Shown here: positions 1 to 37,523 of the stretch, piece after piece
Numbering within the stretch: the first letter of the stretch is position 1
How the letters are laid out: each line of letters starts with the position of its first letter
IMG/VR virus record: IMGVR_UViG_3300018080_000344
From: a virus
DNA length: 37,523 bases
Strand: one strand, 5' to 3'
Notes under the pieces: generated by a model
Told to the model about the DNA's origin: nothing
Database searches by the model: none
Seen by the model: the letters and a program-made list of their open reading frames with translations, nothing else
Program-made: the position numbers and the translations under genes

Positions 1-1342
1 CATCAAGACCACCTACTAAAGAAGTCATTGAAATAGCATTATCTGCAGCTTCTTCAGCAGTTACTACAACTCTACCTGCTGAGCTTGATAAAGTTAAATC
101 AATACCAGCTCCTGTTACTCCAACACTTGAAGCTGTATTTGAAGTAACTGCATAAGCTCCTCCGACTCCGTCGATAGTTAAACCACCGCTTCCATAATCA
201 ATATCAATACCACCAGCAACGTTAGAAGCGTGTAGATAAATTGAATCTGCAGCGGCTTCATCACCAACTATATTTACTGATCCGCCTGAAGAAGATAATG
301 TTAAATCTTCTGAAAGTCCTGTTACTGTAAAGTTAGAAGCTGTAGCACCATCAATAGAAATTCCCGCTCCTGTATCTATTGCAAAAGCTCCGCAAGCTGC
401 ATTACCAATTGTTAATGTATGTGCTGCTGCTGAATTCGCAATACCAATCGCTCTTGCTACTGTTCCTCCACCAATATTAATTGCATTAGCTGCATCATCC
501 TGACCAACATTGAATGTTCCACCTGTTTGAGCAAAATTTCCTGCAACTGTTAATGAACTAAATGTTAATCCACCATTTGAATCTACAGCAAATACTTCCA
601 AGTCAGCTGAATCTAAAAGACTTAATTTATTCAAGCCTGCTGCATCACCAACCTTCAATATTATATCTTGTCCTAATGGAGCTGTAATAGCTACATCAGA
701 TGCTGCAGTATATAAAGGAGAAGTTACAGACGTATTAGCTGTAGCAGTTGTAAAAGTAGCAGCTGCTGGCGTTGTAGCACCAATAATGCCATCCATATTT
801 GCTACTGTAAGAGTTCCAAGCGAATTTAGACTAGCTACAGATACACTTGATGCATTTTCAAAATCAATAACATTTGCCCCTAAATCGTCTCCCATTTGAA
901 TTGTAACATCAGCACCTGCTGCTGCATTAATATCTAAACCTGCAGCTGCTGTAATTATAGGTGTAGTTAAAGACGTAGCTAATGTAACTGCTGCATCTAA
1001 ATTTACAGTTACAACTGCTCCAACTGCAGCTGTAGTGATATTTGTACCACCAGCTATTTGTATACTTCCTCCAACAGGAGTAGCTGTTCCACCATCTCCA
1101 GTTAACTGATCTACGTCTGAAGCTCCAGGACCATTTAAAATCCAAATTGCTCCACCAGATGAATTGACTCCACCGAATTGATATGAAGTAGCTGTATCGA
1201 CTGTAGGTTTGTAAATCCAAGTATCTCCTATTGCGAAATCAGTATCGCTAGTTGTAGGAGCTCTGGAAGCTTTTTTTGCTATGTGAGGAACATCTATAAA
1301 AGGTAGTTCCTTACAATAGGCTTTATAAATTTTTTTTACCAT
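1..1342 (-). CDS. Tail-fibre-like beta-helix repeat protein, 5' part. The ATG is at 1342 and the ORF leaves the left edge, continuing in frame at 37467..36914. Together this is one 631-aa ORF across the circular junction.
   Basis: Hand translation of the minus strand from ATG 1342 (MVKKIYKAYCKELPFIDVPHIAKKASRAPTTSDTDFAIGDTW...) stays open to position 1. It ends ...AEEAADNAISMTSLVGGLD, which is the N-terminus of track ORF 36914..37495. A GAGGA SD lies upstream. The ORF track omits it because there is no stop before the window edge. Confidence 0.8.
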   Translation of the reverse strand, partial: MVKKIYKAYCKELPFIDVPHIAKKASRAPTTSDTDFAIGDTWIYKPTVDTATSYQFGGVNSSGGAIWILNGPGASDVDQLTGDGGTATPVGGSIQIAGGTNITTAAVGAVVTVNLDAAVTLATSLTTPIITAAAGLDINAAAGADVTIQMGDDLGANVIDFENASSVSVASLNSLGTLTVANMDGIIGATTPAAATFTTATANTSVTSPLYTAASDVAITAPLGQDIILKVGDAAGLNKLSLLDSADLEVFAVDSNGGLTFSSLTVAGNFAQTGGTFNVGQDDAANAINIGGGTVARAIGIANSAAAHTLTIGNAACGAFAIDTGAGISIDGATASNFTVTGLSEDLTLSSSGGSVNIVGDEAAADSIYLHASNVAGGIDIDYGSGGLTIDGVGGAYAVTSNTASSVGVTGAGIDLTLSSSAGRVVVTAEEAADNAISMTSLVGGLD

Positions 1343-1394
1343 TGTATCCTCACGTGTTAGAAATGCCCCTATTTATGTGGTTCTGGGCTTTAAA
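1343..1394 (-). promoter_or_regulatory. Leader element, copy F: CAGAACCAC stem-loop plus CTAACACGTGAGGA box directly 5' of the fibre ATG
   Basis: Minus sense reads TTTAAAGCCCAGAACCACATAAATAGGGGCATTTCTAACACGTGAGGATACAATG. It is near-colinear with the portal leader at 19817..19872. Confidence 0.5.
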
Positions 1395-1397
1395 TAT

Positions 1398-1426
1398 ATA
1401 ATAATAAATTTAATCATTTTTTTCAA
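1398..1426 (-). promoter_or_regulatory. Sigma70-like promoter for the fibre operon (TTGAAA-N17-TATTAT)
   Basis: The -35 is at 1426..1421 and the -10 at 1403..1398 on the minus strand. The predicted start falls just 5' of leader element F. Confidence 0.4.
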
Positions 1427-1432
1427 CTAATG

Positions 1433-1472
1433 TTTACATAAAATAAGATATTTTGATATACTGATATCAAAA
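1433..1472 (+). promoter_or_regulatory. Promoter with extended -10 (TTTACA-N18-TGaTATACT), overlapped by the dyad TTTTGATAT-ACTG-ATATCAAAA
   Basis: The -35 is at 1433..1438 and the -10 at 1457..1462. An inverted repeat with 9-bp arms spans 1451..1472, 13 nt upstream of the RHH gene, so it is a likely auto-operator. Confidence 0.5.
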
Positions 1473-1484
1473 ACAAAGAAAGTT

Positions 1485-1700
1485 ATGACAAAAGATAAAA
1501 GATTTATTTTTACACTTAATCCAAGAAAACATCAAATTCTTAAAATTATTGCTATTGAAGATGGAAAAACAATGGGTTTCATAGTTAATCAAGCTTTACG
1601 AGAATTTATGCTCAAACGTGGAGTCGAATGGGATAACACTATTACAGACAAATGTAATTATTGTGATGGTGATCAAAAAACATGTGAGTGTGAAATATAA
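1485..1700 (+). CDS. Ribbon-helix-helix (Arc/CopG/MetJ-type) DNA-binding protein with a Cys-rich tail
   Basis: The N-terminus KRFIFTLNPRKHQILKIIAIEDGKTMGFIVNQALREFMLK fits a beta-strand plus two helices RHH pattern. The C-terminus is CNYCDGDQKTCEC. Confidence 0.6.
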   Translation: MTKDKRFIFTLNPRKHQILKIIAIEDGKTMGFIVNQALREFMLKRGVEWDNTITDKCNYCDGDQKTCECEI

Positions 1701-1789
1701 TGATAATTATAATTGCATTCATTATCATAGTAATAACGATATTCATTATTTGTATTGGAACAACAATACATCTAAAAAAAGAAGAATAA
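1700..1789 (+). CDS. 29-aa hydrophobic peptide (MIIIIAFIIIVITIFIICIGTTIHLKKEE), coupled by TAATG to the RHH gene
   Basis: Its ATG overlaps the RHH stop (TAATG at 1698..1702). It has a single predicted TM segment and a charged C-terminus. It is below the ORF-track length cutoff. Confidence 0.35.
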   Translation: MIIIIAFIIIVITIFIICIGTTIHLKKEE

Positions 1790-1819
1790 AAGTATGTGTG
1801 CTATGGTGGACAGTTTATG
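1784..1819 (+). repeat. 36-nt conserved gene-junction repeat, copy A
   Basis: GAATAAAAGTATGtGTGcTAtGGtGGACAGTTTATG matches 2679..2714 at 32 of 36 positions. It contains the upstream stop, an SD (GGNGGA) and the downstream ATG. Confidence 0.6.
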
Positions 1820-2173
1820 AGTATAACAGTAAAACAGAAAGCATCTAGATGGATAAATATATTAGAAGAACAGCCAATAATTGATGATAAAGAAAGAAAT
1901 GGTTTAAAAGCCGCTCTTGTTTATCATACAATACATGGGGTTGGCTTTGGTTTGTTTTATAGACATATGCCAGAAGAAATAAGTCAGCTTGAAGAGGAGT
2001 ATGATAAAAAATACATCTGCTCAATAGAATTTATTTCATACAAGTTAGATGGGAACTATTATCCAATAACTAAAGATGAAATTAATATAATGGAAGACAA
2101 CATACATTTTAGCAATCTCGGAACTATTACCCATTGGATGTCACTGCCTGACAAACCTAATAAGGAAGGATAA
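1817..2173 (+). CDS. DUF551-like phage protein
   Basis: The C-terminus ...THWMSLPDKPNKEG resembles the DUF551 W-x-x-LP-x-P ending. I prefer ATG 1817 (SD GGTGGA) over the track's GTG at 1796. Confidence 0.5.
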   Translation: MSITVKQKASRWINILEEQPIIDDKERNGLKAALVYHTIHGVGFGLFYRHMPEEISQLEEEYDKKYICSIEFISYKLDGNYYPITKDEINIMEDNIHFSNLGTITHWMSLPDKPNKEG

Positions 2174-2493
2174 TGAGTATATCAGTAAAACAAAAGGAGT
2201 CTACTCAGAATATGAAATTTGTTAGAACAGCATACTATGAATACATAAATTTAAAATATGTTACGCGCATATTTTTTGAAACTGAGAAAGATGAAGACTA
2301 CGACGAATGTTATGCAATATATCTTGAGGTCAACGAAGAGGACATTTTATTTGGATACGTTTTAGATGAAGACTGGGTTTATGAGATAATAGAACAAATG
2401 ATAGACAACGTACACATAACAAATGAATATTTAACTAAAGAAGATATGTATAATCTTTTATATGAAAGGACTAAACATGAAGTCATTACTTAA
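2173..2493 (+). CDS. Hypothetical acidic protein
   Basis: ATGA overlap with the upstream stop. The protein is rich in D, E and Y, and I recognise no motif. Confidence 0.55.
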   Translation: MSISVKQKESTQNMKFVRTAYYEYINLKYVTRIFFETEKDEDYDECYAIYLEVNEEDILFGYVLDEDWVYEIIEQMIDNVHITNEYLTKEDMYNLLYERTKHEVIT

Positions 2494-2678
2494 ACAGAAT
2501 TCGTCTACTCAGATAGACTTCGTTGCAGCAATGCAAGATTTGAAGAAGTCTCGCGCTTGCTTTATTGGCTGTACTTTTAGTAGGACATAAGATTGAAGAT
2601 GTTTTAAGTGCTAATCTAATGGATATTGTCCAACAGCTCGAATCAATAGCTGATAGATTAAGCAATCTAAAGAAAGAT

Positions 2679-2714
2679 GAATAAAAGTATGAGTGTTACG
2701 GGGGACAGTTTATG
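2679..2714 (+). repeat. 36-nt conserved gene-junction repeat, copy B
   Basis: GAATAAAAGTATGaGTGtTAcGGgGGACAGTTTATG. See copy A at 1784..1819. Confidence 0.6.
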
Positions 2715-2933
2715 GATATAAAATTTAGCAAATATGAAAAAAATGATGAGAAGAAGAAACAAGAAAGTTCATTTACATTTGTTTGTTCTTGTCATGATTC
2801 TATGGAAGAACATTTTGAACAAATAATAAAAGAAGATGGAAAGGATGTAGCCAAGTTTGTATTTAACAGTTTTTTACAAAACTATTTAAATACTCAAAAA
2901 AAGCTAGCATCCTTATGTTTGAAGAATTTTTAA
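2712..2933 (+). CDS. Hypothetical protein
   Basis: ORF with a GGGGGA SD inside repeat copy B. Confidence 0.55.
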   Translation: MDIKFSKYEKNDEKKKQESSFTFVCSCHDSMEEHFEQIIKEDGKDVAKFVFNSFLQNYLNTQKKLASLCLKNF

Positions 2934-2949
2934 ATACTTTTTAATATAT

Positions 2950-3351
2950 CTAAACTAGCAAATCTGCTGCGTTTTTAATAATTTTTTTTGACTTCTCTCT
3001 TTTATCTATAATTTCCATTATGATCGAATTAAATTCTTGAAACATAGGCATAAAAAGATTTTTAGTTTTTAAGAATTTTTTCATTGTATCTGATTTATAA
3101 AAATCAAGAAGAAACTTAATCTCAGTATGAGTAAACTCATCGTCAAAAGACTGAATATATTTTGTAACAAAATCATTTTTTAATATTTGCTGAATAGTAA
3201 TATCTTTTATTTCATTAAGAGAATCATTGCTTTTTCTACCTTCTAAAGCCGCATTTACAAAAGGTGTAATTACTTCTTCAAGTTGATCTTTATCTAAAGC
3301 ATATACGTTAATAAATTCTCTAATATCGTTTTCTTTATTTTTGTCTATCAT
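2950..3351 (-). CDS. DUF2059-like protein
   Basis: ...FTHTEIKFLLDFYKSDTMKKFL... resembles the DUF2059 FT-x-x-E...FY-x-S motif. I prefer ATG 3351 (SD AAGGAAGG) over the track's TTG at 3378. Confidence 0.5.
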   Translation of the reverse strand: MIDKNKENDIREFINVYALDKDQLEEVITPFVNAALEGRKSNDSLNEIKDITIQQILKNDFVTKYIQSFDDEFTHTEIKFLLDFYKSDTMKKFLKTKNLFMPMFQEFNSIIMEIIDKREKSKKIIKNAADLLV

Positions 3352-3420
3352 AAAATTTAACCTTCCTTGAGTTACCAATATGTTATCCCAAGGAAGATTT
3401 TAAGTTAAGAAAATAGTGAA

Positions 3421-3744
3421 TTAAGGAAGATGAGGGGCTAGGAAAGGTAAGCAAGCGAATAAACAAGCTGCTCTAAAAGGACCTATAGGCATTCCCATAC
3501 AACCAGCTACACAAGATGCATAAGTAGCAGTTCCGTAGTCAACCAACTGATCATTTCCAGCGACAGCTGCTTGAGCTGTAGGAATATTATTAATAGCTAC
3601 TGCTGTAGCAATAATAGGTATACTAACAATAATAGCTCTTTTAGCTATGCTTTTAAGAGTAGGACTCCAATTATGTGCAAAATTATTTAAATTCTGTAAA
3701 CCAACATTATTATTGGGGTTCCCTACAGGCGTTAAACTACTCAT
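3421..3744 (-). CDS. Secreted or membrane-targeted small Cys-rich (twin CX3C) protein
   Basis: I prefer ATG 3744 (SD AAGGAG). A signal-like segment KRAIIVSIPIIATAVAINNIPTAQA|AV is followed by ...SCVAGC...ACLFAC.... Confidence 0.55.
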   Translation of the reverse strand: MSSLTPVGNPNNNVGLQNLNNFAHNWSPTLKSIAKRAIIVSIPIIATAVAINNIPTAQAAVAGNDQLVDYGTATYASCVAGCMGMPIGPFRAACLFACLPFLAPHLP

Positions 3745-3927
3745 AAAAATATCTCCTTTGTAAAGTTTTAAAAAAAATTTAAAAGAACTTAACATAAAAT
3801 CTTTTTTTATAAAATACGAAAAAAAATTTTAATAAAATTAAGACCTAACCCCACCCTGATTTTAAACGGACGTTGTAAGACATTGAAAACAGATATATCT
3901 ATAAATTATTTTAATTAAGGAAAGAAT

Positions 3928-3956
3928 TTGCTTTTAAAGGGTGTTTTTAATAAAAT
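3928..3956 (+). promoter_or_regulatory. Candidate promoter TTGCTT-N17-TAAAAT upstream of the recombinase
   Basis: Hexamers with 17-nt spacing, found by eye in the 194-bp non-coding gap. Confidence 0.3.
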
Positions 3957-3989
3957 GCTTTTAATTTACAATAAATAGGTTAAAAAACA

Positions 3990-4556
3990 GTGATAATAGG
4001 ATATGCAAGAGTCTCAACTGATGAACAAAAGTTAGATCAACAAGTAGACGCTCTTCTTAAATATGGAATTGATGAACGTAATATTTATAAGGAACAAATA
4101 TCAACTCGTGTAAAAGTTAGACCTAAACTTGCTAAATTATTGAAGTTTTTAACAAAAGGCGATACGTTGGTTGTCTGTAAATTAGATAGGCTTGGAAGAT
4201 CGATAAAACATTTAAAAGAACTAATGGAAGAATTTAAGGAGCGTGAAATAAGTTTTGTTTCTTTAAGCGAACAGATTGATACTCAAACTGCTGTTGGTAA
4301 GATGATATTTCACATGATTTCATCATTTGCCGAGTTTGAGCGTGATTTAATCTCAGAAAGGACTAAAGATGCGCTAACTATATTGAAGAAAAACGGTAAA
4401 TCGCTAGGAAGACCATTTATTTTGAATTCTGAGCAAAAACGAGCTATAGACGACTATCTATCAAGGGGAATGTCGATAGTGGCTATATCACGACTTATAA
4501 ACATAAAATCTAGAACACCTATATATAATTACCTAAAGAGAAAGGAAAATGAATAA
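3990..4556 (+). CDS. Small serine recombinase (resolvase/invertase family)
   Basis: (M)IIGYARVSTDEQ catalytic-Ser motif, LDRLGR, FAEFERDLISERT, and a C-terminal HTH. The start codon is GTG. Confidence 0.9.
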   Translation: MIIGYARVSTDEQKLDQQVDALLKYGIDERNIYKEQISTRVKVRPKLAKLLKFLTKGDTLVVCKLDRLGRSIKHLKELMEEFKEREISFVSLSEQIDTQTAVGKMIFHMISSFAEFERDLISERTKDALTILKKNGKSLGRPFILNSEQKRAIDDYLSRGMSIVAISRLINIKSRTPIYNYLKRKENE

Positions 4557-4785
4557 AAATCAAAAAATATATAGACAATGTCATCATAAATGTGAAAGAT
4601 GTGGATCTCAAAATGGTTTGTTAGTCCATCATATAGATCAAGATAGAAGTAATAATCAATTTAGCAACTTTGAAGTCGTATGCTCCTCTTGTCACGCTAT
4701 AATACATCATAGAATTGCAAATATTCCTAAATTTAGACATTATTTTTATACAAATCCTTATCAGTTAACTTTTAATTTTAATTAG
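4549..4785 (+). CDS. HNH endonuclease
   Basis: CERCG...LLVHHID...N...VCSSCHAIIHH. Overlaps the recombinase by 8 nt. Confidence 0.8.
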   Translation: MNKNQKIYRQCHHKCERCGSQNGLLVHHIDQDRSNNQFSNFEVVCSSCHAIIHHRIANIPKFRHYFYTNPYQLTFNFN

Positions 4786-4792
4786 GTAAAAC

Positions 4793-5212
4793 ATGAAAAA
4801 ATATGTAGATGTAAAAGATATTGTTAATAATGAAAAATATCCATTTAGTTTAGGACAAATAAGATCTCTTTTAACTAAAAGAAGAAAAAATGGCCTTTAT
4901 AAATGCGTTAGAAAAATTGGAAAAAAAATTTATATTAGAGAAGATTTGTTTGATGAATGGATTGAGTCACATACTGAATTAGAAGATCATAAACATGAAC
5001 CTAAAAATATAGAAGATTGTACAATTTCCATTGATGAGCTAAATCTTTCTTCAAGAACTACTAATTGTTTAAAAGCGTTTGGTATTAAATATCTTAAAAG
5101 TCTAACAGAAACAACTGAAAATGAACTTAGATCTATTAAAAATATGGGAATCAGATCAATAAATGAAATAAAAGATAAATTAGCATCACTTGGTTTTTTG
5201 CTAAAAGAATAG
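4793..5212 (+). CDS. Fusion of an excisionase/MerR-type HTH with an RNA polymerase alpha-subunit C-terminal-domain-like domain
   Basis: The N-terminus ...KCVRKIGKKIYIREDLFDEWI resembles HTH_17. The C-terminus IDELNLSSRTTNCLKAFGIKYLKSLTETTENELRSIKNMGIRSINEIKDKLASLGF aligns by eye to E. coli alpha CTD [56 protein letters not shown]. Confidence 0.75.
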   Translation: MKKYVDVKDIVNNEKYPFSLGQIRSLLTKRRKNGLYKCVRKIGKKIYIREDLFDEWIESHTELEDHKHEPKNIEDCTISIDELNLSSRTTNCLKAFGIKYLKSLTETTENELRSIKNMGIRSINEIKDKLASLGFLLKE

Positions 5213-5286
5213 TAACATTAATTATTTTAAATAGTGTAATTAATTGTAAATAATGTTACAGTATAATTAAAAGAAAGGGTAATAAG

Positions 5287-5559
5287 ATGGAATGGGCACA
5301 ATTTTTAATTTTAATAGCAACACTAGCAGGGTTATTTTTTTGGAATAGATCTGAATCAAATGCAGATAGAAGAGGCCTTAATGCAGAAACTAATGAACTA
5401 CGCAGAAGCTTTAATGAAGAAACTAAAGAAATACGCAAAGAATTAATAGAAGCTGTTAAATCAATTGATAAAGAAATGAAAGATTTCCATATAAAATACA
5501 TGCAGGAAACTAAGGACTTCCATTCTCGTTTATGCATTATTGAAGAAAGGAGGAAGTAG
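5287..5559 (+). CDS. Membrane-anchored coiled-coil protein
   Basis: N-terminal TM segment WAQFLILIATLAGLFFW followed by a charged helical region with E(M/T)KDFH repeats. A TATAAT box lies at 5262..5267. The antisense track ORF 5256..5537 is rejected. Confidence 0.55.
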   Translation: MEWAQFLILIATLAGLFFWNRSESNADRRGLNAETNELRRSFNEETKEIRKELIEAVKSIDKEMKDFHIKYMQETKDFHSRLCIIEERRK

Positions 5560-5560
5560 G

Positions 5561-5617
5561 ATGTGGTATTTTATAGCTAGTCTATTATTTGCAGTATTGA
5601 TTGATTTTGAGAAATAA
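5561..5617 (+). CDS. 18-aa hydrophobic peptide (MWYFIASLLFAVLIDFEK)
   Basis: A perfect AGGAGG SD lies 6 nt upstream. Its stop abuts the stop of the convergent 774-aa gene. Confidence 0.3.
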   Translation: MWYFIASLLFAVLIDFEK

Positions 5618-7942
5618 TTATTCTTCATTCATATCTACTGAACCCACTATTTTAGATAAATCTTTAAATAATTTTGAAGTTTTTTCTGGAGTCAAGTTTT
5701 TTTGACCTAATTCCTTAATAGTTGATCTAGCTTGTTTATTTTCTAGAATTTTATATAAATTAACTCTTTTTGCTCTCTTTAATGCAAATTCACCAACTAC
5801 AGCACCGACTGCTGTTTTAGGAGCAACGACATAGAACAAATATTTCATTTTACTATTCATATACTTTTCTAGAATTTTACTAAACATAGATTGATTTTTT
5901 ACAGATAACTTCATTAGATTATTAGACATGTTACTTCCGTAATTCTCTAAATTTTTAAAAAATTTAAGACCTTCTTCCCCTACTGTATCTTTTATTAATG
6001 TTTCAACTTCTGGATTTTTAAATATATCTTTAGCTTTTTCAAAATCTATTTGTTTGTTTTTACCAATTGTAGAACTAATAATATCTTCTAATGCCATTCT
6101 TTTTAAACTAGATAGCATTTTTTTCCCTTTTGGAGATCTTCCAAGCACATCTTTTACAAGATTATGACCAATTTTATTATTCATTAATTTTAAGGTATAG
6201 TCAGGCCTTGATCCTGTATCAAAAGACTGTTGTATGTCTTTTAGAATATTGCTTCTAGCTACAGATTGTTGTCCTTTACTTGTTAATGAATCACCATAGT
6301 CTAATATTTTATCTAATACTTTGCGCGAATCTGCATTTAAAAATTGTTGTGTTTCGTTTTTCATTTCTCTTGCTAAATCTTTACCTTTTGAAGATATGTT
6401 ATCTACTACAAGTCTATCTAAGAATGATTGAACCTTTTTATCTTCCCCAATAGCTGCTTGTAACTTCTCTAAATTACTTGGTTTAGAAAATACATTCATC
6501 ATGTCTTCTGCACTCTGTGTTTTTCTTAGCTTTTTCACTGCGTCATTATTAAAAATATTCTGTGTTTCTGCAAATTGATTCTCGGCAGCGTTAAATACAG
6601 TTCCTAAATTCGTTTTTTCTGATAATGCTGCGCTTATGTCTTTTTTAATAGCTTTACCTACTGGTTTAAGTAAATCTACTGGAGCAGGAATAATATCAGA
6701 TTTTTTTAACAATCTATTTATGCTTCGTTTAGTAGCTAAGAGTCTACTTGTTGGAATTTCTACTAATTCTCCTCTTGCCATGGGCTTAAGCAAGCTAACA
6801 ACTTCTGTAAGTGCTGATTTAACACCACTTTCTCCTGAAGCATTGATTAAACTTTGAGACAAATCTTCATATATACTTGAAGCTACTTCAAATGTATTTT
6901 TTGGTTGAACTGGAATATTTTTTGCTTCTGTTTCTACTATATCATATAATTTACCATAAGTCTCTTTGGCTGCATCAAAATTTGATTCCACATATTTTTG
7001 TAATGATTCCCAATTTTCTTTTTGAGTTTCTGCTGCTGGGCTAATGGTATCTAATAGCGCATTTTTATTACTTTTCACAATTTCATTTTCAATTTCTGAG
7101 GCATTAAAATCTTTAACACCTTCATATTTAGATTCAGATACTTTATTAGCAATATCTTCAAATTTACTCAGATTTTCTTCTGATACTTTAGCTGTTCTGT
7201 TTAATAAATCTTTTTGTGATAATTCTAAATCAGCAAGAGCTTGTGGTGTTTTTGATTCTGTAAGAAACTTTGGCATTCCTTCTGGAATTTTGTCAGATTT
7301 TAAAAACGTTTTACCATATTTTATAGCTTTTTCAACACCAGCCTTACCTTTTCTTAATAAAAATGGTGATAAAGCAAATAATGTTCCAGTTGCTATTTGA
7401 CCAGCAGCACCCTCGCCTTGTTCTGCTGCTATTTGTTCTCCTGTTCCAAATAAAGTTCCTGTTCCTAGAGTTTTTAGAAACTTCATTAAAGAACTACCGC
7501 CTGGAAATAAAGTTTCAAGTGTACCAAACTCTCCAGCAGTTTTAAATCCTTTTTGAATTATTCTTTCAGCTGGCGTTTGTGGCTCTAATTGAGGCATTGA
7601 TTTGCTTAAGAATTCCGATGCCTCAGGAGCAACTTCAGGTGATCTTCCCATTTGTTGTTGCCTTTCTTCTTCCGAAAGACCTTGTTCACTTAATTCTTGA
7701 TCTTTAGATTCATATTTAGCTTTATCAATTAAATTTTGAGCTTGTTTTTTAGCTCCCATTATACTTCCTTCTCCTCCACCAAGTGCACTTTCAATAGAGC
7801 TTAAACCTCCTACAATTGCTTCTTTTAAACCTCCGCCAAATGCTCTTTTAGGGCTAAATGAGGGTTCCGCCTCTGGTTTAAACTGCCAATCTCCGTTTGA
7901 TTGAGAAGTTTGCCCGCTCTCTTCTTTAAATTGCCAAGTCAT
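5618..7942 (-). CDS. Large internal virion or ejection-like protein (helical, K/E-rich)
   Basis: At 774 aa it is the last and largest of three consecutive coupled genes after the tail proteins, the position internal core proteins occupy in podoviruses. I see no enzymatic motif. Confidence 0.45.
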   Translation of the reverse strand: MTWQFKEESGQTSQSNGDWQFKPEAEPSFSPKRAFGGGLKEAIVGGLSSIESALGGGEGSIMGAKKQAQNLIDKAKYESKDQELSEQGLSEEERQQQMGRSPEVAPEASEFLSKSMPQLEPQTPAERIIQKGFKTAGEFGTLETLFPGGSSLMKFLKTLGTGTLFGTGEQIAAEQGEGAAGQIATGTLFALSPFLLRKGKAGVEKAIKYGKTFLKSDKIPEGMPKFLTESKTPQALADLELSQKDLLNRTAKVSEENLSKFEDIANKVSESKYEGVKDFNASEIENEIVKSNKNALLDTISPAAETQKENWESLQKYVESNFDAAKETYGKLYDIVETEAKNIPVQPKNTFEVASSIYEDLSQSLINASGESGVKSALTEVVSLLKPMARGELVEIPTSRLLATKRSINRLLKKSDIIPAPVDLLKPVGKAIKKDISAALSEKTNLGTVFNAAENQFAETQNIFNNDAVKKLRKTQSAEDMMNVFSKPSNLEKLQAAIGEDKKVQSFLDRLVVDNISSKGKDLAREMKNETQQFLNADSRKVLDKILDYGDSLTSKGQQSVARSNILKDIQQSFDTGSRPDYTLKLMNNKIGHNLVKDVLGRSPKGKKMLSSLKRMALEDIISSTIGKNKQIDFEKAKDIFKNPEVETLIKDTVGEEGLKFFKNLENYGSNMSNNLMKLSVKNQSMFSKILEKYMNSKMKYLFYVVAPKTAVGAVVGEFALKRAKRVNLYKILENKQARSTIKELGQKNLTPEKTSKLFKDLSKIVGSVDMNEE

Positions 7943-7943
7943 T

Positions 7944-8729
7944 TTATTTACCTTTGTTTTTTATCCATTTTCCATTAACTGATATAAGTTCTTCTCCAGT
8001 AACTTTATTTTCAATTATTTTACCTGGATTTGCTTTTGCCATTTCTAACGTTGGTTTTCGGAAAGACTGGTTAGGTTCAGCCTGTTCAGCCTGTTTTGGT
8101 AAATCCGTTCCTTGATCTACCATACCAAATTCTCTTTTAAGCCCTTTAATTTTACCTATAACAGTTCCTTTTGTGTCACTTGATTTTGGTACTAATGACA
8201 TTATATAGTCAAAACGTGGTTTAGCTAAATTACCTTTGTTAACAAGTGGCATTAAAGCTGATTCAATAGAAGCACCTAAGGTATTAAATTCAGCCACATC
8301 TTCTCTTCCTTTATTGAATAACCTAGCAGGATTAGCCCCTAAATACCCTAATCCACTGCCTGTTTTTAGCAATTCATCATATCTTCCAAATACACTCCTT
8401 AATCTGTTTTTTGTATCAGTTGGAATTAATTCTTTTTCGGCGTTTGGTTGTGCTTTTGTTAAATTTGCATACATATTTCCATATTCTACTGCTTGTTTAA
8501 AAGGTACGCCACTAGCTATAGCTTGTGTTAAAGCTCCTTGATATTCTTGAGGTGAAGGGCTTTCTCCTAATTGATTAAAAGCTTCTTGTAAGACTGTGCC
8601 GTAACCTCTTTCTCTTTTTTGTTGTAATGCTTGAGCTAATGCTCCTGTCGGTCCTAATGCTGTAGTTAAGCCTGCTCCAGCTTGCTGTATTCCTTGGGCT
8701 AACCCACTTGTGTCTGGTAATATACTCAT
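7944..8729 (-). CDS. Internal virion-like protein
   Basis: TAAAATG coupling on both sides. It has a G/A/Q-rich N-terminus. The call rests on position. Confidence 0.4.
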   Translation of the reverse strand: MSILPDTSGLAQGIQQAGAGLTTALGPTGALAQALQQKRERGYGTVLQEAFNQLGESPSPQEYQGALTQAIASGVPFKQAVEYGNMYANLTKAQPNAEKELIPTDTKNRLRSVFGRYDELLKTGSGLGYLGANPARLFNKGREDVAEFNTLGASIESALMPLVNKGNLAKPRFDYIMSLVPKSSDTKGTVIGKIKGLKREFGMVDQGTDLPKQAEQAEPNQSFRKPTLEMAKANPGKIIENKVTGEELISVNGKWIKNKGK

Positions 8730-8730
8730 T

Positions 8731-9222
8731 TTATCCTCCTCTGAATAAACTTCCTAATGGTCCACTTAAAGCTGCTCCACCTAAATTTCCAGCTGCTCCA
8801 AGCAAAGGACCTAATAATCCTTGTTGTTGAAGAAGTGGAAATGTCTGTTGTCCTGATAGTTGTCCTAGATTTCCTAAAGCACCTATTTGCCTATTTTGTC
8901 CTATATTATATTGATTCATTAACTGAGAACCTAAGGCTGTGCTTAAATCTGTAGCACTCTGCGCTAAGGCTTGGTTTAATGCCGAAGATCCTTTTTCATC
9001 TCCTAAATAAGCTTCTTTTATCCCTGGTACTATCTGTCTTTGAAGCATCTGTGTTGCTGGATCAACAAACGACTGCTGAAACATCTGTTGAAACTGACTC
9101 GGATCCATTGGTTGTCCCAACTGTCCCAGTCCCCCCATCGCACTGCTCAGGTAACTTTGTTGCTCTGGTGTCAACATTGACGGCCCCTGTGAGTATCCTC
9201 CCATCATTGCTGTTTTTCCCAT
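8731..9222 (-). CDS. Gly/Gln-rich internal virion-like protein
   Basis: Strong SD (AAAGGAGG). The composition is low-complexity G, Q and L. Confidence 0.4.
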   Translation of the reverse strand: MGKTAMMGGYSQGPSMLTPEQQSYLSSAMGGLGQLGQPMDPSQFQQMFQQSFVDPATQMLQRQIVPGIKEAYLGDEKGSSALNQALAQSATDLSTALGSQLMNQYNIGQNRQIGALGNLGQLSGQQTFPLLQQQGLLGPLLGAAGNLGGAALSGPLGSLFRGG

Positions 9223-9685
9223 CTTTTACCTCCTTTTTTGGATCGTATTCCATTAATATAGACTTAGACCTAACAAATCCATGCCGTTCAGAATGGCGAG
9301 GATAATTTGTGATCCAATAAATCTTATTAAGTTTTCCTTTTATTCTTATCTTTTTTATGTGGTCTGCTAGCATTTTTACAGCTTGGCCTTTTCCCCAGTA
9401 TTCTTTATCCATACTAAACGTTTGGATTAATATATCTTTTGATAGTGGATCTACTCCAAACCACAAAACTCCTTTCACTTGGTTTTCTTTGTCTGCTAAA
9501 ACATACAAGTGATTAAATGGATTTAAAACAACTCCATTTTCTCCCTGTATCATGCAATTCAGTTGTTGATATTTGAAAAACTCTTCTACGGAGTAATCTC
9601 TATCTCTAACTTGTTCTATAAGATAATGAGGAACGTGGTCAGGTGTAAAGACCCGCACAAATCTCAATTCATCTATTTTTTTCAT
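9062..9685 (-). CDS. GNAT-family N-acetyltransferase-like protein
   Basis: ...IQTFSMDKEYWGKGQAVKMLADHI... fits a GNAT motif A-like pattern (xxGxGxA). I prefer ATG 9685 (GGAG SD, TAAAATG junction) over 9697. The 3' 161 nt overlap the next gene. Confidence 0.55.
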   Translation of the reverse strand: MKKIDELRFVRVFTPDHVPHYLIEQVRDRDYSVEEFFKYQQLNCMIQGENGVVLNPFNHLYVLADKENQVKGVLWFGVDPLSKDILIQTFSMDKEYWGKGQAVKMLADHIKKIRIKGKLNKIYWITNYPRHSERHGFVRSKSILMEYDPKKEVKDGKNSNDGRILTGAVNVDTRATKLPEQCDGGTGTVGTTNGSESVSTDVSAVVC

Positions 9686-9686
9686 T

Positions 9687-10229
9687 TTATTCTCCATCTA
9701 ACCCAATATATCGGAGATGGATAATTAAGCGACCAGATGCAGGAACTGCTAAATTTGTTGTAGCTAATCCTGATCCTATAGACCAAATCTCACCTCTGTA
9801 TGTATTAGGTATTGCGTTTATAACTAAATTACTGCCTGCAAAAGCTATATTTGATGGCTGTACTGTTCCTACAAAAGGCATACCATCGCTATTTGCTACC
9901 TTATATGGCAATTCTAAATAAATATTTCCTGTAGCTGTTGTAGCACTCCAAATAATGTCTGCAAAAACCTCTGTATAGATTCCTTGTCTAATAGACCATC
10001 CTACTTGTTGAGTATATGTAAATGTTCCTGCAACTGATCCATTTAATGTTGGTAGCCATTGTGACTGATCAATATCACCGCTGTTTCTTATGTATCCATT
10101 GATATTTTCAGTTAAGTTTTCATACATAGATTGAAGTTCAAATACTAAATCACGAATATAACGATCTAAATCCTCTTTATCTCCATAATCTGCTCTTAAA
10201 GGAAGCGTTATTGTCGTAGGTAAACTCAT
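9687..10229 (-). CDS. Virion/tail-associated protein
   Basis: Lies within the coupled tail-gene run. I recognise no motif. Confidence 0.4.
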   Translation of the reverse strand: MSLPTTITLPLRADYGDKEDLDRYIRDLVFELQSMYENLTENINGYIRNSGDIDQSQWLPTLNGSVAGTFTYTQQVGWSIRQGIYTEVFADIIWSATTATGNIYLELPYKVANSDGMPFVGTVQPSNIAFAGSNLVINAIPNTYRGEIWSIGSGLATTNLAVPASGRLIIHLRYIGLDGE

Positions 10230-12391
10230 TAGTTGGCCTCTCTTTTTCCAAGTGGTCTGAACGATGGTTGAATACCATGTATTCTAAAAGGAGTATTTGC
10301 ACCATTTGAGCTAAATTTAATTTTATGTTGAAATCCAATTGCTCCAGAAAAAAATCTTTTCCAAGTTTTAGTTTTATAAAATATCTTTCTATATATTCCA
10401 CCACCTGTTGTAAAAGCATCATATGAAGTTCCGTCTATGCCATCTAATGTAAAATTATTAGAATCAACAATAGTTACTATATAAGCTTCAGAGGCTTCTC
10501 CACTATTAATGTCTTCCATTCCTTCTACACCGTAGATATAGACTTCATCTCCTGTCGATAAACCATGATCAGGCGCTTCTACGCTAACAGGATTAGTTTG
10601 AGTAGCGCTATTAATACTTGTAATAAATCTTAAATTAGGTAAAAAGTCCATTTCTTGTATTTTATATGGAGTCTCGTCAGTATCTTTATAGAATTCAACT
10701 TCACCTTTTGTTTTAACATCTGTATCTAAAAAAATATCGATATATAGAAGGCGAGCTTCTCTATTTTGTTCTTTATAAGGATTCCAAGCAGCTGTTAAAA
10801 AAACAGACTCAATAGATTCTCCATTATCATCTGCACCACGTTCCAATTCATAAATCGACCCATATATGTCTCCCCCTAAAAAGACTTCTTGGTTATCTAA
10901 GAAAAAATAAGAGAGTAAGCTCTCATCACTATATTCATCTAAAGATTCATTTAAATTATTCTCAATAGTAAAATCATCAAGAGCATAATCAATTGACAAA
11001 TTACCATACCCTAAACAGTTCATATCAATAGTATATGTTGAATAAGCTCCAGAATCATCGTCATAGATCAAAGCTGCTTCGTTTTCGTCTCCAATGGTTT
11101 CTTTTTTATTGAATAGCGTCCACCATCTTTTTTCATTATAGCTTCTTTCACAAAACACTTTTTTAAATTGATTTATATTGATCATATCTGTAGTAAAATC
11201 ACTTATTCTTTCATCTACTCTTCTAGTCTCTACTCCATCCGTTGCTGTTATTCCACGAACTCCTAATGCTGTTGCATATCTATCATATCCAACTGTAGCC
11301 ATTTTGCCTTCGCAAGCTCTAAAATTATTTATCTTTTGCCATTTAAACGCCCTATTTGGATCAGAAGTTGGGATCAATGTCCAAACTGAATTTGTAAAGA
11401 AAACTATAATTTGATTTTGGATTGCTCTTGCTGATATAATATGATCTCCAGTTGCGGCGTCTGTATAACCTCCACCGCCTGCAGTTACATCATCCCAATT
11501 ACTGGGATTTTGCTTAGAACACCAACGAGCTCTCTGAGGAAATGTTGATGTAGACGCTGTTCCAGCATCATATTCATATGTAAATAAGACTATTAGTCTT
11601 TGTCCCAGTGAAAATATAAATTTAGCTCCATCTAATATTCTTTGCGTAGCAGGTGCTGGTGGACTTAAAACTGGATTAAAAGGGGTAGTTATTGCAGGTG
11701 TTGCATCGTCAAAATATCTAATTCCGTCCAATGTTGCAGCTCCACTAGGGGTCCCAGCTATTCCATTTGTAAAATAAAGTCTATTAGCTAAATCCTCCGC
11801 CTGCCAATTAGCATCCCATATAAAATCATTCTCTCCAGAGCTGAAAATATCAGCTACATCTAATTGGACAAAAGTATTGGTAACCGTGCTATATCTATAA
11901 GCTCTTCTTGCGTTATAAGCCAATGTAACTTTAGCTCCACTTCCATCAATATACCTAGATAAACCCATTACTCTATCTGTAGTAGGATCTGTTAGAGCAC
12001 AAGTACCACCAACAGTATAAGCGCTAAGACTAGTAGTATCTATTCCGATAGAAAAAGTCGTTGGAGACAATACAGTTATTTCAAATATTTTATTATTAAT
12101 CTCGGTCATGCCCCCAACGGAAGCTATATATATTTTATCTCCTGTAGAATATCCATGTGCTATGCCTGTTGTCACAACCCCAGGATTCGCTTGAGATACA
12201 CCAGTAATAGCAACAGTCCCACTCATAGATTCTAAATCAGCAAACTTCTTATATCCTTCTCTTTTTTGTAAATAACCATGTTTAATATGAATGTTGTCTA
12301 AAGTACTAAAAGAATCAATTGGAGCGTTCCAAGGTTCCTGATCAGTATCTAACCCTGTACGAAAGGGTGCTATAAGTAGAGAATCTGGCAT
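10229..12391 (-). CDS. Large tail protein (nozzle / tail-tubular-B-like by size and position) carrying two ANPGVVT beta-barrel modules
   Basis: 720 aa with an AAGGAG SD. The modules are at residues about 61-133 and about 590-669. Confidence 0.4.
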   Translation of the reverse strand: MPDSLLIAPFRTGLDTDQEPWNAPIDSFSTLDNIHIKHGYLQKREGYKKFADLESMSGTVAITGVSQANPGVVTTGIAHGYSTGDKIYIASVGGMTEINNKIFEITVLSPTTFSIGIDTTSLSAYTVGGTCALTDPTTDRVMGLSRYIDGSGAKVTLAYNARRAYRYSTVTNTFVQLDVADIFSSGENDFIWDANWQAEDLANRLYFTNGIAGTPSGAATLDGIRYFDDATPAITTPFNPVLSPPAPATQRILDGAKFIFSLGQRLIVLFTYEYDAGTASTSTFPQRARWCSKQNPSNWDDVTAGGGGYTDAATGDHIISARAIQNQIIVFFTNSVWTLIPTSDPNRAFKWQKINNFRACEGKMATVGYDRYATALGVRGITATDGVETRRVDERISDFTTDMININQFKKVFCERSYNEKRWWTLFNKKETIGDENEAALIYDDDSGAYSTYTIDMNCLGYGNLSIDYALDDFTIENNLNESLDEYSDESLLSYFFLDNQEVFLGGDIYGSIYELERGADDNGESIESVFLTAAWNPYKEQNREARLLYIDIFLDTDVKTKGEVEFYKDTDETPYKIQEMDFLPNLRFITSINSATQTNPVSVEAPDHGLSTGDEVYIYGVEGMEDINSGEASEAYIVTIVDSNNFTLDGIDGTSYDAFTTGGGIYRKIFYKTKTWKRFFSGAIGFQHKIKFSSNGANTPFRIHGIQPSFRPLGKREAN

Positions 12392-12400
12392 CTTATCTCC

Positions 12401-12931
12401 TTATTTTCCTATTGCAATAAATTTAATATTAGGACTGCCTGAACTCGCTTTTGCATCAAAACCAGTTGTAGTTAAGTTTTGAAATCCTATAGAAGTTGTA
12501 GATCCATTAGGGTTCCCTGTAATTGAAAAACCAGCAGTTGAAAATGTAAATCCCCCAGGAAAGGCATATGTAGCCCAAGAGCTTGTTATAGATAGTCCAC
12601 CCCAAATAAAAATTAATCCATTTGGCAGTATAAGTCTTCCATTTGCAGCTTGAGTAGAACTACCACCTGTTAATTTTGTAATTGTAGAAGATGGATCTAT
12701 TACATAGGCTTGTGGATTTCCACTTGCGTCCTGTTTAGAATACATTATTACTGAATCTGCTAGTGCAGTTGGGTTGTTTGCTATTCCTAAAGCTGTCCTA
12801 TCAGCTAAATTTAAAGCTTCAGGCTTAAATGAAGAATCTGCAGATTCAATAGCATCCCAGTTCGGTCTAATTACTTCTCCAAGCTCTCTTATCTTCTCTG
12901 AATTAGTTGGTTTTGCCTTATTCCAAGCCAT
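12401..12931 (-). CDS. Short fibre-like protein with a gp53-like C-terminal domain
   Basis: ...GRLILPNGLIFIWGG... resembles the LP-x-G-L-I-x-Q-W-G signature of gp53-like fibre tips. Confidence 0.4.
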   Translation of the reverse strand: MAWNKAKPTNSEKIRELGEVIRPNWDAIESADSSFKPEALNLADRTALGIANNPTALADSVIMYSKQDASGNPQAYVIDPSSTITKLTGGSSTQAANGRLILPNGLIFIWGGLSITSSWATYAFPGGFTFSTAGFSITGNPNGSTTSIGFQNLTTTGFDAKASSGSPNIKFIAIGK

Positions 12932-12948
12932 AATTCCCTCTTTGTTTG

Positions 12949-13845
12949 TTAAAAGTTAGGCATTGCCCTTGTATTTAATAAGTCTTGTTCTGTTCTTGTT
13001 AATATATAATTAACTTGCTCTTTATATAAAATTGTAGTCTCTGAATAAGCATCATTTTCTCCATAATCTGAAAAAATATCTCTTGCTGCACCATATGCTA
13101 TGCAAGGACCCCATTCGTTTAAATCAGGTGTATCTGTAGCTTCTGTTAAAGCTGTTACCACCTGATAAGCTCTCATTTTAATTATATAAACTTGGTCAGG
13201 AACAGGAAATAATTGAAACTGATTATTGAAATATAAAATTGATTGAGGTCTATTTGCTCTGAATTGAACATAATTTAAATATATATTTTGACCATCTGCA
13301 GGAGCTACGTTAAAAGTAACACTAACCACTCCAGTACTTAAATTTATTGTTGCAGATCCACCCAAAGAACCAGCTATAACTATATCTGAATCAGTCCATG
13401 TAGTTGTTGTATCTTCAAAAGTCTCAGTATTATCGGTAATTGTCAATGTAGACGGGTATATTGGAAAGCTTTGGACTGTTGTTGTAAATGTAATAGTAGC
13501 CCCATCTCCCGTCCACGGTGTTGTAAAAGTATACTGAAGAGGATTTTCATTTTCAAATTTAGCACTATCTTGGTACCATAGCATTGATAAATTATTTACT
13601 GTAGCTGGCGGTTCATAATTAGTATAAGTTATATCAGGAGCATTATAAGTTGGTTGATTTTCACTTGTCTTAAACTCATAATAAGTATGTTTTTCTTCTA
13701 ATTTAACTTCTGCTGGAAAAGTATATAAATAATATCTATTGATATACTCATCTAATTGAGCATTAGATAAATCTTCTTGGCTAAATCTGCCAGTCACTTG
13801 TCTAACTTTATCTCGTATTGCTGAAAGGTTCCAAGTATTAGCCAT
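12949..13845 (-). CDS. Head-tail adaptor or tail-tubular-A-like protein (positional call)
   Basis: 298 aa, lying between the capsid-proximal genes and the large tail protein. Confidence 0.3.
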   Translation of the reverse strand: MANTWNLSAIRDKVRQVTGRFSQEDLSNAQLDEYINRYYLYTFPAEVKLEEKHTYYEFKTSENQPTYNAPDITYTNYEPPATVNNLSMLWYQDSAKFENENPLQYTFTTPWTGDGATITFTTTVQSFPIYPSTLTITDNTETFEDTTTTWTDSDIVIAGSLGGSATINLSTGVVSVTFNVAPADGQNIYLNYVQFRANRPQSILYFNNQFQLFPVPDQVYIIKMRAYQVVTALTEATDTPDLNEWGPCIAYGAARDIFSDYGENDAYSETTILYKEQVNYILTRTEQDLLNTRAMPNF

Positions 13846-13846
13846 C

Positions 13847-14206
13847 TTATCCTCCGTATACCTGTCTCATCTGAAATCTAGGATTATTTCCTATTAATTT
13901 TTTCTCTAGTCCACCCTGTCCATTAGGACGCCAATCCCAAATTGGAGTAGTTCTTGACTCAATCCACTGAGCTATAAACCTTGGTAGTTTATATTTACCT
14001 CCATGGAAAAGAGTAAAATTATGGTTTTTCTTTGCATTTCCATAAGGGAAACGGTGGGAAAGACCAGGTTCTTCTATGTTCATAAACTCAAATTCACAGA
14101 TTTCGCGAAGGAATTTTTCTTCCTTTTCATTCACAGGCTGCTTACCTATAATAGGCAGCTTTTGAAGCTCATCTAGTTTTACTTTTTGATGTTTTTCTTG
14201 ACTCAT
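13847..14206 (-). CDS. Hypothetical virion-module protein
   Basis: ORF with a GAGGA SD. Confidence 0.5.
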   Translation of the reverse strand: MSQEKHQKVKLDELQKLPIIGKQPVNEKEEKFLREICEFEFMNIEEPGLSHRFPYGNAKKNHNFTLFHGGKYKLPRFIAQWIESRTTPIWDWRPNGQGGLEKKLIGNNPRFQMRQVYGG

Positions 14207-14223
14207 ATTTTTCCTCGTTATTT

Positions 14224-14258
14224 AAAAGGGAGAGAGAAACTAAGTCTCTCAACCCTTT
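14224..14258 (-). terminator. Strong hairpin (attenuator or terminator) after the capsid and decoration genes
   Basis: Minus sense reads AAAGGG-UU-GAGAGA-CUUAGUU-UCUCUC-U-CCCUUUU. That gives 6+6 bp with a small internal loop and only a short U run. Confidence 0.45.
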
Positions 14259-14282
14259 ATATTTCTATTTAATAGTATTAGA

Positions 14283-14876
14283 TTATACTACTACATTTTC
14301 TCCATGTACTACAGCAACCATTACAGCATTGTTTCCACCAACAACACCTGTGCCTAAAGTAATACCTTGGATAGCTTGGTTTTCTACTGGTATAGCTTTA
14401 CCGTCTGTATCAGATACTCTTGATACTTTACCACCAGATACATAAACGCTATATAAGCTTGTATCTTCAACTAAAGTAATAGTAGTAGCAGTTACAGAAG
14501 CAACAGTAAATGTGCCATTAAGGCTTGTTGCTGTATCATCATCTGCAAGTTCTGATACTTTAATAGTATCGCCAGCTGCAAAACCAAATGTAGCTGTATC
14601 ATTTACAGTAATTACCCCAGGAGCAGCATTAGTAAAGCCACTGATTGTAGCTGCTACTGCTGTTGATTGAGATAATGGTGTAAATCCGTTAGATGTAGTA
14701 ACAGCACCTGTTGATACTAGTACATAATAGGCATCAGCCATTGATGAATTCCAATACCATTGATTACCGTTTGTTACATCTGTTACTGTTATTTCACCTA
14801 CTGTGAAACCGATAGACTCATTTCTAGCAACTGCTGCTGCTGGATTGGTCCATCCAAATACTTTCATCTGAGCCAT
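14283..14876 (-). CDS. Putative capsid decoration or head-fibre protein with one ANPGVVT-type module
   Basis: Strong SD (AGGAGG). It follows the capsid gene and is followed by the hairpin. The module is ISGFTNAAPGVITVND...GDTIKVSEL.... Confidence 0.4.
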   Translation of the reverse strand: MAQMKVFGWTNPAAAVARNESIGFTVGEITVTDVTNGNQWYWNSSMADAYYVLVSTGAVTTSNGFTPLSQSTAVAATISGFTNAAPGVITVNDTATFGFAAGDTIKVSELADDDTATSLNGTFTVASVTATTITLVEDTSLYSVYVSGGKVSRVSDTDGKAIPVENQAIQGITLGTGVVGGNNAVMVAVVHGENVVV

Positions 14877-14892
14877 AATTTTAACCTCCTAT

Positions 14893-15375
14893 TTATGTTA
14901 ACTTTGAATGGCAAATTTTGCAGACCCAAATAACAGAAGTTCTTTGTTCTCTTCCATATCTTGCATGATGAGCTTCTGTATTCCCCTCTTCGCCACAAAT
15001 TTGACAATGAGAAGGTTTAAAAAGTTCACCTTTTTTAACAGCGCGATATATGGCATCATGAGCTTTCTTTTTTTCTGGAAATTTTTCTTTATATTTTTTA
15101 TTAGATTTTCTATGGCTTTCTTTCCCTTTCTCGGAAGCTAACCATCTCTTTTTCCGTTCTGCAATTTTTTCCTTATTTTCCTCATGAAATTTTTTATTCT
15201 GTTCTTTACGTCTTTTAACCCAATCAGGATCAGTTTTACGACGTTTTCTATCCATCTCAAGACGACAAAGTTTGCAAATACTGTTGTATCCATCTTTTGC
15301 TGTCTTGTCTTTATAGAATTCATCATAACTTCTTCCTTTTTTGCATTTTGAACATCTTTTCATATAGTACCTCAT
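14893..15375 (-). CDS. HNH endonuclease (zinc-ribbon N-terminus, K/R-rich linker)
   Basis: CQICGEEGNTEAHHARY...VCKICHSKL. An alternative start at ATG 15363 has a better SD (GAGGT). Confidence 0.75.
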   Translation of the reverse strand: MRYYMKRCSKCKKGRSYDEFYKDKTAKDGYNSICKLCRLEMDRKRRKTDPDWVKRRKEQNKKFHEENKEKIAERKKRWLASEKGKESHRKSNKKYKEKFPEKKKAHDAIYRAVKKGELFKPSHCQICGEEGNTEAHHARYGREQRTSVIWVCKICHSKLT

Positions 15376-15426
15376 TTTTCACTAAAAACGATAATACCAT
15401 ACTACAGATATACATTAAATACAATC

Positions 15427-16368
15427 TTAACTATGGGTAGCCGTTAAGTTTAGCATAAACGCATCGTTTAAAATTCTAGCTACGAAGGGATGCTGCCAAC
15501 CCACTGATCCTCTTTGATGAAGAGGGTCAGCCGATCCACCAGAACCTAGTGGCTCTACATAGAAATCACCAGTTTCTGATTTAAGATGAACTACCGCATA
15601 AGCTTCTTTACCAACAATAATGTTATTATAAACTGCTGGTGTTGCGCTAGAAACGCTACCAACGCTTGTATAAAGCCATCTTACATTACCAGTACTTCCC
15701 CACTCAGAATCAAGTACTGTTTGTTGAGAAGCATAGTTACTAGAGTTAGTAAAGTTAGCAACAGCTTCTAGGTCATCTAATAGATCTGTATCCATGAAAC
15801 CCCAGAATGCTGGTCTTACAGGAGCTGTAGCATAAGCATTAGTTCCTGTTACAACTTCGCTGATCATTTCAGCGTCATTACCAAGTAAAGTCTTAACAGC
15901 AGCGTCAATATCAGCTTTTGTTAATTCTGTTGGTGTGTTACCGTTAATACCATTAGAACACTGTAGTACTGAAGATGTACTTGCTAGTACGTCTCTTGTT
16001 ACTTCGTCCATTGTTTGTGCTAAGTTCTGCGATAATAATCTTGCAGATTCATTTAACACCCTGTCTTCAACTGTAAGCTGAACTTGATTAGTAATTGTTA
16101 CGAAATTACCATAAAAAGATACTCTTGCTTTAATATCTGTAGCCGAAAGAGGTGCTCCAGGAGGAGTACGTCCATCTACTAAAGGAATTGGTACTGTAGA
16201 AAGCTTTGAATATCTTCTAAATACAATGGTATCTCCATTTTTTTCGGGAAGAATTCTACGTTGTGCGAATTTTGTATGAATCAGCGTAGGATACGCTGTC
16301 ATCAATAAAAGCCTGTCGTAATATTCCCGAATCGCTGGAGGTAACACTGCTGTTGTTGTCATTGTCAT
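15427..16368 (-). CDS. Major capsid protein (N4-gp56-like / HK97-fold family)
   Basis: The N-terminus ...AIREYYDRLLL...FAQRR.LPEKNGDTIVFRRY is typical of that family. It follows the scaffold gene. Confidence 0.8.
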   Translation of the reverse strand: MTMTTTAVLPPAIREYYDRLLLMTAYPTLIHTKFAQRRILPEKNGDTIVFRRYSKLSTVPIPLVDGRTPPGAPLSATDIKARVSFYGNFVTITNQVQLTVEDRVLNESARLLSQNLAQTMDEVTRDVLASTSSVLQCSNGINGNTPTELTKADIDAAVKTLLGNDAEMISEVVTGTNAYATAPVRPAFWGFMDTDLLDDLEAVANFTNSSNYASQQTVLDSEWGSTGNVRWLYTSVGSVSSATPAVYNNIIVGKEAYAVVHLKSETGDFYVEPLGSGGSADPLHQRGSVGWQHPFVARILNDAFMLNLTATHS

Positions 16369-16386
16369 AATTGACTCCTAGGTTAG

Positions 16387-17070
16387 TTATCCAAGGTTTT
16401 TTCTTACTTCCTGCATAAAGTCAGCATCAGACATATCCTTATATCGTTTAGCTTGTGAAATAGGAGAAGTTGAGCCCATACTCGATAAGCTTCCTGCCTT
16501 ATTGGCATTCTCAACTATGCGTTGTGCATCAGCGGACTTCTTAATTCTCTTATTTGCTCCTCTATATTCGTCAGAATTTTTAGCCAAATAATAAGCAAGT
16601 TCATAATCCTGTGTTTTTTGCAGTGTGTTTTGTAACCCTGGGTTTTTTTTCAATACATCGGGTAAATATTTTGTGATGACATCTTGATAATCTGGATGCT
16701 TCTGAGCCATTTTAAGTTCTTCAATCGTCATTTGGAATTTGTTAGCCATTCCTGAAGAAAGCTTTTTAAACTCTCCTACTGTCATGACATCTCCATCTTC
16801 TAACCCCTCAAATTCATCTTTTTGTTTTTGAATGGTCTGCGATTGTTTTACTTGAGAAAGGGCTAAGTGGTCCTTTATCATTTTGAGTTCATCTTCCATC
16901 TGCTGTCTTTTCGCTCTTTCAGATTGCAATGCTGTAAGTGGAACATTTTGCTCTTCTGATGTAGCTTGTGTTTCTTGCAGCTGCTCTTCTTGAGCTTGAT
17001 TAGTTTCATTAGATGGTGGAACGGCGGCTTCCAAATTTTGATCGCCCGAAACGGTATTTTCTTCTATCAT
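16387..17070 (-). CDS. Scaffolding protein
   Basis: Acidic, Q/E-rich helical protein lying between portal and capsid. Confidence 0.6.
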   Translation of the reverse strand: MIEENTVSGDQNLEAAVPPSNETNQAQEEQLQETQATSEEQNVPLTALQSERAKRQQMEDELKMIKDHLALSQVKQSQTIQKQKDEFEGLEDGDVMTVGEFKKLSSGMANKFQMTIEELKMAQKHPDYQDVITKYLPDVLKKNPGLQNTLQKTQDYELAYYLAKNSDEYRGANKRIKKSADAQRIVENANKAGSLSSMGSTSPISQAKRYKDMSDADFMQEVRKNLG

Positions 17071-17135
17071 TATGTAGCTCCTTTTTCGCCCTATCTGACC
17101 CTAGTGGTTTAGTTTTTGTGTCAGAGTCGGCGGCA

Positions 17136-17507
17136 CTATTTTGTTATATAAGCTCCTGGAATAGATGTAGTTTCTACGACTACTTCATTACATGGCTTAG
17201 CTCCTACTAATTGTAGGGCATCAAAGTCAAACGGTTTTTGTGGCATATTTACATCCCAAGTAATTGTTCCTTTAGGATTATTTACTTCACCACAAATCAT
17301 TCCTACGCTAGGAGGTGGTTTAACATTGTATGCTTTAATATGTTTCACTAAAGTGGGATAACCATCTACGGCAGTCTTGGACGGTTTAGCAAATACTACA
17401 ATCCAATAAGGATCAATTTTGTCGCTATTTGCAGCTACGATTGCTTGTATTTCTTTGTTGTCGTCTTCAATGATTGCGTCGCGGGTCTCCCCAGTCTCTT
17501 GAACCAT
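17136..17507 (-). CDS. Hypothetical head-module protein
   Basis: AAGGAG SD. Confidence 0.5.
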   Translation of the reverse strand: MVQETGETRDAIIEDDNKEIQAIVAANSDKIDPYWIVVFAKPSKTAVDGYPTLVKHIKAYNVKPPPSVGMICGEVNNPKGTITWDVNMPQKPFDFDALQLVGAKPCNEVVVETTSIPGAYITK

Positions 17508-17518
17508 AAATTATCTCC

Positions 17519-17728
17519 TTAATATCCGTATTTATCACCCTGAACAGCTTCAGCTGGATAGCCTTTTGTGCCGTCAGTGTAATATTTGCATTTTCCCATA
17601 TCATATTTTTGAGACATTGTATTAATGCCTTTAACTGGGCTTGCTTGAGTATTGTCTTTAAGATTAAATCCTTTGCCATAATTAGGCTTGGATCCCATCT
17701 TCTCTTGCATTTTATCTATATCTTTCAT
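17519..17728 (-). CDS. Hypothetical small protein
   Basis: GGAGG SD. The overlapping track ORF 17467..17679 is rejected. Confidence 0.5.
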   Translation of the reverse strand: MKDIDKMQEKMGSKPNYGKGFNLKDNTQASPVKGINTMSQKYDMGKCKYYTDGTKGYPAEAVQGDKYGY

Positions 17729-17743
17729 TTAAACCTCCGAAGG

Positions 17744-19816
17744 TTACTGTTGGAATCCACTGGGTGCAGCTGCTGGCACCTGAGTAGTTTGATTTTGAGG
17801 AAAAGCCGAGTTCATTTGTTCTGATGAAGCTGTTATAGCTATATCTTCTGCTTTATTCTCTTCCTCTTTAACTTTATTAATTGAGTCCATCATTTGAACT
17901 ATTTGCATATATTTCATTAATCTATCATCATTCATTGACTCTAGTTCTTTCATTGTTTTAGCTCTGTCCAATGATGCCTGAGCGCGGTTTTGTATAGCTT
18001 CTGAGTTTCTTTCTTCTTGAAGGCCCATATTAGCTACAGATCTAGTGAAATCTTCTTTAGCGCTTGCAATATTTTTGATTGAGTTTGATTTATTTAGTTC
18101 AAGCTGTGAATTTAATACTTCTTGTTCTACTTGCTGTTGCTTTTGCATTATTTGCGATTGTTGCTGTTCCATTTGAGCAATTTGTTGATTAAACTCTGTT
18201 TTTCCTTGGAGTGGAGCTGCATCTGCAAGCATCTCTCCTGTTACTGGAACGCCAAGTTGTTTCAAATCAACTAGCTGTCTAAAATATATTTGACGTTGAG
18301 TATCTGTTAATACACCTTCTTGAACTGTAATATCATATTTGATGAAGTCCTGGTCATAAAACTGCTGAGTCGGCTTTTGATTAATAATTCTCTCTATTTT
18401 TTCTGGCTTCCATGTTTGTATTAACTTTAATGCTTTTTTAGATATTAATTTTTGCGAAAAGCGGAGGTTATCAAAAATATCCTGTAGATTAACTATAGAT
18501 GCTCCTTGTCTAAGCATCATCATAATACCAGATTCTTGAGCATTTTCTGTCATTCCAAAAGCTGCATCATTAACACCTGTAATTGTCATTATATCTTGAT
18601 CAAATTGTTTTTGAAGCTCGAACATTCCTTGTGGTATTTGAGATGGTTGAATTTTTTCTATATCACCTGGTTGTGTATCTTCTTCTTTCCAAATAACTTT
18701 TCCTTGTGAAGACTGAAACAAAGAACGTGGATTAACAACGGAAGATTTTTTAGCAATCCATCCAGAATTAATACTAGAATCTAAGATATCTATCATCTGA
18801 GAGCGCCTTCTATTAGCCTCTCTTTGAGGATCTATTTGACACCTTACAAGAGACTGCATTTTAAGTTCCCAATGCTCAGATTCAGGCTCAAAAAGACCAA
18901 CTAAGGGAACAAATGGATACTCATTTAGACCATATTGATTCTTTTCAGTTCTCATTAAGTGATCATTTAGAATAATATTACATTCAACAAATTTCTTAGG
19001 GCGCTTTACAACTTCTAATTGAGGATAATTTTGTAAAAAGAATCTTAACCCTTCTTTATCTCCCTTCCATTCCGTATATTCACCAGTTTCTTGGTCTACT
19101 ATTACATCGACATTCTCCCATCCCTGTTTATAATATTCATTATAAGCGATGAAATCTTGTCCGTTTGGTTGAGTTTGGTAAGGAAGCCATGTAAATTTAT
19201 CGTCTCTAGACCATCCTTGCTTTGCTAGCATATATACGTCTTTTTCTTGGCCTGGCAATAAGGAAGCAGCTTGTGCTGGAGAAAGGTACTTACGTTTAAT
19301 TACATATGAACAATCTGAGAAATCTAGCTGGGTGAAATAAGGATCGACGATAAAGCCATTGTATGGCTCCCTACCAAATTTAATATCTCCATTTATTGGA
19401 TCATCTCTATAATCCATCCAAATGTCTAATAAATTAAAACCTGTTTTTAAAGCACCACCAAAAGCTTCAGATATGAATTTATATCCTTCGCCATAATTAA
19501 GTGCATAAAGTAATAATTGTGATAATTGATCAGCGGACGCTTGATCAGATGTTTCTTGAGGAACCACAACAGAGCTAAGCCTGTGTTTTCTTTGATATCC
19601 TGTAAGTAAATTAATGTTTCTTCTGATTAGGTTAAATGAATAAGCGTTTCTTCCCTCTTCATATAACTTTTGTTTCTCTTGGTTATCCCATTGATCGCCT
19701 AAAAAGAATCTCAAATCCCTATTAGCCATAGGATAATATGGATTCCATGCTAAATATGCAGATTCGTAATTATCATTATATTCACGAACAATAGCATTAT
19801 CTGTACTCTTTGTCAT
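17744..19816 (-). CDS. Portal protein
   Basis: 690 aa, positioned downstream of terminase and upstream of scaffold and capsid. It has a Q-rich helical C-terminus. Confidence 0.8.
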   Translation of the reverse strand: MTKSTDNAIVREYNDNYESAYLAWNPYYPMANRDLRFFLGDQWDNQEKQKLYEEGRNAYSFNLIRRNINLLTGYQRKHRLSSVVVPQETSDQASADQLSQLLLYALNYGEGYKFISEAFGGALKTGFNLLDIWMDYRDDPINGDIKFGREPYNGFIVDPYFTQLDFSDCSYVIKRKYLSPAQAASLLPGQEKDVYMLAKQGWSRDDKFTWLPYQTQPNGQDFIAYNEYYKQGWENVDVIVDQETGEYTEWKGDKEGLRFFLQNYPQLEVVKRPKKFVECNIILNDHLMRTEKNQYGLNEYPFVPLVGLFEPESEHWELKMQSLVRCQIDPQREANRRRSQMIDILDSSINSGWIAKKSSVVNPRSLFQSSQGKVIWKEEDTQPGDIEKIQPSQIPQGMFELQKQFDQDIMTITGVNDAAFGMTENAQESGIMMMLRQGASIVNLQDIFDNLRFSQKLISKKALKLIQTWKPEKIERIINQKPTQQFYDQDFIKYDITVQEGVLTDTQRQIYFRQLVDLKQLGVPVTGEMLADAAPLQGKTEFNQQIAQMEQQQSQIMQKQQQVEQEVLNSQLELNKSNSIKNIASAKEDFTRSVANMGLQEERNSEAIQNRAQASLDRAKTMKELESMNDDRLMKYMQIVQMMDSINKVKEEENKAEDIAITASSEQMNSAFPQNQTTQVPAAAPSGFQQ

Positions 19817-19872
19817 GTATTCCTCACGTGTAGATGACTCAACTCTTTCGAGTGTGGTTCTGAGTCTTTCAA
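19817..19872 (-). promoter_or_regulatory. Leader element, copy P
   Basis: Minus sense reads TTGAAAGACTCAGAACCACACTCGAAAGAGTTGAGTCATCTACACGTGAGGAATACATG. The stem is GACUCA/UGAGUC, with an inner ACUC-GAAA-GAGU hairpin. Confidence 0.5.
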
Positions 19873-19941
19873 GTAGAAAGTATTAGAGATCTATAAATCT
19901 CCGTAATGGCAACTATAGATTCACTTTAGTTTTTTATAAGA

Positions 19942-20139
19942 TTATTCCGTTCCCTGATTAATATAAGATTGTCTCTCTTCCCCAGTCAATGGAGTAAGAT
20001 CAATATTTTTACCAGTCTTTTCTTTTATTAAATCTTCAAAGACTTCTTCTGCATAATTATCTGGAAACTCTTCTTGCCATTTAGAAACATGAGAACAGCT
20101 ATAAAGTAATATTAGTAGCGGTATAAAAAATTTATTCAT
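19942..20139 (-). CDS. Small lipoprotein
   Basis: MNKFFIPLLILLYS|C matches a lipobox. The mature part is acidic. Confidence 0.65.
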   Translation of the reverse strand: MNKFFIPLLILLYSCSHVSKWQEEFPDNYAEEVFEDLIKEKTGKNIDLTPLTGEERQSYINQGTE

Positions 20140-20188
20140 ATTTCCTTCCTACCTCTTTACTTTATTATAATTAAAATATTAGTTATTA

Positions 20189-21448
20189 TCAATAAATATT
20201 TTTAGAATATAAACGTTCTAGTTTTTCTGCATCATCTGCTGTAAATTCTGGTCTTAGATTTTTATTAAAGAAGCAAGTTACTAAGGCATAACGAATTGAG
20301 TCGAGGCAATGGTCGAATTTCTTAAGCGGCTTGTCAAACCCCTTTTCAGACGCCTTAGAATCCCAAAGATAATTACTAAATTCTTTTATTGTTTCATTAC
20401 AATTAGAACATATCTTCAATGTTCCGTTAGTAAGTAATTGACTAACAAATCTTATACCAGGAACAACGTCATTAACAGCATCGACAACATTATAAATGCT
20501 ATTTCTACGTAGTTCTTGTTTAAATGAAGCAGCAGATGGATCAATATAGATTTTCTTTACATTATAACCCTTAATAAATTCAATCATATCAAGTGCATAA
20601 TCATAATCAGATTTTTGTCTTAATTCCTTTTTAGAATCAAAATAATATTCTTTTTCTAACCACATATTTGGATATACACCAGGATTATAGCCAATAAGCG
20701 TAAAAACACATGGATTAGTAGTGCCGTAATCAACACCAACGATATAATAATTAGCGGGGGCAGGAGGCATTTGAATAGTATGAATGTCTTCGTCGAAAAA
20801 GTCATAAACAGCTCCATCTGCTTGTACCCATTTACCTTCGATATATCTCTTATACCAAAGTCCTTGATATTCTGCAGATAAGTCTGATATATATTTATCT
20901 GTTAAAGTAGGATTATCGTGTATACTATAAGAAAACACCTTCAGGTCTAATTCATTTCTTCGATCCATAAAATCAGTTTTTAGCCAATGATAGGGAGAAT
21001 CGGGGTTAGTAGAACAAAATAACTTTGATTCTGGTATAGAAAGTCTTGATAAAAGCATTTTAAAAAAATTCTCAGGAATAAGAGTAGCTTCATCGATTAA
21101 AGCACCAGCGAATTCAGACCCCCTGATTTTAGCTTCAGCACGGTCGTCGTTAGCTCCTACTACATACATAGTTCTATTATAAAGGTTTACTTCTCCCTTC
21201 CCAATTGAATACTGAACGGCGCTACCAACTAAATCTTGAAGAGGAGAAATAATGTTTCTTTTAATTGTCTTGTCTGTTCTTCCACATATGATTAACGGAC
21301 CCTTTGGGCCAGTTCTACAAAAATCTAACCATCTCAAGAGAGCTATAAAAGATTTACCAGCCCTTACAGGCCCTTCAAATATGTTGATACGAGAGTCAGA
21401 CCTTTGATAAGAGGCAAGTTGTTTATCGCTTAAGCTCGTTAATTCCAT
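20189..21448 (-). CDS. terL: Terminase large subunit
   Basis: Walker A motif GPVRAGKS, a later nuclease-type acidic region, 419 aa. Confidence 0.9.
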   Translation of the reverse strand: MELTSLSDKQLASYQRSDSRINIFEGPVRAGKSFIALLRWLDFCRTGPKGPLIICGRTDKTIKRNIISPLQDLVGSAVQYSIGKGEVNLYNRTMYVVGANDDRAEAKIRGSEFAGALIDEATLIPENFFKMLLSRLSIPESKLFCSTNPDSPYHWLKTDFMDRRNELDLKVFSYSIHDNPTLTDKYISDLSAEYQGLWYKRYIEGKWVQADGAVYDFFDEDIHTIQMPPAPANYYIVGVDYGTTNPCVFTLIGYNPGVYPNMWLEKEYYFDSKKELRQKSDYDYALDMIEFIKGYNVKKIYIDPSAASFKQELRRNSIYNVVDAVNDVVPGIRFVSQLLTNGTLKICSNCNETIKEFSNYLWDSKASEKGFDKPLKKFDHCLDSIRYALVTCFFNKNLRPEFTADDAEKLERLYSKNIY

Positions 21449-21454
21449 AAAATA

Positions 21455-21760
21455 TTATATATTTGTTTCATATTTTATTATTGGGATACCATGTTCTAAA
21501 GCAAGACAAATAATAGCCTCTTCAAATGAAAATTTATGAAAAATTTTTATAAAATCGATAATATTACCAGTTTTATCGCAATTAAAACAAAAAAATCTTT
21601 GATGAAAAGAACTGATTACAAAACCCTTTTCTTGACAAAAAGGACAGGTAAAAGTTTCTGACACAGAAACCTGATCTTCTTCTAAAAAAGTATTTATTAT
21701 TTTTACTAAATCGCTTATTTCTAGAATTTTGTTTATAAAATTCTTATCGTAGACGTACAT
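21455..21760 (-). CDS. Stand-alone DnaG-type CHC2 zinc-finger protein
   Basis: CPFCQEKG...FFCFNCDKTGNIIDFI...SFEEAI matches the primase Zn-binding domain. No TOPRIM or catalytic part is present. Confidence 0.65.
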   Translation of the reverse strand: MYVYDKNFINKILEISDLVKIINTFLEEDQVSVSETFTCPFCQEKGFVISSFHQRFFCFNCDKTGNIIDFIKIFHKFSFEEAIICLALEHGIPIIKYETNI

Positions 21761-21953
21761 TTTTGATTCCTATAATTTTAGAATCTCCTATTTTACCTTT
21801 ATCATTTAAAATTATCTATTAGAAATTGAAGAACTTTTTCCGATTTTTTTAGGATAATTAATAAACATTTCTTAAAAAGAATATTATCTTTAAATGTTAC
21901 ATATACATTCAATCCTAGTAAACAGTTCCACATGAATTTTATTAGTGTTTTCA

Positions 21954-22403
21954 TTAAAGTTTATCATTTAACAAAAAATCCAACATCCATTTGTTTATAG
22001 CTTGAGAGTCTTCACTCATTATCTTACTAACAAGGTCTTCAAGTATATTGGCTGGTTTTTCGAAATCATCCTCATTTTCTTCTTTATAATGTTCCTTAAG
22101 ATCTAAATAATTTTGATACCAACTCTCTGGTTCGGTAACAAATAGAAATTGGTTCTTTTTGATGTTATGATAAAGTATAAAGAAGGTTTCTTCTATTCCA
22201 TCTAATTTATCTGAATATTTTTTTAAACCGTCATTCAGCGTTTTTCTCATTTTGCCAAATTCTAGTGATTTAGATTTCATTTCGTTAACAGCTTTGTTAA
22301 TCCTTTTTTCACATGCATTGATCTTTCTAATTGATTTCATAAAAATATTAGATAGGCAATCTTCTAGGTTTTTAACAGTGATCAAAGATTCGTTCTTTTC
22401 CAC
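21954..22403 (-). CDS. Hypothetical protein
   Basis: ORF only. Confidence 0.45.
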   Translation of the reverse strand: MEKNESLITVKNLEDCLSNIFMKSIRKINACEKRINKAVNEMKSKSLEFGKMRKTLNDGLKKYSDKLDGIEETFFILYHNIKKNQFLFVTEPESWYQNYLDLKEHYKEENEDDFEKPANILEDLVSKIMSEDSQAINKWMLDFLLNDKL

Positions 22404-22641
22404 AACTTTTCTCCTTTTTAAACTTTTTCTCTTCCTTTTCTATTTTTTTTAGCTCTTTTTCAATCAATTTTTCCATTTTTTTAACTTCACGATGAAGCTT
22501 CCATTCTTTATATAAATTCCTTTCTAATCTAAGAAAATCTATCGAACTATTTGTTAACCAAGCGGTTTCATCATAAACAAGTTTAATGGCAACGAGACCT
22601 ATTATTAATAAAAAAAAGGAGTAAATATATAAAATCAACAT
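22372..22641 (-). CDS. Membrane protein (N-terminal TM plus a K/E-rich helix)
   Basis: MLILYIYSFFLLIIGLVAIKLVY. Confidence 0.45.
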   Translation of the reverse strand: MLILYIYSFFLLIIGLVAIKLVYDETAWLTNSSIDFLRLERNLYKEWKLHREVKKMEKLIEKELKKIEKEEKKFKKEKSCGKERIFDHC

Positions 22642-23081
22642 TTGATGCCTTCTTCTATTTTCGGTTTTTTTATCTCCTCTTTCTTAGATAGCTCAACTAA
22701 AGATTCAAAATCCTCTGAGCTCTTAATTAAATGCATTACAGACAAAAGATTTGATAAAGTTCCATTAAACTCTTGTTTTTCTCTAGGCTGATCAGACTGT
22801 CCGAGTCTTTGTTTACCAAGCCAGACTAATAGAGTGGTATTACCATCCATTGCCACCTGATATTGCTTAGCATGGAGCATCGAATCTCCTTTTTGTCTCA
22901 ACTTAGCGGCATAAGTGGCAAAAGTTGTCTTTTTTTCTGATTGACACCTTCTATTCAAAGTATCGAAACTAATACCTACCGCTGCTGCTGATTGAGCTCC
23001 AGAACAACCAGACATTAAGAATTTATCTAGCCTATCCCAATCAAACTCTATTTTCTTTCTTCCCATCGCTTTCTTCGTCAT
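22635..23081 (-). CDS. terS: Terminase small subunit-like HTH protein
   Basis: ...MSGCSGAQSAAAVGISFDTLNRR... is an HTH, and ...TLLVWLGKQRLGQSD is typical of this terS family. It is coupled by TAATG to the ParB-like gene. Confidence 0.6.
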   Translation of the reverse strand: MTKKAMGRKKIEFDWDRLDKFLMSGCSGAQSAAAVGISFDTLNRRCQSEKKTTFATYAAKLRQKGDSMLHAKQYQVAMDGNTTLLVWLGKQRLGQSDQPREKQEFNGTLSNLLSVMHLIKSSEDFESLVELSKKEEIKKPKIEEGIKC

Positions 23082-23605
23082 TAACTACACCTCACTTTCA
23101 TAGTAGCCGCTGGGAAAAGGTCTATCACAGGTTGAAGATTTTTTTCGACATGACGCAAATCATCCTCATTGTCAAACTTTATATTGATAGAAAATATCTT
23201 TGGTTTTTCTTTTGGTATGATCTCTGTGTGAAGCTCTTCTTCTGTGAAACCTGAACTCATTAGAACGTCAGGTTCCCAACGGTTAGCGAGCATATCAAAA
23301 TCGAACTCCCCGCTAACCTTATTAAGAGTAATTGTTAACTCTCTGAACTCTCTTTCTGAAAGAGTTCTGGAAGGTATCGCGACAAAAACTTGATCATAAC
23401 CGAGAGATCTGAGCGTCTTGAGACGTTGATGTCCTCCGATGACACTGCCATCTGGCTGGATAACGACTGGTTGACATAAACCGAACTTTCCAAGCGAGTT
23501 TTTAAGCTCTTCCCCTCTTTTCTTAGAGAGCCTACGCGGGTTGTCTTTGTTTTCAATGAGCTCATCAATATTCCTCTTTGAATATTTCCATGAAATTTCT
23601 TTCAT
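23081..23605 (-). CDS. ParB N-terminal-domain (sulfiredoxin-like) nuclease-like protein
   Basis: ...NPRRLSKKRGEELKNSLGKFGLCQPVVIQPDGSVIGGHQR.... Confidence 0.8.
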   Translation of the reverse strand: MKEISWKYSKRNIDELIENKDNPRRLSKKRGEELKNSLGKFGLCQPVVIQPDGSVIGGHQRLKTLRSLGYDQVFVAIPSRTLSEREFRELTITLNKVSGEFDFDMLANRWEPDVLMSSGFTEEELHTEIIPKEKPKIFSINIKFDNEDDLRHVEKNLQPVIDLFPAATMKVRCS

Positions 23606-23640
23606 ATAAAACCTGTGGTTCTGAGAGGTTTTCCTCTAGG
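23606..23640 (-). promoter_or_regulatory. Leader element, copy PB (stem-loop only)
   Basis: Minus sense reads CCTAGAGGAAAACCTCTCAGAACCACAGGTTTTATATG. The stem is AAAACCU/AGGUUUU and the loop is CUCAGAACCAC. Confidence 0.4.
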
Positions 23641-23691
23641 CTTTTCTTTTTTGTTATTTCTTTTCTTCTTTCTTTTCTAATTTCTAATTGT

Positions 23692-24510
23692 TTATGTAAA
23701 TATTTTACTTTGCTGCGACCTTTGTATCATTTTTGTTGTAATTGTAAATGGCGATTGAGTCGCTTTATTAGCCTTTGTTAATGTTTTTTGAACTATTGTT
23801 CTACATAGAAGTTTTCCATTATTCGAAATGAAAAAATTAGAAGAATTTCCTCTTAAAAGCATAGTAGATTCAAAGTAATTTTTTAATCTCTCAATAATAC
23901 CTTCGTCGACAATAGTTTTTAATATAATTTTATCTTCAAAATTAATTTGTTCAACCTTCAACTTTAGAACTTCAAGTAGTGGTCTCTGAGTATAGTATAT
24001 TAACTCAAAAACTAAACTATCTCTTAATGACAATGAACGTGACGCATTAATAATTTTAATAACTTCATCATATGTAGCGGCTTTTCTATTTGAGTCTTTA
24101 ATTGGACCAATTTTAGATAATTCTAAAGGCATTTTTAACGGTTTAAATTTACCTAGAGACTCTTTTTCTATATGCCTAAATACATGAATCAGAGCATGCA
24201 TTCTAATTTTTTTTTGCATATTAGATAGTTTATTGCAATTTAACAGTTTTTGAGTAATAATTATTGGTTTATTCTCTGTGTCATTTACATTTTTATCTAA
24301 AAATAAAATTCCGTTATCATTAAGCTCTTTAATATATCTTTTATAATTCTGTGTAGTTTCAGTATTATATGATAAGCTACTCCAATCACCAAAACATTGA
24401 TCTATAACTGTTGATAACTTAACATTAAAAAGAACTTCCTCGTAAGCACGAATACTCTTGTTTTTTTCTTTCCTTGTATCATTTAAGAGTTCTAATTCAT
24501 CTTTAACCAT
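23692..24510 (-). CDS. Tyrosine-recombinase-like protein, apparently lacking the C-terminal catalytic segment
   Basis: A box-I-like stretch ...RDSLVFELIYYTQRPLLEVLKLKVEQINF is present. The ORF ends ...ITTKMIQRSQQSKIFT with no clear HxxR or nucleophile Tyr region. Confidence 0.4.
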   Translation of the reverse strand: MVKDELELLNDTRKEKNKSIRAYEEVLFNVKLSTVIDQCFGDWSSLSYNTETTQNYKRYIKELNDNGILFLDKNVNDTENKPIIITQKLLNCNKLSNMQKKIRMHALIHVFRHIEKESLGKFKPLKMPLELSKIGPIKDSNRKAATYDEVIKIINASRSLSLRDSLVFELIYYTQRPLLEVLKLKVEQINFEDKIILKTIVDEGIIERLKNYFESTMLLRGNSSNFFISNNGKLLCRTIVQKTLTKANKATQSPFTITTKMIQRSQQSKIFT

Positions 24511-24523
24511 TTTAAATTTTCCT

Positions 24524-24548
24524 ATTGAGATACCCTCAATAATTTTTT
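24524..24548 (+). terminator. Plus-sense terminator-like hairpin inside the minus-strand operon
   Basis: ATTGAG-atacc-CTCAAT followed by aaTTTTTT. Confidence 0.3.
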
Positions 24549-24577
24549 AATATTTAACTTATAAATACACTAATTCA

Positions 24578-24853
24578 CTAATTTATTGCAACATTATTTT
24601 TTTTCTTCTTTTTAATCTCTTCTTCTTTAGCTTTAGCTATCTCTTCAGCTTTTTTAAGTTCTGATTCCCTAACAAGACTTATAAATCTAACTTGATTATT
24701 ACAAGTCCAAAAAGCCGTCTCTTTATTGGGGGCCCAATATGGTTCATTTTTTTGCAGTTTTTCGAAAAACTTTGTTGTCTCTTCTTCTGGAAGAACTACG
24801 TTTATTTGTTTTTCATCCATATATGTTAATCTAATAATATAGTTCATTTTCAA
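24578..24853 (-). CDS. Hypothetical protein
   Basis: ORF with a GAGG SD. Confidence 0.5.
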   Translation of the reverse strand: MKMNYIIRLTYMDEKQINVVLPEEETTKFFEKLQKNEPYWAPNKETAFWTCNNQVRFISLVRESELKKAEEIAKAKEEEIKKKKKNNVAIN

Positions 24854-24885
24854 ACCTCTAATTTAAAATTATGTACGTTCTTAAA

Positions 24886-25167
24886 TTAAGTTTTGTTTTT
24901 TGGGATAGAATTATAAGCATCTATTGCTTGTTTTACCATTTCACAAAACTTTATTTTATGATCTTTTTTATCAAAAGAAATGTAAGAATAATATTCAGTT
25001 TCTTTTCCATTTTTTTTAATTCTAGAAGGAAAATTAATCCATCTTTTATCATCTTTAACATGGAGAGATATGCCAGATATTTTAATACCCCACTTAGGAA
25101 CTCTAATTGTAGCTACACCCTGACATGTGCTTTTATTAACTGACGTATAGCTAACGCATTCTAACAT
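24886..25167 (-). CDS. SpoVG-like protein (tentative)
   Basis: ...GIKISGISLHVKDDKRWINFPSRIKKNGKE..YYSYISF... parallels SpoVG ...[36 protein letters not shown].... Confidence 0.35.
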   Translation of the reverse strand: MLECVSYTSVNKSTCQGVATIRVPKWGIKISGISLHVKDDKRWINFPSRIKKNGKETEYYSYISFDKKDHKIKFCEMVKQAIDAYNSIPKNKT

Positions 25168-25173
25168 TACTTT

Positions 25174-25317
25174 TAACCAAATAATCTTTTTTTAAATAAC
25201 AAAAAGTTTCTTCTTATAATAGACATATAATCCTTTTTATCTTTTACATTAATTACTTTCTGCTTTTTATTATTAAGCAAACAACCATGAGATAAACTTT
25301 CTTTTTTATTAATCATT
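25174..25317 (-). CDS. 47-aa hypothetical protein
   Basis: ATGA overlap with the upstream small gene. It is below the track cutoff. Confidence 0.3.
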
Positions 25318-25460
25318 TCTTTACTTCTTTTTTTTTCTTACTTTTCCCAGCAACATTAAGCGCAATAGCCACTGCTTGTTTAGGCGCTTTTCCAGCCGCT
25401 ATCTCTGTTTTTATGTTTTGAGAAATTGCTTTTTTACTCTTTCCTTTTTTTAATGGCATC
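25314..25460 (-). CDS. 48-aa lysine-rich small protein ([48 protein letters not shown])
   Basis: GGGGG SD. The pattern recurs in small phage and bacterial proteins. It is below the track cutoff. Confidence 0.45.
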
Positions 25461-25475
25461 TTTTACCCCCTTCTC

Positions 25476-25712
25476 TTATTCAATATCAAATATTCCAGAT
25501 TCTGAGACTACCTCGCCTATTCTTTCGGCTAGTTCAAACTCTTCCATTGTAGGATCTGCTTTGTACTTCCAAACATCTTTACATCTATCATGTATGTCAT
25601 GAAGTGCTATAAAAAATTTACTAGCATTTTGGAATATAAATAGCTCGTCTTTATTGTCTGGCAAGAAGAACTTGTATGTAACTTCTGATTGCTTATTATT
25701 ATTGATCTCCAC
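25476..25712 (-). CDS. Hypothetical protein
   Basis: I prefer GTG 25712 (SD AAGGAG, 7-nt spacer) over the track start at 25760, which overlaps rusA by 62 nt. Confidence 0.45.
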   Translation of the reverse strand: MEINNNKQSEVTYKFFLPDNKDELFIFQNASKFFIALHDIHDRCKDVWKYKADPTMEEFELAERIGEVVSESGIFDIE

Positions 25713-26304
25713 GGCAATTCTCCTTAAGTCCTTGTACGCTAAAATACAGATGTGTACCATCTGAGTCTTTTTCTTGGTAAACTCTAACTAACTGTCGGTT
25801 TCTTAATCCCAGGCGATTTGCTTTTTTTATTATGTAATCTAAATCTTCGATATCTAGAGATTGCTTATACGTAACAGCATGTTCATTAATCATATCATTC
25901 GCCTCTATTTGGAATAGATTGATTTCTATTCCTGGATTATTAGAATATCTTTTTTGGGATGATAGCTTTGCTATTTGAGAATCATCGTGATAAGCAATTC
26001 CATTTAAAACATCGAGAACAAATTTTTCATAATTATCAAGGTCTGGTCTAGCAACAACGAACTCATTTTTTATTAAACACGATTCTTTACGCTTTTTAGA
26101 CCATGATTTTGGAATCTGGACCCTTATGTCTAAAGCAGCCTCAATAGGCCCTTCTAGCGTGTTTAAATAGCCTTGTTGTCGAAATTGGTTAGCAAACTCA
26201 AACTTCATTCCACGCTTCTCATTAGACTGTGGGTCGTAGGCTATACCGTTTGCCATTCTATGTCTTTGCTTAGCAATTGGTTTTCCTTGGTGATAAAATC
26301 TCAT
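25699..26304 (-). CDS. rusA: RusA-family Holliday-junction resolvase with a C-terminal extension of about 65 aa
   Basis: ...ARPDLDNYEKFVLDVLNGIAYHDDSQI... matches the RusA D-x-D-N...K...D...DD signature. Confidence 0.75.
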   Translation of the reverse strand: MRFYHQGKPIAKQRHRMANGIAYDPQSNEKRGMKFEFANQFRQQGYLNTLEGPIEAALDIRVQIPKSWSKKRKESCLIKNEFVVARPDLDNYEKFVLDVLNGIAYHDDSQIAKLSSQKRYSNNPGIEINLFQIEANDMINEHAVTYKQSLDIEDLDYIIKKANRLGLRNRQLVRVYQEKDSDGTHLYFSVQGLKENCRGDQ

Positions 26305-26379
26305 CTATCTTGTTCCTTCATAGCTACTTTCAGTAATACTGTATGTTAAAAATTATTTCAACCATTTTTAAATTATTTT

Positions 26380-26637
26380 CTATCGTCTTAACCCAGCTTT
26401 CTTTAACTGTTCTAAAATATCATTAATTTTAAGCTCATTAATAAGATATTCAGTATATCCGTCTTCTTCTTCATATTGACATTTCTCTTCTTGTGGTCTA
26501 AATGAATATAAAACTCTTAAAGCATAACAATCTTTAGCGTGTTTTGTTATTTCAAAATCTCTTATGAAATCTGTGTTTATACATCTCAATAGAGTGTGTT
26601 TGTTTAATTCTTCTATTGTTTCTAAAAATAACAACAT
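26380..26637 (-). CDS. Hypothetical protein
   Basis: ORF only. Confidence 0.5.
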   Translation of the reverse strand: MLLFLETIEELNKHTLLRCINTDFIRDFEITKHAKDCYALRVLYSFRPQEEKCQYEEEDGYTEYLINELKINDILEQLKKAGLRR

Positions 26638-26657
26638 AATTTACTCCTATTAATTTC

Positions 26658-27617
26658 TTATATTAATTTATATTTTCTCATTAAACTATTTACTTGTTCT
26701 CTAAAGCCGTTTTCTTTAAACAGGACTGACTGTGATTCCATGGCTGATTGAGTGAAGATAAATAGCATTGCTGTTGACGTAACATCTATTCTAATTCCTT
26801 TTTCTTTGGCTATCTTTGGGTTAAATTCTTTAGCTATCTTGAGAGCCAATTCTTTGTTGGTCTCTCCTCCAACATAGTTCTTTCTTTTTTCTAGTCGCTG
26901 CTTTTTTTGATAATACCGATCAATTCCCCAGCTTTGAATTCTCTTATAATCACTTCCCTTTCGTTCTTTTGGGGTTTTAAATTCTTTCCAATCGCTTAAC
27001 TCAAGATAACTGCCTAGGGTTGCTTCCTCCCCGAAGTCTGCTAATAGTTTTTCATGTTGTTTCTCTGTTGTGCTTACAAAAGGAGCTCTTTCTATTAATT
27101 TATCTTTTGAAATTGAAATGGGAGTAGATGCGATAGCATCTTGTTTTACATTATCTTTAGATAATGTTTTTTTAGTATTAGTATTAGTATTAGGTATAGC
27201 TGCCCCGATTTCGGGATTTCCATTTCCCGATTTCGGGATATGCATTTCCTTTTCATAATTGACTGTATACCAGCCAGTTCTATCCATCGGGGTTTTGTTG
27301 AAATTACCTTTAAGGATTAATTTTAGATCAAACATTTTTTTAAGAATTCGCTCTACTTGTTTCGCAGACCAATAAGGAAAATGAGCAGCTATTTCATCTA
27401 TAGTATTATAAAACCAATATCGCCCTTCATTAAAATTTGTCTTACGAGCTTTATTATAATTGACCCAATGAGTCACGTGCTTATACATTAAAGCTACGTC
27501 TATTCCGTAATCTTTAGCTATATCTGTATCAAAAGAGTGAGTGTCTGCTCTTAAAGATATCTTTTTTTCAGCTTTTTCTTGATTTAATGCTGGCGCATCA
27601 TTATTATTGGAATCCAT
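26658..27617 (-). CDS. Replication initiator / replisome-organizer-like protein
   Basis: Winged-helix-like N-terminal half (...YNTIDEIAAHFPYWSAKQVERILKKMFDLKLI...), a low-complexity linker (PNTNTNTKK), and a basic C-terminal half. A repeat cluster lies inside the linker coding region. Confidence 0.55.
   Translation of the reverse strand: MDSNNNDAPALNQEKAEKKISLRADTHSFDTDIAKDYGIDVALMYKHVTHWVNYNKARKTNFNEGRYWFYNTIDEIAAHFPYWSAKQVERILKKMFDLKLILKGNFNKTPMDRTGWYTVNYEKEMHIPKSGNGNPEIGAAIPNTNTNTKKTLSKDNVKQDAIASTPISISKDKLIERAPFVSTTEKQHEKLLADFGEEATLGSYLELSDWKEFKTPKERKGSDYKRIQSWGIDRYYQKKQRLEKRKNYVGGETNKELALKIAKEFNPKIAKEKGIRIDVTSTAMLFIFTQSAMESQSVLFKENGFREQVNSLMRKYKLI
27175..27239. repeat. Ori-like cluster: (GTATTA)x3 plus two 14-bp dyad-containing direct repeats CCCGATTTCGGGAT spaced 22 bp apart
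   Basis: GTATTA occurs at 27175, 27181 and 27187. CCCGATTTCGGGAT occurs at 27204..27217 and 27226..27239. Confidence 0.45.
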
Positions 27618-27692
27618 GATATAATCTCCTTTGGATTGGTGGGGTTATTTTCATGATATAATCTCCTTTGATTTAGTGGGGGGTATTGTTTT
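27615..27692. repeat. Tandem duplication (about 37-41 bp units) of the initiator's translation-initiation region
   Basis: Unit 1 is CATGATATAATCTCCTTTGGATTGGTGGGGTTATTTT. Unit 2 is CATGATATAATCTCCTTTGATTTAGTGGGGGGTATTGTTTT. The first 19 nt are identical. Confidence 0.6.
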
Positions 27693-27923
27693 GGATTTCC
27701 TTAGTAGCTTTTTGAAGTCCATGTTTGTAAGCAAGTTTTTAGATTCATAGTCTATAAGATTTACTCGGTCGTGTATGCGGCCAGTATCTACACTCACGTG
27801 TAGCTCGTTTGGGGGAAATGGGTGGTTCTGTTTCTCCCTATTTTTTTCCATAAATTCTTTATATTTAATAAAACCACCAGTTAAGTCGCCATCTCTTCTT
27901 TTTATAAAAACAATTCCAACCAT
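27651..27923 (-). CDS. Hypothetical protein (coding status uncertain)
   Basis: 90-aa ORF with no clear SD. It contains leader-element copy 4. Confidence 0.35.
   Translation of the reverse strand: MVGIVFIKRRDGDLTGGFIKYKEFMEKNREKQNHPFPPNELHVSVDTGRIHDRVNLIDYESKNLLTNMDFKKLLRKSKTIPPTKSKEIIS
27791..27840 (-). promoter_or_regulatory. Leader element, copy 4, inside ORF 27651..27923
   Basis: Minus sense reads TAGGGAGAAACAGAACCACCCATTTCCCCCAAACGAGCTACACGTGAGTG. Confidence 0.4.
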
Positions 27924-27971
27924 AATATTCTTTTAATGTTTTTAAAATATTAAGTATACACTTTTTTCTTT

Positions 27972-28217
27972 TTAAGAGTGATCGTCTTTTTTGATATCTT
28001 CTTGCTTGTTGTTTTCTTTGTTTGGTTTTCTTTTACTTTTATCGCAAACTGCTGTTATTTTACCTTTTGATAATTGTTGTACTGCTAAAAGTAAATATTT
28101 TGGAGTTGCTTGCTTTCCGTTCATATATCTATACAAAGTACAGCGATTTAAGCCTAATTCACTAGCAAAAAAAGTTGTCTTTATTCCTCTGGTTTCCAAG
28201 TATTTACGTAAGTCCAT
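27972..28217 (-). CDS. Cro/YdaS-like HTH regulator, first gene of the long leftward array
   Basis: MDLRKYLETRGIKTTFFASELGLNRCTLYRYMNGKQ.... I prefer ATG 28217 (SD GAGGA) over the track start at 28289. Confidence 0.65.
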   Translation of the reverse strand: MDLRKYLETRGIKTTFFASELGLNRCTLYRYMNGKQATPKYLLLAVQQLSKGKITAVCDKSKRKPNKENNKQEDIKKDDHS

Positions 28218-28228
28218 GTTAATCCTCG

Positions 28229-28289
28229 CAACATTTATGTTGATTAATTTGTATTGTTGGAGTATATTTAAACTATGAATTAAAAACAA
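28229..28289. promoter_or_regulatory. Divergent overlapping promoters plus a dyad operator candidate
   Basis: Rightward promoter: TTGATT (28240..28245)-N17-TATATT (28263..28268). Leftward promoter: TTGTTT (28289..28284)-N17-TATACT (28266..28261). The dyad CAACAT-TT-ATGTTG is at 28229..28242. Confidence 0.45.
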
Positions 28290-28343
28290 GATAAGTTAAA
28301 TAAAAAGTATAGACCGGAAGGTTTATATAACCAAGGATATGAT

Positions 28344-28649
28344 ATGATGAATACATATGAGCCACCCTTGGAACCATGCTGCGATTTCGATCCGTATGAA
28401 GAGTGGGTGCATGTTGATGAACTTGATAAATATGATGATGCTGAACAATTCCTCAAAGAGGTAATCAATCACATTTATAACACTGGCAACACCAATGAGT
28501 TAGAAAACTCACTTGATGAGCTTGCTGGTGTATTTAATCTAAAATTACCAAACAAAGAACCTAAGTTAACTAATAAAGATGAATTGTACGGATTAAACGT
28601 ACGATTTATTACTAATACAGTTAATTTATCTAAAATTATAGGAGTATGA
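28344..28649 (+). CDS. Hypothetical acidic protein, first gene of the rightward operon
   Basis: AAGGAT SD. The protein is rich in D and E. Confidence 0.55.
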   Translation: MMNTYEPPLEPCCDFDPYEEWVHVDELDKYDDAEQFLKEVINHIYNTGNTNELENSLDELAGVFNLKLPNKEPKLTNKDELYGLNVRFITNTVNLSKIIGV

Positions 28650-29467
28650 TGATGAATAAAAATGAAATTATAGTTAAACAAAATGATTATTTAAATGAAT
28701 TGAGAAATACACAAGAATTGTGTGGTTTACTAATGAAGATACCACATTATTCAAAGATGGGTCTCGAGGGTATATTTGCTATCGTTGAAACTGCAAAGTC
28801 TTTAAATATAGATCCACGTCAAGCTTTAAGTGGCGGTCTTTACTTTGCTAAAGGAAGGGTGGAAATGTCGTCTAGAATGATGGCTTCCTTAATTAGAGCA
28901 AAAAAGCATTCTATTACAAGAGACTCTAAAAGCGACGATAAGATATGCATCTTGCATGGAAGAAGGGCTGACACAAAGGATTGTTGGACTGAAAGTTTTT
29001 CGATAGAAGAGGCTAAAAAGGCTGGCATTATTAAACATGGTGGACCGTGGACTACATATCCAAGAGATATGCTATATGCTAGAGCCTTATCAAGGTTAGC
29101 AAGACAATTATTTCCAGATGTAATTGGAAATACTTACATTAAAGGAGAAATAGGAGAAGATCCTAATATAGAAGATCCTAATATAAACGAACAAAGCTAT
29201 GTTCAATCAGACATTAAAAGTAAAAAATCAAAGGAAACTCCTACTATCATGGTCGGGGCTAAAAGAAGCGATAAAGAAGTGAATACATTAGTAAATCTTT
29301 TAAAGGAGATTCCTGATTATAGACAAGAGCTCGAAGATTTTTTGCAAAAACAAAATATCAATAGTTTTGCAGACATGCCTAAAGAATTGTACGATAAAGT
29401 ATTAAAAATGACACAATCTAAAGTTGATGAATTTATTGAAGAGGGGGCAATTAATGGAAAAGCTTAA
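28646..29467 (+). CDS. recT: RecT-family single-strand annealing protein
   Basis: ...GGPWTTYPRDMLYARALSRLARQLFPDVIG... is the RecT signature. The third ATG (28652) has the best SD spacing. Confidence 0.85.
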   Translation: MMMNKNEIIVKQNDYLNELRNTQELCGLLMKIPHYSKMGLEGIFAIVETAKSLNIDPRQALSGGLYFAKGRVEMSSRMMASLIRAKKHSITRDSKSDDKICILHGRRADTKDCWTESFSIEEAKKAGIIKHGGPWTTYPRDMLYARALSRLARQLFPDVIGNTYIKGEIGEDPNIEDPNINEQSYVQSDIKSKKSKETPTIMVGAKRSDKEVNTLVNLLKEIPDYRQELEDFLQKQNINSFADMPKELYDKVLKMTQSKVDEFIEEGAINGKA

Positions 29468-30338
29468 TATAGAACAAGGAACTCCTGAGTGGTTAGCTCT
29501 TAGAAAAAATCACTTAGGAAGTAGTGATGCTTCTATCATTATGGGAGCATCTAAATGGAAGATTTCTGACGGCAGGATTAAGACACCCTATCTTTTGTGG
29601 AAAGAAAAATTAGGACTTGAGGATTTGAGTTGTGATAATGCAGCCACCCGTTATGGTAAAGTTATGGAAGAGCCTGCAAGACAGGCCTATCAAGAAATGG
29701 TGGGAGATATTGTAGAGCCTGTTTGTGTTAAAAATACACAACATCCCTATCTGCTTGCTTCTTTAGATGGTCTAAATATCACAGAAGACAGAGCAGTAGA
29801 GATAAAGAATTGTAACTTTGAAGACCATAAGCTAGCTAAGGAAGGAAAAATACCGTCTAAATATTATCCCCAAGTACAATTACAAATTATGGTAACAGGG
29901 CTTCCTTTTATTGACTATTTTTCTTTTCATAAGGGAGATGGTGTAATTGTTAAGGTAGAGAGAGATGAGGAATATATATTGGATTTGTCTAAAAAACTCG
30001 ACGCGTTCTGGAAATGTGTTGAAACGCTCAAAGAGCCCCCATTAACGGATGATGATTTTATTGAAAGAGATAACATCTGGGAGGAGACAGCTGAAAAACT
30101 TTTTACTTTAAAAGAAGATGTTAAATTTCTTGAAAAAGAGGTCAAGAAAACTGAAGAGCTTCTTAAAAATATGTCTGAAGGAAAAAATTCAAGATCTGGC
30201 AGCTATAGATATAGTTTTACATCTTGTAGAGGTTCAATAAATTATAAATTAATTCCTGAGTTACATAAAATAAACTTGAATAAATATAGGAACGGATCTA
30301 TAATAAAATGGTCTTTAAAAAAAGACAGTTGTAAGTAG
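29454..30338 (+). CDS. YqaJ/lambda-Exo-like recombination exonuclease
   Basis: QGTPEWLALRKNHLGSSDASIIMG...ASLDGL...EIKN...QVQLQIMVTG. I prefer ATG 29454 (SD GAGGGGG) over the track start at 29424. Confidence 0.85.
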   Translation: MEKLNIEQGTPEWLALRKNHLGSSDASIIMGASKWKISDGRIKTPYLLWKEKLGLEDLSCDNAATRYGKVMEEPARQAYQEMVGDIVEPVCVKNTQHPYLLASLDGLNITEDRAVEIKNCNFEDHKLAKEGKIPSKYYPQVQLQIMVTGLPFIDYFSFHKGDGVIVKVERDEEYILDLSKKLDAFWKCVETLKEPPLTDDDFIERDNIWEETAEKLFTLKEDVKFLEKEVKKTEELLKNMSEGKNSRSGSYRYSFTSCRGSINYKLIPELHKINLNKYRNGSIIKWSLKKDSCK

Positions 30339-30399
30339 TTAAACCTATAATTTTTTTTTTGTAAATAAGATAGTATTTAGAAAACTAAAAGAACAAAAT

Positions 30400-30415
30400 C
30401 GCTCCTCCTGGAGCG
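30400..30415 (+). terminator. Weak hairpin CGCTCC-tcct-GGAGCG followed by a U-rich tail
   Basis: 6-bp GC-rich stem followed by TCTCTTCT. Confidence 0.3.
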
Positions 30416-30440
30416 TCTCTTCTAGCAACCTAAAGTAAGC

Positions 30441-30472
30441 AGCCCTTTGATTTATTTTGAAGGGCTTTTTTA
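30441..30472 (+). terminator. Rho-independent terminator of the RecT/Exo operon
   Basis: AGCCCTT-tgatttattttg-AAGGGCT followed by TTTTTT. Confidence 0.65.
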
Positions 30473-30533
30473 TTAAGAATCTGGACTCAAGTCTATTTTA
30501 GCACCAGTACAATCCTCGATAAATTCATCAATT

Positions 30534-30743
30534 TTAGATTGTGTCCTTATAATATTCTAAAGCTTGCTCTACTATGTTATCTTTAGGGTAATTCTGAGTT
30601 AATTCTTTTAGACTAGAAGAAGACATTAACCAAATGAACAAACATGAGATAAATCCAAGAATATAAAACATTATATATCTTGATTTTTCAGGTAAACTTT
30701 CCCAAACTTCTTTTAAAACTTTCTTATATTTTTTAATATTCAT
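30534..30743 (-). CDS. Small membrane protein (holin candidate by default)
   Basis: One TM segment, YIMFYILGFISCLFIWLMSS. It is the last gene of the fibre operon. Confidence 0.45.
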   Translation of the reverse strand: MNIKKYKKVLKEVWESLPEKSRYIMFYILGFISCLFIWLMSSSSLKELTQNYPKDNIVEQALEYYKDTI

Positions 30744-30750
30744 GTAATTC

Positions 30751-30855
30751 CTATGGTTTATATTCTTTTACAGTTAATACAGTAGAAGCTACTCCTCCAA
30801 ATAAACGAGAACCAGCGTACCCATTCAAATACAGGGTCGGCCCTGAATTTATCAT
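30751..30855 (-). pseudogene. Relic 3' end of a second fibre gene (MINSGPTLYLNGYAGSRLFGGVASTVLTVKEYKP*)
   Basis: Homologous to the last roughly 31 aa of the 31269..32015 product (GGGTLYLNGNSTTRYYNGTASTTLTIREYKP*). The two share GGTTTATATTCT at the DNA level. Confidence 0.55.
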
Positions 30856-30900
30856 CCCTCTTAGTTTTTTCCTATTCTAACTTTGAGGGATGTTTTATAT

Positions 30901-31260
30901 CTAGAGTGGAAACTTTGGTAATACTCTATCTTTCAATAACGGATGGTCTGGTGCATCTCTCAATGTTTGCCTGTATGTTTCTATTAATACTTTATCTTCT
31001 GCTGAAATAGGGTAGTCTGAGAGCATATACTTGTCAGATTCAATTAATAGAGCGTCTCTCTTTGCTCTTAGATCGGTCATATAATACTCTTCTAACAACT
31101 CCCATTCTTCAGTTGTCATATTATATACATGGTTCATAGACGGCTGTTTTGGCACTTCAATACAAGTATTAGGGTCCCATAGGCTGTCTGTATCTTCTCC
31201 TTCAACATAAGTATATGCTGGCGGTGTGTTACTGTCGGGTCTCATAAAATGTTTGATCAT
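30901..31260 (-). CDS. Tail fibre assembly / chaperone-like protein
   Basis: ...LRAKRDALLIESDKYMLSDYPISAEDKVLIETYRQTLRDAP... is a typical Tfa C-terminal pattern. It lies directly after a fibre gene. Confidence 0.6.
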   Translation of the reverse strand: MIKHFMRPDSNTPPAYTYVEGEDTDSLWDPNTCIEVPKQPSMNHVYNMTTEEWELLEEYYMTDLRAKRDALLIESDKYMLSDYPISAEDKVLIETYRQTLRDAPDHPLLKDRVLPKFPL

Positions 31261-31268
31261 AATTTATC

Positions 31269-32015
31269 CTAAGGTTTATATTCTCTAATTGTTAAAGTTG
31301 TTGAAGCTGTACCATTATAATATCTAGTTGTTGAATTTCCATTTAAATATAATGTTCCTCCACCACAACGAACTTTAAAAGTTGTTGAAGAGGTAGTACC
31401 CGCTGTCATTACGTGTATAAGAGAACCATTAACAAAATAATTAGCTGAAGGAACTGTGTTAAATGTATTTGCTGCTAATGCGTTAGCGGTAGCATCTTGA
31501 AATAATGCTGATGTAGGAGTACCCACTCCTGTTTGAGAACCAAATGTATTAAACATAATTATTAATTTATTAGTTGCGCTTGTTGGTGTTATTGCAAGAG
31601 TTAAAACTTCTACACCTTCCGTGTTTTGCGGGATTGTATCGTCCCTTGGTATACCACTTGATACAGTAACTCGTGATGTAGTATTTGCAGCAACTTCTTG
31701 AACTAAAACTCCTGTAGAAGAATTATCTTCCCAGGTTACCGCGCCTGACCCGTCTGTAGTTAACACTTGATTTAATGTTCCATCTGATGTTGGAAAAGTA
31801 TATGCGCTATTTACACTCAAAGCACTAGGATTAACTGTTCCTGTTCCTTTAGGTGTCATAGTTATATCTATATTTGCATCTGTACCATCAGCAGCTATAG
31901 TAGTTCCTGAGACAGTCACTCCTGCAGCTGCAACATTAGTATCGAATGTCGTAGCTAATGAGGTTGTTGCTGTAAATGTATCAGCTGATTTATTTGTTGC
32001 GTTGTTTGTTGCCAT
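31269..32015 (-). CDS. Tail fibre protein
   Basis: It carries the Y-x-FP-x-x-DG...Q-x-L-TDG-x-G-x-x-W fibre motif (AYTFPTSDGTLNQVLTTDGSGAVTWED) and an AAGGAG SD. Confidence 0.6.
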   Translation of the reverse strand: MATNNATNKSADTFTATTSLATTFDTNVAAAGVTVSGTTIAADGTDANIDITMTPKGTGTVNPSALSVNSAYTFPTSDGTLNQVLTTDGSGAVTWEDNSSTGVLVQEVAANTTSRVTVSSGIPRDDTIPQNTEGVEVLTLAITPTSATNKLIIMFNTFGSQTGVGTPTSALFQDATANALAANTFNTVPSANYFVNGSLIHVMTAGTTSSTTFKVRCGGGTLYLNGNSTTRYYNGTASTTLTIREYKP

Positions 32016-32036
32016 TTTATCTCCTTAAATATAATT

Positions 32037-32702
32037 TTAAGCTACCGTAATATTACCTATTGATGAGATCACGTTAAAAGCTGTATTTGCTACGGAACAT
32101 ACAATTTCTATTGAATCACCTATTGCTGTAGATTCTAAATAACCAGCTATTCCATTTGTAGTAATCTGATTCCCAATTCTTATATCCTGACCAGCGTTTT
32201 GATTTATTCTCCATCCTTGAACTGTTAAAGAATTAACTATAAACCTAGATCCCAATGCCGCTACTGCTGGTAGAGTAAAAGTCACTAGTCCAGCTCTGTT
32301 AGCAAAGTATCCATAATTAATAGCCATTGCTTTTGTAGCAGCACTTACAACTTCCCATGTTAATGATGAACCAGTAAAATCTATAGTAGCTGTATTTCCT
32401 GGGCCAGTTCCTGTTACAGTAACTCCAGTTCCTCCTATAAGATTAATATTACCAACTCCATCTGGTTCAACTGCAGGAGCTCCAGAATCTGTAGTTATGC
32501 TATCAACTCCAGGACTTCCTGCCCCAGTAAGTAATTGCAACCATACAGCTTCTCCAGAAGCATTAAAATCTGATAAATACCATAATTCACCTTCTGTTCC
32601 TGTAGTTGGGTCTTTTCCAATTATGGCGAGAGACCCTATTCTAAATTTTACATCAGTTGTTGTGGGTTCTCTTTTAAATACTTTGATCGGGACAAGATTC
32701 AT
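32037..32702 (-). CDS. Tail fibre / receptor-binding protein sharing its distal domain with the 1174-aa spike
   Basis: The N-terminal REPTTTD..F.IG box is also present in the junction fibre. The C-terminal roughly 105 aa are paralogous to the end of 32764..36288. The annotated ATG lacks an SD. Confidence 0.6.
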   Translation of the reverse strand: MNLVPIKVFKREPTTTDVKFRIGSLAIIGKDPTTGTEGELWYLSDFNASGEAVWLQLLTGAGSPGVDSITTDSGAPAVEPDGVGNINLIGGTGVTVTGTGPGNTATIDFTGSSLTWEVVSAATKAMAINYGYFANRAGLVTFTLPAVAALGSRFIVNSLTVQGWRINQNAGQDIRIGNQITTNGIAGYLESTAIGDSIEIVCSVANTAFNVISSIGNITVA

Positions 32703-32763
32703 TGTTGGCCCTGTAACTCAAAGGATTCTGATAAGGTACGCCTGCTATTTCCATTTTATCTCC

Positions 32764-35700
32764 TTATGTCACTGTTATGTTTCCTATAACGCCAACGCAT
32801 GTCCAAATTAAATTAGATGTTTTACATACCAATCTAATCCAATCTCCTTGTGCTGTTGATGCTAAGGATCCACCAGCTCCTAATGTAGTTGTTTGATTCC
32901 CTATTCTTATTTGTTGGTTTGCTGCTTGAGTAATTGTCCATGAAGTTGAGCCGTCTAAAGCTATTTCTATTACATCTCCAACTGAAGATGTAGCTGGCAA
33001 AGATAAACTAAGAGCAGCTCCCCCTGTACAATTTACACCATTATTTGGAACTAAAGCCTGATTGGCTGAAATATTTGTCCAGGTAACACCACCACCAGTT
33101 GCATTAACAGTGATAGAACCAGCTCCATTAGTGATAGAAATTCCTGTTCCAGCAGTCAATGTTGTAGCGACTGGATCTAAACCAGTAGAACCAACTACTA
33201 TTTGACCATCCGTTAAAGGTCCTATTTCTGTTAATGCAGAAGTTCCTGATCCTACTACTAATGCATGGTCAGTTATGGTTGTTAGCCCTGTTCCACCTCC
33301 AGCAACACTTAATGATGAAAAATCAAGATTACCAGCTCCATCTGTTACTAATGGATAACTAGCAGTTCCATCAGCTATTGGAAACTCATAAGCGTTTGCA
33401 AATGTAATAGCTGCAGTAGTATTATCAACTGCAAAAGCTTCTGTTCCAGAGCTTGGATCTGAAGATGTAGTTATTTTTAATGTATCTGAATCTGAATTAT
33501 CTATACCAAAAGAATAAAAGGATGATGCTTGTATTTCAAAGCTAACCATACAATCTCCACCTAAAGGAGGTATAGAAAGTCGCAAATCTGCTGTAGAAGC
33601 TGCGTTTACGTCTGTATTTACAATAGATAATTGTCTAGGAGTAGCAGGTGATGTTACATTGTTAAAAGAAAAATCTCCATATGATGTAGAAGACCAAGAT
33701 GGTGCTCCTCCAGTAGTTGAAACTAAAAGTTCTCCTGTTGACCCAGGCCCTTCTGATGTAATACCAAAAGAAGCATCTGCTAATAAAACTGCATGTTGCG
33801 GAGTTACTCCAAGACCTACATCATCTAATGTTTCTAATGCCGTTTGTACAGTTGTGTCAGAAGCAGAAAGCCAACCATTAAAATTTGTTGTATCAGTAGT
33901 TATTAAATTAGCTGTAGAACTACTTGTTGATACAAAACTTCCTCTAAGAGTAGCCTTCTCAATCATAACATCAACTATTGATGATGAAGATTCTTCATAT
34001 ATGACATAACCTAATTGACATACTTCTAAATCAAATAATTCATTAGTCGCTAATGCCACACTACCATTAGATATTGCAACATCCGCAGCAGCTAAATTAT
34101 TATATTGAGCATCATCAATTACTGCTATATAATGCGGAGTTGTAGAGTTTAAATCTTCTTTACTACAATATAACCTAAAAATTCCATATTTACTTATTCC
34201 TAAAGCAGTCACTACACCTGCATTATTATAAACACTTGGGAAAACAGCAGAAGAAGAATTTAAAACCCATTTTCCAGTAGCATCTGTATAATAAAAATCC
34301 CAAGTTTCTGGAACTCCTCCTGAATCAAGTAAAGTAGTTTCAAGACCATGATCTTCTAAATAATCAGTTCCAGATATCTCTATTCCATCAACTCCAATAA
34401 GAGTTATATTAGCACCATTATTCCTATTAGAAATAACTGTTCCAACGGAATTATGTAAATAAATAGATAAGTCAGTTGGAGCGCTATAAGGATGATTTTC
34501 TTTAACAACTTGTGTATTTGATGGTGTATCATTATCGCATAGTATCTCAAATAGTGGTATATTATCTTCATACATAGCTTGAGTAAAAGATGTAGTAGTA
34601 CCTATTGTTCCAGTGTCGTCAATGTAAACAAGATATGTATTTCCTTTAACAAGTGCTCCAGTTGATTGTGGCGCTGTCCATGATATTTTCTGACCCTTAA
34701 TATAACCAGATCCAGCCCTTAAAATTGTTAAGTCAGTACCAAGTGTACTATAATAAGCTCCCGCTCCGTCCCATTCTAAGAAACCAGTAAATTTCTTGTC
34801 GTTATTATATGATACTAACTTTAATGGTGTGACGGCTGTAGCATCATCAGTTCCAGCTTTTGTTTCTGTATCTGTAGATAGTTCTAGTATACCTTTATTT
34901 GTTTCAGTCGCATCTTCTCCAGCTATTGTTATGAAGTTTCCAGCTCCTAATGTATCAATTCCCTCTCCACCGATAATATTTAAAACATTAAGTGCTGGAA
35001 TGGCTATCCCTGAATCAGTAACAAATGAAGTTGGTACTACAGCACCAGCTTCTAAGTTTATAGAACCAGGTCCATTTGTGATCGCAACTGTTCCACCAGA
35101 AGATAACAAATTAGCTACAACTGGAGATGCTCCAGTAGATCCAATTATTAGTTCTCCATCTGTTAGTAATGTTGTTTCACTTAATTCTCCTCCTGTATCA
35201 TACACCGCTACTGCATTAGCAGTTCTATCTATTAGTCTTGCACTACCAGATATTGATTTGCCGCCAATTAAAGTTAGTGTTCCTGCAAACGTTGTATCAT
35301 CAATGAAATCAACACCAGTTATATCTATGGTTCCTGTACCACCCACTGCTGGTGAATTAGAAGAATCTATTGTTACTGTAGATATACTTAAATTATTTAA
35401 AGAGTTATGAGTAATAGCTTGGTTAGAGCCAGTATTAAATGTTGAATTATTTATAGTAACTAAAGAAGTATCAGATGTTGTTAATGTATTATCAAACAAA
35501 CATCCACCACCAATATTGCTAGTTCCTGTGCTTTGAAAAGTAATTGGACATTGAATATGAGCATTATAAAATTCTGAGTCTCCAGAGATAGTGCATGTAT
35601 TTAATGATCCTTTTCCAGCTGTAATATTAGTCATAAAAACAAAAGATCCACCAATATTGTTTATCCATCCATCATTAGTTGATCCTATTTCTCCAATATC

Positions 35701-36288
35701 AAATGCAGATAAACTACCAGTCCAATTAGGTAAATTAAATGTATATCCATTAGTTACATTTACAGCACAATCTATTAATATTAATTCACAAGTTCCTGCT
35801 ACTGCACTACTAAGAATATGTGTAGCACTTTGTAAAAATATATTTCTAATAGTTAATGTTCCACTTGCTGGAGGGGTGTGTATACCAATTATCTTACATG
35901 TTTCAGTATCAGCAATTCCGACAGCACCACATAAGTCAATTCCATCGTATAATGTTAAGTTTTCTGCATAAATACCAGGTCTTATAAAAACTGCAGCAGC
36001 TATACCAGCAGCATTAGCTGCATCTAAAGCGCTTTGAATTGTCTGATAAGCAGTTTCTCCTGCTGTGGGATCTACTACATATCTAGTAATATCTGCAAGG
36101 TTTTTAATCGTTATAGTATTGCCAGATGCAGCAGTTTCGATACTATTATCACCCAATAAATTTATTATACCAGCAACAGGTAGCGCGCTTCCTGAATCAG
36201 TATCAATTTGAGTAATATCAATTCCGACGTCACTAGATGAATCATAATAATCTAATTCACCAGTAATTATATTGTATCTATATCCCAT
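32764..36288 (-). CDS. Tailspike with a pectate-lyase-like right-handed beta-helix (putative polysaccharide depolymerase) and fibre repeats
   Basis: ...YQTIQSALDAANAAG...VFIRPGIYAENLTL... is followed by N, T, G and S-rich helix turns. The fibre motif ATETNKGILELSTDTETKAGTDDATAVTPLKL is also present. Confidence 0.7.
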   Translation of the reverse strand: MGYRYNIITGELDYYDSSSDVGIDITQIDTDSGSALPVAGIINLLGDNSIETAASGNTITIKNLADITRYVVDPTAGETAYQTIQSALDAANAAGIAAAVFIRPGIYAENLTLYDGIDLCGAVGIADTETCKIIGIHTPPASGTLTIRNIFLQSATHILSSAVAGTCELILIDCAVNVTNGYTFNLPNWTGSLSAFDIGEIGSTNDGWINNIGGSFVFMTNITAGKGSLNTCTISGDSEFYNAHIQCPITFQSTGTSNIGGGCLFDNTLTTSDTSLVTINNSTFNTGSNQAITHNSLNNLSISTVTIDSSNSPAVGGTGTIDITGVDFIDDTTFAGTLTLIGGKSISGSARLIDRTANAVAVYDTGGELSETTLLTDGELIIGSTGASPVVANLLSSGGTVAITNGPGSINLEAGAVVPTSFVTDSGIAIPALNVLNIIGGEGIDTLGAGNFITIAGEDATETNKGILELSTDTETKAGTDDATAVTPLKLVSYNNDKKFTGFLEWDGAGAYYSTLGTDLTILRAGSGYIKGQKISWTAPQSTGALVKGNTYLVYIDDTGTIGTTTSFTQAMYEDNIPLFEILCDNDTPSNTQVVKENHPYSAPTDLSIYLHNSVGTVISNRNNGANITLIGVDGIEISGTDYLEDHGLETTLLDSGGVPETWDFYYTDATGKWVLNSSSAVFPSVYNNAGVVTALGISKYGIFRLYCSKEDLNSTTPHYIAVIDDAQYNNLAAADVAISNGSVALATNELFDLEVCQLGYVIYEESSSSIVDVMIEKATLRGSFVSTSSSTANLITTDTTNFNGWLSASDTTVQTALETLDDVGLGVTPQHAVLLADASFGITSEGPGSTGELLVSTTGGAPSWSSTSYGDFSFNNVTSPATPRQLSIVNTDVNAASTADLRLSIPPLGGDCMVSFEIQASSFYSFGIDNSDSDTLKITTSSDPSSGTEAFAVDNTTAAITFANAYEFPIADGTASYPLVTDGAGNLDFSSLSVAGGGTGLTTITDHALVVGSGTSALTEIGPLTDGQIVVGSTGLDPVATTLTAGTGISITNGAGSITVNATGGGVTWTNISANQALVPNNGVNCTGGAALSLSLPATSSVGDVIEIALDGSTSWTITQAANQQIRIGNQTTTLGAGGSLASTAQGDWIRLVCKTSNLIWTCVGVIGNITVT

Positions 36289-36295
36289 TTTTTCC

Positions 36296-36847
36296 TCATG
36301 AGTATGTGTAGTTGACTACTTCACCATATGTAACTGTTCCACCAGACGTGTAAACACCATATGCAGTTGTATTAATTCCGAATAATTCAAAAGTACCAGC
36401 TCCAATATTTATATTAGCTACAGTATAAATATTACTTCCTGTAAAATTAACTTGTGTCATTCCTGATACATTTTCAATTACTATCTTATCTCCATTAGTA
36501 AGATCACCAAGTGCTGCTACTGTAACAACACCTGGATTTGCGTTTGATATTCCAGTTATTGTTAAATCAGTCTCAGTATTCCAAATAAATTCATAATCAG
36601 TTGTAGCTAAACTATCAGCGTTTAAAGGCCATGTAACACTTGTTATTCCTTTATTAGAATCATATTGAACTTTTCTTATTTGCCATTTTTGATCACTTTC
36701 TAATGTTCCTGCCTTAGCTCTACCTAAAAAAATAGGATCTCCATTAGTATCATTTATTGATCTAATAGTTACTTCAGAATCTTGTACAATAAACTCTCTT
36801 CTATCATTAGCTCCATATTTAAATGGTCTGTTTATTCCACTTGACAT
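36296..36847 (-). CDS. Fibre-module protein with one ANPGVVT beta-barrel module
   Basis: ITGISNANPGVVTVAALGDLTNGDKIVIENVSGM.... Confidence 0.45.
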   Translation of the reverse strand: MSSGINRPFKYGANDRREFIVQDSEVTIRSINDTNGDPIFLGRAKAGTLESDQKWQIRKVQYDSNKGITSVTWPLNADSLATTDYEFIWNTETDLTITGISNANPGVVTVAALGDLTNGDKIVIENVSGMTQVNFTGSNIYTVANINIGAGTFELFGINTTAYGVYTSGGTVTYGEVVNYTYS

Positions 36848-36870
36848 ATTAACCTCTTTTATTTGTATGG

Positions 36871-36907
36871 GCTAAGCCACTCAATTAAGAATGACTTAGC
36901 TTTTTTT
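36871..36907 (+). terminator. Plus-sense terminator-like hairpin between two minus-strand fibre genes
   Basis: GCTAAGCCAC-tcaattaaga-ATGACTTAGC followed by TTTTTTT. Confidence 0.4.
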
Positions 36908-36913
36908 AAAATT

Positions 36914-37523
36914 TTAATTTTGTCTTACAATGAAATAAACAAAACTAGATTGATCTCCAGTTTCATCAGCTGCTGGTGAAGTTGGATCCTTAGATTCAAC
37001 TACAAAATTTACTCCAGCTGTAATTGTATAGATAATATGTCCTAATGCAGTTGAAGCATTAACAGCAGATCTTTGAATAAAAATTCTATCATTTACTGCT
37101 ATATTTGTGTTTGCAATAGTAACTTGACCATTAACTAATGTTGCTGTTCCTATGAAATCTGTTGCAGCACCCCCGTTCATTTCAAATTGTGTTGCTACTG
37201 AACCTAATACAAAATTAGTATTACAAGATACTTTTCCTGTTCCAGCTTCTAGATCAACACCACCTGCTGCATTAGTAGCTTTAATTACTACTGCATCACC
37301 TGCAGCTTCAGCACCTTCAATATTTACTGATCCAGCTGATGAAACAATATCAATATCATTTGCTAGACCTGCGGCTGATATATCAATGCCACCCGCTGAA
37401 GCATTTATTACAACAGCGTCTGCTGCTACTTCAGATGAAGTTAAATTTAATTGTAAAGCTACATCAACATCAAGACCACCTACTAAAGAAGTCATTGAAA
37501 TAGCATTATCTGCAGCTTCTTCA
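36914..37523 (-). CDS. 3' part of the junction-spanning 631-aa fibre ORF (stop at 36914)
   Basis: The frame stays open upstream of the track's Met at 37495 to the window end. It is in phase with the ORF leaving position 1. Confidence 0.8.
   Translation of the reverse strand, partial: EEAADNAISMTSLVGGLDVDVALQLNLTSSEVAADAVVINASAGGIDISAAGLANDIDIVSSAGSVNIEGAEAAGDAVVIKATNAAGGVDLEAGTGKVSCNTNFVLGSVATQFEMNGGAATDFIGTATLVNGQVTIANTNIAVNDRIFIQRSAVNASTALGHIIYTITAGVNFVVESKDPTSPAADETGDQSSFVYFIVRQN
37468..37523. repeat. 56-bp terminal overlap identical to 1..56 (circular closure)
   Basis: Direct comparison of the two window ends. Confidence 0.9.

Follow-up and report, generated by a model that had tools for sequence, protein, structure and literature searches.

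Only a few small RNAs have been described for phages, and most of these target host genes or the one gene that they overlap. Two-site kissing controls are known from OxyS-fhlA, par RNA I/RNA II of pAD1, and CopA-CopT, and in par the loop-loop contact involves the loop of the terminator. The c4 RNA of phages P1 and P7 uses two separate complementary segments. In immI immunity, it acts on the icd-ant mRNA, and co-variation between RNA and target gives heteroimmunity (PMC12197685). Near the lysis-lysogeny switch, lambda OOP, P22 sar, and lambda aQ are short terminator-ended RNAs directed against early or regulatory transcripts (PMC12197685). VpdS of vibriophage VP882, a small RNA encoded by itself and ending in an intrinsic terminator, acts on several mRNAs by short pairing (PMC12197685), and STnc6030 of the Salmonella prophage BTP1 is antisense to structural-gene mRNA, with a proposed function in superinfection exclusion (PMC7067206).

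Here, we analyze an element that recurs in four copies in the virus record IMGVR_UViG_3300018080_000344 (the window herein, i.e., the whole stretch of 37,523 nucleotides that was analyzed). The lineage consists of uncultivated podoviruses from environmental metagenomes, and the element was found by comparative genomics alone. We consider it probable that one copy, copy 4, encodes a trans-acting antisense small RNA for which the other copies are docking sites.

The closest parallel is c4, likewise a small phage RNA to which sites around the ribosome-binding site are complementary and which blocks translation (as proposed here); both have two complementary segments, one of them at the ribosome-binding site, and specificity classes that differ among relatives. 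The c4 RNA is processed from the transcript of its single target operon, which is that of the antirepressor. Such an arrangement, in which one transcript carries the RNA and, behind it, the antirepressor operon that it controls, was not found here, where we predict instead a convergent, terminator-ended early gene with scattered late targets, each with a covarying hairpin. With the kissing controls, the locus shares a predicted loop-loop contact, a second contact over the ribosome-binding site, and a target in a hairpin loop: the target box lies in a structurally conserved loop in the portal-type hairpin and is single-stranded, 3' of a GNRA hairpin, in the ParB type. The kissing controls have one target each, whereas here the same two boxes stand before three to six genes, and the YUNR U-turn is not evident in the loops here.

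In position and size, the predicted RNA resembles OOP and sar. These two and aQ act only on the overlapping gene; the RNA predicted here would add targets in trans with partial complementarity of 9 to 14 nt. Its target class, structural genes, is that of STnc6030, but the latter, with 786 nt, is a cis-antisense RNA of full complementarity in the late operon, whereas here a short trans RNA with structured docking sites is predicted. With VpdS, it would have in common a stand-alone gene with an intrinsic terminator and several mRNA targets; VpdS hits host and phage mRNAs through Hfq, whereas the targets recognized here are the phage's own late genes. Like nut and put sites, the element combines an RNA hairpin with a linear conserved box and is repeated in the phage genome, but it has no boxA/boxB consensus, is not promoter-proximal, overlaps ribosome-binding sites, and matches a predicted antisense RNA. 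None of the systems compared joins a short terminator-ended trans RNA, a multigene late regulon, and covarying hairpins that present the target.

RESULTS

The genome and its relatives

The record is a complete circular genome (∼37.5 kb, ∼33% GC), as shown by an overlap of 56 bp between its ends. It looks like that of a podovirus, with terminase, portal, capsid, fibers, a cro-like gene, RusA, recombinases (a serine recombinase and a tyrosine-recombinase-like protein), and an HTH-alpha-CTD fusion, and it also encodes uncharacterized small basic or zinc-finger proteins. A blastn search with the window gave no nucleotide match to cultured phages, and in the host search, the best portal relatives are ∼22% identical. 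The sole genome match in that search was a contig, probably misbinned, in a MAG labeled Methanosarcinales. The pattern and the portal protein were used as queries against viral and metagenome contigs, which yielded ∼30 related contigs with portals 62 to 88% identical. A cmscan of the whole window against Rfam 15 (E ≤ 1) returned 0 matches, and a search of the window for tRNA or tmRNA found none.

Two boxes recur in one orientation, mostly upstream of start codons

The original prediction, made from the letters of the window, described a 9-nt box (box 1, CAGAACCAC) that occurs in four copies and nowhere else, three of them trailed by a second box (box 2, CACGTGAG). Both counts stand. The window contains exactly four copies of CAGAACCAC, all of them on the minus strand, against 0.11 expected from shuffles (four copies were reached in 0/100 shuffles), and CACGTGAG is present three times against 0.21 expected, each time behind one of the four CAGAACCAC copies (Table 1). 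The copy sequences and ATG distances quoted at that time are correct, and three of the window's four CACGTG sites do fall within the element.

The distance from box 1 to box 2 varies from 11 to 37 nt, and the register in which box 2 lies over the SD or the start codon differs among genes and genomes; the conserved loop on display has 7 to 9 nt (AACCAC). Box 1 cores number 48 on the late-gene strand versus 15 on the opposite strand, and 38 of the 48 are followed within 75 nt by the ATG of an ORF with 60 or more amino acids. Each genome carries four to seven sites, most of them within ∼60 nt 5' of a start codon. A position at the heads of gene modules, at first assigned to all copies, holds for the portal, fiber, and ParB copies but not for copy 4, which adjoins no start codon and sits in a stretch of ∼350 nt between the cro-like and replication genes.

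TABLE 1 Positions of the repeated boxes, candidate target sites, and predicted small RNA gene in the window
Feature	Position	Strand	Basis or remark
CAGAACCAC copies	1377-1385 / 19854-19862 / 23615-23623 / 27822-27830	Minus	
CACGTGAG copies	1349-1356 / 19823-19830 / 27793-27800		
Fiber-gene target site	1340..1394	Minus	Motif, complementarity
Fiber stem GCCC / GGGC	1388-1385 / 1368-1365	Minus	
Fiber box 1	1385-1377	Minus	
Fiber box 2 ACACGUGAG	1357-1349	Minus	
Fiber ATG	1342-1340	Minus	
Scaffold-like gene (16387-17070), weaker candidate target	17068..17123	Minus	
Scaffold AACCAC	17109-17104	Minus	Loop of CUGAC/GUCAG hairpin
Scaffold GAGCUACA	17080-17073	Minus	Between SD and ATG
Portal-gene target site	19814..19872	Minus	Motif, covariation, complementarity to small RNA
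Portal outer stem GACUCA/UGAGUC	19866-19861 / 19841-19836	Minus	Covariation
Portal box 1 CAGAACCAC	19862-19854	Minus	
Portal inner hairpin ACUC-GAAA-GAGU	19853-19842	Minus	
Portal box 2 CUACACGUGAG	19833-19823	Minus	
Portal SD GAGGA	19825-19821	Minus	
Portal ATG	19816-19814	Minus	
ParB-N-domain gene target site	23603..23640	Minus	Conserved hairpin and box 1
ParB hairpin AGAGG-AAAA-CCUCU	23637-23624	Minus	Conserved
ParB single-stranded box 1	23623-23615	Minus	
ParB SD AGG	23614-23612	Minus	
ParB ATG	23605-23603	Minus	
RusA-like gene ribosome-binding region	26302..26324	Minus	Possible third-seed target; putative
RusA GCUAUGAAGGAA	26324-26313	Minus	ATG 26304 follows 8 nt later
Possible 5' part of small RNA	27684..27787	Plus	Putative
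-10-like TATTGT	27684-27689	Plus	
Conserved UUCCUUAGUAGC	27697-27708	Plus	Complementary to ribosome-binding region of RusA-like gene
Predicted small RNA gene core (copy 4, other strand)	27788..27848	Plus	Terminator scan, covariance model
Hairpin 1 CUACAC-UCAC-GUGUAG	27788-27803	Plus	
Linker CUCGUUU	27804-27810	Plus	
Terminator hairpin GGGGGAAAUGG-GUGGUUCUG-UUUCUCCC	27811-27838	Plus	U-run after it, to ∼27848

Structure of the portal, ParB, and fiber leaders

Nearly all relatives keep one architecture 5' of the portal gene, which consists of an outer stem of 6 bp (GACUCU/AGAGUC), a single-stranded box 1 of 7 nt (consensus nAACCAC), an inner stem of 3 to 4 bp capped by a tetraloop, and a box 2 (ACACGYGAG) that runs into the SD GAGGA, with the ATG 5 to 7 nt farther on. 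The outer pairing first drawn for the window's portal copy is right and shows covariation; it additionally encloses the inner hairpin. A covariance-model search of the relatives, of the kind proposed together with the element, gave 38 portal instances, 27 of them distinct. In these 27, 95.6% of the cells pair (versus 80.2% in shuffles) and 9 of the 10 pairs have compensatory changes, changed on both sides, counts that lean to the structure of the model because the alignment was fitted to that structure. The values were reached in 0/500 shuffles, and slid controls gave 31 to 47%. The inner loops are GNRA in 20 of 23. On this comparative evidence, the portal copy is an RNA structure with a predicted two-tier hairpin fold. 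A pseudoknot joining the two boxes (AACCAC with GYGAGG) was also considered and was rejected, having by eye 3 bp only and no co-variation.

In the ParB leader, which is without box 2, the pairing originally given (AAAACCU/AGGUUUU) is not conserved, and the conserved hairpin is the one that lies 5' of the single-stranded box 1 (Table 1). In 13 relatives, this hairpin has seven different stem sequences, all paired, and the layout is a hairpin of 4 to 5 bp with a GNRA or ANAA cap, followed by single-stranded box 1, AGG(A), and the ATG.

Box 1 of the fiber leader is a plain loop closed by GCCC/GGGC. This stem, which had been named from the window, recurs in 3 close relatives and is extended (GGCCC/GGGC) in two more, but a compensatory change was seen in none of the five sequences. 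A sigma-70-like promoter, TTGAAA-17-TATTAT (1426-1398), lies 5' of the fiber copy, and a transcript from it would start at the base of the hairpin. The general claim of a conserved, covarying RNA hairpin that presents a fixed loop sequence is supported; the equivalence of the four copies to one another is not.

Copy 4 resembles a terminator-ended small RNA gene on the opposite strand

Read in the late-gene sense, copy 4 has an A-run ahead of it, and its box 2 is inside a hairpin (CUACAC-GUGA-GUGUAG). The stem first suggested for this copy, GGGaGAAA/UUUCcCCC, contains an A.C mismatch in that sense; on the plus strand, the mismatch becomes a G.U pair and a T-run follows. A terminator scan of the plus strand found 12 pairs and a T-run at 27811-27838, where copy 4 reads as a GC-rich hairpin and then UAUUUUUUU, and the small-RNA covariance model matches 27781-27850 with 78.6 bits.

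Thirteen such loci were found by pattern, covariance model, and inspection; the RNA region of other relatives, such as L056, L095, and L109, lay outside the stretch covered. The layout of hairpin, linker, terminator hairpin, and T-run is present in the 13 genomes, always on the strand that does not encode the late genes and in convergent orientation to the cro-like gene, and a run of five to nine Ts stands behind the terminator stem in 13/13. In 12 of the 13, the terminator hairpin is stabler in the plus (RNA) sense, with mean energies of −14.8 kcal/mol in the RNA sense versus −9.6 kcal/mol in the late sense (Wilcoxon p=5e-4), because G.U pairs in the former are A.C mismatches in the latter. 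The minimum-free-energy structure predicted for the RNA engages part of GUGGUUCUG in weak G.U pairs, and opening it is predicted to cost 6.6 kcal/mol.

One open reading frame, orf90 (27651-27923), spans the element; it resembles its relatives only across the RNA element and was rejected as a real gene. No plus-strand genes lie upstream of copy 4 for ∼22 kb. As no coding explanation fits, any plus transcript that stops at this point would be a small noncoding RNA.

In the putative 5' part of this RNA, 10 to 70 nt upstream of hairpin 1, the nucleotide sequence of a motif, TTGGRTTYCCTTAGTAGCAT, is conserved in 11 of the 13 genomes; in the RNA sense, the conserved upstream motif is UUGGRUUYCCUUAGUAGCAU. 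Weak -10-like hexamers lie 5' of the conserved GGATTTCCTTAGTAGC motif, while the search for a small-RNA promoter gave no convincing -35/-10 pair and the promoter scan did no better than shuffles. Four related genomes have a second, late-sense CTACTARGGAA 6 to 9 nt before the RusA ATG, of which the window's copy has two mismatches, and in the window, 12 of 13 positions of the RusA region pair with the motif at 27697 (worked by hand). Because the complement of the upstream motif recurs at the RusA ribosome-binding region, the RNA may start at ∼27695 and carry a third seed against that region, which we take as only a lead.

Complementarity and co-variation between the RNA locus and the leaders

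Box 1 of the window's portal, fiber, and ParB sites is exactly complementary to the terminator loop GUGGUUCUG, and CUCACGUGUAG, which comprises the loop and 3' arm of hairpin 1, complements box 2 without mismatch over 11 nt at the portal and 9 nt at the fiber site. The predicted net energies of these contacts are −3.4 and −8.7 kcal/mol for the portal site (9 + 11 nt), −2.6 and −5.5 kcal/mol for the fiber site (9 + 9 nt), and −6.5 kcal/mol for the ParB site (9 nt); after unfolding costs, net pairing is thus predicted at ∼−12, ∼−8, and ∼−6.5 kcal/mol, respectively. A naive duplexfold scan of the genome with the whole RNA was swamped by A/U runs and G runs, and seed matching, opening energies, and a permutation test were therefore used instead.

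Box 1 varies among the relatives together with the cognate RNA. The RNA locus and targets have GAACCAC in the window and in genome G2; RNA, portal, and ParB have AAACCAC in L042 and UACCAC in L058; RNA, fiber, and ParB have GAGCCAU in L062 and L064 (up to 9 nt); the form in L071 is AGAACCA; and in L116, box 1 is completely replaced by CAGCGAU in the RNA terminator loop and at the portal, ParB, and TerL sites. CAGCGAU also occurs at the g13847-type site of the related contig L098, and the L116-type RNA loop is UAUCGCUG where the window type has GUGGUUCUG. Likewise, the fiber box 1 of genome G6 is GAGCCAU, the same as in its own small RNA, and the ParB box 1 of the relatives matches the cognate small RNA. 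Since GAACCAC is common to many related genomes, the independent co-variation events number about five or six.

The second contact tracks the cognate RNA in shifting registers. Its length is 11 nt in the window, 12 nt in L058 (ACUACACACGAG), 13 nt in L054 (GACUACACGCGAG), and 14 nt in L116 (AUUAUUCAACGAGG, shown in an RNA hairpin loop); in L062, it falls on the SD itself (UCCUCGCG against CGCGAGGA), and in L042, on the start codon (15/16 nt). At the homologous scaffold gene of the relatives, CCUGA-GAACCAC-CAGG is followed by GGAG-CUACACGCG-AUG, both matching the genome's own small RNA, with the second contact in the spacer between SD and AUG. Complementarity that covers the SD or AUG extends over 7 to 14 nt in the relatives.

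These matches were evaluated by a permutation test in which the assignments of RNAs to genomes were shuffled 20,000 times (11 genomes, 23 homology-defined targets). The cognate score for box 1 was 180.5 versus 157.2 ± 6.1 in the shuffled assignments (p=2e-4), and the cognate score on the SD/start side was 199 versus 165.9 ± 7.8 (p<5e-5); identity with a copy on the same strand would produce this signal as well. In a directional test of G.U versus A.C changes in the flanks, 152 of 210 differences were transversions, and the flanks are unrelated sequence; internal G.U cases, judged by eye, numbered only four, of which three are allowed and one is not.

DISCUSSION

RNA pairing compared with other explanations

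Of the options offered by the original prediction, a shared translational operator comes closest, the boxes lying just upstream of late start codons, and that prediction is partly supported overall. The protein version of an operator, in which the four copies would be late-sense RNA sites for one phage or host RNA-binding protein (a repressor, an activator, or a processing factor, as with T4 RegA or a coat-protein operator) and copy 4 an autoregulatory site or a decoy, accounts for two conserved single-stranded boxes that are presented by structure beside the SD. The identity of copy 4 with the other copies fits a common binder equally well, a co-evolving protein would produce co-variation too, and candidates for such a protein are encoded among the uncharacterized small basic or zinc-finger proteins and the HTH-alpha-CTD fusion. 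We nevertheless consider it unlikely: it leaves unexplained the opposite-strand stem and T-run of 13/13 genomes and the better fold on that strand, and it sits poorly with the variable box spacing and with the shifts of box 2 register against the SD and AUG. The matches, moreover, reach 8 to 14 nt into different flanks of copy 4, as is typical of base pairing, and the swap to CAGCGAU would need a simultaneous change of protein specificity. Variable registers, target-specific extension into the flanks, and the opposite-strand terminator together favor RNA-RNA pairing over a common protein operator.

An explanation at the DNA level appears very improbable. The elements might be promoters for a phage factor such as the HTH-alpha-CTD protein, or boundaries of module exchange or recombination, in keeping with their place at module heads, with the serine and tyrosine-like recombinases and the alpha-CTD fusion that the phage encodes, and with the sigma-70-like promoter just 5' of the fiber copy. 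Compensatory changes and GNRA loops, however, point to selection on a folded single strand, all copies share one orientation and are tied to start codons, and -35/-10 geometry does not accommodate the variable distance between the boxes, which rules out an ECF-like or other -35/-10 promoter. Stems that vary from copy to copy in one genome cannot be half-sites of a dimeric protein, and for Hin/Gin-type crossover or attC-like sites, considered on account of the recombinase genes, the differing stems, single orientation, and link to SD and ATG led to the same rejection.

Given that the boxes change together with a terminator-ended locus on the antisense strand, the trans-acting factor is most likely an RNA and not an N- or Q-like protein, which would explain why no recognizable N- or Q-like gene was noticed in the original prediction (a Pfam scan of ten proteins, a nonexhaustive set, likewise gave no N- or Q-like match). 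Processive antitermination of the nut or put kind, which that prediction had suggested and in which a nascent hairpin and a linear box modify RNA polymerase, is hardly credible: the hairpin and box superficially resemble boxB plus boxA, copy 4 lies downstream of the cro-like gene as nutR does, and in relatives, a terminator-like hairpin ahead of the g13847 homologue has box 1 and box 2 on either side, but there is no boxA-like sequence or Rfam match, the conserved loop has 7 to 9 nt where boxB of a nut site in an early operon has a GNRA-like pentaloop, the spacing of the boxes varies, most sites are over the SD or AUG within ∼60 nt of a start codon, each genome has several sites and not one per operon, and the co-variation is with the antisense locus.

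Proposed mechanism and biological role

We propose that plus-strand transcription, running antisense to the early-leftward leader, produces the small RNA, which would end at the intrinsic terminator near 27848. Its targets in trans would be late mRNAs, bound at their 5' leaders, namely, those of the ParB-like/packaging, portal, fiber, and probably scaffold genes. The first contact would be of the kissing type, GUGGUUCUG pairing with box 1 (CAGAACCAC), which the targets would keep single-stranded in a hairpin loop or beside a small GNRA hairpin. In the second, the loop of hairpin 1, its 3' arm (CUCACGUGUAG), and the linker would pair with box 2, cover or abut the SD or start codon, and so block binding of the 30S subunit. 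As a result, translation of the gene that opens each late module would be repressed, and the mRNA would perhaps decay. Early-leftward transcription through the RNA gene would yield a perfectly complementary transcript that could titrate the RNA at the start of the lytic cycle.

That the RNA is made and pairs in vivo we infer from sequence comparison, and repression rather than activation is suggested by the overlap with SD and AUG alone. The direction of control and the biological role are graded below the small-RNA model itself. As to the role, the RNA could serve as a lock on late genes in lysogeny or early infection, or as an RNA-based immunity. More tentatively still, and with the odds against it, the full scenario would be an RNA lock, encoded beside the cro-like gene, that docks before packaging, portal, scaffold, and fiber genes (in relatives also TerL and g13847-type genes), has diversified into classes of late-gene immunity or incompatibility, and is freed on induction by the antisense sponge.

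If true, the arrangement would place virion production under a compact post-transcriptional master switch. Its natural specificity variants would be a ready set of orthogonal RNA-target pairs, fit for swap experiments, and an RNA-based heteroimmunity directed against late genes, and not against an antirepressor, would become directly testable. More generally, what appears as a repeated cis-element can conceal its own trans-acting regulator among the copies.

A possible third seed in the predicted small RNA

The small RNA is a predicted plus-strand antisense RNA whose first two seeds (segments complementary to a target) would pair with boxes 1 and 2 of the repeated late-leader element. The motif (G)CTACTAAGGAA is present twice per genome in the window and in four related viral or metagenome contigs, with both copies in early-left sense and conserved at the nucleotide level. 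Since copy 1 lies near the small-RNA gene and copy 2 constitutes the ribosome-binding region of a RusA-like gene, the small RNA may extend further 5', with a third seed, UUCCUUAGUAGC.

The window also carries a 19-bp direct repeat, CATGATATAATCTCCTTTG. Read on the minus strand, it resembles an SD sequence plus ATG in duplicate upstream of the replication gene; read on the plus strand, it contains two TGATATAAT sequences that are extended −10-like. Analogous tandem repeats occupy this position in relatives.

Coordinates of the features described
Feature	Position	Strand
(G)CTACTAAGGAA, window	27697-27708 and 26313-26324	minus
(G)CTACTAAGGAA, relatives	L058 1905/3397; L064 318/1517; L071 2712/3813; L076 4950/3631	
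CATGATATAATCTCCTTTG direct repeat	27615-27633 and 27653-27671	
TerL start	21427-21448	minus
Region upstream of g13847	14207-14290	minus
139-aa protein gene	4793-5212	plus
160-aa protein gene	14893-15375	minus
Terminal repeat	1-56 and 37468-37523	
Fibre gene start	1342	minus

Genome form, host, and other genes

The first 56 bases of the window are repeated at its end, and the contig is therefore circularly closed, at ∼37,467 bp; the fibre gene runs on across the circle junction. A 10-kb contig of the same phage group (L094, CAYONI010000015.1) has been binned with a MAG that carries the label "uncultured Methanosarcinales archaeon." Because the phage's SD sequences are bacterial-type and its terminators intrinsic, that placement is probably a binning artefact and uninformative on the host.

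The 139-amino-acid protein is a fusion that joins an excisionase/HTH_17-like, DNA-binding N terminus with the C-terminal domain of a bacterial RNA polymerase alpha subunit (Pfam RNA_pol_A_CTD, E=2.6e-20), which makes it an unusual candidate for a transcription factor. The gene for a Cys-rich, HNH-like 160-amino-acid protein, located between the capsid gene and g14283 (14283-14876), looks like a mobile insertion; judged by the differing upstream context of g14283 homologues, only some relatives carry it.

Differences between relatives

About 20 to 60 nt upstream of the portal hairpin, L044, L046, L052, L057, and other relatives share TACATTGTAGGnAG ... (T)TGCTAGCAC-TTCCGCCCCTCT-TATTTA. Its TTGCTA-16-TATTTA is promoter-like, and the predicted transcript would start at the hairpin base. 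This sequence is absent at window positions 19873-19940, where other sequence is found.

Complete box 1 plus box 2 sites precede TerL in L018/L028, L110, L116, and L102, whereas the window has no such full site there. An 8-nt match between codons 3 to 5 of the window's TerL gene (AACGAGCU) and the linker of the predicted small RNA (AGCUCGUU) may be chance.

Upstream of g13847 (13847-14206), a terminator-like hairpin is flanked in relatives by box 1 AGAACCAC (CAGCGAUA in L098) and AACGYGAGG. In the window, box 1 of this site has been lost (AAAUAGAAAUAUAAAGGG), leaving AACGAGG alone. Close relatives differ in their predicted regulon.
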